Source: Candidatus Woesearchaeota archaeon (GTDB taxonomy: Archaea > Nanobdellota > Nanobdellia > Woesearchaeales > UBA10216). From it: a stretch of 64,000 nucleotides of DNA. Made by a program: the position numbers and the translations under genes. Where the stretch lies: NCBI GenBank assembly GCA_016192915.1, contig JACPTF010000007.1, positions 38,623 through 102,622 on the forward strand, written 5' to 3'. Below are positions 1 to 64,000 of the stretch, one piece after another; positions within the stretch are counted from its first letter, which is position 1; each line of letters begins with the position of its first letter. The notes under the pieces were generated by a model that did no database searches, had not been told where the DNA came from, and saw only the letters and a program-made list of their open reading frames with translations.

Positions 1-778
1 GTTCCGCATAGGTTAAATCGGATTTATCAAGAAATACGAAATTATTCCACGCTTTGTAATCTATTCTTGATGAATAATCTTTTTTTCTCCAAAAATCACC
101 ATTTGTAGGTATATACCCCAAAATTTTGCTATTCTTACAATCAGCTTTAAGTAAACCTTGTTCAAATACGCATCCGGTCTTATTCATGTAGCCATCTCCT
201 AATTGCAGATTAACGATCTTAAGAGCAACTGGCCACTGAGTCGTATCGGACGCCATTTGGCAGTAATCGACATTCAGCTTTCTATCTTTTTGAAGATAAG
301 TTCTAAATGCTTGACCAATTAGCATGCGTAAACGTTGGAAATTTCCTCTTGCCTGATAAATTGAACCAGATATCTTAACATATTCCTCAGAATTAGATAA
401 CGAAATATTTTTTTCTGTATAACTCAGTAACCACCAAATACCATCAGTATCTAACTCAAAAACTTTTCCTTCCTCATTTGATATGTAATAACGAGCAAAT
501 GGATGGCCATAATACGTGTTATTATCTTTATAAATATGGTCTCCGACTTTACCTTGCTCATTTAGAAATTCACTCAAGTTTGAATAAAACTGCTCTAACA
601 TAAAGCTGTCTGGGATAAAATAGGAATCAGCGTCAAAACTTGAATAACATTTGAATCTATCTAACTCTGAATAACTTAGTTCGGTATTTGAATTATTGAA
701 TAAAGTTTCTGCATTTGCAGTTTTGGTAAATGCAAAGACGAAAAGAAAAATTAACACGAATTTGCATAATTTTTGCAT
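1..778 (-). CDS. secreted hypothetical protein (C-terminal part runs off window start)
   Basis: Own translation from ATG at 778-776: MQKLCKFVLIFLFVFAFTKTANAETLF... stays open down to position 1. Has a signal-peptide-like N-terminus. Absent from the ORF track because there is no stop in the window. Confidence 0.5.
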   Translation of the reverse strand, partial: MQKLCKFVLIFLFVFAFTKTANAETLFNNSNTELSYSELDRFKCYSSFDADSYFIPDSFMLEQFYSNLSEFLNEQGKVGDHIYKDNNTYYGHPFARYYISNEEGKVFELDTDGIWWLLSYTEKNISLSNSEEYVKISGSIYQARGNFQRLRMLIGQAFRTYLQKDRKLNVDYCQMASDTTQWPVALKIVNLQLGDGYMNKTGCVFEQGLLKADCKNSKILGYIPTNGDFWRKKDYSSRIDYKAWNNFVFLDKSDLTYAE

Positions 779-801
779 TTTGGCACCGATTTAAACTTCT
801 T

Positions 802-1344
802 TTAATTTTGTTTCAGTAATCTTAACTCTCTTTCCCTTCTTTCTAATAGGGCCTTAAAGTTAGTATTAAAATACTTATCAATTCGAGGTTTGATATAAAC
901 TAATGATACTAAAATAGCGATTAAGACTAAAATCAAAGTTATAGTAACGATTAACCACTGCGGAATTTTCCACCATTTTTCGTAAATAGAAGCGGCAAAT
1001 AAAAATAACCAAATTTCAATAATAAAGAATACTTCTCCAGTTAAGACAGTTATAATCCATTTCTTTTTTGTAAAACGGCCCTCTTTTAAAAATATGGTTT
1101 CTACATAATAAAAGATGTACTGAATAAGCGGAATTATTAAAATCAAAGTTACCAAACTGCCCACAAAAACATAAGGGTTATTTACTATTAACTTAGGAAA
1201 TCCTATTGAAACAAGTGCTAATGCAGTTGCAAAAACAAATATCATCAATCCAAAAATTGTTGTGTCTAACGTGCCAAGATTAACGGATTCTTCTATTTCG
1301 TCAAGTCGCTTAAGGATTAAAGCATCTCTTGGATTTTTAACCAT
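802..1344 (-). CDS. multi-pass membrane protein, unknown function
   Basis: 180 aa ORF with several long hydrophobic segments (LALVSIGFP, LVTLILIIPLIQYIFYYV, FFIIEIWLFLFAASI, IVTITLILVLIAILVSLVYI). Confidence 0.5.
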   Translation of the reverse strand: MVKNPRDALILKRLDEIEESVNLGTLDTTIFGLMIFVFATALALVSIGFPKLIVNNPYVFVGSLVTLILIIPLIQYIFYYVETIFLKEGRFTKKKWIITVLTGEVFFIIEIWLFLFAASIYEKWWKIPQWLIVTITLILVLIAILVSLVYIKPRIDKYFNTNFKALLERRERELRLLKQN

Positions 1345-1379
1345 GATTAAGTCGTTAAAGAAGACCTTTAAATTACTTT

Positions 1380-1859
1380 CTACAACCTGCTAATAGAAAC
1401 TTCATCACTCATAGCTTTTTCCTTAAAAAGTCTTTTGTGAAGATTTAACTCTTCAATTTTGTTAACTTGGACATTCTTCGCCATGACATTAACCGTAAGC
1501 CTTTTTGACTTTTTTGGAACTAATCCGAATCTCTCCATAAGCCTCAGGTAAAAATCGTCTTCTTTTCTTAGCAAGTCTGCAGCGTGAAGTTTTTCCCTCG
1601 GATTTTCTTTCCACTCACTAAATATGCTAAAAATTGCTCGAACTCTTGCAATTCTGGATAATTGTATGTCTGTAAAAACATCTTCAGGTGTTTTAGTAAA
1701 TACTTCCTTCTTCACCCTTGAACGTATTTCAACCAAATCCCTGTCTACTGTTCTGTGGCCCACTCTCAATCTTTTTGCAATCTCTTCAATGCGATAACCA
1801 GTAGTGGAAAGTAGCATTACAGAATTCTGCCTTTCAACCTTACTCTTGAAAGTGGTCAT
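1380..1859 (-). CDS. HTH DNA-binding protein
   Basis: N-terminal GYRIEEIAKRLRVGHRTVDRDLVEI resembles a sigma-70 region 4 / resolvase-type helix-turn-helix. Confidence 0.45.
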   Translation of the reverse strand: MTTFKSKVERQNSVMLLSTTGYRIEEIAKRLRVGHRTVDRDLVEIRSRVKKEVFTKTPEDVFTDIQLSRIARVRAIFSIFSEWKENPREKLHAADLLRKEDDFYLRLMERFGLVPKKSKRLTVNVMAKNVQVNKIEELNLHKRLFKEKAMSDEVSISRL

Positions 1860-1910
1860 TTTATGCCATTTATGCCACTTTTAAATATATAAAACTATCA
1901 TTTTGCGATA

Positions 1911-2138
1911 TTAAACCTTCAGTTTTTGCAGAATCTGGTTGCCCTGTGGCGTGATTTTAACCCTGTCTCCCTTAGAAATAGTTACGGCATTGAACAGCTG
2001 GAGGTCCTTGCACTGATTCCTAATGGTCTTCCAGTTTGTATTGACCACCCTTTCAAGCTCACCATAGGAATGCTCCTTTCCATCACTGAGCGCTTGGAGT
2101 ATGGCCTTTCTGATCTCACTGTAGACTCGCTTTGGCAT
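1911..2138 (-). CDS. small winged-helix DNA-binding protein
   Basis: 75 aa. IRKAILQALSDGKEHSYGELERVVNTNWKTIRNQCKDLQ is wHTH-like. Antisense ORF 1926..2189 rejected. Confidence 0.45.
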   Translation of the reverse strand: MPKRVYSEIRKAILQALSDGKEHSYGELERVVNTNWKTIRNQCKDLQLFNAVTISKGDRVKITPQGNQILQKLKV

Positions 2139-2158
2139 ACCACATTATTGTGGCAAAG

Positions 2159-2166
2159 TTTATATA
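2159..2166 (+). promoter_or_regulatory. TATA box (TTTATATA) for lipoprotein operon
   Basis: About 33 nt upstream of ATG 2192, implying a leaderless or very short leader transcript. Confidence 0.4.
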
Positions 2167-2191
2167 GCAGTATTCCACAATATTGTTGAAA

Positions 2192-2707
2192 ATGAAGTAC
2201 CTCGCTGCAATCATAGCTATGCTGGTTCTTCTATCTGGCTGCCAAACTGCTCCAATGGAAACCGCTAAAGAACCGAAAGAAATAATGCTTCAAATTAATG
2301 ACTTGCCAGAGGGTTGGACCATAGATTACGAACAGATAACTAAAGGATCTGATAGCTACAACAACCCAACAGTATCGTTAGAATACGGATGGCAAAAAGG
2401 ATACCGCGCCGTCTACAAAGATCCAACAGAATCGTACGATCTTATGCAATTTGTAGACTACTACCCTCTTGAAAATGTTGTCAAAACATTCCGCGGGTCC
2501 ATTGTACCCTACGATACGCAACAAGAGCTACCCGATCCGAAAATAGGCAAAATAAGTCGTGCATACAAAGGAATTCATAGCTTTCTCGGAACCAAGTACG
2601 AAATCGAATTCATAAAAAAGAACGTCCATGTTCTGTTAACAATGGACGGCGAAAATAATTACGAACTGTTAAAAAACCTTGCCAGAAAAGTAGAGAAAAA
2701 AATATGA
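2192..2707 (+). CDS. lipoprotein, unknown function (paralog 1)
   Basis: Start chosen at the ATG giving MKYLAAIIAMLVLLSGC (lipobox). Shares ELP..W, GWQ.GY, YP.EN and Y.IEF.K.N motifs with the next gene. Confidence 0.6.
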   Translation: MKYLAAIIAMLVLLSGCQTAPMETAKEPKEIMLQINDLPEGWTIDYEQITKGSDSYNNPTVSLEYGWQKGYRAVYKDPTESYDLMQFVDYYPLENVVKTFRGSIVPYDTQQELPDPKIGKISRAYKGIHSFLGTKYEIEFIKKNVHVLLTMDGENNYELLKNLARKVEKKI

Positions 2708-3354
2708 TCCCGCGTTCCGGCTACGATGCTATTGTTCTCTTAACTGCTGTTGTGTTAGCAATCTCTTTCTTAATCGGTGGTTGCACACAGCAAGCACCCG
2801 TAGCTGTGGCACCTAAGAATCAAAGCCTTCAGACAGCCCCTGTTGCTACTGCCCCAATCAGTGCATCAACCACAGATAAAGAGCCCGTGGAAATAGCCCT
2901 ACAACTAAACGAGTTGCCAAACGACTGGAGAGTAATAAACCGTACCAATATTACGAGAACACAAATGGGTAAAGTCTTCCTGACATTGGGATGGCAAAGC
3001 GGGCAAACTATTCAGTTCTTAGATCCTCAACAGACAACAACGATAGTACAAGCTATAAGTATCTACCCCTTCGAAAACATAAGTCAAATACTTATTAAGA
3101 ACAGGAGAGTAGAAGTATTGTTAGGATTGTTATATCCTTCTATGACATATGAAAACATAACCGACCCAGAAATAGGCAACGAAAGCATAGCATACAAAAT
3201 TATAGATAAAACAAAAAAAGATTCACCAATTATCGGCTACCAGATAGAATTCTCTAAAGAAAATGCCTATGTCGAGATAGCTATTTTTGGAAAATCATTA
3301 GATTATGAACTGTTAAAAGCAATAGCATTAAAAGCGGCAGCTAAAATCACATAA
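2704..3354 (+). CDS. lipoprotein, unknown function (paralog 2)
   Basis: ATGA start/stop overlap with the upstream gene. LIGGC lipobox. C-terminal domain is a paralog of 2192..2707. Confidence 0.6.
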   Translation: MIPRSGYDAIVLLTAVVLAISFLIGGCTQQAPVAVAPKNQSLQTAPVATAPISASTTDKEPVEIALQLNELPNDWRVINRTNITRTQMGKVFLTLGWQSGQTIQFLDPQQTTTIVQAISIYPFENISQILIKNRRVEVLLGLLYPSMTYENITDPEIGNESIAYKIIDKTKKDSPIIGYQIEFSKENAYVEIAIFGKSLDYELLKAIALKAAAKIT

Positions 3355-4172
3355 TGCTTGTGGCATTAAAAATGACACGATTTAATATGCAGAAAACCGG
3401 AATCGTCTTATTATGCCTAACTATTCTATTCATTCTTGCAGGCTGCAGTTCGCCTAATAACGCTACTGGAGAAGCTGTTAAACTTGATAATCAAACTGGC
3501 AAACTACCCGTAGTTAACTCCTCAGCTCAGCCAGCAACATGTAACCCCAATTGGCAATGTACGGCGTGGGAAAGTTGTAATTCAGGCGTACGTAGGAGAA
3601 GTTGCACTGACCTAAATGGTTGTGGAACGGATATGCCTGCTATTGTAGAACAATGCCAACAAGCTATTGCTCAGCAGCCCGATGTAAGTAAGACACCAGC
3701 TGCGGGTGAGCCTAAAACGGGTCCTGTGATAATAGAAAATTCTCCAACAGATTTAAAACAGCAAGCAAAGCAAGGAGAGGTTACACGTACAGTTGGCGGC
3801 ATAACTCTTGCTCTAAAAAGCATAAAGTATGAGGTGAGAGGTTCCGATTACGCAGTGCTGACGGGCATACAATTTGCTTTAGTTAATGAAGGCAGCGAAA
3901 CGATTAGTCCGAGAATAGCTGTTTATCTATGGGATGATAATGACAAAATAGAGAACAGTGCATCCGAAAAAACATACATAGAGGTTGACGGATACGCATT
4001 TAGAAAGGACGGCTTCATTATAAAAGATGCTACTGTAAGAATACCTTTTGATGATATAAACTTAACAAAACACATTAAATTATCTGCCATGGACGGCAGT
4101 TACTTTGACTCAAGAACCTTTATTAGCATACAGTACGACTTCTTGATAAAAAACCAAAGCAAAGCACAATAA
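3354..4172 (+). CDS. lipoprotein with Cys-rich module
   Basis: LCLTILFILAGC lipobox. CNPNWQCTAWESCNSGVRRRSCTDLNGCG cysteine motif. Start overlaps the upstream stop; the true start may be the internal MQKTG. Confidence 0.55.
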   Translation: MLVALKMTRFNMQKTGIVLLCLTILFILAGCSSPNNATGEAVKLDNQTGKLPVVNSSAQPATCNPNWQCTAWESCNSGVRRRSCTDLNGCGTDMPAIVEQCQQAIAQQPDVSKTPAAGEPKTGPVIIENSPTDLKQQAKQGEVTRTVGGITLALKSIKYEVRGSDYAVLTGIQFALVNEGSETISPRIAVYLWDDNDKIENSASEKTYIEVDGYAFRKDGFIIKDATVRIPFDDINLTKHIKLSAMDGSYFDSRTFISIQYDFLIKNQSKAQ

Positions 4173-4499
4173 CTTAAGCCTTTCCCCTACTGCCAGTTCT
4201 TTTGCCTTTTCGGAACTTAAACATTTGATTGACCTACGGTTTGCCAGTGTTAAGATTCTCGTTAAGCCTTGAGTATAGGCAATGCATTCTTGTTAAATTT
4301 AGTATTATCATTAAGTATTGTTGATGATAGTGATTTTGATGTGTATATGATATATCCATCATCAACACTTCACAAAAATCTTGATAGTTCTTATTCGTTA
4401 TTGGAAAGCAATGCTTAATACTCACTGTTAAAGTTGATAGTTACTCTATGTCCTATTATGGCTCGGAAGGACTGTTAATAGCTGCTGTGAGTTAATAGT

Positions 4500-4976
4500 T
4501 CAGCTCTTCCTTACCAGCTTGTTGTTGTCAACTACCTTGCAGTTAGACCGTACTTCCACATAGTCGTTCAGCAGTAGTCTGACTTCTGTGCTATCAACTC
4601 CAAGTGCGTCCATAATCTCATAAAAGATGACTGTTGGCTTTTCTGCAATCAGCTTATCTATCGCTTTGTATTGGTCTTGCACGATGAGCGAAGGGTCGTA
4701 TACCAGCACTGAAGGTCTCTTGCTGGCGCTTTCGCCCTTTACGAACCTGAAGCCAGGCTGAGAGCCAACTTTCTCCATTAAGTGAAGTGCCCAGCCTCTG
4801 GACGTGCCAAAGAATTTATCCACATCGCTTGATGTAAGGCGCCCCCGCTTTTGGGCTTCCTCAGCCAGCTTGCCAGCTTTATCACTAAGCTTTTGCCTGA
4901 CAGCCAACTTAGCAAGAGCCTCCAATCTTTCAAGTGTAACTTCAATTCTATCTAAACGTTCATTATCACTTCTCAT
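4500..4976 (-). CDS. hypothetical protein
   Basis: 158 aa ORF, last gene of an overlapping minus-strand operon (5412 down to 4500). Confidence 0.45.
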   Translation of the reverse strand: MRSDNERLDRIEVTLERLEALAKLAVRQKLSDKAGKLAEEAQKRGRLTSSDVDKFFGTSRGWALHLMEKVGSQPGFRFVKGESASKRPSVLVYDPSLIVQDQYKAIDKLIAEKPTVIFYEIMDALGVDSTEVRLLLNDYVEVRSNCKVVDNNKLVRKS

Positions 4977-5169
4977 TTTTAATCAACTCAAAGAATTCAC
5001 GCCTTAGATGTTCGCGCAAGAACGTTGAAAGACCCATTCCTTTGTTTGTAGCTATCGCTTTGAGCGTTTTAAGCTCCTCAGAAGAAAGTTTTATGCTGGC
5101 CGTGCTGCACAGGCCAGGTTTAGAATACCAAAGCTTTAATATTCCTGACTTCTTAGGTTCGCTTGTCAT
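4966..5169 (-). CDS. small ribbon-helix-helix-like protein
   Basis: IKLSSEELKTLKAIATNKGMGLSTFLREHL fits the CopG/RHH strand-helix-helix pattern. Overlaps the downstream gene by 11 nt. Confidence 0.4.
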   Translation of the reverse strand: MTSEPKKSGILKLWYSKPGLCSTASIKLSSEELKTLKAIATNKGMGLSTFLREHLRREFFELIKNEK

Positions 5170-5278
5170 TAACCATCATCTGTATCAGTTTGGGGCGTTT
5201 GCCGCGCCCTGAGCTTATTTCTTCTTCAAGCTGGTTAAGCCATTTACGCAGCTCTTGTAGGAATTCATCTATTGCCAT
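5153..5278 (-). CDS. possible 41-aa small ORF bridging two operon genes
   Basis: Own translation: MAIDEFLQELRKWLNQLEEEISSGRGKRPKLIQMMVNDKRT. Overlaps both neighbours. Below the ORF-track size cutoff. Confidence 0.3.
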   Translation of the reverse strand: MAIDEFLQELRKWLNQLEEEISSGRGKRPKLIQMMVNDKRT

Positions 5279-5412
5279 TTGTTTTCGCCACATTTCTTAA
5301 GTAAAAACTCAACAGCTGCACTTAAACTTTTGATTTTCTCTCTTGCAGCAACCAACTTAAGTTTGGTATGAACATCTTCTTTGAGACCCACTTGCTTATA
5401 TCTCGCTTCCAT
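5269..5412 (-). CDS. ribbon-helix-helix (Arc/CopG-like) regulator
   Basis: Internal ATG gives MEARYKQVGLKEDVHTKLKLVAAREKIKSLSAAVEFLLKK, a typical RHH. Divergent from 5477..6358. Confidence 0.5.
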   Translation of the reverse strand: MEARYKQVGLKEDVHTKLKLVAAREKIKSLSAAVEFLLKKCGENKWQ

Positions 5413-5476
5413 GGAATTAATGGAATACGATAAATTTATAAATAATATGTAACTACTAAACTTAGTAGTAAGATAA

Positions 5477-6358
5477 ATGACGACTAAAGCATTTTTAAGG
5501 ATAATCAAAAACGAACAAGTAGCAATTAAGCTATACGTTGAGCTGTTGAAAAACTGGCATAACAGCGTTAGCCTTTCACACTTCTGCTACAATGACAAAG
5601 GTAATGCTCGGCCTAACGTTGCGCATTATCTTTCCGAATGGCAAAGGGAGGGTTATCTGACCAGCACTCGTGTGGCCGAGCTTACAAAACGTAAAAGCAA
5701 GTTTGAGAAAAAAGAGGAATACAGATTGAATAAAATTAAATACCGTGCTAATACTAAAGCACTAATAGAGTATTGTGATGAAATTTTTTCTTGGGAACCA
5801 AAGAACAAAACCCTTCTTTTCCTCAATGCCCTATTTGATAATGATTTAGAAAGGTCTCACTTGCTAAGAGATATTAGCAAGCCACGCTTTAACATTTTTG
5901 AGCGATTACTTGCTAATATTAGAAACTTTTTGTTAGAAGAACTACAAAACTACTCCTCTTTCATTAAATATGTCAAAACTCTTGATAAAAATGGTGGGCG
6001 TTTATCGATAGAGAAACTATTGGTCAAATATCCAAAGATAATACCTGATATGGTTAGAGGGCCTTTTGCTGACCATAAAACTCTATTTTTTAAAACCGCT
6101 ATAGAAGTAACTGAAGAACGCCTTGAAATATATCTTCCATCTCATGATATCATTGACGAAAGTTTTTTTAAAGAGATGGAGAAGCTATTTCCAGAATATT
6201 TCGGCATTGTTAGAGGACTGGCCAAACAGATCAAGGAAAAGGCTGCGTCTGCCGATTTAGAAAAAGGCATCCGTTTCGCTCTTATCCAACAGATGAAGAA
6301 AAGAAACAAAAGTTTCAATGTTTTTAAAGATGCTCAACAGAGCCTCTTGATGCGATAA
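5477..6358 (+). CDS. hypothetical protein (possible N-terminal wHTH)
   Basis: 293 aa ORF in the island, divergent from the RHH operon. No motif I can name. Confidence 0.45.
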   Translation: MTTKAFLRIIKNEQVAIKLYVELLKNWHNSVSLSHFCYNDKGNARPNVAHYLSEWQREGYLTSTRVAELTKRKSKFEKKEEYRLNKIKYRANTKALIEYCDEIFSWEPKNKTLLFLNALFDNDLERSHLLRDISKPRFNIFERLLANIRNFLLEELQNYSSFIKYVKTLDKNGGRLSIEKLLVKYPKIIPDMVRGPFADHKTLFFKTAIEVTEERLEIYLPSHDIIDESFFKEMEKLFPEYFGIVRGLAKQIKEKAASADLEKGIRFALIQQMKKRNKSFNVFKDAQQSLLMR

Positions 6359-6391
6359 CTTTTTAAGCAGACTGGTGAAATTAAATCCAAA

Positions 6392-7093
6392 ATGGATTAT
6401 TCCTCGCTTATAGAAAAAATACGTAATAGTATAGCAATAGTTTATGTAGTTCAAGGACAGAATATGATAAGCAAGGGTAGTGGTTTTATCTTTTTTAAAA
6501 AAGGGATATTAGTAACATGCAATCACGTAATAACAAAACAGGATTCTAATATCTTAATCCAGTTTCCGGATGATCGTAAAATTCTTCAAACAAAGGTCAT
6601 GATACGCGATGAAGAACACGATTTAGCATTATTGAAATTTGATGACCAAGTGAGAGAACCACTTAAAATAGCGGACACCGAGATAATAAAAGAGGGCATT
6701 CCAGTAGTTTTTGCAGGTTACCCCTTAAGTTTAGAATCATTAACAACTCATCAAGGGATTCTTTCTGGTATAATTACAGATGCAACAGGAGTTACTACTT
6801 ACATGATAGATGGTACTGTTAACTCTGGGAATAGTGGTTGTCCACTTATGTCTGAAGATGGAAAAGTTATAGGAGTCGTTAATGCTAAAAGAATGGAACA
6901 TTCAGATTTATTGACTAAAATTGGAGAACAAAAAACTGGAGCAGTATCTTTGCAAGGAGTGGATTTAGTAGAACTCTTTCAAGCGATAATAAACAATGTG
7001 CAGTTAGGCATCGGGTATGCTATTCCTTGCACATATGTTCCAAGACCACATGGTGTGGAGCAAGAGGATATAGCGGAGGATAAAAATGAGTGA
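6392..7093 (+). CDS. trypsin-like (S1/DegP-type) serine protease, no PDZ domain
   Basis: Catalytic-triad context TCNHV (His), HDLALLK (Asp), GNSGCPL (Ser). Confidence 0.7.
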   Translation: MDYSSLIEKIRNSIAIVYVVQGQNMISKGSGFIFFKKGILVTCNHVITKQDSNILIQFPDDRKILQTKVMIRDEEHDLALLKFDDQVREPLKIADTEIIKEGIPVVFAGYPLSLESLTTHQGILSGIITDATGVTTYMIDGTVNSGNSGCPLMSEDGKVIGVVNAKRMEHSDLLTKIGEQKTGAVSLQGVDLVELFQAIINNVQLGIGYAIPCTYVPRPHGVEQEDIAEDKNE

Positions 7094-7388
7094 GTACATT
7101 TTTAGATCAAGCGGAACTTATTTAGGGTTTATAAGTAATGGATCTCTTTTTTCAAGAGATGGAGAATATCTTGGTTGGGTTGAAGGTAAGTTTGTATGGG
7201 ATTCTTCCGGGCAATTTCGTGGAGAAATCAAAGAAATGAATAACAATAAGTATATTTTGAAAAATATCTTTTTAATTCAACCTATTCCTAAAGTTCCAAA
7301 AGTATGGCCTGTATCACCGGCTCCTCCTGTTCCCCAAGCGAACATAATGCCCGTCTTCTTGCCAATAGGATTAAAAGACGCTTTTTAG
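7086..7388 (+). CDS. hypothetical protein with internal G.YLG/DGEYLGW repeats
   Basis: 100 aa. Overlaps the protease gene by 8 nt. Repeated GTYLGFISNGSLFSRDGEYLGWVEGKFVWDSSGQFRGEI pattern and a Pro-rich tail. Confidence 0.45.
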   Translation: MSEYIFRSSGTYLGFISNGSLFSRDGEYLGWVEGKFVWDSSGQFRGEIKEMNNNKYILKNIFLIQPIPKVPKVWPVSPAPPVPQANIMPVFLPIGLKDAF

Positions 7389-7513
7389 TCAATTCCTAAT
7401 AAACGCCACAACATTTATAAAAGCTTGTCGCTATAGCTGCTTCAGCCAGACCAATGGTGGTTTGACTTTTCTGAAGGTTCCTCGGACGGGGCACTTCTCT
7501 TTTCCTGGACAAT

Positions 7514-7522
7514 CTTTATAAG
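7514..7522 (+). promoter_or_regulatory. TATA box (CTTTATAAG) for tRNA-Ser(CGA)
   Basis: Lies ~27 nt upstream of the leader hairpin that starts at 7541. Confidence 0.45.
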
Positions 7523-7540
7523 CTAAACGTTTTGTCGTGG

Positions 7541-7570
7541 GTTGATAAGGGAGCGTAGAGCTCCCTTATT
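7541..7570 (+). repeat. tRNA leader hairpin GTTGATAAGGGA-loop-TCCCTTATT
   Basis: Stem ATAAGGGA/TCCCTTAT abuts tRNA position +1. The same motif precedes tRNA-Thr and tRNA-Ser(UGA). Confidence 0.7.
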
Positions 7571-7655
7571 GCCGGGAGTGGGCGATCCGGTGCGCCTACC
7601 TGTCTCGAAAACAGGTTTCCGAAAGGATATCGGGGTTCAAATCCCTGTCCCGGCG
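7571..7655 (+). tRNA. tRNA-Ser (anticodon CGA), class II, no intron
   Basis: Hand fold: acceptor GCCGGGA/TCCCGGC, G73. D stem GGGC/GCCT. Anticodon stem CCTGT/ACAGG with loop CTCGAAA. 15-nt variable arm. T arm CGGGG-TTCAAAT-CCCTG. No CCA encoded. Confidence 0.8.
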
Positions 7656-7740
7656 CTCAACCTTCTTTGGCAAGCACAAGCCGACAGCAGTCGGCTGTGC
7701 AGTCCTGCCAAAGCAGGACTTGCAAAGAAGCTTGACCAAG

Positions 7741-7791
7741 CCCAAATCGAGAGCTCTCGATTGGGCCCAGTCGTCTTGCAGACGACTTGGG
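7741..7791 (+). repeat. twin-hairpin element copy A (51 nt)
   Basis: CCCAAATCGagagctctCGATTGGG CCCAGTCGtcttgcagaCGACTTGGG, in the trailer of tRNA-Ser(CGA). Confidence 0.85.
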
Positions 7792-7837
7792 AAATCCACA
7801 TAGCGGCGGGCAGGTCCCAAGCCGAAAGGCGCGGACA

Positions 7838-7850
7838 CCTGTCCCGGCGC
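7838..7850 (+). repeat. second copy of the tRNA-Ser(CGA) 3' end (CCTGTCCCGGCGC)
   Basis: 13/13 identity with 7644-7656. The preceding base is A rather than C, which would break the G53-C61 pair, so it is probably non-functional. Confidence 0.7.
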
Positions 7851-7908
7851 TTCCTCCTTTCAATTCATAAGCTTTTTATACTAATTTCAAACTCAAAAGC
7901 GTTCAACA

Positions 7909-8769
7909 ATGGTATCCGGCAAGGAGTCTGCAAAGAAGGAGCTGGCAGTGGCTAGTCCGGCTGGTAGCAGCGGAACGTCAATAATAAAGAAAGTGCTTGC
8001 CAACAAAACTGTGATGATAGCGTTGGCTGCGCTTGTTGTAGTAATCCTGTTGGTTATCTGGCCTTTCCACGAATTGGACACTGCGAACAAGATTGTCAGC
8101 GGGATATTCTCACGCTCACTTGACAAGCTTGACACCTGCAAGGGTTTTGCAGACCTGGCAGCGAAAAACGACTGCTACAGGGAACTGGCTTTCTCTACAA
8201 ACAACACCAAATTCTGCGACAGGGTGTTTAACGCTTCAAAAATAACCGAAAGCTGTTATGCCAAGCTTGCGGTGGAGGCCAACAGTAAGAATGCCTGCAA
8301 CCAGATAAAAGACGTAAAAGCAAGGGGCTTTTGCCTGCACGAACTGGCAATTAACAAGGTAGAAACGCCCCTTTGCGGCAATATCGATGACAAATCATGG
8401 AGGAACGACTGCTACCGCCAGCTTGCACTTCTAACAGGGAAGCCAGACGCATGCTCAAAGATAGAAGATAACACAGGAATGGCCGACTGCTACCTGGGAC
8501 TTGCCAAAAACATTACTTCAGGGCCAACCTGCGCCTATATTCTAGACCAATCAATGAAAGATGCGTGCTTCTTGGAAATTGGCTCTGTTAATGGTGACAA
8601 GCTGCTATGTGCTGAAATAGAGGAGCCATCTACAAGATGGACCTGCTATCACAGGGCTGCAGTGATTACTGGGGAGATAGGGCTATGCAACAAGATCCCG
8701 GTAAATCTCAACCATAACTGCTTTAATGCTGTAAAGAAAGCGTTTCCCGGGTTAGCAAACAGCAGCTAA
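7909..8769 (+). CDS. membrane-anchored Cys-repeat protein
   Basis: N-terminal TM segment (VMIALAALVVVILLVIWPF). About 7 repeats of a C(Y/F)..LA unit: DCYRELA, SCYAKLA, FCLHELA, DCYRQLA, DCYLGLA, ACFLEIG, TCYHRAA. Confidence 0.55.
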   Translation: MVSGKESAKKELAVASPAGSSGTSIIKKVLANKTVMIALAALVVVILLVIWPFHELDTANKIVSGIFSRSLDKLDTCKGFADLAAKNDCYRELAFSTNNTKFCDRVFNASKITESCYAKLAVEANSKNACNQIKDVKARGFCLHELAINKVETPLCGNIDDKSWRNDCYRQLALLTGKPDACSKIEDNTGMADCYLGLAKNITSGPTCAYILDQSMKDACFLEIGSVNGDKLLCAEIEEPSTRWTCYHRAAVITGEIGLCNKIPVNLNHNCFNAVKKAFPGLANSS

Positions 8770-8770
8770 A

Positions 8771-9910
8771 CTATTGTTCTGAGTCGGCCGGCTGCTCCCT
8801 TTCCTTAACGTATGCCTCAAAGGCAGTCTTGAGCATGGTAATTATGACCGGCCCGACAACAAAGCCCACCAGGCCAAAGAAGTTTATCCCTCCGATAATG
8901 CCGAGGAAAACAAGGGCAGGGTGGATTCTTGCCTTTCTGCCAATTATTCTAGGCTTCAGCACGTTATCAATACCGCTGACTAGGAGCAGGCCATAAAAGA
9001 ACAGGCCAAGCCCCCTAAGGAAGATAAGCCCTTCGCCTGAGTAATAGCCGCTGGCCATGAGAAGCAGCGATGCCGGAAACCACACGATGTAAGGCCCAAG
9101 AAAGGGAATCAGCGAAACTATTGCCGTGATAATTCCCCAAATAATCGGTGATGGCACGCCAAACAGGTAAAAGCCCACTCCGGCGAGCATGCCCTGCAGC
9201 AAGGCAACAATGACAGTGCCGTAAATCACGGCAGAAGCAACCTGGCTGAACTGCACTATAAGCGCGTCCTGTCTCTGCTTCCTGACCGGCAGTATGTTCT
9301 TGACTGCTTCAACAAACTTTGTTCCGTCCTTGAACATGTAATACATGATGAAAAAGACAATGAATAGGTTAAGGACAATGGAAGGCAGGGAAAGTATGGC
9401 CTGGGTTGTCCTGTTGACAATGTACTCTGTTCCCTTGCCAAGGGTGTTTGTGAGGACGGCCTTGACTTTAGGGCTTGCATCCTTAAGATTTGGAGGTATC
9501 AGCTGGCACAGGCCGTCTCCCCCGCACTGAATCGCCTTGCTACCGCCCTCGATGTACTGCTTCGCAACAACAAAAGCAACCGATACCTCGTTTGAAAGCT
9601 TGTTCACCACAAAGAACGACGGCACAGTGATAAGCAACAGGATGACCACGGTGATAAGCAGCGCAGATACGGTCTTCATCCTAAGGCGGGAATAAACTGC
9701 CCCGTACACCGGATAAAAAATATAGCTAAGAATGATGCCTGCCAGCACTGTTTTGAACAGTGACCTGAGTATCAGAGCGGACAGGAATGTAAGCAAAATC
9801 AGAAGCACAACAGAGTAGCGTATAGTAAGCTTGATGCCCATCACCTTCCGATTCTTGCCATGATTTGGTTTTCGTAACTGGCTCTTAACAAATTTTCTCA
9901 AATTTTGCAA
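8771..9910 (-). CDS. AI-2E family transporter (PerM/UPF0118)
   Basis: Multi-TM protein with the typical C-terminal LIPFLGPYIVWFPA...IDNVLKPRIIG...HPALVFLGIIGG signature. The track start is TTG at 9910. An ATG at 9841 (MGIKLTI) is an alternative start. Confidence 0.8.
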   Translation of the reverse strand: MQNLRKFVKSQLRKPNHGKNRKVMGIKLTIRYSVVLLILLTFLSALILRSLFKTVLAGIILSYIFYPVYGAVYSRLRMKTVSALLITVVILLLITVPSFFVVNKLSNEVSVAFVVAKQYIEGGSKAIQCGGDGLCQLIPPNLKDASPKVKAVLTNTLGKGTEYIVNRTTQAILSLPSIVLNLFIVFFIMYYMFKDGTKFVEAVKNILPVRKQRQDALIVQFSQVASAVIYGTVIVALLQGMLAGVGFYLFGVPSPIIWGIITAIVSLIPFLGPYIVWFPASLLLMASGYYSGEGLIFLRGLGLFFYGLLLVSGIDNVLKPRIIGRKARIHPALVFLGIIGGINFFGLVGFVVGPVIITMLKTAFEAYVKEREQPADSEQ

Positions 9911-9953
9911 AACCTGACCCCTTTAACATTATAAATCTTTTGCACATTAAGAA

Positions 9954-10092
9954 CCCAAGTCGGCTTGCGCCGCAAATCGGCAGCAGCCGATTGCGCATTC
10001 CGCCTTGCGGAATTGCGACTGGGCCCAGTCGAGTTAGCTTCGTTTTAGAGACGAAGAATGTCGCCTCGCCGGCGACATATGCTCGACTTGGG
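9954..10092 (+). repeat. expanded/nested twin-hairpin element (139 nt)
   Basis: CCCAAGTCG...CGACTGGG encloses two hairpins. It is immediately followed by CCCAGTCGAG...CTCGACTTGGG enclosing two more. Sits in the 3' trailer of tRNA-Val. Confidence 0.7.
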
Positions 10093-10099
10093 GGTTGAG

Positions 10100-10263
10100 T
10101 GGGCTCGCCCAGACATCCTCACTGGCGTTCGGGGCACAAATCGCTGATGCGATTGTGCCCAGTCGGTTTTTCACCGACTTGGGCATTGCCGCCGGGCGCC
10201 AATATTCGAACTGGGGACATCTTCCACGTCAAGGAAGCATCATAACCACTAGATCACGAGCCC
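10100..10263 (-). tRNA. tRNA-Val (anticodon GAC) with 91-nt T-loop intron
   Basis: Minus strand: GGGCTCG...CTTCC-TTGACGT-GGAAG, ATGTC, CCCAG-TTCGAA | intron 10204..10114 | T-CTGGG-CGAGCCC-A. Confidence 0.75.
10135..10183 (+). repeat. twin-hairpin element copy B (49 nt), core of the tRNA-Val intron
   Basis: CACAAATCGctgatgCGATTGTG CCCAGTCGgtttttcacCGACTTGGG. Confidence 0.8.
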
Positions 10264-10445
10264 GAAAAACACCTAAAGCTCCGAAATTTTGACAGCAGCT
10301 AACAATTTATAAAGCTTTTGCGGCTTTTTATCTCAAGTTATTACAACTTTCCTATTTATTGTTACCTGTGCTGCGAGCAAAAGAAAGAAACAAAAAAGAA
10401 AAAAAATGCCCAGCGCTTAATTACAAAGACATTGCGCGGGTTTTG

Positions 10446-10832
10446 TTATCTGCGCTCGGCAAGCCCGAAAATCTGCTTCAGCGCCACGACGATTGTAGCT
10501 GGCACCATGAACACAAGGATTGAGTCAAGCATTGACCCCAGGTAAGTGCCGAGCGGAGCAACAACCTCCCTGAGGACGTTGCTGCCGAGAGTTGCTACCA
10601 ACGCGAGCGAGACAGCCGCAAGCAGGAACGAATTTGTCTCCTTTGTGGTAATGTTAAGAAGCCCGACAATTATACCCAGCAGCAAAAGGAACGACGTTAC
10701 AGTCTGATTAGACCTGTCAGGCATGAACGCTCCTGTAAGCAGGGCAACAACTACGCCTAGCAAGAAAGCCCAGCTTCCAACAGACTGCAGAGAGCTATTA
10801 GAAGGTATAATTGTTGATTTGGACTTGGCCAT
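10446..10832 (-). CDS. small membrane protein
   Basis: ATG at 10832 preceded by GGAGGT. 3-4 hydrophobic helices. Confidence 0.5.
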   Translation of the reverse strand: MAKSKSTIIPSNSSLQSVGSWAFLLGVVVALLTGAFMPDRSNQTVTSFLLLLGIIVGLLNITTKETNSFLLAAVSLALVATLGSNVLREVVAPLGTYLGSMLDSILVFMVPATIVVALKQIFGLAERR

Positions 10833-10981
10833 TTTTTGCAACCTCCTTTTTTCCTACTATTTCCTATTATTCACGGCCAGTCAACCTGGCCATAAGCCTT
10901 TCAGTCTCCTTATTTCAGCAGTATTTAAACTTTACGGTAGAATTACGCATAAACTGAAGCTGCATAAATCAGAAGGTGCAC

Positions 10982-11410
10982 TTACATAACAGGCTCAGAG
11001 TGCCCGCCGATTGCTGTGGTTGAGGTGATTAACTCTTTAGAGCCCGTGCGAACACCACCCTTCTCATTTTCTTTATAGACCACAACAGCCGGAATGTGTT
11101 CAGAAAGCTGAGTCAGCTGCAGTGAAATTTTCCGTACCTTTTCAAGAATCTCTTTGAGCTCCCAGTTAAGCATCCCTTCGCGCTCCTCGGCAAAGGCAAT
11201 CATTGACAGGCGCTTGTGCAGCTCTTCAAGGTACTTGAGATGCTCAAGGCACTCTGATTTCTCGCTGTAGTTGCGTGTTTCAGCGCAGCGCTCAATATCC
11301 GCAACGCTTCGCAGCTCATAATCAGGCACTTCGTAAGCCTTCCTGCCATAGCTCTTTGTAAAGTCACTCAGCGAGTATCCGAATTCTGCGTCGTAATCCT
11401 CCAAAGCCAT
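10982..11410 (-). CDS. hypothetical protein
   Basis: 142 aa acidic/helical ORF with no recognisable motif. Confidence 0.4.
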   Translation of the reverse strand: MALEDYDAEFGYSLSDFTKSYGRKAYEVPDYELRSVADIERCAETRNYSEKSECLEHLKYLEELHKRLSMIAFAEEREGMLNWELKEILEKVRKISLQLTQLSEHIPAVVVYKENEKGGVRTGSKELITSTTAIGGHSEPVM

Positions 11411-11494
11411 TCTTATCGCCCCAGCACAATCTCCAAAACCTGTGCATAATATCCCGTGGAAGCAACTGGCATCCTGTTGCTGTTGCCAAAGAAA

Positions 11495-11541
11495 CCCAAA
11501 TCGCAGCAGCCGATTGCGCCCAGTCGCAGTAGCGACTTGGG
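11495..11541 (+). repeat. twin-hairpin element copy D (47 nt, first hairpin degenerate), free-standing
   Basis: CCCAAATCGcagcagcCGATTGCG CCCAGTCGcagtagCGACTTGGG. No tRNA nearby. Confidence 0.75.
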
Positions 11542-11685
11542 AAACGTAAAACTATTCGACTAATGCCCCTGTAGGCTTATAATCATAAATAACTTTGGGT
11601 TATAATTTATAAACATTATAAAAGAAGCTGATTTTATAAAAAGGCTCGGAATCTATTTAGTCCTTTGCTACGGAATTCACAATCC

Positions 11686-11693
11686 TTAAATAT
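11686..11693 (+). promoter_or_regulatory. TATA box (TTAAATAT) for PPIase gene
   Basis: 30 nt upstream of ATG 11716, which predicts a leaderless mRNA. Confidence 0.45.
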
Positions 11694-11715
11694 GCCCTGC
11701 TTAGCTGAAGGGCTA

Positions 11716-12327
11716 ATGAGAATTCAAAAAGCAGCCGCTGTCATAGTCATCATTGCTGTTGTAGCCGCAGTTTTTCTCGCTATCAGTAATTCGAAGAGCA
11801 GGACTAATCAAGGGCAAGGTGATAAACATATGAACGCAGCTACAGTTATCATTGAAACAAACAAGGGAAAAATTGAGGTAGAGCTCTATCCCGACAAGGC
11901 CCCCATAACAGTAAAAAACTTCCTTGACTATGTCAACGAGGGCTTTTATGATGGCACAGTCTTTCACAGGGTAATCCCCGGATTCATGATACAGGGAGGA
12001 GGGTTCACTCCTGATGGCGCACAGAAGCCAACGCACGAGCAAATAAAGCTGGAGTCAAGCAATGGCCTTAAGAACAAAGTTGGAACAATAGCCATGGCAA
12101 GGACGAACATCCCTGACAGCGCCTCCAGCCAGTTCTTCATCAACATTGCAGACAACAGTCCCCTCGACTACAATCCTGGAAATGACGGCTACGCAGTCTT
12201 CGGGACGGTAACGAAAGGCATGGACGTAGTTAACGCCATCGCCGCAGTCAAGACCAGCAGCCGCGGCCCGTACGACGACTGGCCTATAGAGGATGTTGTG
12301 ATAAAGAAAGTGTCGGTGAAGAAATAA
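11716..12327 (+). CDS. ppiB: cyclophilin-type peptidyl-prolyl cis-trans isomerase, membrane-anchored
   Basis: FHRVIPGFMIQGGGF, MARTN.PDSASSQFFIN. N-terminal TM AAAVIVIIAVVAAVFLAI. Start moved from the TTG at 11665 to the ATG at 11716. Confidence 0.85.
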   Translation: MRIQKAAAVIVIIAVVAAVFLAISNSKSRTNQGQGDKHMNAATVIIETNKGKIEVELYPDKAPITVKNFLDYVNEGFYDGTVFHRVIPGFMIQGGGFTPDGAQKPTHEQIKLESSNGLKNKVGTIAMARTNIPDSASSQFFINIADNSPLDYNPGNDGYAVFGTVTKGMDVVNAIAAVKTSSRGPYDDWPIEDVVIKKVSVKK

Positions 12328-12456
12328 AGCCTCTGCGGGGACTTGCACCCCGGACCTCGTCCTGATTGGTCAACCGTTTTTGGTTGAGCTTTTGTTCGCC
12401 CACAGGCGAATAAAAGATCATACCAAGGACGCGCGCTACTGCTGCGCCACAGAGGC
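12328..12456 (-). tRNA. tRNA-Thr (anticodon GGU) with canonical 57-nt intron
   Basis: GCCTCTG-TG-GCGC-AGCAGTA-GCGC-G-CGTCC-TTGGTA | intron 12420..12364 | A-GGACG-AGGTC-CGGGG-TGCAAGT-CCCCG-CAGAGGC-T. Abuts the PPIase stop codon. Confidence 0.75.
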
Positions 12457-12492
12457 ATAAGGGCACTCACTTCGTTCGCGCCCTTATCAACC
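12457..12492 (-). repeat. tRNA leader hairpin GGTTGATAAGGGC-loop-GCCCTTAT
   Basis: Immediately 5' of tRNA-Thr on the minus strand. Confidence 0.7.
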
Positions 12493-12518
12493 TACTAAAC
12501 CTTCGCATATGCAAATGA

Positions 12519-12526
12519 TTTTTAAA
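12519..12526. promoter_or_regulatory. single near-symmetric TATA element (TTTTTAAA) between divergent tRNA-Thr and the DUF192 gene
   Basis: About 31 nt from ATG 12550 on plus and ~34 nt from the leader hairpin start (12492) on minus. Confidence 0.4.
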
Positions 12527-12549
12527 GGTATTTGTCAGAAAAGCCGCTT

Positions 12550-13050
12550 ATGGCAAATCTGAAGACTGTCATGATTTCCGCATCCGTGCTGTCTGCTGTC
12601 TTCTTTTTTTTAGCCTTTGGTCTAACTAACCTGGTTCATAAATCTGATAATGCCACAGGCGCAACCCAGACTGCAAATGACAGGGCTATTGTAACCTTTT
12701 ATCCTGAGTCGCTCATAATAAACGCTGAAGTTGCCGATAATGAAACAGAGATTGAAACAGGGCTCATGTTCAGGAAATCTCTCGGGAAGAATGAAGGCAT
12801 GCTTTTCGTTTTCCCGGATTCAGCCGTGAGGAATTTCTGGATGAAAAACACACTGATACCCCTCGACATCGTGTTCATTTCCGAAGACTTCACCGTGGTA
12901 AAGATTCACCACGCCATGCCATGCCAAGCAGACCCATGTCCGCTCTACAACTCAGGGCAGCCAGTCAAATACGTCCTTGAAGTGCATGAAAACCTTACCA
13001 CGGCATACGGAATCAAAGAAGGCGGCAGCAGGGTTGAGATAATAAGATAA
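12550..13050 (+). CDS. DUF192 family protein
   Basis: GLMFR..L....GMLFVF......FWMKNTLIPLDIVFI pattern typical of DUF192/COG1430. N-terminal TM. ATG start chosen. Confidence 0.6.
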   Translation: MANLKTVMISASVLSAVFFFLAFGLTNLVHKSDNATGATQTANDRAIVTFYPESLIINAEVADNETEIETGLMFRKSLGKNEGMLFVFPDSAVRNFWMKNTLIPLDIVFISEDFTVVKIHHAMPCQADPCPLYNSGQPVKYVLEVHENLTTAYGIKEGGSRVEIIR

Positions 13051-13157
13051 GAATAAGATTTGAATGCGTTTCTGATCAACGCGTTTTCTTGTCAACCTTC
13101 TTTCAAAGCCGTTTTTGGTCAAGCTTTTTGCGAACCACTGTGAGCAAAAAGGTTGAA

Positions 13158-13289
13158 TGCGGGGGAAGGGATTTGAACCCTTGAAGGGACTAACCCACAG
13201 GATGTCCTCCGGCAGATTTTCTGCCTGGCTTAAGTCTCGCAGACGATTTTTCGTCTCCTGCGCATTTAGCCGGGCTTTGCTACCCCCGC
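13158..13289 (-). tRNA. tRNA-Leu (probable anticodon UAA) with two introns flanking the anticodon
   Basis: GCGGGGG-TA-GCA-(13-nt loop)-TGC-G-CAGGA | 21 nt 13255..13235 | CTTAAG | 25 nt 13228..13204 | A-TCCTG, long variable arm, AAGGG-TTCAAAT-CCCTT-CCCCCGC-A. Confidence 0.6.
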
Positions 13290-13290
13290 G

Positions 13291-13370
13291 TGTGACCCCT
13301 TTGCGAAAGCGGTCAATCGGAACCCAAATCGCTGCTGCGATTGGGCCCAGTCGACGCAAGTCGACTTGGG
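13291..13370 (+). repeat. composite element: GTGACCC..GGTCAATC hairpin + twin-hairpin copy E
   Basis: tgtgacccctttgcgaaagcggtcaatcgg, then CCCAAATCGctgctgCGATTGGG CCCAGTCGacgcaagtCGACTTGGG. Lies in the 5' flank of tRNA-Leu, antisense to it. Confidence 0.8.
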
Positions 13371-13451
13371 AACCGACGACTGCCTGCAAAAAAGGTCAAT
13401 CAGAAAATGATTGATGCAATTTATAAAGGTTGTTGAGGCCGGTGAGCGCCC

Positions 13452-13772
13452 TCATAACTCTAAGAAAACTTCGGTGCCCTGAACCTTCACTTTGTAAGTC
13501 TTCAGCTTTTTGCTGGGGTCAAACTCTGTTTCGCCGCTTTTCAAGCTGTAAACCCAGCCGTGCCAGGGGCATTCAACAGTAAGCTCGGACTCATTCACGA
13601 AACCTTCCCCAACAGGTCCGCCCGCGTGAAGGCAGGTGTTGTGAGTAGCATAGAAGCTGCCATTTACATTGAAGACTGCTATCGGCTCGCCCTTCACTTG
13701 AACAATCTTGGCAGTCCCGGAAGGAATGTCACTCACAGAAGCAACTTTGACAAGCTCGCCCATTTTAATCAC
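13452..13772 (-). CDS. Rieske [2Fe-2S] ferredoxin-like protein
   Basis: CLHAGGPV ... CPWHGW (CxH...CxxH) Rieske motifs. 106 aa. Confidence 0.8.
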   Translation of the reverse strand: MIKMGELVKVASVSDIPSGTAKIVQVKGEPIAVFNVNGSFYATHNTCLHAGGPVGEGFVNESELTVECPWHGWVYSLKSGETEFDPSKKLKTYKVKVQGTEVFLEL

Positions 13773-13809
13773 AAAACCCGGAAAGTTGCGGAATATTTAA
13801 GTGTTATGA

Positions 13810-14325
13810 TTAACGCCCCGCAAGCACGGGTTCTGGCAAAGGGTTTGCGCTTTTAGGCAGTAAAGGCAGCTCGCGCAACTCATAGTCAAATGGCGCTTTT
13901 AGCCTTATCTTTTGTTCTAATGAATCAATGCGGCCTTTCAGGTATTCTGCAAAGTCAGGGATCTCGAATTTTCGTTGTGACAGATAAAACCCTAAAGCAG
14001 TATGGTATGCCTCCCTTGCGTTCTCCAGCTGCGGAACGACTGCTTGCGGTGAAGCTTGGTCATTAAGTCGCCTTTGGGCATCAAACTCATATGCTTCTCC
14101 GACTGACTTCATGCCGAAGGCATCTCCTGTTTCATCATAAAGCCTTCGCATTGCTACAATAAGGTTCATTTGCTCTTCAGGGTTTAGTTCATCCAGTTGC
14201 CTGTCAAATATTCCGAAACCTAACTGCTCTTCCAAGCTCCTTTCAGCAGTTCTTCCCTGCCTTCTTACACCTACACCAACAAGATCTTTGCCCATCATGT
14301 CGTGCTTGTTATGCGAACAACCCAT
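13810..14325 (-). CDS. hypothetical protein
   Basis: ATG start at 14325 (MGCSHNKHD...). The track start at 14358 is TTG. Confidence 0.4.
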   Translation of the reverse strand: MGCSHNKHDMMGKDLVGVGVRRQGRTAERSLEEQLGFGIFDRQLDELNPEEQMNLIVAMRRLYDETGDAFGMKSVGEAYEFDAQRRLNDQASPQAVVPQLENAREAYHTALGFYLSQRKFEIPDFAEYLKGRIDSLEQKIRLKAPFDYELRELPLLPKSANPLPEPVLAGR

Positions 14326-14388
14326 TGTTAAACCTTTACTATATACTATATTGAGCAACAGAAATCCAAAACCAAAACATTTATATAT

Positions 14389-14439
14389 CAGTATACTAAA
14401 GGGGGTAGTTCCACTATTGGTGTGGATATTAGTATACTG
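14389..14439. promoter_or_regulatory. two copies of the 8-bp palindrome AGTATACT in a divergent intergenic region
   Basis: cAGTATACTa at 14389-14398 and tAGTATACTg at 14430-14439. Confidence 0.4.
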
Positions 14440-14507
14440 ACGTCGGTTACGCTTCCGGCAGATTTAACAATTAAATTGATTGATTTGGTTATTGAGAGGT
14501 GGGCAGG

Positions 14508-15074
14508 ATGGGCATTGAAGAAATTCAGAAAGTTAACGCGCTGGCAAGGGAATTAATGCGGCATAACATAGTGCAAACATCAGATGAGGCCATGCTCAGG
14601 GCACAGGAGATGCTCAGGGGCGATTCTGTCAATTCAATGACGGATGCCATAACGTCTAATACATCAATAGGAAAGTCAGAGCAAGCTTACGCTAACCACC
14701 AAGTCATGTCTGAACTGAACATGGACATAAGGTCGCTTGGGGTGAGGTTTGACGCTATTGTAAGGGAAGTGCTGACGCTTAAGGATGAAATTAAAAAGCT
14801 TGGCGGAGGCCTTGGCGACGTCAGCAAGCAGATTAACAGGATGTCTGTCCAGCAACCGCAGCCAGTGGCTAGCGTGGTGGAAAATCACGCAGTCCATGCA
14901 GCAGCTGAACCAATGCCGCAGATGCAAACGCAGCAGACCTTTGCAAGAGAGACCGTAGCTATGCAGCAGACGCTTGAGAAGCCAAGGGTTTCTTCATCCA
15001 CGGCAAGGGCAGGCAGGGAAGAGTTCAAGCCAGAGGACGTTGCTATCGAGAAGATATTCTACTTTGGCAAGTAA
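14508..15074 (+). CDS. hypothetical coiled-coil protein
   Basis: ATG at 14508 preceded by GAGAGGTG. Gln/Ala-rich C-terminal half. Confidence 0.4.
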   Translation: MGIEEIQKVNALARELMRHNIVQTSDEAMLRAQEMLRGDSVNSMTDAITSNTSIGKSEQAYANHQVMSELNMDIRSLGVRFDAIVREVLTLKDEIKKLGGGLGDVSKQINRMSVQQPQPVASVVENHAVHAAAEPMPQMQTQQTFARETVAMQQTLEKPRVSSSTARAGREEFKPEDVAIEKIFYFGK

Positions 15075-15082
15075 CGATTGGA

Positions 15083-15125
15083 TTTCTTTGTTCTTTTTCT
15101 TTCATTACTTTTTTACTTTTTTTCT
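15083..15125 (+). terminator. T-rich terminator tract
   Basis: tttctttgttctttttctttcattacttttttacttttttt directly after the stop at 15074. Confidence 0.5.
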
Positions 15126-15279
15126 ATCTCTATAATAATGGTGTGATCGTGGTGGCCTCCATTGAAGGGCAAATATATTCTCCAGAAACAAAACGTTTAT
15201 ATACTAGTTGTAACTACTCGGGAATTAATAAATTGATTTTTGTCAATTAAACTAAAAACAGTTGGGGGTTGGCTATACA

Positions 15280-17040
15280 ATGAAAAACGTCTTCAAAAGT
15301 GTTTTGTTTATGTTGGTTCTTGTTTTGTCAGCGGCTTTTGTAAGCGCTGGCGCAGACCCCGTTCTTACTGACCCTGGCGCAAAAAGCGTCAACGAGGGCT
15401 CGCTCTTAAGCATTTCTTTGACATCAACCAGCCCAGATGTTGGCGGGTACACAAATTTCACGGCATGCTTGCTATCACCTAACACGGCAGCAGGGACATG
15501 CGCTGGCAGCAAGGTACCATTTGCTATTGGCACCACAACTGCAAACATTACAAACCTCAGCAATACAGCTGGCCAGTTCAACTGGACACCGGACTTCACG
15601 CAATCAGGCACTTACTTTTTCAACTTTAGCACCTCTGATGCTGATCCAACAATAAGCACAAAAGTAGTTACTGTAACCGTTGTTGACGTTCCTCCAAAGC
15701 TTACTGCGACTGCAACATTAACATTGGGCGGTGACAATCAGGAAAGAAGCAACCCAAGGCACGACACAGAAGATAAGAGAGAAATCAATGTAACGGGAAC
15801 AATTACAATAAAGAATGACGGTCCTGAACAGCTAAACGACCTTAAGGGCGTTGTAAGTGTTGCAAGCGGCTTCACAGAAAGCGACCTGAAGGTTAACTTC
15901 ACATTTCCAAAGACCACATTGGCTGTTGGCGAAAGCATAACAGTACCGGTCAGCGTGAGGGTGCCCCAGAAGCTTGATGGCGTGAACAGGGCACTTTCGG
16001 CTGTGGCTGTTAACGTTGCCTCAGTAACATTCAGCGCAACTCCTGCCGTAACTGGCGGCTCTGTGAGTGGAGCTACCAGGCTTGACTTAAAGGCGGAAAA
16101 CAACCTTGAGATAAAGGACGTCAAGGTCAGGTTTAACGGCGAGTCAGAGTCTGTTGATAACGATGACACAGTAGATAACATGAAGCCAGGCCAGACAGTT
16201 GAATTTGAGATAGAGCTCGAGAACAGGTTCAAGGAAAAGGAAGACGTTACTATTGAAGACATAGAACTCAGGGTTGTAGGCAACGGCGAGCTTGACATTG
16301 ACGAGGACGAGGACGTTGGAGACCTTGGGCCTGAAGACAAGGAAACGATAAAGCTGAGCTCTGTAATTGATGACGAAGCTGACGACGGCACTTTTGACGT
16401 TGAAATAACAGTCGAAGGCGTTGACGAGTTAGGCGCAAGGCACGGTGAGAAGTGGATAGTCAAGTTCGAGATTGAAAGGAAGAGCCACGAGATAGAAATA
16501 AAAAGCCTGACCCTCAACCCTGCAACAGTAAGCTGTGAGAAGGAAACAAGGCTTTCCGTCGACATAAGAAATTCAGGCAGAAGGGATGAGGACGAGGTCT
16601 TTGTCAGAGTGGCAAGCCCTGAGCTCGGCTTTGGTGGAGTGAGCGACAAGCTTGACGTTGACGAGGACGATGAGGAAACAGTAAACTTCAACGTTCCAGT
16701 GCCTGAAACGGTTGCAAGGCCTGCAAACTACAGGATAACTGTTGACACGTACTTTAACACTGGCACTAAAAGCAACAGCGACGTTGCGCTTCTAAGCGTT
16801 CAGAAGTGCGCTCCAGCTGAAAAGGAAGAGCAGCCTCCTGTTACAGAAGAGCCTGCAGAGCAGCCTCCTGTCGTTGTTGTTCAGCCGCCTGTTGTTGCGG
16901 AGAAGCCAGTAGCCCCTCAAGCTCCAGCCAAGAAGTCATTCCTTGAAACACCACAATACGTGGCGTTGCTTGTATTGGCTTATGTGGTCGTGCTTGGCGG
17001 CGGTGCAACTTTGCTGCTTAAGATACTGAGAAAGCCTTGA
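15280..17040 (+). CDS. cell-surface (S-layer-like/CARDB-like) protein with C-terminal TM anchor
   Basis: Signal peptide MKNVFKSVLFMLVLVLSAAFVSAG. Acidic beta-rich repeats. Pro-rich stalk (EEQPPVTEEPAEQPPVVVVQPPVVAEKPVAP) and terminal TM YVALLVLAYVVVLGGGATLLL. Confidence 0.6.
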   Translation: MKNVFKSVLFMLVLVLSAAFVSAGADPVLTDPGAKSVNEGSLLSISLTSTSPDVGGYTNFTACLLSPNTAAGTCAGSKVPFAIGTTTANITNLSNTAGQFNWTPDFTQSGTYFFNFSTSDADPTISTKVVTVTVVDVPPKLTATATLTLGGDNQERSNPRHDTEDKREINVTGTITIKNDGPEQLNDLKGVVSVASGFTESDLKVNFTFPKTTLAVGESITVPVSVRVPQKLDGVNRALSAVAVNVASVTFSATPAVTGGSVSGATRLDLKAENNLEIKDVKVRFNGESESVDNDDTVDNMKPGQTVEFEIELENRFKEKEDVTIEDIELRVVGNGELDIDEDEDVGDLGPEDKETIKLSSVIDDEADDGTFDVEITVEGVDELGARHGEKWIVKFEIERKSHEIEIKSLTLNPATVSCEKETRLSVDIRNSGRRDEDEVFVRVASPELGFGGVSDKLDVDEDDEETVNFNVPVPETVARPANYRITVDTYFNTGTKSNSDVALLSVQKCAPAEKEEQPPVTEEPAEQPPVVVVQPPVVAEKPVAPQAPAKKSFLETPQYVALLVLAYVVVLGGGATLLLKILRKP

Positions 17041-17054
17041 ACATATAAACTGGG

Positions 17055-17082
17055 CTTTTTTCTTTATTTTTTTATTTTTCTT
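17055..17082 (+). terminator. T-rich terminator tract
   Basis: cttttttctttatttttttatttttctt after the surface-protein gene. Confidence 0.5.
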
Positions 17083-17153
17083 ATCCAAACTAGGGCGGCT
17101 GGCTTTGCACAACTCTTAAAAATCAAGGCGGATTATGCAGTACGGTTTGCACA

Positions 17154-17675
17154 ATGCTAACATACAAGGGCACACTATCGCTGTACGGCCCTGTCCAACC
17201 AAGCGGTTTAGAAAACCCCAGCCTGATTATTGAGACTATGGGGCCGCTAACTGCCGAAGTGCTCGAATCAATAGGAAGCGGCATTTCAACTGCTGTAGCA
17301 ATGCGTGACTTGTCGATGAAAGTTCTAGATGCACTAATGCCTTCGCAGTCTTCAGTAACTGACGACCCAGCAACTGGCGAACGGTTGTGGGGATACTTTA
17401 ACGGAAAGGTGTTTGCCAGGTTCTTTCCAAAAGCTCTCCAAGGCACTACAGTTCAAGCTTACCTGCGAGACTACCCCTGGATTGGTGGTTTGAAAGCAGA
17501 AGTCCAGCAATCAGACCATCTGGGCTTAAGCACGAATTATATGGCTTTAAGCGTTGAAGCCCAAAGTTCAGATGCGCAAACACTTGCGAATTTTAAAGAT
17601 TCATTAGAAGCAGTGGTAACTACGCTTCCAATAACGGAAAGAACTAACCTAGTTCGTCTTATTCTGGCCAGGTAA
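17154..17675 (+). CDS. hypothetical protein
   Basis: 173 aa ORF, preferred over antisense 17123..17446. Confidence 0.35.
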   Translation: MLTYKGTLSLYGPVQPSGLENPSLIIETMGPLTAEVLESIGSGISTAVAMRDLSMKVLDALMPSQSSVTDDPATGERLWGYFNGKVFARFFPKALQGTTVQAYLRDYPWIGGLKAEVQQSDHLGLSTNYMALSVEAQSSDAQTLANFKDSLEAVVTTLPITERTNLVRLILAR

Positions 17676-17677
17676 CC

Positions 17678-18508
17678 TCAGAACCTCTTTGGCTTCCTTG
17701 TCTTGAACTGCTTGTTAATGAACTCGTCAATCCTTTCCACGAAACCCTGAGCCTCCTTAAACAGTGTGTCAAGATAAGCGCCCTTAATCTCCCTAATCTC
17801 GCGGTGCATTATCTTTTTCTGCAAAAGGTAAAGCTTGTTCACAATCACAGCATACTTCCTGTCAAGATGATTCGGCTTGACAAGCTTCTCCTCCAGTATG
17901 AATGCCACATGGTCCGGGCTCGGAGGCGTCTCGCCAAGCATCATAAGCGCAGCGTGGGCAGCGTCAATGACCGCCCAGTACATGTCAATGACAGCCTGGA
18001 GGACGTGCCATTTCGCGTTGTGCAAAGTCCTGGGAGCCCTCGCAAAGTAAGTCCACACAGCCTCCTCGCTAGGCCTTATCCTGCCCCTCATCAGCAATGC
18101 CCGGAGCGGGTCGAAAAAGCCGGTATCCAGCAAGGCAACGCCATCGCGCAGGATGTTCATGCCAATCGGATCGCCAGCCCTGATGTACTCCCAGAACGTG
18201 CTAAGCTTAATTGTAGTGACGTGAAGCCTCGTTGACACGTCAGTAACCATCTTCTCAACAATAATCCTGTAAGCCTCAACAAGCTCCTGAGTAGGGGTTA
18301 CGGTAACGTCATCAACAACAACAAGGATATCAACATCGCCTGCCTTGCTGGCAATGTGCTTTGCAGTGCTGCCAAAAACAACTATTGCCTTGAGAAAGTC
18401 GCCAAACTCGCCGTGCATGCGCCTTGCAAACTCGTAAGCAATCTTCAGCTCTTCCTTATTGTAGCCCTTAATGTTAGGATTTTGCTGTTTTGGAACCTGA
18501 AATTCCAT
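17678..18508 (-). CDS. nucleotidyltransferase-domain protein with helical C-terminal domain
   Basis: VVFGSTAKH...GDVDILVVVDD (GS...DxD Pol-beta NTase motif). ATG start at 18508 (MEFQVPK). Confidence 0.6.
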   Translation of the reverse strand: MEFQVPKQQNPNIKGYNKEELKIAYEFARRMHGEFGDFLKAIVVFGSTAKHIASKAGDVDILVVVDDVTVTPTQELVEAYRIIVEKMVTDVSTRLHVTTIKLSTFWEYIRAGDPIGMNILRDGVALLDTGFFDPLRALLMRGRIRPSEEAVWTYFARAPRTLHNAKWHVLQAVIDMYWAVIDAAHAALMMLGETPPSPDHVAFILEEKLVKPNHLDRKYAVIVNKLYLLQKKIMHREIREIKGAYLDTLFKEAQGFVERIDEFINKQFKTRKPKRF

Positions 18509-18697
18509 GATTTGCCCTCTTTTTTTACTCTGCTGACGAGTGTGATGGCTGCAATTGCCGTCAAATGGCGTCTGCAAGCGTCTGCAGCTACAGCTAACAG
18601 CCATAATCCCAATCCGTATTTAAAAAAGTATCGTTAGACTTCGAAAAGAAGGCACTTTACATAAAGTTATTAAAATGCGGCAGCTGCCCCTAGCATA

Positions 18698-19903
18698 ATG
18701 TACGGTGCCTACCTAACCCAATCCGGCAGAGGCTATTCTGGCCACAACAGCTATTCAGCTTCTGGGCTTGAGAATGCAGTTCAAAGAGCTTACACTGGCA
18801 GCCGCAATAGCGGCAGCAACAACAGCGTTCATGCCAGAGAGTACAGCATGAGCTATGTTGCAATGAAAGCTACACTGAACCCGTACTCCTCAATCTACTC
18901 GGAAAGCAGCCGAAGTTCTTCATCGTGCCTGTCAGTTTCAGGAAAAGATTCGGCAACAACGGTAAGTAATGGAGCTATTTATCATTTACAACCTGCACTG
19001 TTCCTCAACCGCAACAGGCCAAAAACCCGCTTTATCGCGGCTGCCGTTGAACTATCCGAATTCATCAAAGAGGCATTTGCAAAGATGATGAATAAGGCGT
19101 TGCCTGAAGACATAACTATGACAGTAGCTACGAGGGAATTACTTCAGCAGTTGCATCTCCAATTCTTAAACCCTGCAGTTGTTGGGCTCTCGCTCAACGG
19201 CAGTGACAGGGAAATATTTGCAGTGGCTGGAAACATGGATGAGGTAATGCTCGTAATCGGGCACGAGCTTGGGCACGTCCTTACCCCAATGCTAAGCAAC
19301 GTGCAGGCAGAGGAAGCCAAGGCTTTCGCGTTCGAAATGGCCTGGGCGCAAACAATCTTCGCCAATGACATCGCAGGGCTCAGGAACAGCATAAACTCTG
19401 CAGCCTTGAACATCAAACCTGCTGCAAACGGCATTCATGACCTCGCCTTTGCGTTTGTAAAGGCAGCAACCGTGGCTGGAAAGGAGCCGCTATCTCTGCA
19501 TTCAGAGCTTTCCTTGCAACAGCAGGATTTCAGCAGCGAATTTGAAGAGTTACAGCAGCCATCGCTTCAGCCAATTTCATACGTTTCCCTAACCAACTCA
19601 TCAACTCCGAGTTACCACAGCGGCGGCTACCTAAATAGGAGCAGCGTACAAAACGTGCCATGGCTGCAAAACTTCACATGGGCAGACCTCGGAACGGGGG
19701 TTTATGGCATGTACATACCGCTGACTGCCTCAATCTTCATGAACGACCGCTTACTCAGAACTGATTTGGAGCAGTTCCACAAAACACTGGGCCACGAATA
19801 CATACTCCACCATGTAATGCAGCTGCCGGACAACTATGTCACCAAGATACTGGAGGACACTATTTTCTGGGTTGATGAAGACAAAGATAAGTACAAGCAG
19901 TGA
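18698..19903 (+). CDS. hypothetical protein with HExxH zinc-metalloprotease motif
   Basis: VIGHELGHVLTP. Ser-rich N-terminal region. Confidence 0.45.
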   Translation: MYGAYLTQSGRGYSGHNSYSASGLENAVQRAYTGSRNSGSNNSVHAREYSMSYVAMKATLNPYSSIYSESSRSSSSCLSVSGKDSATTVSNGAIYHLQPALFLNRNRPKTRFIAAAVELSEFIKEAFAKMMNKALPEDITMTVATRELLQQLHLQFLNPAVVGLSLNGSDREIFAVAGNMDEVMLVIGHELGHVLTPMLSNVQAEEAKAFAFEMAWAQTIFANDIAGLRNSINSAALNIKPAANGIHDLAFAFVKAATVAGKEPLSLHSELSLQQQDFSSEFEELQQPSLQPISYVSLTNSSTPSYHSGGYLNRSSVQNVPWLQNFTWADLGTGVYGMYIPLTASIFMNDRLLRTDLEQFHKTLGHEYILHHVMQLPDNYVTKILEDTIFWVDEDKDKYKQ

Positions 19904-20150
19904 TGTAAATAACGCCAGGCCAGGGAACTTCGCTTCTTCAGCAGAAGCTTCGAACCCTGATGTCCTTGGGGGACAACCGTTTTTCAGACGGTCGCAGGTA
20001 CCACATCCCGCCTGCCTGGCGTGCAGCAGACGTCTGCCGCAACAAAAAAATGAAATTCTAAGATTGATATGCCTTGCCCTTCAAAAGTTGAAAAATATTC
20101 GGCATATCCAGAAAGATTGCGGCAGGTGTCATAAAGTTTTCAAAAAATTA

Positions 20151-20187
20151 TCAAAAAGCCGGAAAATTTTCAAAAAAGCCGGAAAAT
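20151..20187 (+). repeat. direct repeat TCAAAAAGCCGGAAAAT x2
   Basis: 20151-20167 and 20170-20187 (one extra A), just upstream of the TATA at 20199. Confidence 0.6.
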
Positions 20188-20198
20188 CTCGACGAAAG

Positions 20199-20210
20199 AT
20201 TTAAATATAA
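20199..20210 (+). promoter_or_regulatory. TATA box ATTTAAATATAA
   Basis: Same TTTAAATATAAG box as at 21046 and 56257. The downstream HAD gene has its own TATA-like CTTTATTAACC at ~20319. Confidence 0.4.
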
Positions 20211-20220
20211 GCATCCTTTA

Positions 20221-20297
20221 TGATGTAACGTCCTTGGGAGAAACCTTCGGGTGTGGATACCACATTCTGGAACCCGATTTTCTTTATTTTTTTGTTT
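20221..20297 (+). ncRNA. candidate small RNA (function unknown)
   Basis: Starts ~22-30 nt after the TATA and ends in ttttctttatttttttgtttt. Shares TGATGT..GTCCTTGGG..TACCACAT with 19958-20008. Contains hairpin TGTGG-ATA-CCACA. Confidence 0.25.
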
Positions 20298-20351
20298 TAA
20301 CGTTGGTTTGATTAAGAAACTTTATTAACCACTTCACTAGCTAAATAAGCC

Positions 20352-21050
20352 ATGATAAAAGCCGTCCTGTTCGACCTCGACAACACCCTGATTGACTTCA
20401 TGAAGGTAAAGAAGAGCAGCGTTGACGCTGCAATTAATGCAATGCTCGCAGCAGGGGTCAAGGTGAAGAAGAAAAAGGCAGAAAAAATACTTTACTCCCT
20501 ATACAAAAAACACGGAATAGAGCACCAGCAGATATTCCAGAAGTTCCTCAGGGCTGTTCTTGGGAAGATAAGCTACAAGGCGCTTGCCGAAGGCATAGTA
20601 GCATACAGGAAGAAACAGTCAGGAATACTCCAGCCATACTCTGATGTCGTTCCAACGCTGAGAAAACTGCGTCAGCAGCGGCTGAAACTTGCCATAGTGT
20701 CAGACGCTCCAAGGATGAGGGCGTGGCTCCGCCTGGTTGAAATGGGCATTCAGAACTATTTTGACGCTGTGGTGTGCTTTGAGGACACCGGCCGCTACAA
20801 ACATACCGGGTTGCCATTCAAGCGCGCACTAAAGCTCCTCAAGCTGAAGCCGGAGCAGTGCCTGATGGTTGGCGACTGGCCAGAGCGCGACATTGTGGGA
20901 GCCAAGAAGCTCGGCATCAGGACTGTTTTTGCACGGTACGGAGCAACGAAGGCCATCATGAAGTCAGGGGCCGACTTTGAGGTTGACTCTGTGAAAGACG
21001 TTGTTGCCGTCGTAAATAGACAAAAGTCCAAAAAAACGCAAAACATTTAA
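20352..21050 (+). CDS. HAD-superfamily hydrolase
   Basis: VLFDLDNTL (motif I), IVSDAP (motif II), VGDWPERD (motif IV-like). Confidence 0.75.
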   Translation: MIKAVLFDLDNTLIDFMKVKKSSVDAAINAMLAAGVKVKKKKAEKILYSLYKKHGIEHQQIFQKFLRAVLGKISYKALAEGIVAYRKKQSGILQPYSDVVPTLRKLRQQRLKLAIVSDAPRMRAWLRLVEMGIQNYFDAVVCFEDTGRYKHTGLPFKRALKLLKLKPEQCLMVGDWPERDIVGAKKLGIRTVFARYGATKAIMKSGADFEVDSVKDVVAVVNRQKSKKTQNI

Positions 21051-21057
21051 ATATAAG
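21046..21057 (+). promoter_or_regulatory. TATA box TTTAAATATAAG
   Basis: 30 nt upstream of ATG 21076 (leaderless). Confidence 0.5.
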
Positions 21058-21075
21058 TGGTATTTTCTTAGACTT

Positions 21076-21942
21076 ATGAGATTTTCAAAAACAGAATTAA
21101 AAGTATTATGGCAGATAGCTATGGGGAACAGGCAAGTTTCTGAAATAGCTTTAGCCCTGAACAAAGACAAAAGCCGGATCTACCGAATTCTGAAAAGCCT
21201 TGAAAAGAAAGGCTTTGCAGCATTAAAGAACGGCGTAATCACTCCTTCGGGAAATACGGGTCTGAATATTCTTCTCCAAGAACTCTCAAGGCAGCCGAAT
21301 ATTATTGAAAGCCTGTCCGGGTGCGGCATAAAGCTGTTTACGGCAATCATCGAGCCTAAACCTATCCCAAAAATAATCAAAGAAACGGGCATAAAAAGAA
21401 GCACTGCTTTCCATAAATTAAAGGAAGCTTCAAGAAACAATTTTGTAAACATGTCTGAGGGAAACTATTTCTTTAACGGAAAGATTTGGCCAAAAGTTAA
21501 GGAGTTTCTGGTCGAATTGAAGAAACACGAGGAAACAGTTGATAAAAGAGTTCCTCCGGGATCAGTTATTTACTACAAAAATGAGAAGGAGATTGTTTTT
21601 TCGACCAAAATTGAATGTGATGCCATGTTCACTGGCTTTTCTGCCTATGAGAAATTTGGCATTAAATTGCTTCCTATAGACCACACGTACTATCTTCCAA
21701 AAAAAGCTCTGGCTAAACAGGAAGTATTTCTGCATTCCCTGTATAGGGCAGAGAAAGAAGGGGATGCAAGAGACTTTATCTTCATTGCGCTTTTCTATCT
21801 TAAGCACAAAAGCGAGCTAAAAGGCATCAAGCATGAAATAATTTGCAATATTAATAAAATTCTTCAGGGTGAAAAGGTCAAATACTATCCTACTCTTGAT
21901 GAGATAAAAGAAAGGGCTGGCGTATATGATATCAAACTTTGA
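21076..21942 (+). CDS. wHTH transcriptional regulator-like protein
   Basis: N-terminal LKVLWQIAMGNRQVSEIALALNKDKSRIYRILKSLEKKGF is a winged helix. Low-GC gene. Overlaps the next gene by 17 nt. Confidence 0.55.
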   Translation: MRFSKTELKVLWQIAMGNRQVSEIALALNKDKSRIYRILKSLEKKGFAALKNGVITPSGNTGLNILLQELSRQPNIIESLSGCGIKLFTAIIEPKPIPKIIKETGIKRSTAFHKLKEASRNNFVNMSEGNYFFNGKIWPKVKEFLVELKKHEETVDKRVPPGSVIYYKNEKEIVFSTKIECDAMFTGFSAYEKFGIKLLPIDHTYYLPKKALAKQEVFLHSLYRAEKEGDARDFIFIALFYLKHKSELKGIKHEIICNINKILQGEKVKYYPTLDEIKERAGVYDIKL

Positions 21943-22588
21943 GCCGTTGGATGAATTGTTCAATGTGCTGAACAAAGTATTGGGCGAGAAGGTACATTTC
22001 TATGTAATCGGTGGAGCCGTCATGCTGTATCATGGCCTAAAGGTTGCAACAAAAGATATCGACATTGTTGTTGACAGCAAAAAGGAATTCCTCGAAACAG
22101 AAAAAGCGCTTAAGAAAACAGAATTTACAACAAAACTCCCTTCAACAGAATACAAGAAATTTGATCTCAACCAGATATTCATTAAAGAAGGTTTCAGGAT
22201 TGACTTGTTTCAAAGGACGGTGTGTAGTGGGTTCATTCTTTCTGAAGGGATGAAGAAAAGGGCTCAAAAAGTAAGAGACCTAGAGCACCTCACAGTTTCT
22301 TTATGCTCAACAACAGATATTTTCCTGTTCAAAACATTCACAGAGCGTGAAGGAGATATAGCTGATTGCATTTCACTTACTCGAAGTGCAATTGACTGGG
22401 ATATGATGCTTGATGAAATAGATAAGCAGATGAAAATCTCTGGAAACAAGGTTTGGATTACTTACATAGGGGAGAGAATGGACTTACTTCTTGAACGAGG
22501 CGTAAGGATACCAATAATTGGCAAAATTGACCGGCTAAGAGAGGAGTATTTTGCCGAAGCCGAAAAGAGGCTAACAACTAAAAATTAA
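21926..22588 (+). CDS. minimal nucleotidyltransferase-fold protein
   Basis: FYVIGGAVMLYHGLKVATKDIDIVVD (GG...DxD). Confidence 0.45.
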   Translation: MISNFEPLDELFNVLNKVLGEKVHFYVIGGAVMLYHGLKVATKDIDIVVDSKKEFLETEKALKKTEFTTKLPSTEYKKFDLNQIFIKEGFRIDLFQRTVCSGFILSEGMKKRAQKVRDLEHLTVSLCSTTDIFLFKTFTEREGDIADCISLTRSAIDWDMMLDEIDKQMKISGNKVWITYIGERMDLLLERGVRIPIIGKIDRLREEYFAEAEKRLTTKN

Positions 22589-22744
22589 AAGGTTAGGAGC
22601 GGAACGTGGTTATGGAAGTTGCAAAAAAAGCTTTCGATTTCTCGCAAACAATAATCGTTACTATTTAGTAGTTAAAAACCGAAAGATTTATATACGGAAC
22701 TTTCCAGAATAGATCCAGAATAAGGGCAGTTTAGGGGTTAAAAG

Positions 22745-23839
22745 ATGACTAAGGGAATATCTGCAACTGAGGAAGGAAGGTTTAACAAGCTTGCAGATGG
22801 AATTGCAACGCTACTTGGCGGGCTTGCTGCTGACGCATATTCGCAGGAAGGTGATGTAGGCAGAGGCGTCTCAGATTCGCTGCAATTTGGCGGCCGCTTC
22901 CCTGCATTTCTCCAGATGTACGTTGACAAGCATGTTTACTGTGGCATAAAGGAAGGCCCGTACGCCGCATTCAGCGAAGCAGTCCACGAAGCTGACAGGC
23001 AGCTTTTGCCAGCCATTGTTAAACAAATCAAGGAGCGCGGCATCAGGACAGTATACTCCCTAGGCCCGACTCCTGAACTTGATGCAGAACTTCTTAAGAT
23101 GCTTGCTGAGCAGAACATTCCCGTAAGGTATGTTGCTGTTGACATAAGCCCTTCAACGCTTTTCAAGGCAAAGGACAAGATATCCGATCATATTGGCACG
23201 CATAGAGGCAGCGAAGTGACCCTTGACGAAATCCTTGGCAGCTTTGAGAGCATTAGCAGCAGCGAGAAGTCCTTGGTCATAATGACCGGCGTAACAGTGT
23301 CAAATTATCCTGATTCGCTATGGGAGGTTGCGGCCAGAATTGCCAGGCCCGGAGGGCTTGTAATCGCCGACTCTGGCACAACCCCCGAACATTCACGTAA
23401 AGAGTCAGCATACTGGAAGAAGTACTGGATGAGCATGTACAACGCCCCAGCGCATAGGAAAATGCTGATGAATGGGCTGGAACAGCTTTTGCCAGACATT
23501 TTCACTCCTGAAAACAGGCACAAGTGGCAGCTAAGGGTCCGCTACGTGCCACGCACCGGCAGCGAACAGTGGCGTGAGAGGCCCACAACCCCGAGGATAC
23601 AGGATGAGGTGCGCGTCAACAATGAAATGGATGTAAGGTGGGCAGGTAGGGAGTACCGCCTCATGCCGTCGCAAACTATTGTGCCGGTAGTTTCGTGCAA
23701 GCCGGACAGCCTTTCTTTCCTCACCAAGGCATCAGAGTACGGCCTTAATCCGGTTGCCGCAAAAGAATACTCCGTTAATTACTCAATAGAGGGTGGGCCT
23801 AAGGCGGGAGCAATCTCCGCCCTCTTCGTGGTCAAGTAG
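22745..23839 (+). CDS. putative SAM-dependent methyltransferase (EgtD/EasF-like layout)
   Basis: TVYSLGPTPELDAELLKML...YVAVDISPSTL...LVIMTGVTVSNYP...ARPGGLVIAD. The layout resembles Methyltransf_33. Assigned from memory, not from a search. Confidence 0.35.
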   Translation: MTKGISATEEGRFNKLADGIATLLGGLAADAYSQEGDVGRGVSDSLQFGGRFPAFLQMYVDKHVYCGIKEGPYAAFSEAVHEADRQLLPAIVKQIKERGIRTVYSLGPTPELDAELLKMLAEQNIPVRYVAVDISPSTLFKAKDKISDHIGTHRGSEVTLDEILGSFESISSSEKSLVIMTGVTVSNYPDSLWEVAARIARPGGLVIADSGTTPEHSRKESAYWKKYWMSMYNAPAHRKMLMNGLEQLLPDIFTPENRHKWQLRVRYVPRTGSEQWRERPTTPRIQDEVRVNNEMDVRWAGREYRLMPSQTIVPVVSCKPDSLSFLTKASEYGLNPVAAKEYSVNYSIEGGPKAGAISALFVVK

Positions 23840-24839
23840 CTTTCTCTGAAGTTGCCAGGGCAGGGAGGTATCGTATGGACCTCACCTCATAATTGAAGTA
23901 AATGTCATAATCCACCAGGATGTCGCCAAGCTGCTGCTTAAACTGCTGCATAATCTCATGCAGCTCGTTTGTGTTCCTGACCATGGCCTCAAACTCAAGC
24001 GTATACGGCCCCATTGGCTTGGTGATGTAGATGACGTTTGGATGATACCTCAGGAAGCCCGTCACCCTCGCCAGATTCTTTTCGTCAATGTCCTGAAGGG
24101 TCAGGAATACCTTGTAGTGGTCATAGCCCAAAAGCTTGTTATTAATTATGGCCCTGAAGCCAAGTATGACCTTTTTTTCTATCAAATGTTTTATCCTATA
24201 ACCTACAACCTTTGGTGTCAATCCTGTAGTTTTTGCTATCCCAACTAACGAAGCAGTTGCATCCTTGCTTAATATGTCAACGATTTCGTAGTCTGTGCCG
24301 TCCAACCCAGCGGCCTTTCCGCCCTTACCCACCACAAGCCCATCATTATCCATTTTTAGGCTTGGGTAAAGGTATTTATGCCTGAACTCGCGCACCCAGT
24401 AAGCTATTGACACATGCTGGTTCTGGAAGTGCTGCCCAAACAGGTTGTTGAGCTCGTCATAAGTGGCTTCTATTTCGCCCAAAGAGCGGGCAAGGACAAC
24501 AAGCACAATGTCCCACCTGCCCTCCCCAGATATGGTCCAGGAAATGTTTCTGTGCTTTGCGCAGAATGCCAACAGTTCGTCCTGCTTCTCAGCAGGCATC
24601 TTCCTGTACTTGAAGAACATTCTGCAATAAATGAGTCCGAGCTTAGCGGTGTCCAGTACGGTATAGTAGCCAAGGATAACTTTCCTCCGCTCGAGCTGCC
24701 TTATCCTGTAGTTCACAACCTCCCTTGACAAGCCGACCTTCTTCGCAATTGAAGACAGAGGCTGCCGTGCTCCCATGTCCATCTCGGCGAGTATCTTCCT
24801 ATCCTTAACATCCGGGGTTACTTCCGTAGTTGCAGCCAT
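23832..24839 (-). CDS. tandem Lrp/AsnC-family transcriptional regulator
   Basis: Two HTH_AsnC units (DRKILAEMDMGARQPLSSIAKKVGLSREVVNYRIRQLE and YEIVDILSKDATASLVGIAKTTGLTPKVVGYRIKHLI), each followed by a RAM-like domain. Confidence 0.75.
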   Translation of the reverse strand: MAATTEVTPDVKDRKILAEMDMGARQPLSSIAKKVGLSREVVNYRIRQLERRKVILGYYTVLDTAKLGLIYCRMFFKYRKMPAEKQDELLAFCAKHRNISWTISGEGRWDIVLVVLARSLGEIEATYDELNNLFGQHFQNQHVSIAYWVREFRHKYLYPSLKMDNDGLVVGKGGKAAGLDGTDYEIVDILSKDATASLVGIAKTTGLTPKVVGYRIKHLIEKKVILGFRAIINNKLLGYDHYKVFLTLQDIDEKNLARVTGFLRYHPNVIYITKPMGPYTLEFEAMVRNTNELHEIMQQFKQQLGDILVDYDIYFNYEVRSIRYLPALATSEKAT

Positions 24840-24978
24840 ATTTCACTAAAAACTACTATTTTATTTAAATATTTTTCGTTTTAGTAAACTTTTAGGTAGA
24901 ATATTTAATATAATAGTTTAGGTTGTATTGTCACTAATAAGTTAGTAAAATAGCATCGAGTTGGAGGGGGATGGGAAA

Positions 24979-25581
24979 ATGGACAGCTTGGAAAGTTCAG
25001 TTCAGAAAGATTGGAGTGAGGGCATGCGCAAGCTTGGAGACAGGACAAAGCGCCTCTTATTCGGAATAGTGCCCGTAAAGGACCCGGCGCTTGCCGCGTT
25101 CCTAACGCCTGAGTTCAGGCAACACTTGGGCAGGGTAGCCGAAATTGCATATGACGAAGGCAAGAAGCTTGTGGAAAATTATGCTGAAAGTTCTTTAGTG
25201 AAGGAACTGCCCAGTGCAAGCTTGGGTTATGGAGTACTGCCGCTAAACATAGTAGGATGCACGATGCAACTTAGTAGATTCATTGAGAAAAGGTATGGCT
25301 ATTCTCTGGAAGCAGAGGTGAGGTTGCAAACCGGGCGGCCTAGATGGAGTGCAATGCCAGGCAAACTGGTTGGAATAATAGCAGCCGAGTGCATTTACAG
25401 GGGAGCAGCGGATGCACTTGAAAGCAGGGGGATGCCTGACTTAGCAAGGTCACTCAAAGAATCTGTGGCACCAGCTGTGGCAGCAGCCAAGCAAAATTAC
25501 TTGGACGGAGGCTCTAGCCTGGCCCTTTTTCTACCACCGAACCTGAATCAGGGTTCCACAAGAGAGGCTGTGAAGGTGTGA
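24979..25581 (+). CDS. hypothetical protein (orphan operon gene 1)
   Basis: ATG at 24979 preceded by GGAGGGGG. Begins MDSLESS. Confidence 0.45.
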   Translation: MDSLESSVQKDWSEGMRKLGDRTKRLLFGIVPVKDPALAAFLTPEFRQHLGRVAEIAYDEGKKLVENYAESSLVKELPSASLGYGVLPLNIVGCTMQLSRFIEKRYGYSLEAEVRLQTGRPRWSAMPGKLVGIIAAECIYRGAADALESRGMPDLARSLKESVAPAVAAAKQNYLDGGSSLALFLPPNLNQGSTREAVKV

Positions 25582-25667
25582 GGTGAGCTGAAATGGTAAG
25601 CGCAGCTAAGGCAGAAACAGGCGAAATGAGAACGATTCATTAAACTTGGGTTGGAGGGGATGGGAAA

Positions 25668-26798
25668 ATGAAAACATCGAAAGGCAACACAGGCAGAGGA
25701 GGCATATTCAAGTGGCTTGGCTCGCTGCGAAGCGGGGAAAGCCAGGGGGGAACTATGGCAATACCAGGACAAAACCAGCAGAAAGAAGCTATACCCACAA
25801 ATCTAATACCCCTGCAGTCAGCCGCCGCCCAAGAAACGACAAACCTGACATACCCCCAAAAGCTGGAAAATGATGTGCTTGAATTTATGACTGGCTTGTT
25901 TGCAGAATACGAAACAGAACTGCAGCGAGACGAAGCCCTAAAAGAAGCTTATGCAACAGCCAATGCTGCAGTAGTCCAGAGCGGGCAAAACGTCACAAAC
26001 CCGCCGCACGCCCGTGCCCTTGCACAGCTGGTTCTGAAGACCTTTGGAGGGCTTGAAGGCATCACGATAACAAACGACTGGCGCTGGGAGTCAGAAAGTT
26101 CTGACAAGGGAAAGAACTATGATAATTTCAAAAGCAGAGCAACGTTCACACTAAAAAGTGCGCCGACAGTGTCAGAGGTCAGGCAATACCTGACTGGCCT
26201 GTTCGGGCCAGAATTCCTTACCAGCAAGTCAGCATCAGATTTCAACACCCTGCCGCTGGAAGAAAGGATATCTCTCAAAAACATAAAAGTGCTGCTGCCA
26301 AACCTGCCTGCCAATGCATCTCATTATGTGGCTAATTTAGCTTACTCAGTGCAAGGAAGCGAACCCTTCAATTCACCCTACTTTATCATTATGGGAATGA
26401 ATCCAGACGCACGGCTGCTGGCTGCCAGAGCCATGTTAGTCACATACGCGAAAGGTGGTATAATGCCGCATGAAATACTTAAAACGCACATGGAAGAAGT
26501 TGTTGCTGCAGATAAAGATAATCAGATAAAAGAGCCACACGTTTGGCAGATAGCAGACCTTGATGCTGCCAACTTCGCAATCCCGGATGATGTTATGAAT
26601 GCGGAGGCAAAAAGGCTTGGCATAAACAAAGCAAGCGTTGAGGAGTGCAAAAGCGCTTACTCCGCGGCATGGGAACATTTTCGTAGGAACCTCGACAACA
26701 GACGCTCGATGAAGCAGTGGTATAAAAAGCCTGAAACTCCGAAGTCTCAACCTCAAACTCCGCCTTCAGGCGCTCAAGCCCCTGCAATAGTCGGGTGA
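25668..26798 (+). CDS. hypothetical protein (orphan operon gene 2)
   Basis: 376 aa, preceded by the same GGAGGGGATGGGAAAATG initiation region as gene 1. Confidence 0.45.
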   Translation: MKTSKGNTGRGGIFKWLGSLRSGESQGGTMAIPGQNQQKEAIPTNLIPLQSAAAQETTNLTYPQKLENDVLEFMTGLFAEYETELQRDEALKEAYATANAAVVQSGQNVTNPPHARALAQLVLKTFGGLEGITITNDWRWESESSDKGKNYDNFKSRATFTLKSAPTVSEVRQYLTGLFGPEFLTSKSASDFNTLPLEERISLKNIKVLLPNLPANASHYVANLAYSVQGSEPFNSPYFIIMGMNPDARLLAARAMLVTYAKGGIMPHEILKTHMEEVVAADKDNQIKEPHVWQIADLDAANFAIPDDVMNAEAKRLGINKASVEECKSAYSAAWEHFRRNLDNRRSMKQWYKKPETPKSQPQTPPSGAQAPAIVG

Positions 26799-26804
26799 TG
26801 AAAA

Positions 26805-27074
26805 ATGGACAGCTTGGAAGCAAAATTTGGAAGAGAAGCAGCTGGTATAGAGTTACTAGCTCGTATGGCGGTAGGAACAGGCCTGACAATTTCTATGCCT
26901 TTTGTTATGGCATACGGCAAGTTGGCGATGGAATACGGTCCTCAAACTGGTCATTCAGACATGGCAGTGGCTGGAGCCTTAGTCTTAGGGGCGGCAGTTG
27001 CAGGTCTTGCCGGTAGCGCCTCTCTGGTGATAAGCTCCGGTGCTAGGTATTTCGGGTTAAGCCGGGACAAATAG
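26805..27074 (+). CDS. small two-TM membrane protein (orphan operon gene 3)
   Basis: Begins MDSLEAK. Gly/Ala-rich hydrophobic segments. Confidence 0.45.
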   Translation: MDSLEAKFGREAAGIELLARMAVGTGLTISMPFVMAYGKLAMEYGPQTGHSDMAVAGALVLGAAVAGLAGSASLVISSGARYFGLSRDK

Positions 27075-27125
27075 ACATTTCCTTCACAGATTGAAGTGGT
27101 AAGATGAATGGAAGGGTGAGTTGAA

Positions 27126-27806
27126 ATGAACAAGGAACCGGAAGCCGTGGTGGTGGATTACACTTTTCTGATTCCTACTGAAAGGTTCGGGAACTTCGCC
27201 TTCGGCCTCGTAAGAAACGGCCATGGCTGGGTTGGCGCAAAGGAGGTTACCGAAACTGATGAAAACTTCTACAGGCTCATGGGGCAGAACATGGAGAATT
27301 TGGGGCTCGTTGAGATAGCAAGTAGAGGCGGGCTTATAATTACAGGTCCTGCTGATACCATAAGAGTTGACGGGGCAGTCCGCAGCCTTCCAGAAGTTGT
27401 TGAAGAGCTTTACTTCAACGATATTGAGATACAGCGCGCTGGGAAAGTGATAGATAGAGAAGGCAAGAAGGACATTCCTTCTCTCGGCCGGCCCGGCTTC
27501 ATTTACAGCGGAGTTGTAGCAGTAACCAGTTCAGTGGCGAAGTCAGCAGCAGCCCTACTGACGGGCGATGTCTTGTCAAGCATTGTTTTGGGCGCTGTGG
27601 TCGGGCTAGCAGCGTTTATGCGGGATAAACGGCCAGCGCTGCTGCCTCTGCGTTACGGGTTTGATTTACAAAGGAAGCAAGAGGAGCAGGAAAACCTTGC
27701 AAAAAGCATAAGGCACGGGTTGGTGGATATTGGACTTGATAGAGGCATTATTCCTCTAGAATACTTACTTGATAAGGTGAGGCAAAACAACACGGGACAA
27801 CCTTAG
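27126..27806 (+). CDS. hypothetical protein with central TM region (orphan operon gene 4)
   Basis: 226 aa. GFIYSGVVAVTSSVAKSAAALLTGDVLSSIVLGAVVGLAAFM. Confidence 0.45.
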   Translation: MNKEPEAVVVDYTFLIPTERFGNFAFGLVRNGHGWVGAKEVTETDENFYRLMGQNMENLGLVEIASRGGLIITGPADTIRVDGAVRSLPEVVEELYFNDIEIQRAGKVIDREGKKDIPSLGRPGFIYSGVVAVTSSVAKSAAALLTGDVLSSIVLGAVVGLAAFMRDKRPALLPLRYGFDLQRKQEEQENLAKSIRHGLVDIGLDRGIIPLEYLLDKVRQNNTGQP

Positions 27807-27892
27807 GACAAACCCTGAAAAATACGCGTGAAAAGCATCTAAACTGATTTCTCCCGCCAGCCGCTAACTTTACAGCTCACAAAACCATCACA

Positions 27893-27900
27893 TTTAAATA
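27893..27900 (+). promoter_or_regulatory. TATA box TTTAAATA upstream of the DUF3467-thermosome pair
   Basis: Only TATA-like box seen between 27807 and the thermosome start. Confidence 0.4.
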
Positions 27901-28016
27901 GAACCTGTTGTTTACTTTTTCTGGAAGTTTGGGGTTTTGTTTAGCGGTTTCACGTCTTAGCAGTTGTGGCAGCTGCTGTGATAAAAGTGCGTAAAACATT
28001 GTAAAAGGTGATTGGA

Positions 28017-28367
28017 ATGGAACAGACTGAAGGCCAGCAGATTAACGTTGAGGTGCAGAACGGCACAGAGTTCTTCGCAGACCAGGTGAGCGTGAGCCAC
28101 AACCCACTCAGGTTCGTGATTGACTTCACGAGGACTGCTCCAAGGATAGATGGCAACGCGACGCAGCAGCCCAGGCTGGTAATGAGCCACAACGTGCTGC
28201 TCATGGACCCTTACCTTGCAGTTGAATTCATCAATGTCCTGAAAGACAACATATCAAGGTATGAGAAGCGCTACGGGAAGATAACAAGGCCCGCCCCGCT
28301 GAAGAAGCTTGACGAAGAAGCTAAGAAGATGGGCAAGAAAGAAGCCAGGCAGGAATATTTCGGATAA
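28017..28367 (+). CDS. DUF3467 family protein
   Basis: [23 protein letters not shown]...[41 protein letters not shown] after AAAGGTGA. Confidence 0.6.
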
Positions 28368-28443
28368 TGTGACCTTTTTGCGAAACCACGTCGTGCAAGC
28401 ACGACGGGTCCCATCGCCATAGGCGATGTGGAAAGGTCAATCA
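28368..28443 (+). repeat. nested hairpin element (GTGACC..GGTCAATC stem enclosing a diverged twin hairpin)
   Basis: tgtgaccttt...aaaggtcaatca encloses CCACGTCGtgcaagcaCGACGGGT CCCATCGccataggCGATGTGG (28386-28431). Confidence 0.65.
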
Positions 28444-28472
28444 AAAAACGATAAGTTCGGAGGGAATTGAAA

Positions 28473-30104
28473 ATGACACAGCAGATACAACCAATCTTTA
28501 TTTTGCCTGAGGGCAGCCAGAGGACAACCGGCAGGTCAGCCCAGCGGGCCAACATAATGGCGGCAAAGGCGGTTTCCGAGACAGTCAGGACAACGCTCGG
28601 CCCGAAAGGTATGGACAAGATGCTTGTCGACAACCTTGGAGACATAGTCATAACCAATGATGGAGTAACGATTCTTGAGGAGATGAACATTGAGCATCCT
28701 GCCGCAAAGATGATTGTTGAGGTCGCAAAGACGCAGGAAGACGAAATAGGCGATGGCACGACAACAGCCGTAGTTATAGCAGGAGAATTGCTGAAAAAGG
28801 CCGAGGACCTGCTTGACCAGGACGTGCACCCAACAGTCGTTGTCAAGGGCTACAGGCTGGCCGCAGAAAAGGCGCTTGAGATTCTCAACAAAATTGCCGA
28901 GCCAATCACTGAAAAGGACGCTGCAATGCTTGAGATGATTGCCATGACAGCGATGACAGGCAAGGGCGCTGAGAAGGCAAAAGAGCAGCTCTCAAAGCTG
29001 GCTGTGAAGGCAGTCAGGGACGTTGCAGACCTGAAGGATGGCAAGCTCTCTGTAAACAAGGACAACATAAAGATAGAAAAAAAGGTTGGAGGGGCGGTTG
29101 ATGACTCTGAGCTTGTCGAGGGCATAATCCTCGACAAGGAAAAGGTTCACCCCGGAATGGCGGACGTTGTCAAGAATGCCAGGGTTGCACTGATAGACGT
29201 TGCTGTTGAGGTCAAGAGCACAGAGACCGAAGCGAAGATACAGCTTACGGACCCGAACCAGCTGCAGGGCTTCATCGACATGGAAGAGAAAATCCTCAGG
29301 GACAAGGTTGAGAAGATAGCAAAATCAGGAGCCAATGTGGTGTTCTGCCAGAAAGGCATTGACGACCTTGCCCAGCACTTCATGGCAAAGAAAGGCATGT
29401 ACGCTGCCAGAAGGGTGAGCAAGAGCGACATGGAAAAGCTTGCAAGGGCAACAGGAGCCAAGATAGTCACCAGCCTTGAAGACCTGTCTGCTTCCGACCT
29501 TGGAACAGCAGGCGTTGTTGAGGCAAAGAAAGTGGGAGACGAAGACATGACCTTTGTCAAGGAATGCAAGAACGCCAAAGCGGTTACGCTCCTGATAAGG
29601 GGAGGGACAGCGCACGTTGTTGACGAGGTCAAAAGGGCCGTTGAGGACGCAATTGGCGACGTTGCAAGCGCACTGGCAAGCGGAAAAGTCGTTGCCGGAG
29701 CAGGCGCAACCGAAATAGAGCTCACACTGCAGCTCAGAAGGTATGCAGAATCGCTCTCAGGCAGGGAGCAGCTGGCAGTGAAGGCCTTCGCTGAAGCAGT
29801 TGAAATCATACCGAAAACGCTCGCTGAGAACTCAGGGCTTGACCCCATAGACGTCCTTACAGAGCTGAAAAGCCAGCATGACAAGGGCAGGAAGTGGGCA
29901 GGCATTGACGTCTTCACAGGCAAGATAATGGATGCCTGGAAGGAAGGCGTGCTTGAGCCATTAAAGGTCAAAACACAGGCAATAAGCTCGGCAAGCGAGG
30001 TAGCAGGCATGATACTAAGGATAGATGATGTCATTGCCTCAGGTAAGTCTGAGTCCAAGGGCATGCCTGGCGGCACGCCCCCAGGAATGGGCGGCGACTA
30101 CTAG
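28473..30104 (+). CDS. ths: thermosome subunit (group II chaperonin)
   Basis: [43 protein letters not shown], and a GGM-like C-terminal tail ([14 protein letters not shown]). Confidence 0.95.
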
Positions 30105-30562
30105 TTCGCTTAACCAACTTTACCTGCATTTAAGTTCGCATAAATAACTATCAAGTATACATTAACGTATACTGATAGCTTTATTTAGCTATTTTCAAGT
30201 GTCGTTATTAACTTTTTCTTAATGGTTTGGACCTATAATTAACAAAGTTTAAATAATAGAACCACTTACTACTCTCATCGGGGAGTTAAATTAGGGTAGT
30301 TAACTTTCACCGCATAAGTTTACAAAAATAGGTAAAAAACATTAATTTCGATGTTATCACAAATATCACATCATCACGTTCCTGCCTCCTGGGCGTAGGC
30401 GTTTTGCACACCTCTTTTTCGCTTACGCCTTGGGGCTGGAAATTCTAACGGTTTGTTTTATTCGTTTAATTCTTCTGTTTACTGCCGCAAATTAAAAAAG
30501 TTTAAAAACACAGCAGCCAAATAACGATTTAATTAGCGAATTCAGTGAAAAGAGTGTGCTAA

Positions 30563-31045
30563 ATGAGTGTTGAACATATTGTAGGGCCTTCGGAGCGCAA
30601 AATCCACAACGGTTCTGAAAAGGAAGCGCTCCGTGAGAGCGTTGAAGAGCTGATAGTTGCTGTCAGGACACTTGTCAGCGTGTTTGAGAAGGCAAAGGAC
30701 GAGATAAAGGCCGAGCCCACCAGCCACGTGCTCATGAAGCTTGATGAGCTGACAATCTACAACAAGCAGCTTATCGAGCAGAACCGCGAGGTTATGGAGC
30801 AGACAGGCAAAGTTCTCCAGCAAAACAAGGATATAGCTCATTCGCTGCTTATGCTGCTTGACCTCCACAGGGAGCACCTTCCAGAGATAGCGAAGCACAC
30901 AAGGATGTCAGCAGAGGTAAGGCGAGTTCCTTTTTCAGGATTCCCTGGGCCGCTTACGGGCAGGACAAGGCCTTCCAGGCTGCCAAGGCTTGCGCCAGAC
31001 AGCGATGAAGGGCGACAGCGTCCGGAAAGCCTGCTTCATCCATAA
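30563..31045 (+). CDS. hypothetical protein (C-terminal third low-complexity, doubtful)
   Basis: 160 aa ORF. The first ~115 aa look helical. The tail is Pro/Arg-rich. Confidence 0.3.
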   Translation: MSVEHIVGPSERKIHNGSEKEALRESVEELIVAVRTLVSVFEKAKDEIKAEPTSHVLMKLDELTIYNKQLIEQNREVMEQTGKVLQQNKDIAHSLLMLLDLHREHLPEIAKHTRMSAEVRRVPFSGFPGPLTGRTRPSRLPRLAPDSDEGRQRPESLLHP

Positions 31046-31270
31046 ATTGGTGAAAGACGATGTTCTCAAGCCCGATGAGCCACTACTTCAGGCACATACT
31101 TTTGGCGTACAAGAATGAAGGCAAAAGCCTTCAGCAGCGGCTGGTTGTCGCTAATAAGCTAAGTTCTCTTGAAACAAGCCTGCTGCGGCTGCAGGGAACA
31201 AACCCGAATCATCCGAAGCTGCAGAAGCTGCTTGGCAGAATCAGGGGAATGAAGGCAAGCCTTTATTGAC

Positions 31271-31462
31271 TCAGATATCCTTTCCCATCAGTGTTTTCCG
31301 GCCGTTGGCCCTTGCCCTTTCAATAGCATCATCAACCATCTTTTTGACCTTTGCTTCAACAGCAGGCAGGAAGTCGTCTGCAACGCTGTTCACCTGCGAG
31401 CCCTTCGACTCGTTCACCTTTTTTACTAGTGCAACAATGTTTGTCTTTACAACGAGCCCCAT
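31271..31462 (-). CDS. small histone-fold-like protein (DUF1931-like)
   Basis: Internal ATG gives MGLVVKTNIVALVKK...VSADDFLPAVEAKVKKMVDDAIERARANGRKTLMGKDI. Starts 17 nt after the gltX stop. Confidence 0.5.
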   Translation of the reverse strand: MGLVVKTNIVALVKKVNESKGSQVNSVADDFLPAVEAKVKKMVDDAIERARANGRKTLMGKDI

Positions 31463-31478
31463 TTTTTCACACCCAATT

Positions 31479-33188
31479 TCAATTATGGCAGTAAATGAAT
31501 GACAACTCCTTTGCATTCTTTTTCTCAAGCCTGCAAAAGCCGAACCTCGCAAACTGAACGATATCCCCTTCCTTAATGTCAGCAGATGCAGCTTCAGCAA
31601 CGCCCTTGCTTACCTTTGCGTCAGGCATGAGCACGTTAACCTTCACAAGTTGTTTGTCATCGGAAGGGAGCCAGTGTATAATTTTGCTGCCGCCCATCCT
31701 GTACTTCTCATATTCAAGCGAGTCAAATGAAAAGCCGCCATTGGATTTCTTGAAGTTTAGGCAGTCCATCATCCTTACAAGACTGCCAGCCTTAAGCTTT
31801 GCTATCTCGCCAAAGTCCTTTTCTGCAATGTAGAACTTCTCCTTCACAGAAAAACGCCTGCTTTTGCTGTCTTCCTTATCAGGGTGGAGCTTAAGCCCCA
31901 TTTTCATGTCCGGTGCGTCCTTAACAGTAATTTCCCTGGGGTTCTCAACGTAAAAGTAGCGGTTGCATTTAGGGTCAAGTATCCTCCTGTTAATGGCGCC
32001 AATCAGCTGCCAGTCAAAGTTCGTTTCTGTCGGAGAAAGCCCAACCTCAATGGCAAGCTCCCAAAAAGTCTCAGTCTGTATGCCCCTCCTTCGCAGAGCT
32101 TTTATAGTGACAAGCCTTGGATCATCCCAGCTCTTAATAGAGCCATCATCCATCATGTGCCTTATCTCTCTTCCCTGGGTTATTGAGCCCTTCACATTAA
32201 ACCTGCCGTACTGGATTACGGTCTGCTTGGGAAGCTTCAAAAGTGCCTTAAGCGTGTCCTGAAGTTCGGTCCTCATGGTGCCAAACTCGTTGCTGCGCAT
32301 TATGTGGGTTATGCCCATTGCCCCATCCTCAACAGAATTCGCAAAATCATACAAGGGCCAGACGCAATATTTCTTGCCCTGCAGGTAATGCTCTGTGTAT
32401 GTTATCCTGAAAAGCACGGGGTCTCTCATAACATGGTTTGGTGATTCCATGCTGCCCTTAAGCCTCAAAACTGCTGCCCCTGCCGTATACTTCTTGTTAA
32501 GCATGTTCTTCCACTCGTCAAGGTTGTGCTTTGAGTCATTCTGCCTGCAGCTGCAGCCAAAGCCTTCATGGCGAAGCTCCCGCATCTTTTCCTGGCTGCA
32601 GAAGCAAACAAATGCGCCGCCCTGCTTAATCAGCTTTTCTGCAAACTCGTAAAGCATAGGAATGTCATTGCTGATGTGTGCAACCTTAGTGGGCTTGATT
32701 CCCAAATACTCCATGTCATCCAGCATGGCATCTGCATACTCTTTCTTGGCAAGCTCAGGGTTGGTGTCCTCAAACCTCACAAAGCACTTACCGCCATATT
32801 TCTTGGTGTACATGTAGTTAATTAGGAAGCTCAGCGCATGCCCTATGTGGGCGTACTTTGAAGGCTCAGGCGGAAGCCTCGTGACAACATTGCCCTTGGA
32901 AGCGTTTTTCAGCTCTGGCAGGTCCTTCTTCTCAGCCTTTTTCTTTTCCAAGAACTCAGGAGCAATCTTGCCAAGCTCCTCAACCTGCTTTTCAACATCA
33001 AGCCGATTAACGGATTTAAGCACAACACTGACAGCAGCCGCTATTCCCTTTATCTCCGGCTTCAGGGAAGGGTTCTCAGCGAGGATTTTCCCAATAACAG
33101 CACCGGCGTTTGCCTTGCCACCATACTGGGCAGCATTCTGCAAGGCATACTTCCTCACAGTCGTTTCAAAATCCTTCGGCAGCGCCAT
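31479..33188 (-). CDS. gltX: glutamyl-tRNA synthetase (archaeal/eukaryal type)
   Basis: 569 aa. Class I HIGH-like PSKYAHIGHALSF, FEDTNP. Typical archaeal GluRS length and C-terminal beta-barrel domain. Confidence 0.9.
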   Translation of the reverse strand: MALPKDFETTVRKYALQNAAQYGGKANAGAVIGKILAENPSLKPEIKGIAAAVSVVLKSVNRLDVEKQVEELGKIAPEFLEKKKAEKKDLPELKNASKGNVVTRLPPEPSKYAHIGHALSFLINYMYTKKYGGKCFVRFEDTNPELAKKEYADAMLDDMEYLGIKPTKVAHISNDIPMLYEFAEKLIKQGGAFVCFCSQEKMRELRHEGFGCSCRQNDSKHNLDEWKNMLNKKYTAGAAVLRLKGSMESPNHVMRDPVLFRITYTEHYLQGKKYCVWPLYDFANSVEDGAMGITHIMRSNEFGTMRTELQDTLKALLKLPKQTVIQYGRFNVKGSITQGREIRHMMDDGSIKSWDDPRLVTIKALRRRGIQTETFWELAIEVGLSPTETNFDWQLIGAINRRILDPKCNRYFYVENPREITVKDAPDMKMGLKLHPDKEDSKSRRFSVKEKFYIAEKDFGEIAKLKAGSLVRMMDCLNFKKSNGGFSFDSLEYEKYRMGGSKIIHWLPSDDKQLVKVNVLMPDAKVSKGVAEAASADIKEGDIVQFARFGFCRLEKKNAKELSFIYCHN

Positions 33189-33289
33189 GCCGTAAAGGTT
33201 TCCTGGGAGCGTATTTAAAGTTTACCACAGCCGCTGTTTTGTAAGAAGCATTATTAAGCTACAAGAGCTGGCTTAAGTTTGAAGAGCGT

Positions 33290-34099
33290 ATGAAACTTAT
33301 AATCGTTGCAATTTTTGTCTTAAGCATTATTTCAGTTAGTGGCTGTACTCGAGAAATCCAATCAACTGGTGGCTTGCGCGTTTTGACAGAAACGAAAGAA
33401 GATATAACTCCTCCCTCTTTCACAGAAGTTCCAAATGTAACTAACGTTGAAGCAGATAAACTATCTTTTGAAACCGTTTCCAAAGGATTCTCGAGTTGGC
33501 ATGAGGAAAGAGCTGCTTATTTGATAACTAACAGCAGTGATTGGGAGAGCTTAATTCGTTCAACTAAGATAGCGATACCTGATTTTCCCAAGATTAATTT
33601 TGGAGAAGAGATGGTTATACCTAAGATTGATTTTAAAGAAGAAATGGTTATTGCTGTGTTTCAGGGGACTTTTGGGTCTGGGCACGGCATTGAAATTACA
33701 CGAATAGTAGAAAAAGAAAATCTTTTAGAGATTTTCGTAAGAGAGAACAATGAATCAAATGTAATGCCTGTAGAAACACGACCGTATCACGTTATCAAAA
33801 CTGCAAAGTCTTGGAAGAAAGTAATATTCCCAGAAGGAAACTTTGAAATTGTGAAGAGTGGCTATAGCGCACCAATCCGCATATTGAGAGTGGGCGAAAC
33901 AAAAACTTTTATGATACAAACGAAGGATTACGAGGTAACTATCACTAAAGCAAGCGGAATGCCCCTTAAAGCCGAGTTTACGCTCAATGGTGAGGTATTC
34001 GAGTTGGAGAAAGGACAAGCCTATGAAGCCCATGGCGGACTTAGAGTAAAGGTTCATAATATGACTGAGGAATTTGTAGAGTTTGAATTGCTACCATAA
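33290..34099 (+). CDS. lipoprotein with PrcB-like domain
   Basis: VLSIISVSGC lipobox. VIAVFQGTFGSGHGIEITRIVEKENLLEIFV resembles the PrcB C-terminal domain. Low-GC gene. Confidence 0.45.
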   Translation: MKLIIVAIFVLSIISVSGCTREIQSTGGLRVLTETKEDITPPSFTEVPNVTNVEADKLSFETVSKGFSSWHEERAAYLITNSSDWESLIRSTKIAIPDFPKINFGEEMVIPKIDFKEEMVIAVFQGTFGSGHGIEITRIVEKENLLEIFVRENNESNVMPVETRPYHVIKTAKSWKKVIFPEGNFEIVKSGYSAPIRILRVGETKTFMIQTKDYEVTITKASGMPLKAEFTLNGEVFELEKGQAYEAHGGLRVKVHNMTEEFVEFELLP

Positions 34100-34412
34100 G
34101 CCGCTTTACCAGACTCAGAAAAAAAAGAAGAAAAGCCGGGTTCCGAAACCGGCAAACGCGCTTGCTTCAGCAAGCAACCCACAAGTCTTATTTCAAGAAT
34201 AAACTGTTCATCTTAATATACCTTTCGGTTTTGTCTGGCTATTTTGAAAACCTTGTTTGAAAATTTTTCAATTAAGCCGCAAGTTATTCAAAAAATCACT
34301 GTTTTTCCGTATGATTTACGGCAATGACCGGAACCTTTCTTCACTCAGTGAATAATTTTCAAGAAATCTGGACATAGCTTCATTAAGATGTAAAAACGTT
34401 ATTAAACTTGCC

Positions 34413-34497
34413 GCCGCGGTGGCGAAACCAGGTAGCCGCGCCCGCCTCTCAAGCGGGTGACCCACAAGTCATACGGGTTCAACTCCCGTCCGCGGCG
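34413..34497 (+). tRNA. class-II (Ser-like) tRNA with anticodon CUC
   Basis: GCCGCGG-TG-GCG-(12)-CGC-G-CCCGC-CTCTCAA-GCGGG-TGACCCACAAGTCAT-ACGGG-TTCAACT-CCCGT-CCGCGGC-G. The acceptor stem and G73 are identical to tRNA-Ser(UGA). Confidence 0.6.
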
Positions 34498-34559
34498 TGC
34501 ATTCTTCAAATGTGGCAACAAACTATTTAAACCACCATTTTGTCCCATGACACCGGACC

Positions 34560-34805
34560 GGGCCGGTAGTTAAACCTGGTAAAGGGTTACTGTTAGCGCT
34601 CTCCAGAGTAACGCGCCGCTGGCCGCGGTGTGACCCTTTTTAGAAAAGGGTCAATCAAACCCAAATCGTGCCGTGCACGATTGGGCCCAGTCGGCTAAAG
34701 CCGACTTGGGAACCGTAAAGGCTTCGGGTTCAAACAGCCCTTTTGTTCGCCACTGCTCACAAAAGCGCTGGCGGAAAAACGGGCCTGAAAGTCCCGACCG
34801 GTCCA
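34560..34805 (+). tRNA. tRNA-Ala (anticodon GGC) with three non-canonical introns
   Basis: GGGCCGG/CCGGTCC acceptor with G3:U70 and A73. D arm GTTA-AACCTGGTA | ~27 nt | TAAC. Anticodon arm CGCCG-CTGGCCG-CGGTG. Variable-region intron ~34631-34718. T arm TCGGG-TTCAAA | 34735-34791 | T-CCCGA. Confidence 0.6.
34629..34710 (+). repeat. composite element (GTGACCC..GGTCAATC hairpin + twin-hairpin copy F) forming the tRNA-Ala variable-region intron
   Basis: tgtgaccctttttagaaaagggtcaatcaaa, then CCCAAATCGtgccgtgcaCGATTGGG CCCAGTCGgctaaagcCGACTTGGG. Confidence 0.8.
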
Positions 34806-34861
34806 CTCAATCTTTTTAGTTGCTCTGGCAACCAAAAAGCTTGACCAAAAACGGTGGATAA

Positions 34862-35761
34862 ATGAAAAATGCCGGACTAGTTTACGCTGTTTTATCATCC
34901 CTGTTCCTATCAACAGGCTTCATCCTTGCAAAGCACTTTCTCCAGTACACCAATCCTGAAACCCTGAACACGCTGTGGTTCGGGATTGCGTTTGTAGTTT
35001 CGATTACCCTGCTGCTGGCAAGGAACGCTTCGAAAACCCTGAGGACGTTTAGGGAGCACTGGAAAGACGGCGTTGTCATTGGGGGGGCTAACGCTGTTGC
35101 CGCAGCCTTCTGGTTCCAGGCGATAAACATTGCAGGCCCAACCCTGACGGCGTTTCTGGTGAGGTTCAGCACAATCTTCATCATATTCCTGGGAATATTT
35201 TTCCTGAAGGAAAAACTGCACACGCAAGACATAGCTGGCATGGTGATTGCGCTGGCTGGCGCTTTTACGATAAGCTTTGCCAACGGCGAATACCTAACAA
35301 CGGGAGTGGCAGTAGCGCTTGCAGCCTCTTTTGCAATAGCTGTGCATCAGGTGCTGTCAAAGGTTTACGTCAAGAGCATAAACCCTCTGGCACTTGTTAG
35401 CTTAAGGACGCTTTACACCGCGCTGTTCCTGCTCATATACGCTGTTGCCTTTTCAAAACTCCAGCCCTTTCCGGTAAGCCAGCTGCCCCTCCTTACCCTT
35501 GCGGTAGCAGTTAATGCTGTTCTCGGCTTTGTCTTCTTCTACAAGGCGCTTGAGCTCCTGGATGTCTCAAAGGTTGCGATAATAAGAACCCTTGACCCCT
35601 TCGTTGTTGTAATTTATGCGCTTATCGCATTCCACACTCTGCCATCGCTGCAGCAATTCCTAGGAGGCACCCTTGTTGTAGCTGGGGTGCTTGTAACAAT
35701 GTACGGCCATGCAATACAAACTCTTCTTAGAACAGTAAAAGGACTACCTTGGTTCGGATAA
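34862..35761 (+). CDS. EamA/DMT-family transporter
   Basis: 299 aa, ~10 TM helices in two repeated halves. Confidence 0.75.
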   Translation: MKNAGLVYAVLSSLFLSTGFILAKHFLQYTNPETLNTLWFGIAFVVSITLLLARNASKTLRTFREHWKDGVVIGGANAVAAAFWFQAINIAGPTLTAFLVRFSTIFIIFLGIFFLKEKLHTQDIAGMVIALAGAFTISFANGEYLTTGVAVALAASFAIAVHQVLSKVYVKSINPLALVSLRTLYTALFLLIYAVAFSKLQPFPVSQLPLLTLAVAVNAVLGFVFFYKALELLDVSKVAIIRTLDPFVVVIYALIAFHTLPSLQQFLGGTLVVAGVLVTMYGHAIQTLLRTVKGLPWFG

Positions 35762-35813
35762 CGCAACACAAAAATTTTATAAACAACCAAGCATCCGCTG
35801 AATCTTAATAAAA

Positions 35814-36263
35814 ATGGCCACAGCAAAAAACATCACCGGCAGCGGTGGCAAAGCCAGCGACTGCATCTTCTGCAAGATAATCGAAGGAAGCCTGCCTGCG
35901 TACAAGGTTTACGAAGACAGCAGCGTCATTGCTTTCCTTGATATTTTCCCGATACACCCTGGCCACACGCTTGTTGTTCCGAAAAAGCATTACGTTGACA
36001 TCTTTGACACTCCAGACCCTGAGTTGCAGAACGTTATTGCGGCAGCTAAGAAAATAGCGCCTGCGGTAATGAAGGCAACAAAAGCAGACGGAATAAACAT
36101 TGGCATGAACAACAAGCCCGCTTCCGGGCAGGTTGTCATGCACGTGCACCTCCACGTTATCCCAAGGTACAAGGACGACGGGCTGAAGACATGGCCCCAG
36201 AAGCCGTACAACAACGACGCAGAGAAAGAGCACGTCATGGAAAGGATAAAGGCATCGCTTTAG
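35814..36263 (+). CDS. HIT-family (histidine triad) protein
   Basis: CIFCKII...HTLVVPKKH...HVHLHVIPR. Confidence 0.85.
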   Translation: MATAKNITGSGGKASDCIFCKIIEGSLPAYKVYEDSSVIAFLDIFPIHPGHTLVVPKKHYVDIFDTPDPELQNVIAAAKKIAPAVMKATKADGINIGMNNKPASGQVVMHVHLHVIPRYKDDGLKTWPQKPYNNDAEKEHVMERIKASL

Positions 36264-36316
36264 CAGCCGTTTTCTCAAAAACCTTTATAAAACGCTTATC
36301 GTTCGTTTTCTGTCAT

Positions 36317-36503
36317 GTCGGGATAACTCAGCCTGGCTAGAGTGCGGCGCTCATATGTTTGAGCGATGAGCCGGCATTGCTGGCGATGAACTTACTCTAC
36401 CAGAACGGGGAGACGCCGTTGTCGCGAGTTCAAACAGCCCTTTTTCCTCGTGCGCTCGGCAAAAGCGCTGGCGGAAAACGGCCTGGAAGTCTCGCTCCCG
36501 ACA
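36317..36503 (+). tRNA. tRNA-Met/Ile2-type (anticodon CAU) with two introns
   Basis: GTCGGGA-TA-ACTC-AGCCTGGCTA-GAGT-G-CGGCG-CTCATA | 36356-36412 | A-CGCCG-TTGTC-GCGAG-TTCAAA | 36435-36489 | T-CTCGC-TCCCGAC-A. Not initiator-like (no G29-31). Confidence 0.7.
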
Positions 36504-36534
36504 TGTTTTCAATAGAGCTATTAATGCAATTGAC

Positions 36535-37716
36535 ATGAAAATCGCGCTCGTATGCCCTTATGACATAGCATACCCTGGCGGGGTAACCAATCACATTACT
36601 CATTTTGCCCGCTATGCCCGCAAGATGGGGCATGATGTTACAATAATCGCTCCAGCATCAAGAAAAATTGCCAGCGAGGGATTTGTCAGCGCAGGAAAGG
36701 CGGTTCCGCTGCCTGTGAAAGGCGGGACGGTTTCAAGGCTGGGGCTCTCTTTCTGGAACTTCCCTAAAATAAAAAAACTTTTCAACAGCTCAAAATTTGA
36801 CGTCATACACGTTCACGAGCCAGAGGCGCCCCTCCTCGGCCTGTTTGCACTGGCCTACGCAACCCACTACAAAAGCGCCATAATCGCAACATTCCACACA
36901 AACTCGCCACACAACGCCTTTACAAAGGCGTATAGCGCATTCCTCAAATCAACCAGCATCCAACAGTTCCTCATGAAAAAGATAGACGCAAGGATAGCTG
37001 TCTCAAAAGCAGCAAGGCAATTCATTGCCAGATACGCCACGGGGGAATACACCATAATCCCAAACGGAGTTGACACTAGAAAATTCACGCCAAAAGCGAA
37101 ACCCATTGAAAAATTCAGGGACGGAAACCTGAACCTGCTGTTTGTCGGAAGGCTCGGCAACAATGAGAAGAGGAAAGGCCTGAAATACCTTGTCACGGCA
37201 TTCAACAAGCTGCACAGAACCCACCCAAACACGAGGCTAATAGTAGTCGGACCCGGAAAGCCTGACGGAGAAACGAAAAAGCTGCTCAGGCGATACGGCA
37301 ACAGAAGCATAGTATTCGCAGGAAAAGCAACTTCCGAAGAATTGCCAAGGTACTATGCAACGGCAGACATCTTCTGCTCACCAGCAACCCATGGCGAAAG
37401 CTTTGGAATGGTCCTCGCAGAAGCCATGGCATCTGGAAAGCCTGTGGTTGCCTCGGACATTGACGGCTACAGGGAAGTCCTTGGCAAAAGCGGCAAAGCC
37501 GGGATTCTTGTGCAGCCAAAAAATGCTGATGAGCTTGCAGCGGCACTTGAAAAGCTGGCAGACAGCGGCCCACTGAGGAAAAGAATGGGCGCCAACGGCC
37601 GCTGGCTTGTGCAAGGGCAATTCAGCTGGGACGTTGTTGCGCTGCAGGTTCTGGAAGTTTATGAGAAAGTTATTGCGGCAAAACGGCAGCGAAAAATAGT
37701 AACTGCAAAAGTTTGA
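36535..37716 (+). CDS. GT4-family glycosyltransferase
   Basis: ESFGMVLAEAMASGKPVVASDIDGYREV (E-x7-E region). Two Rossmann halves. Confidence 0.85.
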   Translation: MKIALVCPYDIAYPGGVTNHITHFARYARKMGHDVTIIAPASRKIASEGFVSAGKAVPLPVKGGTVSRLGLSFWNFPKIKKLFNSSKFDVIHVHEPEAPLLGLFALAYATHYKSAIIATFHTNSPHNAFTKAYSAFLKSTSIQQFLMKKIDARIAVSKAARQFIARYATGEYTIIPNGVDTRKFTPKAKPIEKFRDGNLNLLFVGRLGNNEKRKGLKYLVTAFNKLHRTHPNTRLIVVGPGKPDGETKKLLRRYGNRSIVFAGKATSEELPRYYATADIFCSPATHGESFGMVLAEAMASGKPVVASDIDGYREVLGKSGKAGILVQPKNADELAAALEKLADSGPLRKRMGANGRWLVQGQFSWDVVALQVLEVYEKVIAAKRQRKIVTAKV

Positions 37717-37749
37717 ACGCCGGGACAGTACGGCGTCTTTGAAAGATAA

Positions 37750-37889
37750 CGCCGCGGCAGGGACTTTCAACACTCGTTGAAAGCTACGAGCTCTCAGCGA
37801 GTTTGTTTGAACCCCGAAGCCCTTGCGGGCACCAGTTTGCTTTTCTGCAAGTTCAAGACTGGCGCACTACCAGGTTATGCGACCGCGGC
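37750..37889 (-). tRNA. tRNA-Ser (anticodon UGA) with two introns
   Basis: GCCGCGG-TC-GCAT-AACCTGGTA-GTGC-G-CCAGT-CTTGAA | 14 nt 37851..37838 | A-ACTGG-TGCCCGCAAGGGCTT-CGGGG-TTCAAA | 42 nt 37805..37764 | T-CCCTG-CCGCGGC-G. Confidence 0.75.
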
Positions 37890-38070
37890 AATAAGGGCAG
37901 TGCCTGCCCTTATCAACCCTCGCACTACGACGAAGGCAATAAGGGCAGTGCCTGCCCTTATCAACCCTCGCACTACGACGAAGGCAATAAGGGCACTCCC
38001 TTCGGTCGCGCCCCTATCACCCCTGCGCCGGCGATGATAGAGCACTCGCAAAGCTCGCTCCCTTATCAAC
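37888..38070 (-). repeat. 48-nt tandem repeat (2 perfect units + degenerate units) of the leader hairpin upstream of tRNA-Ser(UGA)
   Basis: Units at 37888-37935 and 37936-37983 are identical. The third diverges after 13 nt. A further GATAAGGGAG...CCCTTATCAACC-like unit ends at ~38070. Confidence 0.85.
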
Positions 38071-38144
38071 CCCACGGCGATTAAGAAGTTGTTATTTAAA
38101 CTTAATTGTTATAGCAGCAGAAGTTTTTGGCTTTACCAGCATCA

Positions 38145-38777
38145 TTACTTGTAGTATGGGCTGTAGTCAAGCCTTATGCCGAGTTTTTTGCTTATAAGCC
38201 TTGCAAAGAAAAAGTTTGAAAGCACAGCCTGCGCAAACACGCCCAGCTCAGCAAGCCGTCTTGTCTTGGCAAAGCTTACCAGAACAACATCCCCTTCTTT
38301 CAGCTTGAACTGCCTCTGTATCTGAGTAAAGACGTAAGTGTCGGTCTCCGCCATCTTCAGCCTGCCCCGCCTGTAAAAAAGAACAAAAGCGGCGTCAGCC
38401 CCTATCCTTACAGCAACGTCCCTCACATTAACAACGTCAATAGTTTCCCTTGTCTTCTCATGAAGCTTGAAGCCCTCCTTGAGCTGGACCGCGGAATTGT
38501 TCAACTCAGAGTAAAAGTCCGTGTATGATACGTGCTCAGGCAGCGTCAAGAGCTTTCTCATATCAACTAGCAGCCTTCTGCCGTTTTTGTCAAGGGCATG
38601 TCCTTCCTTTGTGGAACTGATGATGCCACGCTTTTTCAGAATGCCCAAAAGAGCCTTTACGGTTCCCTCGCCCAAATCTAAGTCCTCACTCAGGCTTTTT
38701 CTGCCCGTGCTCCTCTCGAGCCTTATCAGGCACCTGAGCACATCCAATGGCCTGTAGTTCGGCATGTTCCCAACCAT
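38145..38777 (-). CDS. wHTH-domain protein (putative regulator)
   Basis: N-terminal GRKSLSEDLDLGEGTVKALLGILKKRGIISSTKEGHAL. Confidence 0.45.
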   Translation of the reverse strand: MVGNMPNYRPLDVLRCLIRLERSTGRKSLSEDLDLGEGTVKALLGILKKRGIISSTKEGHALDKNGRRLLVDMRKLLTLPEHVSYTDFYSELNNSAVQLKEGFKLHEKTRETIDVVNVRDVAVRIGADAAFVLFYRRGRLKMAETDTYVFTQIQRQFKLKEGDVVLVSFAKTRRLAELGVFAQAVLSNFFFARLISKKLGIRLDYSPYYK

Positions 38778-38913
38778 GCTGGTTCAGCATTTGCGCGGAT
38801 TATTTAAACCTGCCGCTGCCAGTAAAGTTATAGGTGGTTGTTGGATATGATGTCCAGAAGATAGAAAAGTATTTTAACCTGTTGGATGTTATGTCCAATA
38901 AAGGGGGATTTAT

Positions 38914-39582
38914 TTGAACGAAAGCATTCTTGAAAGCGTGAAAGAAAGCGATGTAAAGCTTGTAAAAAAAGAGTCGCTGTCAAAACTGGCCGTTTTTGCC
39001 CTGCAAAAACAGGTTGAAGTCCTCAAGCTGAAGGAGTTTGCCGTGATGATTGGCTTCATATTTGCCGCAACCTTCCTTCGCGGCCTGCTAAAGTCATTCC
39101 CAAGCTCGTTGCCAAGCGTTGAGCCCATAACCTTTTTTGCAATACTTACAGGCTGGCTTTTCGGTCCAATCAAGGGATTCACTGTTGGTTCATCATCGCT
39201 TTTCCTGTCTAACTTCATGGTGCTTGGCGGCCAGGGCTTGTGGACACCCTTCCAAATGGTTGGTTTTGGCGCTGCCGGGTTCCTGGGTGGGTTCTTGAGG
39301 AAAAAGGCTTCAATCATTGAAGTTGCCGCTGTGACGCTTGCCGCTACAGCCCTTTACGAGATTTTCATAAACTTTGCTTCAATCCTTTTTGGCGGCTACA
39401 GCATATTTGCCGCGTTCATCTTTTCCATACCCTTCTCATTGGCCCATATCGGCAGCAACTTTGCGTTTTCACTTGGGCTTCCTGCGGCAAAACGGGTTGT
39501 TGACCGTGCAGGAGGCTTTTCGGATGCCAAGCATTTCGCAGAGCTTGTTTCAGGCTTAAAGTCGCGAAAAGATGGCAAATGA
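38914..39582 (+). CDS. ECF-transporter S-component-like membrane protein
   Basis: TTG start after AAGGGGG. Six predicted TM segments. VEPITFFAILTGWLFGPIKGF resembles S-component helices. Confidence 0.45.
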   Translation: MNESILESVKESDVKLVKKESLSKLAVFALQKQVEVLKLKEFAVMIGFIFAATFLRGLLKSFPSSLPSVEPITFFAILTGWLFGPIKGFTVGSSSLFLSNFMVLGGQGLWTPFQMVGFGAAGFLGGFLRKKASIIEVAAVTLAATALYEIFINFASILFGGYSIFAAFIFSIPFSLAHIGSNFAFSLGLPAAKRVVDRAGGFSDAKHFAELVSGLKSRKDGK

Positions 39583-40925
39583 AAAAACTAATGTTCCTAT
39601 TGGCATTATCCTTAGCCCTGTTGGCAATCCCTGCCGTTGCCGATACGGGAATATTAGTTGAATATCCTGATGGCACGGCAGACACGTTTTGCGTGAGGAC
39701 AGAGAGCAAGCTGTCAGGTTATGGCTTGCTCCAGAAATCAAAGTTTTCCACAGAATGGTCTGCAAGCAGCTCTTTCGGAAGGCTGCTTTGCAAGGTCAAT
39801 GGGATTGGCACGGATGTCAAGGGTACCAGTTGTGAATTCAACGGTGAATTCTGGGGTTTCTTCCTGAAATCAGGCAGCACTTGGGAGTTTTCCCCGGTTG
39901 GGCTTGAGTCACAAGGGGACTGCTGGGATGGCAGGTTTACCTCATTCATAGGGCATTACTGCGCGCAAGGAGGCGACTTGATTGCCCTCAAGTTTGGCGA
40001 TGGAAGCAAGAAGCCAAAAGAGACAATTTTTACAGACGTTTGCAGGCAATACGTGCAAATCGGGAAAGTTTCCGCAACAGTTGGCAGCAGGAAAAAGGCA
40101 GTTTCACAAGGGGCCACAATAAAAGACGCAAAGCCTGCGTCTCCCCTTGCTTTTGAGGTAAAGGTCCAGAACGGCGCCAACGGCCCTGATTTTGACAATG
40201 TGGAGCTTAGCCTGGTAATTGAGGGCCTTGACATTGACTCTGTTGAGGATATTGGGAGGCTTGGGCCAGGCAATGATGATGAAGAAATGTTTGAAGAGGA
40301 GGTGCCCGATGATGCTGAAGATGGCACTTACCCTGCATTCATCAAGGTAACGGGCACGGACACGTCAGGCAATGTGCACAAGGCAGAGATTTCGTTCAGT
40401 ATTGAAGTGGAAAGGAAACGGCATGAGCTCAAATTAATAGAAGCTGGCACGCAACAGGAAGTTGGATGCTTGCTTCCTGCAGAGGTTTCATTCACAGTGG
40501 CAAATTACGGAAGAAGCGATGAGAAGAAAGCGAGAATCAACTTTAGCACAACAGACTCATTTTCAGGCCTTGACTTTTCAGTGGACTCTGGCTCTGAATA
40601 CTTCAATTCAGCAAGAATCGGGCTTACAGGGCAGGGCACAAAGGAGATCCGGCTATCAGTTTATGATTCACAGGGCAAGCTCCAGGACGAGCAAGTTATT
40701 TTAACTTCCTATGAAGGCTGCCAAGAGCCTGAACCACGCACGACCAGCCAAGCCCAACCGGTAAACACAAACGACCAAACACCTGCCCAGGTTTTCCAAA
40801 GCACTCCGGAAACTGCAGCAAAGAATGATGATACTGAAAAGAGAATGATGTTCATGGCCATCCTCACAGGATATGGCGTCCTGCTCATACTTACAGCAGC
40901 CGTGATTGCCATCATGAGGAGATAA
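39579..40925 (+). CDS. secreted DUF4430-like + CARDB-like protein with C-terminal TM anchor
   Basis: ATGA overlap with the upstream gene. Signal peptide. GYGLL...VNGIGTD...EFWGFFLKSGSTWEFSPVG...GGDLIALKFG (transcobalamin-like). Acidic CARDB-like module. Terminal TM. Confidence 0.5.
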   Translation: MKKLMFLLALSLALLAIPAVADTGILVEYPDGTADTFCVRTESKLSGYGLLQKSKFSTEWSASSSFGRLLCKVNGIGTDVKGTSCEFNGEFWGFFLKSGSTWEFSPVGLESQGDCWDGRFTSFIGHYCAQGGDLIALKFGDGSKKPKETIFTDVCRQYVQIGKVSATVGSRKKAVSQGATIKDAKPASPLAFEVKVQNGANGPDFDNVELSLVIEGLDIDSVEDIGRLGPGNDDEEMFEEEVPDDAEDGTYPAFIKVTGTDTSGNVHKAEISFSIEVERKRHELKLIEAGTQQEVGCLLPAEVSFTVANYGRSDEKKARINFSTTDSFSGLDFSVDSGSEYFNSARIGLTGQGTKEIRLSVYDSQGKLQDEQVILTSYEGCQEPEPRTTSQAQPVNTNDQTPAQVFQSTPETAAKNDDTEKRMMFMAILTGYGVLLILTAAVIAIMRR

Positions 40926-40928
40926 AAA

Positions 40929-41468
40929 TCACATCTTGAGCAGCTCTGGCCTTCGCATCGCGCCGTACTCGTACTGGTAAAGGTTCAGGAAGGCCTTTAT
41001 GGTTGAGTGCAGCTGGATGCAGTTCTCAACAAGAAGCTCCTCATACTGGGTGCTGTAAGTCCTGTAAATGAACTTGTCAAAAAGCGTTCTTATGAAAAAA
41101 TAGAATGGCTTAGACTCCCAGCGGTCTTCGTAATCAGTGTCAAGGTAGCCGTCCATGACTATGTTAACCTTGCCCTTGCTAAAGTTGACCCTCTTGCCCT
41201 CTTCCTCCACCACAACGTCCTTGAGGTTCAGAATCTTCATGTTGACCTTGATGACGTGCCTTGCGTAGTCCGTTATCTTCTTCCACGGCAGAAGCTCAAG
41301 CTCTATGAACTTGCCGCTGGGCTTCACATGCTCCTGGTTTCTCTGCTCCCTGGTGTCAAAGCCCTTGTCCTTGAGCCACTGGTTAATCAACGAATATAGC
41401 TCATGAAGGTCAAAAAGCCCCTCATACGAAAGGGTCATGTGGTCAACTACGAGTCTTCTTTCCGCCAT
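40929..41468 (-). CDS. hypothetical protein (paralog A)
   Basis: 179 aa. Shares G.FDL..LY......W.K.K.F...E ... IK.FL with 41507..42187. Confidence 0.45.
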   Translation of the reverse strand: MAERRLVVDHMTLSYEGLFDLHELYSLINQWLKDKGFDTREQRNQEHVKPSGKFIELELLPWKKITDYARHVIKVNMKILNLKDVVVEEEGKRVNFSKGKVNIVMDGYLDTDYEDRWESKPFYFFIRTLFDKFIYRTYSTQYEELLVENCIQLHSTIKAFLNLYQYEYGAMRRPELLKM

Positions 41469-41506
41469 GCCGAATTACCTCAATCCTCAAGTATTTCAAT
41501 TTAACC

Positions 41507-42187
41507 CTATCTTGCCCCGAGCTTCAAAAATTCCTTAATCCTGTTGTTCAGGCTGTAAAGCTCGTAATAAAGCTGGTCCCAGTACAGGCCGGTCAGCTCC
41601 CTATACATGACCCATTTAAACATTAACGCATGAAGCCTCCTTTCAAGGTTGCTGGCATTCCATCTTGGCTTGCCGAAGATATCAGAATAAGGCGCTTCTA
41701 TGTCGCCAGTTATGGTTATTATCATCCTGACATTCACCATCTTCTTTTTCTGGCCATTCTTGATTACCTCAACATCATAGTCTCCCCACATGTGCATGTG
41801 CACAAAGACGAGCTCCCTCGCATAGCTGCTCCTCTTCCTTTCAGCTTCCCACCTCACTTCCAGTTCCGGAGGCTTGCTTTTAAAGAGGCGCTCGTGCAGC
41901 TCAAACCTCTTTTCCTTGAACCAGAGAGCCATCGTCTTGTAAAGCCCGTCCAGGTCGAAGATGCCCTTGTACTTGATGCGGTGCGGATACCAGCCAATCC
42001 TTGACTGGTCTGTCCAGCTTTTTTCAGACGCGTAGGCGCTTGGATTATGAACGGGCACAGGACCATGAGCCGGATAATCCGCTTCCTCCTTTTTGGTGCC
42101 TAACAGAGGAATAACTTGCAGGATACCCTGTAGAAATCCCCCTTTTTTGCCAGCAGCAGCTGGCGTGCCATGCGCACCTTCGGCCAT
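41507..42187 (-). CDS. hypothetical protein (paralog B, N-terminal extension)
   Basis: 226 aa. Its C-terminal 160 aa are a paralog of 40929..41468. Confidence 0.45.
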   Translation of the reverse strand: MAEGAHGTPAAAGKKGGFLQGILQVIPLLGTKKEEADYPAHGPVPVHNPSAYASEKSWTDQSRIGWYPHRIKYKGIFDLDGLYKTMALWFKEKRFELHERLFKSKPPELEVRWEAERKRSSYARELVFVHMHMWGDYDVEVIKNGQKKKMVNVRMIITITGDIEAPYSDIFGKPRWNASNLERRLHALMFKWVMYRELTGLYWDQLYYELYSLNNRIKEFLKLGAR

Positions 42188-42244
42188 ACAGCAGACTCTG
42201 GCTCAGACAGCTTATAAAGATTTCGAAATACAACCGGTAAACTC

Positions 42245-42829
42245 TCAGAACCCTATCGTTGACACGAACTTCTTCCTGCTTGTAGAGCATTTTGTGCAGA
42301 GAAAATCCCCCTCAACCTCGTAAAGCTTGGGAAAGAACTGCCCGCAATTGTCGCATGTGCCTTCAACAGGATAGCGGCTGCTGGTAAGCTTCTGCTCCTC
42401 CTCCCTCAGAACTATCTTATCAACCAAAAGGTCAAACAGCTGGGGCTGAATCTTGAGAATATCCTTCAGAGTTAGCAAACCAACAAGCTTGTTGCTGTTT
42501 TCCTTATCAACAACAGGAAGCTGCCTTGTCTCATAATCACGCATCGTAATCAAGGCATCGTAAATGTCCATTTTGGGTTCAATCGTCGCAACCTTGACAA
42601 GCATAACATCAGCAGCGGTTGTGCTGTCAACGTCAAGGCCCTCTGCAAGAACATTCCTGATTAGGACATCGTCTGTAATGTGGCCGCAGAGCATGTCGCC
42701 CTCCTTAACCACCAGGGAGCTCACGTTGTTTTCCTTCATCACTGTTGCGCATTCCCTGATAGTTGTTTCAGGCGTAACTGCAATAGGCTTCCTCGTCATG
42801 ACATCACAAACCCTGTAGCCCGTTTGCAT
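42245..42829 (-). CDS. CBS-domain pair protein with C-terminal zinc ribbon
   Basis: VCDVMTRKPIAVTPETTIRE..., two CBS repeats, then CDNCGQFF...FLCTKC. Internal ATG start chosen. Confidence 0.7.
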   Translation of the reverse strand: MQTGYRVCDVMTRKPIAVTPETTIRECATVMKENNVSSLVVKEGDMLCGHITDDVLIRNVLAEGLDVDSTTAADVMLVKVATIEPKMDIYDALITMRDYETRQLPVVDKENSNKLVGLLTLKDILKIQPQLFDLLVDKIVLREEEQKLTSSRYPVEGTCDNCGQFFPKLYEVEGDFLCTKCSTSRKKFVSTIGF

Positions 42830-43007
42830 ACTAATTCCCCAATTCCTCAGCTTAGATTCCATTCTTAATAAACTTAACTGTAAACCGGAATACATGTTTA
42901 TATAAAATTTAAACAATCCGCGAATTTTGGCAAGATTAATAAGGTGAAAAACACTCCCCTCCAGCGTGAAAGCCCCGAAAACTCCAAAAGCAAAGGCAGA
43001 AGAAGGA

Positions 43008-43121
43008 ATGCTGCAATGGCCAGAGCCGTGCCTAAGATGCGGGCATAAGATGGTGGAAACCCACTGCAAAATCTTTTGCCCAAGCTGTGGCTACATGAGG
43101 GACTGCAACGACCAATGGTGA
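43008..43121 (+). CDS. possible 37-aa zinc-ribbon protein
   Basis: Own translation: MLQWPEPCLRCGHKMVETHCKIFCPSCGYMRDCNDQW (CxxC...CxxC). Below the ORF-track cutoff. Confidence 0.35.
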   Translation: MLQWPEPCLRCGHKMVETHCKIFCPSCGYMRDCNDQW

Positions 43122-43143
43122 CAGTGACAGTGGTGGGTTTGAC

Positions 43144-43737
43144 ATGAGATTCCGAAACGACGATTTTCCAATTAAAAAGAAAGGCAATGAGCTCACCGAC
43201 ACAATCGCAGAGGAGCACCCAAAGCACCTCGCGGCTGTCGCAGAGGAGCAGATAAAGGCAATGCACCACCACAATGACGGCAGCCGGGTTGAGCTGCACG
43301 AGGTAGGCTCAAGGGAATTCATTCAGGAGTCAATCCGCAGCAGCCTTGAAGGAAAACTAGGCAGCGGATTTGCAAACGATAGCAATTTCGGCGAGAAAGA
43401 ACAAAACGCCAGCAACCTCAATGCTGCCAAGATAGAATATGAAAGAAAATCCTCACAAAACCAGCCCGGACAGCTTTACGGCAGCCAGCAGTCCGTAACA
43501 GGTGCTGGGGCTGCTACAGGGCACGAAACAGTCATGATGGGCTGCAACTGCGGGGCAGAATGGACGGTAACTGGGCAGAGCACGAAGGCAAACGATTCAA
43601 ATACGGCAGCTGGTGTCAAGATTGAGCAATACGGCTCAGCTTCAGGTGGTGCGGCTGGCTACAGGGCTTCAGGGCCAGGCGGTGAAACGGCAGAGTACAA
43701 AACAGGAGCGGGGCAGCAGCAGGACTATAAAGGATAA
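43144..43737 (+). CDS. hypothetical protein (Gly/Ala/Gln-rich C-terminus)
   Basis: 197 aa ORF, no motif. Confidence 0.35.
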   Translation: MRFRNDDFPIKKKGNELTDTIAEEHPKHLAAVAEEQIKAMHHHNDGSRVELHEVGSREFIQESIRSSLEGKLGSGFANDSNFGEKEQNASNLNAAKIEYERKSSQNQPGQLYGSQQSVTGAGAATGHETVMMGCNCGAEWTVTGQSTKANDSNTAAGVKIEQYGSASGGAAGYRASGPGGETAEYKTGAGQQQDYKG

Positions 43738-43747
43738 TAGATTATTT

Positions 43748-44164
43748 CTAACTACGTAACAAATTAATCACGTCTTTTGTTTTGAGATTGATTATTTTAT
43801 CTTGCTTGTCAAAATGCGCGTCATCAGACCATATAACTGCTTCATCTTGGCTTAGTGCGGTAGCAATGAATGTAACATCTTCAGGGTCAATATGCCCCAT
43901 TACCTGTTTTGCTTCGTCCCAATGTTGCATGATTTCCTCTGCTGAGATTATGCGCATGAATCGAAGCAATGTATGTAGAATAACCAAGTATTCCAGCTCG
44001 GATAAGCCCGACTTTTTGATTATGTAGTTTTTATACTTCCTGATTTTGTGAAGTGCTGGCTCTGGAAAACAAAACTCAAACCCTGAGTTAACAATTATGT
44101 CTCGGGTTGTAGAATCCCTGATTAATGCGGCCAGTAATGGATTTACATCTACGACAATAATCAT
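43748..44164 (-). CDS. vapC: PIN-domain ribonuclease (VapC-like toxin)
   Basis: MIIVVDVNPLLAAL... with conserved acidic positions. 4-nt overlap with the upstream small gene. Confidence 0.65.
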   Translation of the reverse strand: MIIVVDVNPLLAALIRDSTTRDIIVNSGFEFCFPEPALHKIRKYKNYIIKKSGLSELEYLVILHTLLRFMRIISAEEIMQHWDEAKQVMGHIDPEDVTFIATALSQDEAVIWSDDAHFDKQDKIINLKTKDVINLLRS

Positions 44165-44394
44165 CTTTTGTCAAGGTCCTCAAAAGTTTCTCTTTTAATC
44201 TTGTGGGACAGTTCATCTACGTCTTCCTTTGATAGCTTGCTCTTCCGCGCTATTTTATCCATCACGTCCAGCATTTCTACTTTGCCAGCAATTGATTTTC
44301 TAACTACCTCGCTCCATCTAATCTCGGAGTGCTTCCTCATTTTCTCATGCAGCTCATTCGGTATAGCTAATGTTATGTTTGTCATTTCCATCAC
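44161..44394 (-). CDS. putative antitoxin (VapB-like)
   Basis: 77 aa, ITLAIPNELHEKMRK... Operonic with the PIN gene. Confidence 0.5.
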   Translation of the reverse strand: MMEMTNITLAIPNELHEKMRKHSEIRWSEVVRKSIAGKVEMLDVMDKIARKSKLSKEDVDELSHKIKRETFEDLDKR

Positions 44395-44442
44395 CTAAGT
44401 GATTTAATGTGATTTCACATATTTAAATGTTGCGGATTGCTA

Positions 44443-44808
44443 TCACTTAACGAATTCAACATCAGGCATGTTCCTAAAGCCTTCATCGCCTGTAAGAAAG
44501 TTAATCCCAAGCCTTTTTGCCACAGTATACCCGACAACATCAGGTATTGAAAGGTCTTTCATTTCAACTTTCAGGTTCATTGCCTTTTTCACGTCTTCCA
44601 ACGTAACCTCAACCAGAAACGCCTTATAATTATCAACGTATTTGTCAGCAACCTGCCTGCCTTTCTCCTTTTTGAGATTATAGTTCAATTCGGCAAGGTT
44701 AAATATTGTTGTTATAGCGTGTATTTCAGCGTATTTCCTATAAGATGGATTTCCCCTGATTATTTCAAAGAAGGCGTATGTGTCAAAAAGGTATGCCGGG
44801 TCATTCAT
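44443..44808 (-). CDS. vapC: PIN-domain ribonuclease (VapC-like toxin)
   Basis: YLFDTYAFFEIIRG... 8-nt overlap with the AbrB-type gene. Confidence 0.65.
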   Translation of the reverse strand: MNDPAYLFDTYAFFEIIRGNPSYRKYAEIHAITTIFNLAELNYNLKKEKGRQVADKYVDNYKAFLVEVTLEDVKKAMNLKVEMKDLSIPDVVGYTVAKRLGINFLTGDEGFRNMPDVEFVK

Positions 44809-45031
44809 CCCATGCTTCCTCGTCAGATTCCTTTAAAATTTCCTCTGTGGTCTTTTTGAACTTCAATGTCCCGAACGTCTCCTTCAGGACATTTCTCTTT
44901 TTTGTTATCAGCAAAGTTACGGTGTCATTCCTTCCAATGCCTTCCTGCTTCGCGCTCTCTTTAGGCAAAACCACCCCTAAAGACCTTCCCCACTCCCTAA
45001 CCTTTGCCTTAACTTCCAGCACATCAATCAC
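44801..45031 (-). CDS. AbrB/SpoVT-type antitoxin
   Basis: KVREWGRSLGVVLPKESAKQEGIGRNDTVTL looped-hinge-helix pattern. Confidence 0.6.
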   Translation of the reverse strand: MIDVLEVKAKVREWGRSLGVVLPKESAKQEGIGRNDTVTLLITKKRNVLKETFGTLKFKKTTEEILKESDEEAWDE

Positions 45032-45175
45032 CTGATTAATCTTAATCTGATTATATTGATATAACCAAGTTTATAAATCTTTTGGTAAGCTGTGTTATAA
45101 TGTTGTTACTGTTAGATAATCAATCATGGAAAAGCTTAAGTATGAGCATCACTAACGAAGGTAAAGGTGAACTGA

Positions 45176-45664
45176 ATGAGGCATCAAGGAAAAGAGCCAC
45201 TGGAAAGGGATCTTTGTGAGATCCTAGGAATAGAAACCCTGCCAACAGAAGGCGTATTGACACCTGAAATTGCAGAATTATTAAGGCCGGGAGATGAGGT
45301 GCTGTATGACGGCGAACCAAACCCAAGGAACGATTTACCAAGACAAGGATGGTACAAATTAGTTGTAGCTAGTTATCCAGATGGTACGACTCATCATGGC
45401 GTTACACCAAGAATGGGCAGAAGTCCACCTATGTTATATTATGAGCAAACAGATCCAAAAGGATTTTATCGCAAACCTGATAGAAATTTTTATCTTGGAC
45501 TCAATCCGCTAATGTTTCATGATAATGACGTATCAGATCCGGCAGAATTTTATCGAAACATACGACGTGAGGGACCTAAGATTGAAAAGCCGTGGTGCGC
45601 ACACGAATCTACATTTTTTAGTAAGTATAGACTTCAGTTGTCCGTTGGTGTAACTAGTAATTAA
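45176..45664 (+). CDS. hypothetical protein
   Basis: 162 aa ORF, low GC. Confidence 0.4.
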   Translation: MRHQGKEPLERDLCEILGIETLPTEGVLTPEIAELLRPGDEVLYDGEPNPRNDLPRQGWYKLVVASYPDGTTHHGVTPRMGRSPPMLYYEQTDPKGFYRKPDRNFYLGLNPLMFHDNDVSDPAEFYRNIRREGPKIEKPWCAHESTFFSKYRLQLSVGVTSN

Positions 45665-47708
45665 CCAGAATCTCAACATCCTTCCCGAATACCCTTTTCA
45701 GGTCCTCGAAGATTTTCTCCTTGATGAAAGTCTTTGGAGGGATTGCCCGGTTTGCGATAGCTACCTCAAGCTCTTCCTGGCTTGATTCTGTGATTGCTGC
45801 CAGGCCGCCCTCCTCTGTTATCTTCGCCTTTGAAACCTCCTTCTGGGGCTGGTCAATGTCCTTAATTATGAAAGCGTCTGAGTCGAGCAGCACTACCTCG
45901 CCGAACTTGCTGCCATGCTTAATCCTGATTTTGGCGCGCTCCAATTCCCTGCCTCTTTTGCGCTGGATGTACTCGAGCAAGGCAGTAGAGAATTCTGTGG
46001 AGTCCTTCTTGACCTTCTCAATCTCTGCCTTGTTGAGCTTTTTGGCCTCATAGTCCTTCTTTGCCTTGATAATTTCGTTGAGGATTCTCAGAAATTTGGC
46101 CGGAATCCTGTTCTTGCTTATCATCTCATCCTCGAAAGTGCTTACAAGCTCGGCATCATCGACCTTCCCAATGCCTTCTGCCTTCAGGGCATCCCTTATC
46201 ATCGTGACCGTGGTGTCGTACAGCCTGACTATGTTCTCCTCTTCCTTAACCTGCTGGATTTCCTTGAAAAGCTGGCCAATCCTCTTGAGGAATTTATCGC
46301 AGTCAGAAAGCACCTTGTCAATCTCCACTCCTGAGACGTCCTTCCTGTCGCCGTGCTCAAGCTCCTTCCGCATCCTGATGACGGTCTCAAGCGTGTTAAC
46401 GTAAGTTTCCTCCAGCAGCTTCTCCTTCTTGACAAAAATCTCCCTCACAACCTCCGGAGTCTCTTTTGGAGTTGGAGGGGGAATACCGTAAAGCATGATG
46501 GCAGCCTGGGTTGGGGTGAGTATTGCCCAGAACATATCCTCCATGCCAATCTCTTTCAGCTTGAACCTTACCCTCTCAAGGAGCTGCTCGCCAGAGCTCA
46601 TGTAAAGCTCAATCGCTTCTGAGCTGGGCTTAATCCTGCCCATCTGCAGCAGCTGCTTCCACGGCATGAAAATGCCCCTGTCATAAAGGGGAACACCATC
46701 CCTGAGGAAAGTGAAAATTATCGGGTTAGCGTCCTTTATGGACTCCCAGAAGTCAGTCAGGATGTAGACTTGGATGTTGATCTTGTTCCTTACGCCAGTA
46801 ATCTCGCCAGCCTCAATCCCCATGCCGATAATGATGGCGCGGAGCTTGTCCTTCAGCTCAATCCTGCTCATCCTCTTGACATCAGTATCGTCAACAACAA
46901 TGAAAACGTCAATGTCAGATTTTTCGGTTGCCCTGCCCTGAATCAGCGAGCCCGCCAGAACATAGCTTACGATGTAGCGCTCAAACTTCTTGATGACCAT
47001 CTGCTTGTGAATCTCGGAAATGCGCAAGGCGGCAAGCATGCCCGTATCGAAAACAGGCGCTGAGGAGGCGATAAGCTGCAGGAGGTCGTACTTAGCGTCG
47101 TAGCAGTTCTGCCAAAGCTCAGTAAGGATTAAGCACTGCACTACAAGCTTCTTGTCAATCTCAGATGCCATCCCCTGAATTATCGTCTGGAGCTTTGTCT
47201 TCAGCTCGTCCTTTGTCATCTTCTTGCTGTCAGAATCATCAATAAGCACAAGAATGCTGACCTGGTCAGCGGGAGGAACGGGTTGCTGCTGATTATCACT
47301 CTCGGTTTTTTCTTCCGGTTGCTGTGGTGCCTGAACCTGCGATATTTGCTGCTGTGGCATCTGCGGCTGCAGCGTTGGAGGGAGCTGGCCCGGCGCAAAT
47401 ACAGGCTGTTGCGGCATTGGCGGGGGAAGAAGCGCTATTCCCATGATGTACTTGTCAAACTTTGCCAGCGCAGCTGACTTGAACTTGTCAAGCTTAACCT
47501 TGATGTCGCGAAGCTTTTCCTGCGCCTCCTTTGGCAATTTTGACGCCAGAAGCTCGAACTCGTCCACAGGAGCCCCTGCAGCTGCTGCCGCGCCTGCCGC
47601 CTTCTCAATCGCGGAAGCGTCGTACTTTGGCTTTTCATCTCCTTTTGCGACTTTATAATCACTGCTTTTGTTGCTGCCTTTCCTCACGTCATCTTTCCTT
47701 TTTGTCAT
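45654..47708 (-). CDS. large protein with two nucleotidyltransferase-like modules
   Basis: QVSILVLIDDSD and AGSLIQGRATEKSDIDVFIVVDDTD, each followed by a helical region resembling 17678..18508. Gln/Pro-rich linker. Confidence 0.55.
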   Translation of the reverse strand: MTKRKDDVRKGSNKSSDYKVAKGDEKPKYDASAIEKAAGAAAAAGAPVDEFELLASKLPKEAQEKLRDIKVKLDKFKSAALAKFDKYIMGIALLPPPMPQQPVFAPGQLPPTLQPQMPQQQISQVQAPQQPEEKTESDNQQQPVPPADQVSILVLIDDSDSKKMTKDELKTKLQTIIQGMASEIDKKLVVQCLILTELWQNCYDAKYDLLQLIASSAPVFDTGMLAALRISEIHKQMVIKKFERYIVSYVLAGSLIQGRATEKSDIDVFIVVDDTDVKRMSRIELKDKLRAIIIGMGIEAGEITGVRNKINIQVYILTDFWESIKDANPIIFTFLRDGVPLYDRGIFMPWKQLLQMGRIKPSSEAIELYMSSGEQLLERVRFKLKEIGMEDMFWAILTPTQAAIMLYGIPPPTPKETPEVVREIFVKKEKLLEETYVNTLETVIRMRKELEHGDRKDVSGVEIDKVLSDCDKFLKRIGQLFKEIQQVKEEENIVRLYDTTVTMIRDALKAEGIGKVDDAELVSTFEDEMISKNRIPAKFLRILNEIIKAKKDYEAKKLNKAEIEKVKKDSTEFSTALLEYIQRKRGRELERAKIRIKHGSKFGEVVLLDSDAFIIKDIDQPQKEVSKAKITEEGGLAAITESSQEELEVAIANRAIPPKTFIKEKIFEDLKRVFGKDVEILVNY

Positions 47709-47731
47709 TGAAAAAGCGGTGTTCAGGATAG

Positions 47732-47740
47732 TATTTAAAT
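47732..47740 (-). promoter_or_regulatory. TATA box (ATTTAAATA on minus) for 45654..47708
   Basis: About 32 nt upstream of ATG 47708 (leaderless). Confidence 0.45.
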
Positions 47741-47790
47741 GTTTGCAGCCGCAGTTTTGTATCTACAAACGAGTGGTCAAAATAGAAAGA

Positions 47791-47800
47791 TTTAAATATA
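47791..47800 (+). promoter_or_regulatory. TATA box TTTAAATATA for 47883..48677
   Basis: Divergent partner of the previous box. GAGGTGG precedes ATG 47883. Confidence 0.4.
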
Positions 47801-47882
47801 ACCTGAACGGATTAAAAATAGCATTAAATATAACATGTTGAATCATTGTTTATTAGACAAATGAAACACGAGGTGGTTGATA

Positions 47883-48677
47883 ATGCCAAGGGAAGAAAAA
47901 TCTAAAACTATTGACGATATACTTAATTCTATACACGCACAACCTACTCATGACATTGCCAAAAATCTTGAAGCTTACGATGCGCATCACAAGCCTGAGA
48001 ACCAGCAAAAACTTTTCAATGAGCTGTTTGCGCCAGCCATCGATGAGTTTTACAACGCACTGAAGGTGCAACTAGACGCCGCCTTCAAAGGCGCTGGCGG
48101 AGATACAGCAAAAGTTAAGGAAAAGATGCCTGAAGTACGAAAAGCACTTGTTGAGTCCCTCAAGAAGTTTTTTGCAAAAGCAATGCCTTCAGCATTGGAA
48201 GCTATTGAGGGAATTACAGACGCCGAACAGCAATACAGAGTGCTGGCACATTTCTATGATACACAAGTTTTAGGCGCCGAAACTCAGCAAGATGCCCAAA
48301 GGTTAGCGCAAGCGGGTACGATAACATTACAGCAGTATGTTGCAGCTATTGAACAGGGGGATTTAAGTGTAGGGCAAATAAAAGAAGGCTTATATATGCA
48401 AAAAGCTCAACACGCAAGACAAGCCAGAACAGGGCTTAACGAAAAAGCAGAGCTGCATTATATAGCTGGAATACCTGCTCACAGGCTGGCAAGGCACTTA
48501 AAGCCGGAAATTGAAAAAACGCATACAATAGACGACATTGCTGGCTACGTCACCATGGGCCACGAGGGGCTTATGGAAATAAGAAACGCGCTGAAAACAG
48601 GTCAATGGCCGCAGCAAAGAGCTGGACCAGCCCATTACGGCTTGAAGGCTAAGGAAGCACAACAGCAACGACAGTAG
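47883..48677 (+). CDS. hypothetical protein
   Basis: 264 aa helical ORF. ATG after the SD-like GAGGTGG. Confidence 0.45.
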   Translation: MPREEKSKTIDDILNSIHAQPTHDIAKNLEAYDAHHKPENQQKLFNELFAPAIDEFYNALKVQLDAAFKGAGGDTAKVKEKMPEVRKALVESLKKFFAKAMPSALEAIEGITDAEQQYRVLAHFYDTQVLGAETQQDAQRLAQAGTITLQQYVAAIEQGDLSVGQIKEGLYMQKAQHARQARTGLNEKAELHYIAGIPAHRLARHLKPEIEKTHTIDDIAGYVTMGHEGLMEIRNALKTGQWPQQRAGPAHYGLKAKEAQQQRQ

Positions 48678-48705
48678 CTTCTTTTCTTTTTCTTTTCATT
48701 CTTAT
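48678..48705 (+). terminator. T-rich terminator tract
   Basis: cttcttttctttttcttttcattcttat after the stop. Confidence 0.45.
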
Positions 48706-48787
48706 TAATTATTTCAGAAACCTATAAATACAACTGCCGCTGAGTGGCAGCTATAGCTACTTTGTAAGTAGCTTGCGAGTTTTTGAA

Positions 48788-50719
48788 ATGGCAACAGCAA
48801 AGAAGGGTAAAGGCGCAGCAGCCACAATTAAGATTACTTTTCCTGACGGCGCTTCTAAGGAGTTTGCAAAAGGCATAACAGCACTTGATGTAGCGAAGAG
48901 TATAAGTCGCGGCCTTGCAGAAGAGGCCATTGCTGCCAAGGTTAACGGTGTTCTTTACGACCTTACAAGGCCGATTGAGTCTGATGCATCACTGCAGCTG
49001 CTGAAGTTTGACTCTGCTGAAGGAAAAAGCGTGTTCTGGCACTCTGCAGCTCATGTCATGGCGCAGGCAGTTACGAGGCTGTTCCCTTTTGCCAAGCTCA
49101 CCATCGGGCCCCCATTTGAAAACGGATTCTACTATGATATTGATCACGAGCCATTCAGGCCCGAGGATCTTGAGAAGATTGAGAAGGAAATGGCCAAGAT
49201 TGTTGCTGAGAAGCTTGACATCAAAAGGGAAGCCCTCGCAAAAGAAGAGGCAATGAAGATGTTCAAGGACAACCATTACAAGATTGAGATAATTGAGGAG
49301 GACATAGCAGCAGGCGTTGAACTGACTGCGTACCGGCAGGGAGAGTTTGTTGACCTGTGCAGGGGCCCGCACGTGCCAAACACGGGCTACACCAAGGCAT
49401 TCAAGCTTACGAAGATAGCTGGGGCGTATTGGAGGGGTGACGTCAAAAACAAGCAGCTGCAGCGATTATACGGGATTGCGTTTCCAAGCAGGCAGCAGAT
49501 GGACAGCTACTTCAAAATGCTTGAGGAAGCTGAAAAACGCGACCACCGCAAGCTGGGCAAGGAGCTTGAGCTTTTCATGTTCCACGACTGGAGCCCTGGA
49601 AGCGCGTTCTTCCTGCCAAAAGGCGCGATAATCTACAACGAGCTCACCAACTTTATCAGGGAGGAATACCTTAAACGCGGATACAAGGAAGTGATTACGC
49701 CTCAGCTGTTCAACAAGGCACTCTGGGAATTGTCAGGGCACTGGCAGCACTTCAAGGAAAACATGTTCGTGCTGAAAGTGGACGAGGACGAATTCGCGCT
49801 GAAGCCAATGAACTGCCCAAGCCACGTCCTGATTTTCAAGAACAGGACAAGGAGCTACAGGGAGCTGCCGTTGAGGATTGCTGATTTCTGTGTGTTGCAC
49901 AGGAACGAGCTCAGGGGGGTGCTTGGAGGTCTCACAAGGGTTAGGAAGCTGTCACAGGATGATGCCCACATATTTTGCACAAAGGAGCAGATTAACCGGG
50001 AGATAATGCAGCTGCTGGATTTTGTCAAGTTTGTTTACGTTGACACGTTCAAGTTTGAGTTCAAGGCAAAGCTAAGCACAAAGCCCGAGAAGTTCATGGG
50101 CGACCCGCAGCTGTGGATGCTGGCAGAAGAGGCGCTTGAGGATGCGCTCAAGGCAAGCAAGCTGAAGTACGAAGTGAAGCAAGGAGAAGGCGCCTTTTAC
50201 GGCCCTAAGATTGACTTTGATGTCCGTGACTCAATTGGGAGGGACTGGCAGCTCGCAACCATCCAGCTCGACTTCCAGATGCCGATAAAGATGGAAGCAG
50301 AGTACGAAGGGCAGGATGGGAAGAGACACCCCGCTGTCATGATACACAGGGCAATCCTTGGCAGCCTGGAGCGCTTTATCGGAGTCCTCACAGAGCACTA
50401 CGCAGGAAAGTTCCCGCTGTGGCTGAGCCCTGTGCAAGTCAGGATACTCACTGTGGCAGACAGGTTCAATGACTATGCTAACCAGTTGCAGAGAAGGTAT
50501 TTTGAAGCAGGCATCCGCGTTGAGGCCGATGAAAAGGCCGAAAGCGTGCCTTACAAGGTAAGGGAAGCTGAACTGGACAAAGTCAACTACATTCTCGTTG
50601 TTGGAGAAAAGGAGGTTGCGGCCAATACCGTAACCGTGAGAAAGGGCAAGGAGCAGTTTACAGTGGATGCAGACAAATTCTTGCGGCAGGTTGTGGAGGA
50701 GATAGAAAAAAGAGCCTAA
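48788..50719 (+). CDS. thrS: threonyl-tRNA synthetase
   Basis: TGS domain (IKITFPDGASKEF), editing domain, class II core (FRNE-like HRNELRG, GAFYGPKIDF) and anticodon-binding domain. ATG at 48788 chosen. Confidence 0.95.
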   Translation: MATAKKGKGAAATIKITFPDGASKEFAKGITALDVAKSISRGLAEEAIAAKVNGVLYDLTRPIESDASLQLLKFDSAEGKSVFWHSAAHVMAQAVTRLFPFAKLTIGPPFENGFYYDIDHEPFRPEDLEKIEKEMAKIVAEKLDIKREALAKEEAMKMFKDNHYKIEIIEEDIAAGVELTAYRQGEFVDLCRGPHVPNTGYTKAFKLTKIAGAYWRGDVKNKQLQRLYGIAFPSRQQMDSYFKMLEEAEKRDHRKLGKELELFMFHDWSPGSAFFLPKGAIIYNELTNFIREEYLKRGYKEVITPQLFNKALWELSGHWQHFKENMFVLKVDEDEFALKPMNCPSHVLIFKNRTRSYRELPLRIADFCVLHRNELRGVLGGLTRVRKLSQDDAHIFCTKEQINREIMQLLDFVKFVYVDTFKFEFKAKLSTKPEKFMGDPQLWMLAEEALEDALKASKLKYEVKQGEGAFYGPKIDFDVRDSIGRDWQLATIQLDFQMPIKMEAEYEGQDGKRHPAVMIHRAILGSLERFIGVLTEHYAGKFPLWLSPVQVRILTVADRFNDYANQLQRRYFEAGIRVEADEKAESVPYKVREAELDKVNYILVVGEKEVAANTVTVRKGKEQFTVDADKFLRQVVEEIEKRA

Positions 50720-50734
50720 AAACAGTGGTGTAAA

Positions 50735-50872
50735 ATGCAATTTAAAACGAAAATAGGGAAAAAATGGGAAGTAATAATCCCAAAGGCAATTCTAGATGAT
50801 TTTGGAGTAAGCCCTGGGGAGGAAATAATCATGATTTATGAAGAAAATAAGCTGATAATAAGGAAACCCTAA
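50735..50872 (+). CDS. 45-aa AbrB/SpoVT-domain protein (orphan antitoxin-like)
   Basis: Own translation: MQFKTKIGKKWEVIIPKAILDDFGVSPGEEIIMIYEENKLIIRKP. Confidence 0.45.
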   Translation: MQFKTKIGKKWEVIIPKAILDDFGVSPGEEIIMIYEENKLIIRKP

Positions 50873-50925
50873 CGCCCTTTAAAAACAGGTAGGTTTAAAT
50901 ATTAGCAGCCTCGCCCTAAGCCCCT

Positions 50926-51120
50926 ATGGGGCAGCAGGAAGTCAGCGATTTTTTGAAGAAATACAGGGCAAAGTGGTTCACTTCAAAGCAGATAGCCAAA
51001 AGCCTCAAGGTGAGCACGGGCTCTGTAATAAACAACTTATCAAAGCTCCGAAAGAGCAAGCAGGTGCTTTTCAAGAAGGCAGGGCGAGCCAACCAGTACA
51101 TCTACAAGTATAAGGCGTAA
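50926..51120 (+). CDS. small wHTH protein
   Basis: FTSKQIAKSLKVSTGSVINNLSKLRKSKQV. Confidence 0.5.
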   Translation: MGQQEVSDFLKKYRAKWFTSKQIAKSLKVSTGSVINNLSKLRKSKQVLFKKAGRANQYIYKYKA

Positions 51121-51129
51121 ACTCTTGCG

Positions 51130-51414
51130 ATGATAATCCGCTTTACTGCTTCCAACGTCGTTGCAATGATTCTCTTTATTCCGCTTCTTATCGCCATAGG
51201 GCTAGTTCTCGCCTTTATTGTTCCGCTGCTTGCGTTAATAATAGCTGCAGCCTCGATTTTATTTTTGGGCCTGTACGCCCTTGCGAAGATTGGCTTGATT
51301 AAGAAGCAACAGGTTCGCATTGGCGGCACCAGCGGTAGCAGCGGAGGGCATTCTTCAGAATCGCATAAAAAAGGGGAATCCACACTGGAAGTCAAGGATT
51401 ATAGAGTAAGGTAA
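51130..51414 (+). CDS. small membrane protein
   Basis: Two hydrophobic helices, then a Gly/Ser-rich tail. Confidence 0.4.
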   Translation: MIIRFTASNVVAMILFIPLLIAIGLVLAFIVPLLALIIAAASILFLGLYALAKIGLIKKQQVRIGGTSGSSGGHSSESHKKGESTLEVKDYRVR

Positions 51415-51462
51415 CATAGAACAGTGCAGATAAGGCAAATTCGCTGAATTCTTTGCCAAAAA

Positions 51463-51470
51463 GTATATTA
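51463..51470 (+). promoter_or_regulatory. TATA-like box GTATATTA for the GGPP synthase gene
   Basis: 31 nt upstream of ATG 51494. Confidence 0.4.
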
Positions 51471-51493
51471 AGCCCTTGCGGTTGCCGGCACGC

Positions 51494-52543
51494 ATGGATT
51501 TTGGGAGCTACAAATACAGGGAAGATATTGAAAAGGCGCTCAAGAGCTTCCTGCCTGATAAGCTGACAGCAGATTGGGCTGAGAAAGCCATTGGGAAAGC
51601 AAAATGGAAGCAGGACGCAGAAGCCCTGACAAAAGCCATTAGCGAGCCTGTGTGGGACTTTCTGAACAGGGGTGGCAAGCGGTTCCGGCCCATTGCAATG
51701 CTGATGTGCTGCGAGGCTGTAGGCGGCAACCCGAAAAAAATTTTGCCATTCACTGTGATTCCAGAGCTGATTCATAACGGAACCCTCGTTGTTGATGACA
51801 TCGAGGACAACTCAGACCTAAGACGAGGGAAGCCTGTCCTTCACAAGATTTTCGGCGTTGACATCGCAGTAAATGCAGGGAACACGCTATGCTTCCTGCC
51901 ATACATAATCATCCGCGATTCTGACTTACCCGCGGAAATGAAAAGAAGGGCTTACGAGATAATAAGCACAGAACTGCTGAAGTGCCATTTTGGGCAGGCG
52001 ATTGACATATGGTGGCACAGCGGAAAATCAGGGCGAATTCCTAGTGAAGAGGAATACCTCCAGATGTGCGCCAATAAAAGCGGTTCGCTTGCCTGCATGA
52101 CCGTGAAACTCGGCGCACTGCTTGGCGGGGGAAGCAACAGGCAGGTTGAGGCTCTTGGAAATTTTGGCCAAGCAGCCGGCGTCGTCTTCCAAATCCGGGA
52201 TGATATCCTTAACATTGCAGAGAACAACCGCATAGGGAAGGAATTCGGGGACGACATTAAGGAAGGAAAGAGGACGATGCTTGTGATTCACACGCTTAAT
52301 TCTGCCAGCAAAGATGAGCGGGAACGCCTGCTTGCCATACTTAACATGCACACGAAGGATGAGAGGCTGCTGGAGGAAGCAATTAGCATCATTAAAAAAT
52401 CCGATTCGATAGCTCATGCCGAAAATGTGGCTCGCCAGATAACCGAGAACGCGTGGCACGAGGTAGATGCAGTACTGCCAGAATCAGAAGCCAAGGGCCA
52501 GCTTAAAGAGCTTGCGCAGATGCTGATAAGCAGGTCGGTTTAA
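51494..52543 (+). CDS. idsA: polyprenyl (geranylgeranyl) diphosphate synthase
   Basis: FARM LVVDDIEDNSDLRRG and SARM FQIRDDILN. Confidence 0.85.
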   Translation: MDFGSYKYREDIEKALKSFLPDKLTADWAEKAIGKAKWKQDAEALTKAISEPVWDFLNRGGKRFRPIAMLMCCEAVGGNPKKILPFTVIPELIHNGTLVVDDIEDNSDLRRGKPVLHKIFGVDIAVNAGNTLCFLPYIIIRDSDLPAEMKRRAYEIISTELLKCHFGQAIDIWWHSGKSGRIPSEEEYLQMCANKSGSLACMTVKLGALLGGGSNRQVEALGNFGQAAGVVFQIRDDILNIAENNRIGKEFGDDIKEGKRTMLVIHTLNSASKDERERLLAILNMHTKDERLLEEAISIIKKSDSIAHAENVARQITENAWHEVDAVLPESEAKGQLKELAQMLISRSV

Positions 52544-52547
52544 CTCA

Positions 52548-53291
52548 CTACTTCCCAAACCTTCTGTGCCTCTGCTTGTATTCATCAATAACCTGCAAAA
52601 GGTCTTCCTTTTCGAATTCAGGCCACATTTTTTCGAGAAAAAACAGCTCTGAATATGACGACTGGTAAAGAAGGAAGCCGCTCAGCCTTTTTTCGCCGCC
52701 TGTCCTTATTATCAGGTCCGGGTCATCGGGCATGTAAAGATAGCGCTTGAATGTTTCGTCATTAATGTCTGCTGCAGAAACCTTCCCTGCCTGTGCATCA
52801 GCAACCATCCTCTTAGCCGCATCGGCTATCTCCTGCCTTCCGCCGTAAGCCATGCAGAAATTGACAATAAAGCCGCTGTTTTTTGCTGTTTTTTCCATCA
52901 GCTCGCGCATCAGCTTCCTTACGCCTTCTGGGAACATCTCAAGTCTGCCGAGGAACTTTACCCGTATGCCTAGTTTATTGCCTTTTTCCTGCAACCGCTT
53001 GTCCGTTCTGAGCTGCTCACAGGCCTCCCTGAACAGCTTCATGATGTAGCCAAATTCCTCCTTGGGCCTGTTGAAGTTCTCAACAGAAAAAGCATACAGC
53101 GTTAGCTCTTTTATTCCCAGCTCGGTGCACCAGCCCAGCAGCTTCTCTACCTTCTTCTTGCCCCACTGGTGCCCCATCCAGGGCTTCAGCATAAGCTTTT
53201 TTGCAAACCTTCTGTTGCCGTCAAGTATTATGGCAACGTGCGAAGGATTCGGGTTTGATGCATTGTTCACTAAATTACTGCCGTTCGTCAT
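52548..53291 (-). CDS. uppS: cis-prenyltransferase (undecaprenyl diphosphate synthase family)
   Basis: HVAIILDGNRRFAKK, IRTGGEKRLSGFLLYQSSYSELFF. Confidence 0.9.
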   Translation of the reverse strand: MTNGSNLVNNASNPNPSHVAIILDGNRRFAKKLMLKPWMGHQWGKKKVEKLLGWCTELGIKELTLYAFSVENFNRPKEEFGYIMKLFREACEQLRTDKRLQEKGNKLGIRVKFLGRLEMFPEGVRKLMRELMEKTAKNSGFIVNFCMAYGGRQEIADAAKRMVADAQAGKVSAADINDETFKRYLYMPDDPDLIIRTGGEKRLSGFLLYQSSYSELFFLEKMWPEFEKEDLLQVIDEYKQRHRRFGK

Positions 53292-53315
53292 TTACAGCAT
53301 GGTTTCGAAAAAGGG

Positions 53316-53323
53316 TTTATAAA
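53316..53323 (-). promoter_or_regulatory. palindromic TATA box TTTATAAA for uppS
   Basis: About 32 nt upstream of ATG 53291 on minus. Confidence 0.45.
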
Positions 53324-53382
53324 TATTTTCGTCTATAAGCAGTACAAACCTGTTCGTGTTCCGAAGATCCGCAGCAGCAAGA

Positions 53383-53390
53383 TTTAAATA
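53383..53390 (+). promoter_or_regulatory. TATA box TTTAAATA for rpe
   Basis: 30 nt upstream of ATG 53413. Confidence 0.5.
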
Positions 53391-53412
53391 ATACTGCTTG
53401 CGTGATGAAGTC

Positions 53413-54081
53413 ATGGTGAAGATTGCTCCTTCAATCCTTTCAGCGGACTTCGGCAAACTCGCTGATGAGATAAGAAAGGTTGAGAAATACGTTGACATGC
53501 TGCACATTGACGTGATGGACGGGCATTTTGTGCCAAACATAACATTCGGCCCGCCTGTTGTCAGAAGCGTGAGGGTTGTGACCAAGCTGCCATTTGACGT
53601 TCACCTGATGGTTGAGGAGCCTGACAATTTTATTGACAACTTCATTGATGCAGGCGCGAACCTGCTCACTGTTCACGTAGAAACAGCCAAACACCTTAAC
53701 AGGACTATTTCAAACATCAAGAAGAAGGGCGCAATGGCAGGCGTTGCCCTTAACCCTGCAACCTCACTGTCAGCCCTGGACCACGTGCTGGAAGACGTTG
53801 ACCTCGTTCTAATCATGACAGTAAACCCCGGCTTCGGCGGCCAGCATTTCATCAGGGGGATGCTGCCAAAAATCAGGAAACTTAAGGAAATGATAGACAA
53901 GGCAAAGCTCAACGTCGAGATAGAGGTCGACGGCGGCATAAACGGTGATACAGCGAGGCAGGCGGTTTCTGCCGGAGCTGACATACTCGTTGCGGGCTCC
54001 TACATTTACGAGAGCTCTGACTTGGTTGCAGCGATTAGCAGCCTCCGCAATCTCGGGAAAAAGGATGACAAGAAAAAGTAA
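53413..54081 (+). CDS. rpe: ribulose-phosphate 3-epimerase
   Basis: IAPSILSADF, HIDVMDGHFVPNITFG, MTVNPGFGGQ, VDGGI. Confidence 0.9.
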   Translation: MVKIAPSILSADFGKLADEIRKVEKYVDMLHIDVMDGHFVPNITFGPPVVRSVRVVTKLPFDVHLMVEEPDNFIDNFIDAGANLLTVHVETAKHLNRTISNIKKKGAMAGVALNPATSLSALDHVLEDVDLVLIMTVNPGFGGQHFIRGMLPKIRKLKEMIDKAKLNVEIEVDGGINGDTARQAVSAGADILVAGSYIYESSDLVAAISSLRNLGKKDDKKK

Positions 54082-54100
54082 TCGTATTAGTCAAATAGTG

Positions 54101-54133
54101 AAAGAGAAAAAATAAAAAAATAAAGAATAAGGA
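54101..54133 (-). terminator. T-rich tract (minus strand) after 54150..54380
   Basis: Plus strand reads aaagagaaaaaataaaaaaataaagaataagg. Confidence 0.4.
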
Positions 54134-54149
54134 AAACTTCCCTTCTTTC

Positions 54150-54380
54150 TTACCTTCCCCTTGCCATCTTTGCCCTGGAGACATCTCCCTGGCCATCTAT
54201 GAAGTACAGGTATCCCTTTTCCTTCTTGACACCAACCTTGGCAACTACTTCCTGCTTCTGTTTTCCTTTCTTCTTTCCGCCCCTGACCATCTTAGCCCTG
54301 GCGACGTTGCCCCTCTTGTCTACAAAATAAAGGTAGCCGTTCTGCTTCCTTACCCCTGCTTTTGCAACTTTCTGTGCCAT
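54150..54380 (-). CDS. small basic protein with internal duplication
   Basis: Two copies of K..GYLYF(V/I)D..G(N/D)V(A/S)RAKM.RG. Confidence 0.5.
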   Translation of the reverse strand: MAQKVAKAGVRKQNGYLYFVDKRGNVARAKMVRGGKKKGKQKQEVVAKVGVKKEKGYLYFIDGQGDVSRAKMARGR

Positions 54381-54519
54381 CCCTTACACCCCCGATTTTT
54401 TATTCAATCGTTTTTGTTTTCTTCCCGCCGCGAACTTATGCTTTTCCCGACGAGAGATTTCTATCCTACGCATACTTCTATTTAAATCTTGCTATTTCTG
54501 CGACGAGAGGGCAGGCCTT

Positions 54520-54999
54520 TCACTTCCTTGAAAAAAGCTCATCGGCAGCAGCGAGGTAGTCCTTCACCCGCTGCAGAACCCCCAGAAGGAGGAATTTCTC
54601 AATCTTATCAGCAAAAATCTCAGACATGCCAAGGAACTCTGAAATCCTGTACCTGCTCTTGATTTTTTCAACAAGCATAAGATTTCGCAGGCGCTTAATC
54701 TGGCGCCTTATGTTGGAAGGGGCAATGCCCTGCATCTCCAGCTTGTGAAGCTTCCTGTTGATTATGACCTTCTTCTCCACGTCCTCAACGCTCAGCAGCT
54801 GCCTCTTCTTCCTGCCTTTCAGCAGGACATGAAGTACATCAACGACAACGTCCCTGGAATCGCCAGGCTGAAGGACCCCCAGGCTCAGGCAAAGCCGCTT
54901 TACAAGCTCACGCTCTTTTTTAGTCTGTGGCTTTTCGTACTTCCTCAGAGTCAGCTCAAAAAGAGGAGTCTCGCTCGAAACCTTTTTTTCGGCTTTCAT
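54520..54999 (-). CDS. wHTH regulator-like protein
   Basis: Internal ATG (MKAEKKVSS...). SRDVVVDVLHVLLK...IRRQIKRLRNLMLVEK. Confidence 0.45.
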   Translation of the reverse strand: MKAEKKVSSETPLFELTLRKYEKPQTKKERELVKRLCLSLGVLQPGDSRDVVVDVLHVLLKGRKKRQLLSVEDVEKKVIINRKLHKLEMQGIAPSNIRRQIKRLRNLMLVEKIKSRYRISEFLGMSEIFADKIEKFLLLGVLQRVKDYLAAADELFSRK

Positions 55000-55189
55000 T
55001 TCCCAATCGCCCGCACACCCAACAATACTTATTAAAACTTTTAAGAAATGAGTATAAATAGTTTTCGATAGCATCAGCTCCTGCTTTATGGCGGCACAAT
55101 TCCGCAACAGGCGGAATGTGCAATCCTGCAAGGCAGGATTTGCAGAATCAGCAAATTTTTAATAAAAGCACAGCACCAGCAGCTGGAAA

Positions 55190-56155
55190 ATGGAAAAGGC
55201 AGATAAAAATAATCCTGAGAAGAATCCGGCAATAAGCGACATCAGGCTAAACGGGGGCATGACTGTTGCAGAGCTTGTCAGGCAATTCAAAAACTCAGGA
55301 TTCCAGACTCACAACATTGCAGTTGCAGCTGAAATACTGGGCTCGATGGCTAAAGAGAATGCAACAATCTTCCTCAGCTTTACCTCAAACATATCGGCTT
55401 CCGGCATCAGAGGAATAATAATCGATCTTGTCAAAAAGAAAAAAGTGCATGCGCTTGTTGTGAGCAGCGGAGCCCTGGATGAAGACATAGCGAGGGCAAA
55501 GATGCCGTACCTTCAGGGAACATTCGAGGCAGACGACTCTGAGCTGGGAAGAAAGGGCATTAACAGGATGGGAAGCATTTTTGTTCCGAATGAATGCTAT
55601 GAATACCTTGAGGAGAAGATAACACGTGTGCTGACTGAAATATATGACGGTTCAGGCAGCAAGGAATTTTCGGCGACTGAAATAGTAAGGCAGATAGGGC
55701 TGCACCTTGACACTGAAGACTCGTTTGTCTACCACGCAGCCCGGAATGGCATACCAATCTTCTGCCCTGGAATTACAGACGGGGCTGTCGGGCTCCAGCT
55801 GGCCTTCTTCCAGCAAACCCGCCCTGACTTCAAGGTTAACGAGCTGAAAAGCGCGCTTGAAGCAGTTGACTTTGCCATGACAGCAAAAGGGAAAGGAAAG
55901 GTTGGCGCCATTATCCTTGGAGGGGGAATTGCCAAGCACCATACCATCATTTCCAACATACTTGGAGGAGGCCTTGATTACGCGATTTACGTCAACAGCA
56001 GCTCACCGTACCATGGCTCGCTATCGGGGGCAACAACGAGCGAGGCGAAATCGTGGGGAAAAATCAGCGGGAATGCGATGGACGTCACAATATACGGTGA
56101 TGCATCTGTGATTTTTCCGCTGCTTATCGCATCAAACAATTGTTTTTTTGAGTAA
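55190..56155 (+). CDS. dys: deoxyhypusine synthase
   Basis: 321 aa. LSFTSN..ASG, ILGGGIAKHH, SEAKSWGKI (catalytic Lys region). Confidence 0.9.
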   Translation: MEKADKNNPEKNPAISDIRLNGGMTVAELVRQFKNSGFQTHNIAVAAEILGSMAKENATIFLSFTSNISASGIRGIIIDLVKKKKVHALVVSSGALDEDIARAKMPYLQGTFEADDSELGRKGINRMGSIFVPNECYEYLEEKITRVLTEIYDGSGSKEFSATEIVRQIGLHLDTEDSFVYHAARNGIPIFCPGITDGAVGLQLAFFQQTRPDFKVNELKSALEAVDFAMTAKGKGKVGAIILGGGIAKHHTIISNILGGGLDYAIYVNSSSPYHGSLSGATTSEAKSWGKISGNAMDVTIYGDASVIFPLLIASNNCFFE

Positions 56156-56256
56156 AAGGCTGAAAATCCAGCCAAAAATAAAAAAATCAAGTTAAAACAA
56201 AAATTTATCAAAACTTTTTGCCAAATTTTTTCCAAAAAACATAAAAAACAGTTAAG

Positions 56257-56268
56257 TTTAAATATAAG
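56257..56268 (+). promoter_or_regulatory. TATA box TTTAAATATAAG
   Basis: About 165 nt upstream of the speH-like start, which implies a long leader. Confidence 0.45.
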
Positions 56269-56423
56269 CCACTACATAAGTGGTTCACATAAAAAATTGG
56301 TGCAGATGAAATCTAGTATGAACGTAGGTAAAAATACGGATTTGTATGACAACCTCTGTATTCTGGCTCGAAAAGATAGCTTGAGCCTTAAAATGAAAAA
56401 TTATGAGGTGAGCAACTAGTAAA

Positions 56424-56858
56424 ATGTTCGGACCACACTTGACCCTTGACCTTTACGGATGCGATAAGGATAAGCTTAATGACCACGGTTATGTATACGA
56501 AATGTTAAATGAGATGCCGGAGATGCTGGGCATGCACAAGTTCTCAGCGCCGCAGCTCACAAAAATACCAGTGCAGCCAAACTCATTTGACAAGGGAGGC
56601 CTGACAGGATTCGTCATACTGGTTGAAAGCCACCTTTCCATCCACACCTTTCCGGCTGATGGCTTTGCATCCTTTGACATATTCTCGTGCAAGTACTTCA
56701 GCGAAGACAGCGCCATGAAATACCTCATGGAAAAGCTTGGCGCCGAAAAGGTTGAGGTAAACAGGCTTGAGCGCGGAAGGGAGTACGTCAAGCATTACCC
56801 GAGAAACGTGCAGAAGGCAACAGTGATTGCGGCTAAAGAACGCTCGCTTGCCCGCTGA
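56424..56858 (+). CDS. speH: pyruvoyl-dependent decarboxylase of the SpeH (AdoMetDC) family
   Basis: LDLYGCD, VLVESHLSIHTFP (self-cleavage ES site). GAGGTGA SD. Confidence 0.8.
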   Translation: MFGPHLTLDLYGCDKDKLNDHGYVYEMLNEMPEMLGMHKFSAPQLTKIPVQPNSFDKGGLTGFVILVESHLSIHTFPADGFASFDIFSCKYFSEDSAMKYLMEKLGAEKVEVNRLERGREYVKHYPRNVQKATVIAAKERSLAR

Positions 56859-56953
56859 ACTTTTTGTTTTCCGGTCTTCTCTCAGGTGCTGCGACTGGCC
56901 ACAGTGCAGGCATTCAATAAACTTTTTAATGTGGCTGGGTTCAGCTAACTCTT

Positions 56954-57844
56954 ATGGCAACCAAGAACCCGCACTTTTACCTGCCTTTCAACTTCGGGGC
57001 AATCCCGCACGAGCTTGCAGAGTATAATGTTTCCAAGGTTGCCATACTTCCTGTGCCTTATGATGCAACGACAACCTACCAGCCCGGCACAAGGAACGGC
57101 CCAAGGGCGCTCATTGAGGCAAGCCGCTGCCTGGAATTCTACGATGAGGAAACCGGAAGGAACTTCTCAGGCGTTGGGGTGTGCACCCTTGACGAAATGG
57201 AGGTGGTTGATGATGCAGGGAAGATGGTTAACAGGGTCTACGAGGCAGTAAAGGTTCTGCTTGGCGATGGCAAGAAAACAGTCGTAATCGGGGGTGAGCA
57301 CTCAATCAGCAGCGGCTCAGTGAAGGCGCACATGGAAAAATACCCCGACCTTACTGTGCTTCACGTTGATGCGCATGCAGACATGAGGGATGAGCTTGCC
57401 GAAAACAGGTTTAACCACGGCTGTGTTGCAAGGCGGATTTCAGAGATGTGCCCCCTTGTTTCAGTTGGGGTAAGAAGCATAGCCCAGGAGGAGTTTGACC
57501 ACATCACAAGCAGCAACGGCAGGATTAAGGTATTTTTCGCGAAAAACATCCACTCAGGCAGCAGCTGGATGGATGATGTTGTTAAGTCGCTTGGAAAGAA
57601 CGTTTACATCACGATTGACCTTGATGCGTTTGACACCTCAATAATGCCCTCTGTTGGAACGCCGCAGCCCGGCGGCCTTGGATGGTATCAAATGCTTGAG
57701 CTCATGAAAAAAATTGCTGCAGCAAAGAACATTGTTGGCTTTGACGTTACAGAGCTCATGCCAATTCCGGGCAACCACGCCCCTGATGTTCTTGCGGCAA
57801 AGCTCGTTTACAAGCTCATAGGCTACTTCTTCTCCAAGCAATAA
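56954..57844 (+). CDS. speB: agmatinase (arginase family)
   Basis: GGEHSIS, HVDAHADMRDE, TIDLDAFD. Confidence 0.9.
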   Translation: MATKNPHFYLPFNFGAIPHELAEYNVSKVAILPVPYDATTTYQPGTRNGPRALIEASRCLEFYDEETGRNFSGVGVCTLDEMEVVDDAGKMVNRVYEAVKVLLGDGKKTVVIGGEHSISSGSVKAHMEKYPDLTVLHVDAHADMRDELAENRFNHGCVARRISEMCPLVSVGVRSIAQEEFDHITSSNGRIKVFFAKNIHSGSSWMDDVVKSLGKNVYITIDLDAFDTSIMPSVGTPQPGGLGWYQMLELMKKIAAAKNIVGFDVTELMPIPGNHAPDVLAAKLVYKLIGYFFSKQ

Positions 57845-58746
57845 CTGGTGATGAGCTTTACAGGGTGATAGGAAAGCTTAACCCTCTTAAGGTAATCAAC
57901 GCCGAAGTCGTCCTGGGCGTTCAGAAATTCATAGCCTGGCCATAACCTTGCAAATTCCCTGAAAATGAACTGCGCAGCGCCGTTAACAGTGGGAAGGGTC
58001 TTCTCAACAATGTTGCTGCACATACCTTCGGCAAGGCGCTCGCCCAGGCTGTAGCCAACAACCTTGCCATCAACTTTAAGCACAATGCCCTTCACGCCAA
58101 GCTCCCCCGAAAACTTCAGAAGCGTTTTTGCAACCTCTGTTTCAGAATCGAGCTCATAGCGCCACGAGCCATCACCTGCCTCTGCTTTCTGCTCCTGCCA
58201 CAGCTCTGTCAGCTGCAGGCAGCCATCAGCGTGCCTGCTAAAATCAAACTCTTCAATACTGTAGCCATAATTCTTCATGAAAAAGTTAACCTTGTTGCGC
58301 TTTGAGTCGAACTCCGGGCCTTTCAGCTCAACAAGGTCCTTAGTCCTGTAAACATAATCCTGTGTCCAGTAGCTGAGCGTTGCACCAAGTGTTGTAGCGA
58401 GAGCCTCATACTCCTCTTTCATGCACTGAGGAATGTAAATGGCAGCCGGCTTTGCGCCAACGCCAGAAGCCTTATTCATGCCCTCTACAATCCTAAAGCA
58501 CTCAGCAAGTGTCTCAGCGAGCTTTGTGCCGCCAACAGGCGGGCCCCACACAACATAGCGGCCCTTGTCATAGCCAAACACGCACAAATTGCCGTTAATA
58601 ATTGCCCATGTGTGCTTCAGAGGCCCTGCCCAGATAAATCGCATTGCAAATGTAGTATCGGCAAGAGGCTCCTTCACCTGTCCAAAGAACTTCTGGAACA
58701 AATTCCTGTCGCTAAGGGATACGCCCCTCGTGTCATGTAAAGCCAT
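57823..58746 (-). CDS. DUF2156 (MprF C-terminal / LPG_synthase_C-like) protein
   Basis: FAMRFIWAG, GPEFDSKRNKVNFFMKNY, NAQDDFGVDYLKRVKLSYHPV. Confidence 0.55.
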   Translation of the reverse strand: MALHDTRGVSLSDRNLFQKFFGQVKEPLADTTFAMRFIWAGPLKHTWAIINGNLCVFGYDKGRYVVWGPPVGGTKLAETLAECFRIVEGMNKASGVGAKPAAIYIPQCMKEEYEALATTLGATLSYWTQDYVYRTKDLVELKGPEFDSKRNKVNFFMKNYGYSIEEFDFSRHADGCLQLTELWQEQKAEAGDGSWRYELDSETEVAKTLLKFSGELGVKGIVLKVDGKVVGYSLGERLAEGMCSNIVEKTLPTVNGAAQFIFREFARLWPGYEFLNAQDDFGVDYLKRVKLSYHPVKLITSYCLEKK

Positions 58747-58864
58747 TAGTATGGCAACTGCTGCCCTTGTTTATAATTTTTTTCTGCAAACGCGGCAAAA
58801 TTTGCAAAAAATTAAATATAGGGCTTGCCAAAACAGCGATTGAAGCAGGATTAATCGGAAAAAA

Positions 58865-59803
58865 ATGGAATTGATACCGGAGCCGGAGAAATCCGGCGGG
58901 GAGATAAAGAGGTGCATAAGCCAGTTTGGCTACAAGCCAGAACACAACTACACATATTTCCTTACCACTGCCGAAAGCGGCGCTAAAAACATCTTTCTCA
59001 GGTCGAGCAAGGGCTACGGAGTCCTTGCAGCTTACAAGGAAAAAGCTGCAGAAGTCACTATGATTTCAGAGGCGCTTGCGCCAAGGGACGAGCAGGCTGA
59101 AGTGCTGCATGATGCGCTTGACACGTGCTTTAGCAAGCTTAACGTCCAAAAGTTTGTCGTTGAGCAGGATGATGCGCTGCGGCAGAAAACGCTGAAAGAA
59201 TTTGCCAACAACGGATACAGGGCATTGCCGCCAAGGTACTCGCTCTACTGGCCCCTGTTTGACATGGCGAAGTGGGGCGGCAACGATATGCCTGGCGAGG
59301 ACTGGAAAAAGCTCAGAAACATCAGGAACAGGTTTTTCAATGAGCACTCTGTTGAGGTAGTTGACAGCAAGTCTGTTGATAAGGAGAAACTAAAGAAAAT
59401 TATTAATGAGTGGGTTGAGCGCAGAAAACTTATGAGCCTGGGCGCAAACAGGAAAGACTCCAACCTCGCCTACTACGAGAGATACGTCAGCATGATTGAC
59501 CTCGGCTTTGAAGGCACAAAATTTGCCAAAACTATGGTTGTTGACGGAGAGCCATGCACACTAACAGCCGGCTGGGAAATACCAAACTCGGATGGCGCCT
59601 ACTACTCTGCCATCGGCATAAGCAACTACGGCTTTGAAGGACTGAGCGAGATTGCCAATCTCGACGACCTTCACAGGCTGAAGGAGAACGGCTACAGCAC
59701 AGTTGACTTCGGCGGAAGCCCCATGCCTCTCCTCAAGTTCAAGCTCAAGTTCAGGCCCCATGCTGTTTACGTTACGCACACTTACGCGATTGTGAAGAAG
59801 TAG
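58865..59803 (+). CDS. DUF2156-like protein (divergent paralog)
   Basis: WKKLRNIRNRFFNEH, VDFGGSPMPLLKFKLKFRPH. Confidence 0.45.
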   Translation: MELIPEPEKSGGEIKRCISQFGYKPEHNYTYFLTTAESGAKNIFLRSSKGYGVLAAYKEKAAEVTMISEALAPRDEQAEVLHDALDTCFSKLNVQKFVVEQDDALRQKTLKEFANNGYRALPPRYSLYWPLFDMAKWGGNDMPGEDWKKLRNIRNRFFNEHSVEVVDSKSVDKEKLKKIINEWVERRKLMSLGANRKDSNLAYYERYVSMIDLGFEGTKFAKTMVVDGEPCTLTAGWEIPNSDGAYYSAIGISNYGFEGLSEIANLDDLHRLKENGYSTVDFGGSPMPLLKFKLKFRPHAVYVTHTYAIVKK

Positions 59804-59812
59804 ATCGAATCC

Positions 59813-60214
59813 TTAGTACGGCGCCTTTACCTTCAGGTTTTGTATCCTTGCATAATCAGAAATGTTCCTTGTACAAAGCACAGCATTTACCTGCAATGCG
59901 GTTGCGGCTATTATGGCATCTACAATCGACAAGCCATACACTCTTCTCAGCGCACCGCCTCTCCTTGCTAATTCGTTGGTTACCAATACCTTTTTGCCAA
60001 TCGATAAAAAGGCAATAGCCTTCTCCTCGTTTTCCTTGTCCTCACAAGCTTTTCCGGCTAAAATTTCGGCCTCTGTAAGTGCGGAGTAATAAAGCTTAAA
60101 CTTGTCGCTTTTCACAACGGCATCGAACCATTCTGTTGATTTTTTAAAATCTCGGAGGTTGTCAATAAACAGGTCTGTATCTATTACAATTGAGATTGGT
60201 TCCTCCTGTTTCAT
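59813..60214 (-). CDS. vapC: PIN-domain ribonuclease (VapC-like toxin)
   Basis: IVIDTDLFIDNLR... 4-nt overlap with the AbrB-type gene. Confidence 0.65.
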   Translation of the reverse strand: MKQEEPISIVIDTDLFIDNLRDFKKSTEWFDAVVKSDKFKLYYSALTEAEILAGKACEDKENEEKAIAFLSIGKKVLVTNELARRGGALRRVYGLSIVDAIIAATALQVNAVLCTRNISDYARIQNLKVKAPY

Positions 60215-60468
60215 ATGCCAAGCCTCTTCGCCCTTTTCGCATACTCGGCCCTCATTTCCCTCACGTACTTAACCGAGTCCTCAACACTTTTCCAAGTGCC
60301 GGCTGCAGCTTTAACGACGTCTTCTTCAAACTTCTTAATAACCAGCCCCTCCTCTTTTGTGCTCGCCAACAGAACATCCCCCACCTTAATGTTAAAAAGC
60401 TTTCTCGAGTCCTTCGGCAAGGTTACCTGGTAGTTCCTTGTCACCTTCATCATTCCCATACTAATCAC
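60211..60468 (-). CDS. AbrB/SpoVT-type antitoxin
   Basis: MKVTRNYQVTLPKDSRKLFNIKVGDVLL. Confidence 0.6.
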   Translation of the reverse strand: MISMGMMKVTRNYQVTLPKDSRKLFNIKVGDVLLASTKEEGLVIKKFEEDVVKAAAGTWKSVEDSVKYVREMRAEYAKRAKRLGI

Positions 60469-60739
60469 CTTCTCTTCTCATCTTAACTAAATCAACCTAG
60501 TAATATTCTGTTAGAAAGGTTAGTAAACTTATATTTAAACTTTTCTATCAAGCTCACCTTGAAAACACCAATCAGCTGCTCACAAGCCAAACCAAAAACA
60601 ATCCGCTCCCTATACCGCAACTCCTGAGGTATCTCGTAAGGCAGTGTAATCACCAATGAACTTTTTAATAATTGAGAATGGACGAAAAACTAGGGCAAAA
60701 AGTCACTTTGCGATTGTGAAGTGATAGGCTTCGAATTCT

Positions 60740-61327
60740 TCATGGCGCTTCGCGCTGCAGCCTTTTCATTAGCTTCGTTCCTTTGCGTACGATGCGCACG
60801 CTGTGCACTAGGCCATAGGCTGCTCCGATTATAAACCCGCCTGCCTGATGCAAGAGAAGCTCAACGCTCATGCCGATAACGATGGTGTAAAAAAGGGCTA
60901 ACGTCACAATCGCAGCCAGCCTGTGCTGCTCGTAGTCTCTCAGCGTCGCGACGTTATCAAGCACCTGGGCCACCCGATGGTCACGCGCTTGTGTCACGCG
61001 CCCGCCGCCTTTTACAAAATAGAAACCCCTAATGAGGACATTCGCTATTGCTTCATGCCCCACGCCTGCAGCAGCACCGATAGCAGCTCCATCCAGCGGC
61101 GACCCCAAGAAGAGCCCCGCAATTCCCCCTGCACCGCACCCAAGCATGGCCTCTGCCATGCAATCCAGCATTTGACCCTTGGCCCTGTCCTTCCCATACG
61201 ATGGCGATGCCGCAATCCTTTGCGCGTATTGCTCTGCCTGCTTTTGCAAGCGTGCAGGCAGTTGCCTGCCTTGCCCAACCTTTATCAAGGGAAGTTTGGC
61301 AATCGTAGTAAAAGAAAACATGGACAT
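60740..61327 (-). CDS. hypothetical Gly-rich membrane protein
   Basis: ATG at 61327, 10 nt after the ileS stop. GCGAGGIAGLFLGSPLDGAAIGAAAGVG. Confidence 0.4.
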   Translation of the reverse strand: MSMFSFTTIAKLPLIKVGQGRQLPARLQKQAEQYAQRIAASPSYGKDRAKGQMLDCMAEAMLGCGAGGIAGLFLGSPLDGAAIGAAAGVGHEAIANVLIRGFYFVKGGGRVTQARDHRVAQVLDNVATLRDYEQHRLAAIVTLALFYTIVIGMSVELLLHQAGGFIIGAAYGLVHSVRIVRKGTKLMKRLQREAP

Positions 61328-61337
61328 TTTGCTCTCA

Positions 61338-64000
61338 TCAATAATCCAGGAATATCTCCACATTCTGCCCTTTTATTCTGGCGACTGCTTCGCTGCCAAA
61401 CGTTCCCTGCTGAGGCCTTGTTTCGGCTACGTCAAGCTTGAAAGCGCCAACCTTTGACTTTACTTCAGCAGCGCTTTCCACCAGAGCGCTTTTCAGCAGC
61501 TGCAGCTGCTCAGGAACAACCACGCTCACTGCAATAACCTGCTCCCTAGTCAGGCCAGCAGTCTTCCTTGCCTGCTGGATGTGCCTTACCAGTTCCCTAA
61601 CGTAGCCCTCTGCCTCCATCTCCTCTGTGGTGTCGGTATCAACATAAAGGCTGCCATACGCCGACTCAGCAACTGCAAAGTTTGCCGGAACTTCCATCTC
61701 TGTTATGAGGTGGTCTTTCGTTATTGAAATCATCTGGCCGTCAATGTCAAGCTTAAAGCTACCGTCCTTCTCAATGTGGCTCAGTATTCCAGAAGTGCCG
61801 TGCATGGCAAGGTTGGCTATTATTTTCGGAGTCAGGCTGCCGAAAACAGGGCCAAGCTTGTTATAATCAGCCTTAACCCTCATCCTGGCTTCCTTGAACT
61901 CATCAGAGAGGGTGAGCTCCTTCACATTGCTCTGCCTCTTGATTATTTCAGCAAGGGCCCTCACAGACTGCTTAGTATTTTCGTCTTTGGTGGCCACTGA
62001 AACCCTCTTAACAGGCCACCTAAGGCCGCGCTGAATCTTGTCCCTTGCAGAAAGAACTGATTCAACTATGCTTCTTGCAACAGCCATCTGGCTTTCAAGA
62101 AGCGAGTCAACAGCCTCCGGCTTGGGCCAGTCGGCAAGGTGAACGCTCACGGGCTCCCAAGTCGCTTTGCTGCGACTGGGCCCAATCGTGTCGGACACGA
62201 TTCGGGTCTCCCTAACGATAAGCTGGTAGATTTCCTCAGTCACGTAAGGAGCAAAAGGAGCCAGCAGCTTAACCAACCGTGAAATCACATAGCGCAGGGT
62301 GTACTGCAGGGCATCGTCAGGCTCAGCTGCCCTCCCCCTAATCAGGCGAATATACCACCTTGAAAAGTCATCCGTGACAAGCCCCTTAAGCTCATGCACG
62401 CAGACATGGTACTCATGCTGGGACAATGCACGGTCAACAGCGGCAGCAACCGAATTGGTTCGGGAGATAATCCACTTGTCTTCTATTTTAAGCGAAGCGT
62501 CCTTCACTACTGCCTGCTTGCTGATGACTTCAGAAGCGAAATAGCAGCTGTTCCACAGGGTAGTAAGGAATGGCAGAACATTCTCGCTGACAATGTTGTA
62601 GCTAAAGCGCTTTGCAGCTTCAGGCGAGGTGCTGCAGAACTGAAGGCGGACAGCATCAACGCCGACTTTGTCAAAAATCTCCCACGGATTCAGGACATTG
62701 CCCTTGCTCTTGCTCATCTTGTCTCCGTGCTCATCCACAACATGGCCTGCGCAGACAACGCTCTTGTAAGCAAAATCATCAAAAAGTAGTGTCCCTAGGA
62801 CGTGCAAGGTGTAGAACCAGCCACGAGTCTGGTCAATGGCCTCTGCTATGAAATCGTATGGGAAATGTTTTGCAAATAATTCGCTGCTGCCTTTGCCAAA
62901 CGGGTAGTGGAACTGCGCAAAGGCTGCAGCGCCTGAATCATACCAGCAGTCGATAACGTACGGCACTCTGGACATTGTTCCATTGCAGCTGCCGCATTTC
63001 AGCTTTACTTCGTCAATAAAAGGCTTGTGAAGGTCAATTTCAACGTTTTTAGGCAAATCAGCGGCTTTTTCTTTCAGCTCCTTAACGCTGCCAATTGCCA
63101 CTTCGCCCCTACAGCCGCCGTTGTCGAGGGTTGATAAGGGCGCAGCAGTGCCCTTATTGTCGCACCTCCAAATCGGCAGGGGAGTCCCCCAGAACTTGTT
63201 CCTGCTCAGGGCCCAGTCCTTGACGTTTGCGAGCCAGTCGCCAAACCGGCCGTGCTTAATGTGCTCGGGGAACCAGGCAATTTTTTCATTAAGCTCAAGC
63301 AAGCGCTCCTTATACCTGCTGACAGCAATAAACCATGACTTAAGCGCGTAATAAATAAGCGGGCTCGAGCATCGCCAGCAAAAAGGATAGGTGTGTGTGT
63401 AGTCCTTTTTGCTGAACAAAGCACCGTCCTTTTCAAGGCGCTCAATAATCATGGGATCAGCATCCTTGACAAAAATGCCGGCATAGTCCTCAACGTCCTT
63501 GGTGAATTTCCCGTCTTCGCCAACAGGCTGGATAAAAGGCAGGCCATGCTTCTTGCAGTTCTCGTAATCCTCCTCGCCAAATGCCGGAGCTTGATGAACA
63601 ATACCGGTGCCTTCCTCTGTTGTAACAAAATCGGCCAAAGTGACAAACCACGCTGGCCTGTCAAGCTTGCCAACAAAGCAGTCAAACAAGGGCACATACT
63701 CCTTTCCCAGAAGCTCGCTGCCAGCCATCTTTTGCACAATGACCGGGTTGGTGAAATATTTTGCTGCCAAATCGTTGGCAAGGATAAACTGCTTGCCAGG
63801 ATATGCGCTGTCCTCAACAATAGCATAAGTTATGCCAGGGTGAACAGCAAGCGCAACATTGCCTGGAATAGTCCAGGGAGTGGTTGTCCACGCCAGAAAA
63901 AACCTGCCCGGGTTTTCCTTAAGCTGGAACGCAGTCGTTATGGCAGGCTCAGCTATCTCATCATAGCCCAAAGCAACCTCGTGGCTGCTTAGCGGAGTCT
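61338..64000 (-). CDS. ileS: isoleucyl-tRNA synthetase (N-terminus beyond window end)
   Basis: KMSKSKGNV, CP1 editing region, conserved SVHLADWP. The ORF stays open to the window edge. Confidence 0.95.
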   Translation of the reverse strand, partial: TPLSSHEVALGYDEIAEPAITTAFQLKENPGRFFLAWTTTPWTIPGNVALAVHPGITYAIVEDSAYPGKQFILANDLAAKYFTNPVIVQKMAGSELLGKEYVPLFDCFVGKLDRPAWFVTLADFVTTEEGTGIVHQAPAFGEEDYENCKKHGLPFIQPVGEDGKFTKDVEDYAGIFVKDADPMIIERLEKDGALFSKKDYTHTYPFCWRCSSPLIYYALKSWFIAVSRYKERLLELNEKIAWFPEHIKHGRFGDWLANVKDWALSRNKFWGTPLPIWRCDNKGTAAPLSTLDNGGCRGEVAIGSVKELKEKAADLPKNVEIDLHKPFIDEVKLKCGSCNGTMSRVPYVIDCWYDSGAAAFAQFHYPFGKGSSELFAKHFPYDFIAEAIDQTRGWFYTLHVLGTLLFDDFAYKSVVCAGHVVDEHGDKMSKSKGNVLNPWEIFDKVGVDAVRLQFCSTSPEAAKRFSYNIVSENVLPFLTTLWNSCYFASEVISKQAVVKDASLKIEDKWIISRTNSVAAAVDRALSQHEYHVCVHELKGLVTDDFSRWYIRLIRGRAAEPDDALQYTLRYVISRLVKLLAPFAPYVTEEIYQLIVRETRIVSDTIGPSRSKATWEPVSVHLADWPKPEAVDSLLESQMAVARSIVESVLSARDKIQRGLRWPVKRVSVATKDENTKQSVRALAEIIKRQSNVKELTLSDEFKEARMRVKADYNKLGPVFGSLTPKIIANLAMHGTSGILSHIEKDGSFKLDIDGQMISITKDHLITEMEVPANFAVAESAYGSLYVDTDTTEEMEAEGYVRELVRHIQQARKTAGLTREQVIAVSVVVPEQLQLLKSALVESAAEVKSKVGAFKLDVAETRPQQGTFGSEAVARIKGQNVEIFLDY
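62156..62206 (-). repeat. twin-hairpin element copy G (51 nt) inside the ileS reading frame
   Basis: Sense strand: CCCGAATCGtgtccgacaCGATTGGG CCCAGTCGcagcaaagCGACTTGGG. Translated in frame across RIVSDTIGPSRSKATW. Confidence 0.85.

Follow-up and report, generated by a model that had tools for sequence, protein, structure and literature searches.

The window (the whole 64,000-nt stretch that was analysed, G000:C20:38623-102622) belongs to an archaeal genome, G000, of 1.198 Mb in 20 contigs, with approximately 48% GC and a completeness of 92.9%. For a protein encoded in the window, the closest named relative was 86% identical and came from a Candidatus Woesearchaeota metagenome-assembled genome from Northern California groundwater. 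Two tRNA genes of the window, tRNA-Ala(GGC) and a tRNA(CAU) of the elongator Met type, are each interrupted in the T-loop, at position 59/60, by a short intron of the bulge-helix-bulge (BHB) type (Table 1). A preliminary description of this DNA had pointed to these two introns, at 36435-36489 and 34735-34791, and both sequences were found where it had placed them.

Table 1. Coordinates of the tRNA genes, introns and trailer repeats of the window discussed in the text.
Feature	Position in window	Position on contig C20	Strand	Remarks
tRNA(CAU) gene, elongator Met type (G1:C72, T54)	36317-36503		+	Hand parse, spliced sequence, syntenic orthologues in 6 congeners
Canonical 37/38 intron of tRNA(CAU), 57 nt	36356-36412		+	Hand parse
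T-loop (59/60) BHB intron of tRNA(CAU), 55 nt	36435-36489		+	Class A core 36435-36478, then closing strand GGC, H-strand TGGA, AG of 3′ bulge
tRNA-Ala(GGC) gene, three introns (D-loop, variable region, T-loop)	34560-34805		+	Orthologues with 0-3 introns give mature sequence
T-loop (59/60) BHB intron of tRNA-Ala(GGC), 57 nt	34735-34791		+	Class A core 34735-34778
Class C repeat (hairpin + GCTTGACCAAAAA-CGG), 3′ trailer of tRNA-Ala	34808-34851	73430-73473	+	
Class C repeat, 3′ trailer of the window's minus-strand tRNA-Leu	13112-13156	51734-51778	-	

The exact boundaries of the two introns were given by intron-less orthologues whose sequence equals the spliced sequence, namely tRNA(CAU) in the congeners G003 and G002 and tRNA-Ala in G002, G005 and G008. 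Excision in silico of either insert produced a 7-nt TTCAAAT T-loop together with a closed T-stem and acceptor stem. The exons of the two genes are unrelated, with T stems GCGAG vs. TCGGG and acceptor stems GTCGGGA vs. GGGCCGG; the acceptor stem of tRNA-Ala reads GGGCCGG/CCGGTCC and contains G3:U70. For tRNA genes with multiple introns, isotype calls by ARAGORN were unreliable and hand parsing was used, and the assignment of one His-like gene mentioned below is uncertain. Elsewhere in G000 (C15:16024-16200, minus strand) we observed a tRNA with anticodon TAT, of the Ile-UAU type, in the presence of which an agmatidine-type tRNA-Ile2(CAU) would be unnecessary, and this supports the reading of the tRNA(CAU) of the window as Met. 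An Rfam scan of the window at gathering thresholds detected one uninterrupted tRNA only and no family on the introns, and by reading we found no C/D box (no RUGAUGA/CUGA pair) and no K-turn in the intron.

When the Met and Ala introns were aligned using MAFFT, their mean column identity was 84%, in line with the approximately 80% that had been estimated by eye, and above the 70% similarity used for transposed introns (sensu Fujishima 2010). Their first 10 nt, CAGCCCTTTT, are identical, and over the last ∼30 nt, CAAAAGCGCTGGCGGAAAA(A)CGG(G)CCTGRAAG, the differences amount to one substitution and one 2-nt gap; the 15 nt in the centre show essentially no relation, and this stretch is the covarying hairpin described below. 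The 18-mer AAAAGCGCTGGCGGAAAA occurs exactly twice in the window, whereas shuffled sequence would give 0.17 matches with up to 3 mismatches allowed, which places the similarity beyond low-complexity A/T runs. The terminal TGRAAG that both introns share has to be read differently, because pairing with the T-loop forces it, and it is therefore convergent and no evidence of homology. What the preliminary description had said about this pair, namely that they are similar introns at the same position within unrelated exons, thus agrees with our comparison, and the homology it had proposed holds in the core of the introns but not in their 3′ TGRAAG.

The core shared by the two introns defines a repeat, which we refer to as class A, with the layout CAGCCC-TTTT-hairpin-AAAAG-CSCTGGSGG-AAAA-CGGCTG. 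The stem of its hairpin opens with a T-run and an A-run, the top is hypervariable, and a 10-nt box, GCSCTGGSGG, lies downstream. Its two arms, CAGCC(C)TTTT and AAAACGGCTG, form an inverted repeat, and the element also contains a palindrome internally. To examine covariation, we aligned 30 class A cores from the genus, collected with a search pattern that allowed all four combinations at positions 3 and 8 of the box. Three variable stem pairs covaried, with 43 double-change cells compared with 16 in shuffles (0/500 shuffles were as high), and among 28 distinct sequences, box positions 3 and 8 were G..C in 15, C..G in 13, and unpaired in none; this covariation fits pairing in either RNA or DNA, and since template switching in a DNA palindrome could yield it, it is no proof of RNA function. 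In a third subfamily, the 5′ arm, the box and the 3′ arm are altered together and read CAACCC, GCGTTGACGG and GGTTG, respectively.

Both introns of the window fall on a predicted BHB motif. For the Met intron, this comprises an h helix GCGAG/CTCGC, an H helix TTCA/TGGA (4/4) and an h′ helix GCC/GGC, and for the Ala intron, h TCGGG/CCCGA, H TTCA/TGAA (4/4) and h′ GCCC/GGGC; the bulges are in both cases AAC and AGT, each divided after its second nucleotide. The h′ helices thus have 3-4 bp, with one A.C mismatch beside the bulge, and minimum-energy folds gave a rod closed by the T stem. In the pre-tRNA, the arms of class A would pair as the inner helix (h′) of the motif, with the T stem as its outer helix, and UUCA or UUCG of the T-loop would pair with UGAA or CGAA of the intron to form the central 4-bp helix, which would leave the splice sites in two 3-nt bulges. 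The archaeal splicing endonuclease could then excise the insert, and the normal T-loop would be restored. We found one gene for this endonuclease (EndA) in G000, in the region of C1:143270-143869, which encodes 199 aa with N and catalytic domains, and the best solved relative of which is the Nanoarchaeum equitans alpha subunit (3iey_A), the catalytic alpha subunit of a heterotetramer. All 10 class A T-loop introns of G000 lie on the predicted BHB motif, with the H helix paired at 4/4 positions in nine of them and an h′ helix of 3-5 bp in nine, and the H2 strand of the intron tracks the T-loop of the host, with CGAA in place of TGAA in TTCG hosts.

We determined the distribution of class A by a whole-genome motif search in G000 and by a strict pattern that was applied to 10 congeners and to 30 genomes outside the genus, of which 14 represent the rest of the family and 16 the rest of the order. 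A covariance model built from copies of the genus was applied to its 11 genomes. G000 contained 13 matches to the family model. Ten of these are T-loop (59/60) introns, in as many isoacceptors: Arg(TCT), Tyr(GTA), Asp(GTC), Lys(TTT), Val(CAC), Ile(TAT), His(GTG)-like, Glu(TTC), Ala(GGC), and Met(CAT). A further match is the 37/38 intron of tRNA-Leu(CAG), where the copy follows TTCAGA, a look-alike of TTCAAA. One G000 copy runs into a 14-nt tandem array. By our reading, approximately 27 tRNA genes of G000 appear to carry a 59/60 intron, so that class A, with at least 10, accounts for more than a third; the other ∼17 have the same BHB and unrelated or other-repeat interiors. Three further candidate 59/60 T-loop introns with valid BHB ends and non-class-A interiors were observed on the minus strand of the window (37764-37805, 19927-19948, and 10114-10204), one of them built from a twin-hairpin repeat.

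Beyond G000, the strict class A pattern was found in 8/10 other species of the genus, in 0/14 genomes of other genera of the family, and in 0/16 of other families of the order, while the covariance model gave at least 57 matches spread over 11/11 genomes of the genus (13 in G000, 10 each in G005 and G010, 8 in G007, and down to 1). About 45 of 51 class A copies that could be placed lie in or directly beside tRNA genes, and all single copies in T-loops are in sense orientation. Class A is thus confined to one genus and is present within at least 11 isoacceptors of G000.

Two sister classes, B and C, share the T-run hairpin with class A. Class B (GGACCC...GCGCCCCCGGAAAAACG) lies mostly between genes and also constitutes the anticodon intron of tRNA-Gly(GCC). 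Of class C (hairpin + GCTYRACCAAAAA-CG), at least 21 copies exist, several of them directly 3′ of tRNA ends. The resemblance that had been noticed between the two introns and the 3′ trailers of the Leu and Ala genes of the window traces to class C (Table 1), and the same trailer layout, TTTT-hairpin-AAAAGCTYRACCAAAAACGG, was also found after two other Leu genes. Class A likewise extends beyond introns, as copies were found in tRNA trailers, downstream of a stop codon, and in front of an ABCE1-like gene. At what is apparently the same post-stop-codon site, G000 has class B and G010 class A. Orientation and nesting vary as well. The anticodon intron of Leu(TAA) contains a single antisense class A copy in G005 and G008 and a sense copy at the same site in G010, composite introns contain inverted second copies, and other repeats are nested inside class A.

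At three non-intron copies of class A or B, 10-25 nt from the end of the adjacent gene are directly duplicated so that they flank the repeat (G000:C1:230780-230980 on the minus strand, G001:C36 near 1371, and G001:C14 near 5124). For an amidotransferase-like gene and for an ABCE1-like gene, the duplicated piece is the 5′ end, present twice in each case and diverged in the former; in the remaining case it is the 3′ end of a tRNA, the second copy of which is followed by CCA. These pieces represent either target duplications that are long or nascent mRNA/tRNA introns. Separately, at G000:C3:17290-17500, outside the window, we observed a promoter-like locus in which a TATA-like box and a leader (CCCTAGCCGGGCA..TGTCCAGTGTCCAGTGG) precede class A, and the unit GGCTGGCGGAAAAC is repeated in tandem 8-9 times; the orthologue in G005 (C39 near 17861) shares the leader, and its array is made of a 14-nt unit that has diverged. 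A permissive Rfam scan of the tandem-array locus returned no match, and the locus may encode a small RNA that repeats the class A box.

We then compared the T-loops of orthologous genes, for which the syntenic block Ala - transporter - HIT - Met, kept across relatives, provided the frame. At the tRNA(CAU) T-loop, class A is present in G000, G004, and G008, class C in G006, class A together with an inverted class A in G005, and class C together with an inverted class B in G001, and there is no intron in G003, in G002, or in genera g9 and g3. At the tRNA-Ala T-loop, G000 has class A, G006 and G007 have class A split by a nested twin-hairpin repeat, G003 has an unrelated 19-nt hairpin intron, and G002, G005, and G008 have none. 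The 59/60 introns of the tandem Asp-Lys genes are also found in genera g9 and g11, with short unique hairpins, and within the genus of G000 this slot is occupied by class A, class C, a related hairpin-tail repeat, or unique sequence. Since the Asp/Lys slot is older than the genus and the Met and Ala T-loops are empty in relatives, we conclude that the repeat both enters empty T-loops and refills old slots.

As a species reference, we used a tree of RpoB, in which the genus is monophyletic (97% support), G008 and the pair G002 and G003 branch early, and internal nodes are weak. Given this weakness within the genus, gain and loss are not fully polarised, and we limit our claim to at least two events per gene. 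The glycosyltransferase gene beside tRNA(CAU) had been considered as a species marker and was dropped in favour of RpoB owing to its erratic evolution. Among congeners, the identity of this gene (36535-37716 of the window) varies between 86% and 52% and does not parallel that of its neighbours, and the gene appears to be a fast-evolving or exchanged surface-related gene. In another side observation, a tRNA-Ala(GGC) on a short contig from genus g9 (L178, G041:C77:2940-2995) had exons 100% identical to those of the query genus; it could be a binning contaminant or a transfer.

The preliminary description had suggested testing whether the phylogeny of the introns conflicts with that of the tRNAs. 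We compared the hairpins of the 17 T-loop copies that have an orthologue in the data set, and found that the nearest relative was in another tRNA host for 15/17 and in the same host for 2/17. Same-host pairs and different-host pairs were equally similar, with mean identities of 0.566 and 0.544. The hairpin of the Met intron matched a copy in a different tRNA of G006 (acceptor GGGGCTG) at 15/16 positions, while the G000 orthologue of that tRNA carries an unrelated 92-nt intron and the Met orthologue of G006 itself carries class C. The Ala hairpin was closest to the Tyr intron on another contig of G000 (14/16), and one 16-nt hairpin, GTTCGCAGCGGCTCAC, was found in Arg (G000), in a long-arm tRNA (G005), and in Val (G007), with either box type. 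As the hairpins measure a mere 8-16 nt and have a CGC-WGCG-GCG theme in common, some of these cross-host identities could be convergent. A scheme in which the outer frame is inherited vertically and the hairpin is swapped as a cassette was also considered; it is true for the Ile introns of G005 and G009 and the Tyr introns of G006 and G007, but was not significant in a permutation over all pairs (p about 0.22) and was rejected.

The Ala and Met introns of the window are thus not each other's nearest relatives. The preliminary description had argued for intron transposition or gene conversion between the two genes, and while homology and the conflict between introns and tRNAs both stand, a direct exchange between Ala and Met is not supported. 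Its two-gene picture has widened into a family that spans the genus, of which Met and Ala are true members. Likewise, its idea of a mobile intron holds in essence, but the unit that would move is also found antisense, in anticodon-loop introns, in trailers, and after protein genes.

We searched for an enzyme that could mobilise the repeat. The Y1 transposase family (PF01797) had no match in G000, and Y1 genes are present in 2/10 congeners only, G002 and G005; the G002 copy that was inspected has no class A-like ends. G000 encodes one tnpB only, and no reverse transcriptase was found in this genome (92.9% complete). We identified neither a constant target sequence or tetranucleotide before the copies nor a short target-site duplication at the T-loop copies. 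An IS200/IS605 origin was rejected given the lack of Y1 in G000, of matching ends where these were inspected, and of a constant target tetranucleotide.

From these data, we conclude that the Met and Ala introns are probably copies of a genus-specific, palindromic repeat associated with tRNA genes, which would be copied as DNA, either into BHB introns or as such introns, and be neutralised by splicing. The copies would spread via a transposition-like process or via template switching or ectopic conversion, the repeat would create new 59/60 introns (Met, Ala) or refill old slots (Asp, Lys), and the copies would persist because splicing renders them harmless. The likeness of the Met and Ala introns would then reflect the shared ancestry of the repeat and, in the last 6 nt, convergence. 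A process at the DNA level is favoured by the antisense, inverted, nested, post-stop, trailer and gene-upstream copies together with the lack of a detected reverse transcriptase, and a dispersed repeat that colonises or creates intron slots fits better than an intron that transposes as an intron. Random DNA insertion does not describe this process unless selection filters heavily, since the copies lie mostly at tRNA genes and single T-loop copies are all in sense; the latter requires either strong selection for a working BHB or a process that preserves orientation.

A bolder version of this reading, which we put forward tentatively and to which we give distinctly less credence, is that class A is active and generates new tRNA introns. 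The element would carry the inner BHB helix with it, insert into tRNA loops and be immediately spliceable, and the covarying box, which is also present in the promoter-driven tandem array, would be the handle for a mobilising or binding factor. If this is true, the genus shows a route by which archaeal BHB introns arrive.

The main rival is mobility at the RNA level, in which an excised intron would pair, via UGAA, with UUCA of another pre-tRNA (in the T-loop, or in the UUCAGAA anticodon loop of Leu-CAG), be inserted by reversal of the endonuclease and ligase reactions, and return to the genome by reverse transcription and recombination. The sense orientation of all single T-loop copies is what such a process would leave, as is an intron that bears a strand complementary to the T-loop, a BHB geometry preserved at every site, and the placement of the lone G000 37/38 copy behind a mimic of TTCAAA. 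We nonetheless consider it unlikely. The reverse transcriptase it calls for was not found in the 92.9% complete G000, two species have an antisense copy in their Leu(TAA) intron, composite introns contain antisense copies as well, and further copies lie after protein genes and in trailers. Moreover, H2 always fits the T-loop variant of its host, as is expected if this strand is part of the slot and not of the mobile unit.

Class A could also be a selected functional RNA module, either a protein-binding or regulatory element or a stable or circular small RNA derived from the intron. The perfect covariation of box positions 3 and 8 and of the hairpin pairs would suit such a role, and so would the concerted change of both arms and the box in the third subfamily and the repetition of the box, in 8-9 tandem units, at a promoter-like G000 locus with a diverged array at the G005 orthologue. 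Constraint on a module of this kind is hard to reconcile, however, with sister-species orthologous tRNAs that have no copy or an unrelated sequence at the same place, with a distribution limited to one genus, and with an antisense copy in the same intron slot; neither an Rfam match nor, by reading, a C/D or K-turn motif was found, and we regard a functional module as rather improbable.

Gene conversion confined to the neighbouring Ala and Met genes, which are 1.7 kb apart, has a parallel in genome G014 of genus g5, where the T-loop intron of the syntenic Ala gene and that of the Met gene are identical over 40 nt, unrelated in sequence to class A and present in only these two copies in the genome. 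We take this pair as an independent replicate, which also counts in favour of the reading we prefer, and as a sign that copying of T-loop introns between tRNA genes is recurrent in this archaeal family. For the window, local conversion is very improbable, given that the Ala hairpin is nearest to Tyr on another contig (14/16), the Met hairpin is nearest to a G006 intron in another tRNA (15/16), and the family occupies nine further genes, spread over six contigs. That the similarity stems from chance, from low complexity, or from nothing but the constraint of the splice motif, to which the A/T runs and the terminal TGRAAG (constrained or simple) might have pointed, is scarcely credible and was dismissed on the strength of the shuffles (0.17 expected against the exact matches observed), the ∼17 other G000 59/60 introns with the same BHB and unrelated interiors, the restriction to one genus, and the presence of CAGCCC, GCGCTGGCGG and CGGNCTG, which are neither simple nor required by the BHB.

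The reading we prefer, spread of a dispersed repeat at the DNA level, involves a kind of event that is already known, as large-scale transposition of tRNA introns has been described in Thermoproteales, where similar introns occur in distinct tRNA genes (Sugahara 2008; Fujishima et al. 2010; as presented in section 2.5 of bioRxiv 10.64898/2026.10.13.758758 and in PMC4090602). Going by the account in that section, the two systems have in common highly similar introns in distinct tRNAs of one genome, each lying on a valid BHB, often at non-canonical positions and incongruent with the tRNAs. Compared with the same account, the present family differs in its host, a DPANN Woesearchaeota genus, in its concentration at 59/60, and in its inverted-repeat arms, covarying hairpin and box, as well as in class A copies that are antisense, nested, in trailers or after protein genes, and in turnover between congeners. 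In DPANN, a non-canonical 59/60 BHB intron has been described in pre-tRNA-Cys of ARMAN-2 (PMC3239211), with which our introns share the position, the protein-spliced type (predicted here), a DPANN host, and an endonuclease of the broad-specificity type; the ARMAN-2 introns are described as single introns, whereas here a multi-copy repeat family is involved.

The repeat itself resembles bacterial REP/BIME elements and MITEs in its 40-60-nt length, compensated hairpin, inverted-repeat arms and dozens of copies, and in its lineage-specific subfamilies and composite and inverted doublets. It differs from them in that no RAYT/Y1 was found in G000, in the lack of a regular target duplication at the T-loop copies, in the location of nearly all copies in tRNA introns, and in its archaeal host. 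In Asgard archaea, repeated recent gains of BHB introns have been mapped by comparing relatives, with intron families across tRNAs nearly absent (1.5%) and the route by which introns arrive stated as open (bioRxiv 10.64898/2026.10.13.758758). Here, in contrast, at least 10 of approximately 27 candidate T-loop introns belong to one cross-tRNA family tied to a dispersed repeat. We regard as new the way in which the repeat element is built, its connection with copies that lie outside tRNA genes, and the dense series of presence and absence with fast turnover in DPANN congeners. These results bear on how archaeal tRNA introns are gained, and link intron gain to a dispersed repeat family. The genus offers a natural experiment in which the same slot is empty, filled, refilled, inverted or nested among sister species, and the mechanism becomes testable via population metagenomes, transcriptomes, and in vitro endonuclease assays.

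Finally, we observed five occurrences of a unit that combines the leader of the C3:17290-17500 locus with a class B hairpin, including G000:C5:18700, C8:27230 (minus strand), C1:54440 (minus strand), and C3:84700-84790. At the last of these, the leader and a degenerate class B unit lie, in divergent orientation, just upstream of the only tnpB of G000 (C3:84791-85975), and this unit beside tnpB could be a derivative of an IS end.

Follow-up and report, generated by a model that had tools for sequence, protein, structure and literature searches.

The locus raises the question of why an essential gene should carry, within its reading frame, a repeat that also occurs in and around tRNA genes, and whether this segment reaches the protein or is removed on the way. 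The window, by which we mean the whole analysed stretch of 64,000 nucleotides, ends within ileS, the isoleucyl-tRNA synthetase (IleRS) gene, which lies on the minus strand (61338–64000) and runs off the window end. Its best homologue, with 89% identity, is listed in its sources as isoleucine--tRNA ligase [Candidatus Woesearchaeota archaeon]. The repeat, called here the T element, is a 51-nt twin hairpin located in frame at 62156–62206 of the minus strand; its coding strand, read from 62206 to 62156, is CCCGAATCGTGTCCGACACGATTGGG followed by CCCAGTCGCAGCAAAGCGACTTGGG, which form two adjacent hairpins. Hairpin 1 (62181–62206, minus strand) consists of CCC-G(bulge)-AATCGTG, the loop TCCGA, and CACGATT-GGG, and hairpin 2 (62156–62180, minus strand) of CCC-AGTCGC, the loop AGCAAA, and GCGACT-T(bulge)-GGG. 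Both are supported by the fold and by covariation of the tips across the family. The T element begins at the second base of a codon and encodes TRIVSDTIGPSRSKATW(E); the ancestral GAG-AAG-CCN (E-K-P) has become E-TRIVSDTIGPSRSKATWE-P, with a net gain of 17 aa and no stop codon. The sequence and coordinates of the repeat in the IleRS ORF were given correctly in the earlier note, and the reading-frame analysis agrees with its count of exactly 17 stop-free codons. An assembly artefact was ruled out, since the ORF is continuous and the family member in it is exact and intact, and an intein (protein splicing) was ruled out by the size of the segment (17 aa).

The segment had been described as repeated, and this is clearly the case: the 16-nt core CGATTGGGCCCAGTCG, with up to 3 mismatches allowed, matches 7 sites in the window, where shuffled sequences would give 0.25. 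The T family comprises elements of 46–52 nt; the window has 7 of them, and 76 were collected overall (68 distinct sequences). All of them are restricted to Woesearchaeota-type contigs (Woesearchaeota MAGs and metagenomes), and no copies were found in the viral contigs searched. The host lineage is one group of tiny groundwater archaea, members of DPANN with very small genomes. The arms of T, 34 nt in total, are almost invariant (CCCAAATCG...CGATTGGGCCCAGTCG...CGACTTGGG), part of this invariance being due to ascertainment, since an exact pattern of the arms served to collect the copies. The two 9-nt ends of T, CCCAAATCG and CGACTTGGG, are reverse-complementary apart from a single mismatch, and the whole element is a quasi-palindrome. 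The tips vary between copies, yet remain self-complementary: the first tip pair is Watson–Crick in 63/68 cases for hairpin 1 and in 68/68 for hairpin 2, compared with about 25–28 expected, and all four pair types are used. One window copy is expanded (9954–10092, plus strand) and contains further nested structured inserts in both hairpin tips.

When the window ileS is compared with that of the syntenic relative L001, an exact 51-nt indel can be noted between flanks of 88–89% nucleotide identity. At the nucleotide level, the closest homologue (89% aa identity) lacks exactly T; with a slash at the insertion point, the empty site reads GGGAGA/AGCC and the filled one GGGAGA[T]AGCC. There are no duplicated bases, and the insertion point relative to L001 has only a 1-nt (A) ambiguity. 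Whether the 17 residues are lineage-specific, a point raised in the earlier note, was checked among IleRS homologues, and the segment is missing from all 120 examined (0/120). Deletion of T in silico gives IVREKPVSVHLADWP, which resembles IVREKPVSIHLSDWP of the closest relative P0001, so the remark that an ordinary IleRS is left behind was well founded. The T copy would thus have entered ileS between the two A's of GAGA/AGCC, probably after the window lineage split from its closest sequenced relative.

Nine T copies lie within conserved genes, which encode IleRS, ProRS, PurL, the CCA-adding enzyme, and five other products; from a reading of their sequences, we take the latter to be a glycosyltransferase-like protein, a diadenylate cyclase-looking protein, a DHH-like protein, a putative PAP2-type membrane protein, and one more. 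All nine copies are 48 or 51 nt long, free of stops, and frame-preserving, and no frame-breaking copy within a gene was found among the coding copies collected. Among the non-coding copies, a length divisible by three occurs in 34/60 (57%), against all of the coding ones (Fisher p=0.016, computed on eight coding copies); when stop-freeness is added to this test, p falls to about 0.004, a statistic of frame preservation drawn from only 8–9 coding copies. The inserted segments of PurL and the CCA enzyme are missing from solved homologues of these proteins. T is therefore found, as Rickettsia RPEs are, in frame in several unrelated conserved genes and missing from orthologues or solved homologues (IleRS, PurL, CCA enzyme). 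Eight of the coding copies are read in the sense orientation and one in antisense (p about 0.04), and three phases are used. A replication-strand cause of this orientation was considered, the window genes being mostly on the plus strand together with six non-coding T copies, and was dropped: across loci, the non-coding copies are oriented 6:5 relative to their neighbouring genes.

The site of the ileS insertion is a loop of variable length among homologues, and the eukaryotic cytoplasmic IleRS has roughly 10–14 additional residues there. In the AlphaFold2 model of IleRS (mean pLDDT 90.8), the insert, residues 139–155, appears as a helix extension and a coil with pLDDT of 53–70 between confident domains. 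For ileS, the gene examined in this respect, the position is thus variable and compatible with the fold, as RPE positions are. T most likely adds 17 aa to a flexible surface loop of IleRS, and the loop that was hit would lie at the end of the anticodon-binding helical domain. The insertion would survive because its length is a multiple of three, its arms contain no stop in the frames used, and the surface loop tolerates the residues. The ileS mRNA would be read straight through, giving an IleRS with 17 extra Gly-Pro-centred, hydrophilic residues. We infer translation of T in ileS from the sequence; the T-encoded peptide IVSDTIGPSR, like ATWEPVSVHLADWPK, is expected only from read-through ileS, and a product lacking T would have the junction peptides ...IVREKPVSVHLADWPK and EKPVSVHLADWPK.

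Thus, the 51 nt of ileS are probably a copy of a lineage-specific structured repeat, mobile at the DNA level, which is tolerated and translated in the manner of RPEs. The first of the two explanations offered in the earlier note, a tolerated and translated insertion, gains support from the empty site in the closest relative, the frame kept in all coding copies, and the variable surface loop. The second, removal at the RNA level by the tRNA splicing endonuclease, requires a look at the tRNA genes.

The earlier note made T the core of the tRNA-Val and tRNA-Ala introns and placed further copies around tRNAs. The latter observation holds: one 51-nt copy (7741–7791, plus strand) lies 85 nt downstream of tRNA-Ser(CGA), and a 48-nt copy (13323–13370, plus strand), preceded by a B-type hairpin, lies 34 nt upstream of a minus-strand tRNA (13158–13289). 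T is also present in both introns; the correction is that it makes up only part of them, and the predicted splice motifs are outside T. In tRNA-Ala(GGC) (34560–34805), a 51-nt copy (34660–34710, plus strand) is located inside an 88-nt intron (34631–34718), whose splice motif (GCGG/CCGT helix) lies beyond the copy. In the minus-strand tRNA-Val(GAC) (10100–10263), a 49-nt copy with a CAC/GTG basal variant (10135–10183, plus strand) is antisense to the tRNA inside a 93-nt T-loop intron (10113–10205); orthologous copies are found in L022, L038, and L062. The tRNA genes here have many non-canonical and nested bulge–helix–bulge (BHB) introns, including relaxed HBh' motifs. Our BHB scanner finds all three introns of tRNA-Ala (27, 88, and 57 nt), the removal of which leaves a canonical tRNA; their splice sites lie outside T. 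A different arrangement was found in tRNA-Leu(CAG) of L010, where a T copy lies alone in the D-loop and its exact deletion restores a canonical tRNA; the BHB scan at and around the ends of this copy gave nothing convincing. A functional L010 gene would require an activity that excises T precisely.

If T were an intron of the ileS mRNA, cut at a BHB by the archaeal tRNA splicing endonuclease and followed by exon ligation, as in cbf5 of Crenarchaeota, it would be clear why its exact removal recreates an orthologue-like protein. The many odd and nested tRNA BHB introns also make it probable that an endonuclease of broad specificity is present (the DPANN EndA types are described in PMC5829648), and T copies do occur within tRNA introns. 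In ileS, every pair of cuts lying no more than 4 nt from the two T ends was examined for two 3-nt bulges with a 4-bp helix between them (hBHBh', or the relaxed HBh'/hBH), and none joins a perfect central helix to more than 2 flanking bp. In the best candidates, either the central helix is perfect and the flanking bp number no more than 2, or the helix has one mismatch and there are 4 flanking bp; these candidates do not remove 51 nt. The same scanner, having recovered all the tRNA-Ala introns, puts their splice sites outside T, and all coding T copies are stop-free with lengths of 3n, a constraint that spliced inserts need not obey. The earlier note had itself seen no clean BHB at the borders of the repeat, and its proposal of endonuclease removal finds no support, as no BHB or relaxed variant cuts at or near the T ends. 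RNA-level removal of T from the ileS mRNA is unlikely, and the cbf5-like route in particular is highly improbable. Excision by a dedicated activity that recognises the twin hairpin in both tRNA and mRNA, or bypass by ribosomes, would require no BHB and would suit the L010 tRNA-Leu, which has T alone and no BHB. Every copy, coding ones included, shows invariant arms and covarying hairpins, the coding copies are biased towards the sense orientation, and GAG codons stand on both sides of the ileS insert. Their spacing is 54 nt, however, so that a GAG-to-GAG hop would skip 54 nt and lose a conserved Lys, and no stop codon follows a take-off site. The constraint on frame and length is needless under excision as well as under bypass, and the L010 gene may simply be inactivated. 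Moreover, the IleRS P0010 contains a T-type peptide at a different loop, where amino acid changes, read from the protein alone, imply broken T stem pairs, yet the ORF is intact and full-length. A search of Rfam revealed no family and no ribozyme, either across the whole window at gathering thresholds or for the T element at E up to 10. Such excision or bypass independent of a BHB seems very improbable, and we consider it quite improbable that T represents a novel type of mobile RNA/DNA module in archaea, precisely excised from transcripts by a dedicated activity without a BHB. If real, this activity would explain the lone tRNA-Leu D-loop copy, the near-invariant arms within genes, and the sense bias of coding copies; the ileS copy would then be an mRNA intron of a new class, and T, together with the repeat families B and D, would be the raw material of the many odd tRNA introns of this lineage.

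A tolerated, translated insert does not by itself explain the conservation of the T arms or the sense bias of the coding copies, and both count against the explanation that we prefer. Between species with IleRS differences of 11–30%, the arms remain almost the same, and the 47-nt copy at 11495–11541 (plus strand), in a conserved 165-nt non-coding intergenic block, differs from its L032 orthologue at 1/47 positions (98% identical), with flanking genes about 72% identical. Arm conservation far beyond that of neutral DNA, even within genes, points to ongoing selection on, or recognition of, an RNA or DNA structure, and tips that covary freely next to invariant arms suggest a protein partner of T. 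T might accordingly be a structured module selected by the host, for example, a protein-binding site, whose ileS copy, besides being translated, would act as a functional cis-element of the mRNA; the orthologous tRNA-Val intron copies kept in several genomes are consistent with this. Even so, such a role is unlikely. Presence/absence polymorphisms are seen at ileS and at window positions 54412–54442, where T is present in L012, and the site is empty in the window and in L001. One MAG has the identical 84-nt composite unit twice, once in ProRS and once at a non-coding locus, and insertions are found in unrelated genes and at unrelated loops. These features are the behaviour of mobile DNA, and part of the arm invariance reflects the exact search pattern.

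The spread of the translated, DNA-mobile repeat would have been by DNA transposition. No transposase was seen in the window and 65 loci (437 kb), and among 10 ORFs neighbouring T copies, Pfam revealed transporters, cyclophilin, and DUF192 and no transposase. A tblastn search with approximate IS608/IS200 TnpA (Y1) queries gave one weak match only, which was rejected as a transposase, being inside a 607-aa ORF that resembles a surface protein. A search for a long autonomous element with a lone hairpin 1 at one end and a lone hairpin 2 at the other turned up diverged or expanded T copies only. The label "MITE-like" from the earlier note stands as far as the terminal inverted repeats are concerned; T has no target site duplication (TSD) of the kind seen in a classical MITE, no partner transposase was found in the 437 kb, and the arms are conserved far beyond those of a decaying MITE. 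The flanks of T are A-rich (RAA-T-A), with no fixed tetranucleotide. A hairpin-based build without TSDs would fit a single-strand HUH/Y1-type or similar activity, none of which was found in the 437 kb.

Among known elements, the closest in behaviour are the Rickettsia RPEs, reviewed in PMC10969869, which are likewise dispersed palindromes, are in frame in unrelated conserved genes and missing from orthologues, occur in non-coding DNA as well, and add a short peptide at fold-compatible positions. However, RPEs are bacterial, about 100–150 bp long, and encode a conserved peptide in one frame, whereas T is archaeal (DPANN), 46–52 nt long, and built of tandem hairpins with invariant arms and hypervariable covarying tips, occurring in three phases, in both orientations, and in tRNA introns too. 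Given these differences in size and architecture, T is treated as an analogue only. REP/BIME/REPIN sequences and IS200/IS605-derived PATEs are also short imperfect palindromes, often paired and lacking a TSD, in which the hairpin is the recognisable unit; BIMEs are mosaics of different hairpin modules and can be compared with T and the modules B and D here. REPs are extragenic by definition, whereas T lies within genes, has no GTAG-type tetranucleotide, and has arms conserved across species and not in one genome alone; no RAYT or Y1 was found in the 437 kb. Archaeal BHB introns (cbf5; transposing tRNA introns of Thermoproteales) are, like T, small inserts in archaeal genes, but they are defined by a BHB at the junction, which T lacks at its ends, being mere cargo in the tRNA-Ala and tRNA-Val introns. 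In Thermoproteales, related intron sequences occur at different positions in different tRNA genes, and their gain is thought to take place at the DNA level (PMC4090602). Bypass elements (T4 gene 60; mitochondrial byps) resemble T as hairpin-bearing mobile inserts of roughly 50 nt in coding sequence that are kept in the mRNA; they are not 3n, contain stops, and have matched take-off and landing codons, whereas the genic T copies are 3n and stop-free, and therefore no bypass is needed.

A second in-frame hairpin repeat of another family, D, is present in ileS (core 63125–63159, minus strand). It has the form CAATAAGGGC-loop-GCCCTTATCAACCCTCG, makes ileS a net 36 nt longer than in L001, and encodes KGTAAPLSTLDN within a Cys...Cys knuckle, with borders ambiguous by a few nt. 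This repeat was overlooked in the earlier note. One essential gene thus contains two different in-frame hairpin repeats, and relatives have such repeats at other IleRS loops, which makes the family an active source of protein-length variation. As far as we have checked, T may be the first clear case in archaea of what is known from Rickettsia as "selfish DNA in protein-coding genes"; a literature search found no earlier description. The modules T, B, and D also form parts of non-canonical tRNA introns, and in at least one case, the 5' end of a tRNA intron coincides with a module end. This overlap between T and tRNA introns offers a concrete case in which the old question of intron gain in archaeal tRNA genes at the DNA level can be tested.

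The ileS ORF, encoding isoleucyl-tRNA synthetase (IleRS), is located on the minus strand at 61338-63971 and continues past the window end. It contains a 51-nt copy of the T repeat, running from 62206 to 62156 on the minus strand (CCCGAATCGTGTCCGACACGATTGGG CCCAGTCGCAGCAAAGCGACTTGGG) and consisting of two adjoining hairpins. Each hairpin has a 3-bp CCC/GGG base, one bulged base, and a 5-bp conserved stem, which is lengthened by a few variable pairs and capped by a short loop. T starts at codon position 2 and converts E-K-P into E-TRIVSDTIGPSRSKATWE-P, adding 17 aa. Its repetitive nature, claimed in the earlier note, was confirmed: the 16-nt core, with up to three mismatches allowed, occurs at seven sites in the window versus 0.25 expected. 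The window copies have a common plan, CCCAAATCG-tip-CGATTGGGCCCAGTCG-tip-CGACTTGGG, and a length of 47-51 nt; one further copy is expanded and holds more inserts in its tips.

A comparison of IleRS orthologues indicated that the 17-residue segment is lineage-specific, as it is carried by none of the 120 homologues examined (P0001, the closest one, and 119/119 others). P0001, from the Woesearchaeota MAG GCA_016188155.1, has 89% amino acid identity and reads IVRE-KPVSIHLSDWP at this site. The P0001 contig, L001, shares synteny and 88-89% nucleotide identity with the window, and the two align with a single clean 51-nt gap, GGGAGA[T]AGCC versus GGGAGA/AGCC; the gap is ambiguous by 1 nt, and the target is not duplicated. 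In another contig, L012, T is present at a site that is empty in both the window (54412-54442) and L001. An identical 84-nt composite, with T in the loop of the hairpin repeat B, occurs twice in one MAG, inside the prolyl-tRNA synthetase (ProRS) gene and at an unrelated non-coding locus. Both cases are further evidence of gain and loss of T at the DNA level. The region 59813-61363, between ileS and its neighbour gene, contains a putative PIN-domain toxin and AbrB-type antitoxin pair (ORFs read by eye) and a 207-aa ORF without a Pfam match; it is missing from L001 and is therefore likely a recent insertion.

When 185,579 species genomes were scanned with an exact pattern, T was found at 45 loci, the majority of which are labelled Candidatus Woesearchaeota, and a metagenome scan added 19 loci; none was found in the viral collection. 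Five of the 45 loci carry the label "uncultured Methanosarcinales", which is probably wrong. Contigs with T under this label (L002, L010, L016, L023, L036, and L043) belong to two MAGs, CAZBFZ and CAYUOQ, and combine the Woesearchaeota-specific repeat with Woesearchaeota-like genes; the error probably lies in the taxonomic labels or in the bins. In total, 76 copies (68 distinct sequences) were collected. No Rfam family matches the element. The two tips occur in 54 and 46 versions, yet their outermost bases form a Watson-Crick pair in 63/68 and 68/68 copies (approximately 25-28 in shuffled sequences), with all four pair types represented. The basal CCC/GGG at times covaries to CAC/GTG or CGC/GCG. 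Because the tips are nearly all different while this pairing is retained, hairpin formation is a selected or mechanistically imposed property.

Two other hairpin families were noted. D forms a second in-frame repeat in ileS (core 63125-63159, minus strand; CAATAAGGGC-loop-GCCCTTATCAACCCTCG), with a net gain of 36 nt relative to L001, and encodes KGTAAPLSTLDN between the two Cys of the zinc knuckle. The other D copies (7543-7568, 12455-12489, 37889-37915, 37937-37963, 37985-38019, and 38036-38071) mostly adjoin tRNA-like sequence. B (GACCC-TTTTTAG-AAAAGGGTCAATC) is found at 34632-34656, 28371-28442, and 13297-13322 and in the loci L002, L006, L017, and L046. It is often composite with T, which lies in the B loop or immediately 3' of B; such composites are in frame in putative ProRS, PurL, and a diadenylate-cyclase-like protein.

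The earlier note offered two readings of the ileS copy, a translated insertion and removal from the RNA by the tRNA splicing endonuclease, as in cbf5. A purpose-written scanner for the bulge-helix-bulge (BHB) motif, used iteratively with ARAGORN on tRNA genes, detected the nested T-loop introns of tRNA-Ala; it found neither a canonical nor a relaxed BHB within 4 nt of the ileS T ends. The tRNA-Ala(GGC) gene (34560-34805, 246 nt), not detected by ARAGORN or Rfam unaided, yields a canonical tRNA once three predicted introns are removed. The D-loop holds a 27-nt intron with a relaxed HBh' motif, an 88-nt intron follows the anticodon stem, and the T-loop has one of 57 nt, in which a 33-nt BHB intron is nested (34747-34779). 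The 5' cut of the tRNA-Ala intron coincides with the 5' end of B. tRNA-Val(GAC) is recovered by taking out a single 93-nt intron. In both genes, the intron encloses T, with its splice helices positioned outside the repeat. Nine T copies are inside real genes, and all of them are 48 or 51 nt long and stop-free, a constraint that an element removed from mRNA would not need. Homology searches confirmed four hosts (IleRS, ProRS, PurL, and the CCA-adding enzyme); five were named from sequence reading (glycosyltransferase-like, DAC-domain-like, DHH-like, a putative PAP2 membrane protein, and one further ORF). Three phases are used, and one copy is antisense. Among distinct non-coding copies, 34/60 have a length divisible by three (Fisher p = 0.016, with eight coding copies in the test); with stop-freeness added, p is ~0.004. 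No copy was found whose deletion would mend a broken frame. This pattern speaks against mRNA removal. The ileS site is a loop between the last anticodon-binding-domain helix and the SVH motif, where IleRS homologues differ in length; human and yeast cytoplasmic enzymes have roughly 10-14 additional residues there. In the AlphaFold2 model of the C-terminal 427 aa (mean pLDDT 90.8), the insert (model residues 139-155) is a helix extension and coil with pLDDT of 53-70, and its flanks exceed 90. The PurL and CCA-enzyme inserts are not present in solved homologues. The IleRS P0010 has a T-type peptide, PKSTGADWSHSEQRLGG, at another loop, with substitutions irreconcilable with intact stems, and its ORF is nonetheless full-length; P0006 contains a B-type peptide. 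Taken together, the splice-motif, frame, protein-position, and other-IleRS results favour read-through; the ileS copy is probably a translated, tolerated repeat, and endonuclease splicing is unlikely.

Three observations leave room for T to act at the RNA level or in protein binding. In the tRNA-Leu(CAG) of L010 (42-178), from a related MAG, a 50-nt T alone sits in the D-loop after nucleotide 14; its exact removal gives a canonical tRNA, and no BHB or recognisable splice motif was found. Either this gene is inactivated, or it is processed via some other route in which T alone can be excised. T arms hardly vary among genomes with IleRS differences of 11-30%; the exact-pattern scans inflate this invariance, but it is also seen in the seven window copies, which are unselected. 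The copy at 11495 differs from its L032 orthologue at 1/47 positions, versus ~72% identity of the neighbouring genes. Finally, orientation is 8 sense/1 antisense in coding copies versus 6/5 in non-coding ones between co-directional genes; stop content does not explain this bias. The 165-nt intergenic block 11478-11642, containing T and A/T-rich promoter-like boxes, is by eye highly conserved with L032 (flanking genes ~70-75% identical); it may represent a small RNA gene or a regulatory region under strong constraint. The 87-nt class-II tRNA at 34413-34497, with a long variable arm, matches the L010 tRNA-Leu(CAG) in its acceptor and D arm; its anticodon loop CTCTCAA gives CUC, called Glu by ARAGORN; either a mis-assignment or an unusual tRNA identity could account for this.

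T insertion sites are A-rich, typically RAA/T/A, frequently in loops of other hairpins, and without duplications. They resemble those of hairpin-recognising single-strand transposition (REP/RAYT, IS200/IS605), by which T may spread; a search of 437 kb of sampled sequence revealed no enzyme of these types. T failed the defining tests of a BHB intron and of a bypass element, and the target-duplication test of a classical MITE; the earlier note had described it as MITE-like. Its closest functional parallel is the Rickettsia palindromic elements, which enter many unrelated genes without breaking the frame (PMC10969869). T is probably an analogue of these elements rather than a homologue; it is archaeal, a third of their size, and differently built, and it resides in tRNA introns too. 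T further resembles REP/BIME mosaics and transposing Thermoproteales tRNA introns, whose gain at the DNA level has been proposed (PMC4090602). The interest of T rests on its DPANN archaeal host, on an essential gene with two inserts, and on the same modules building tRNA introns.
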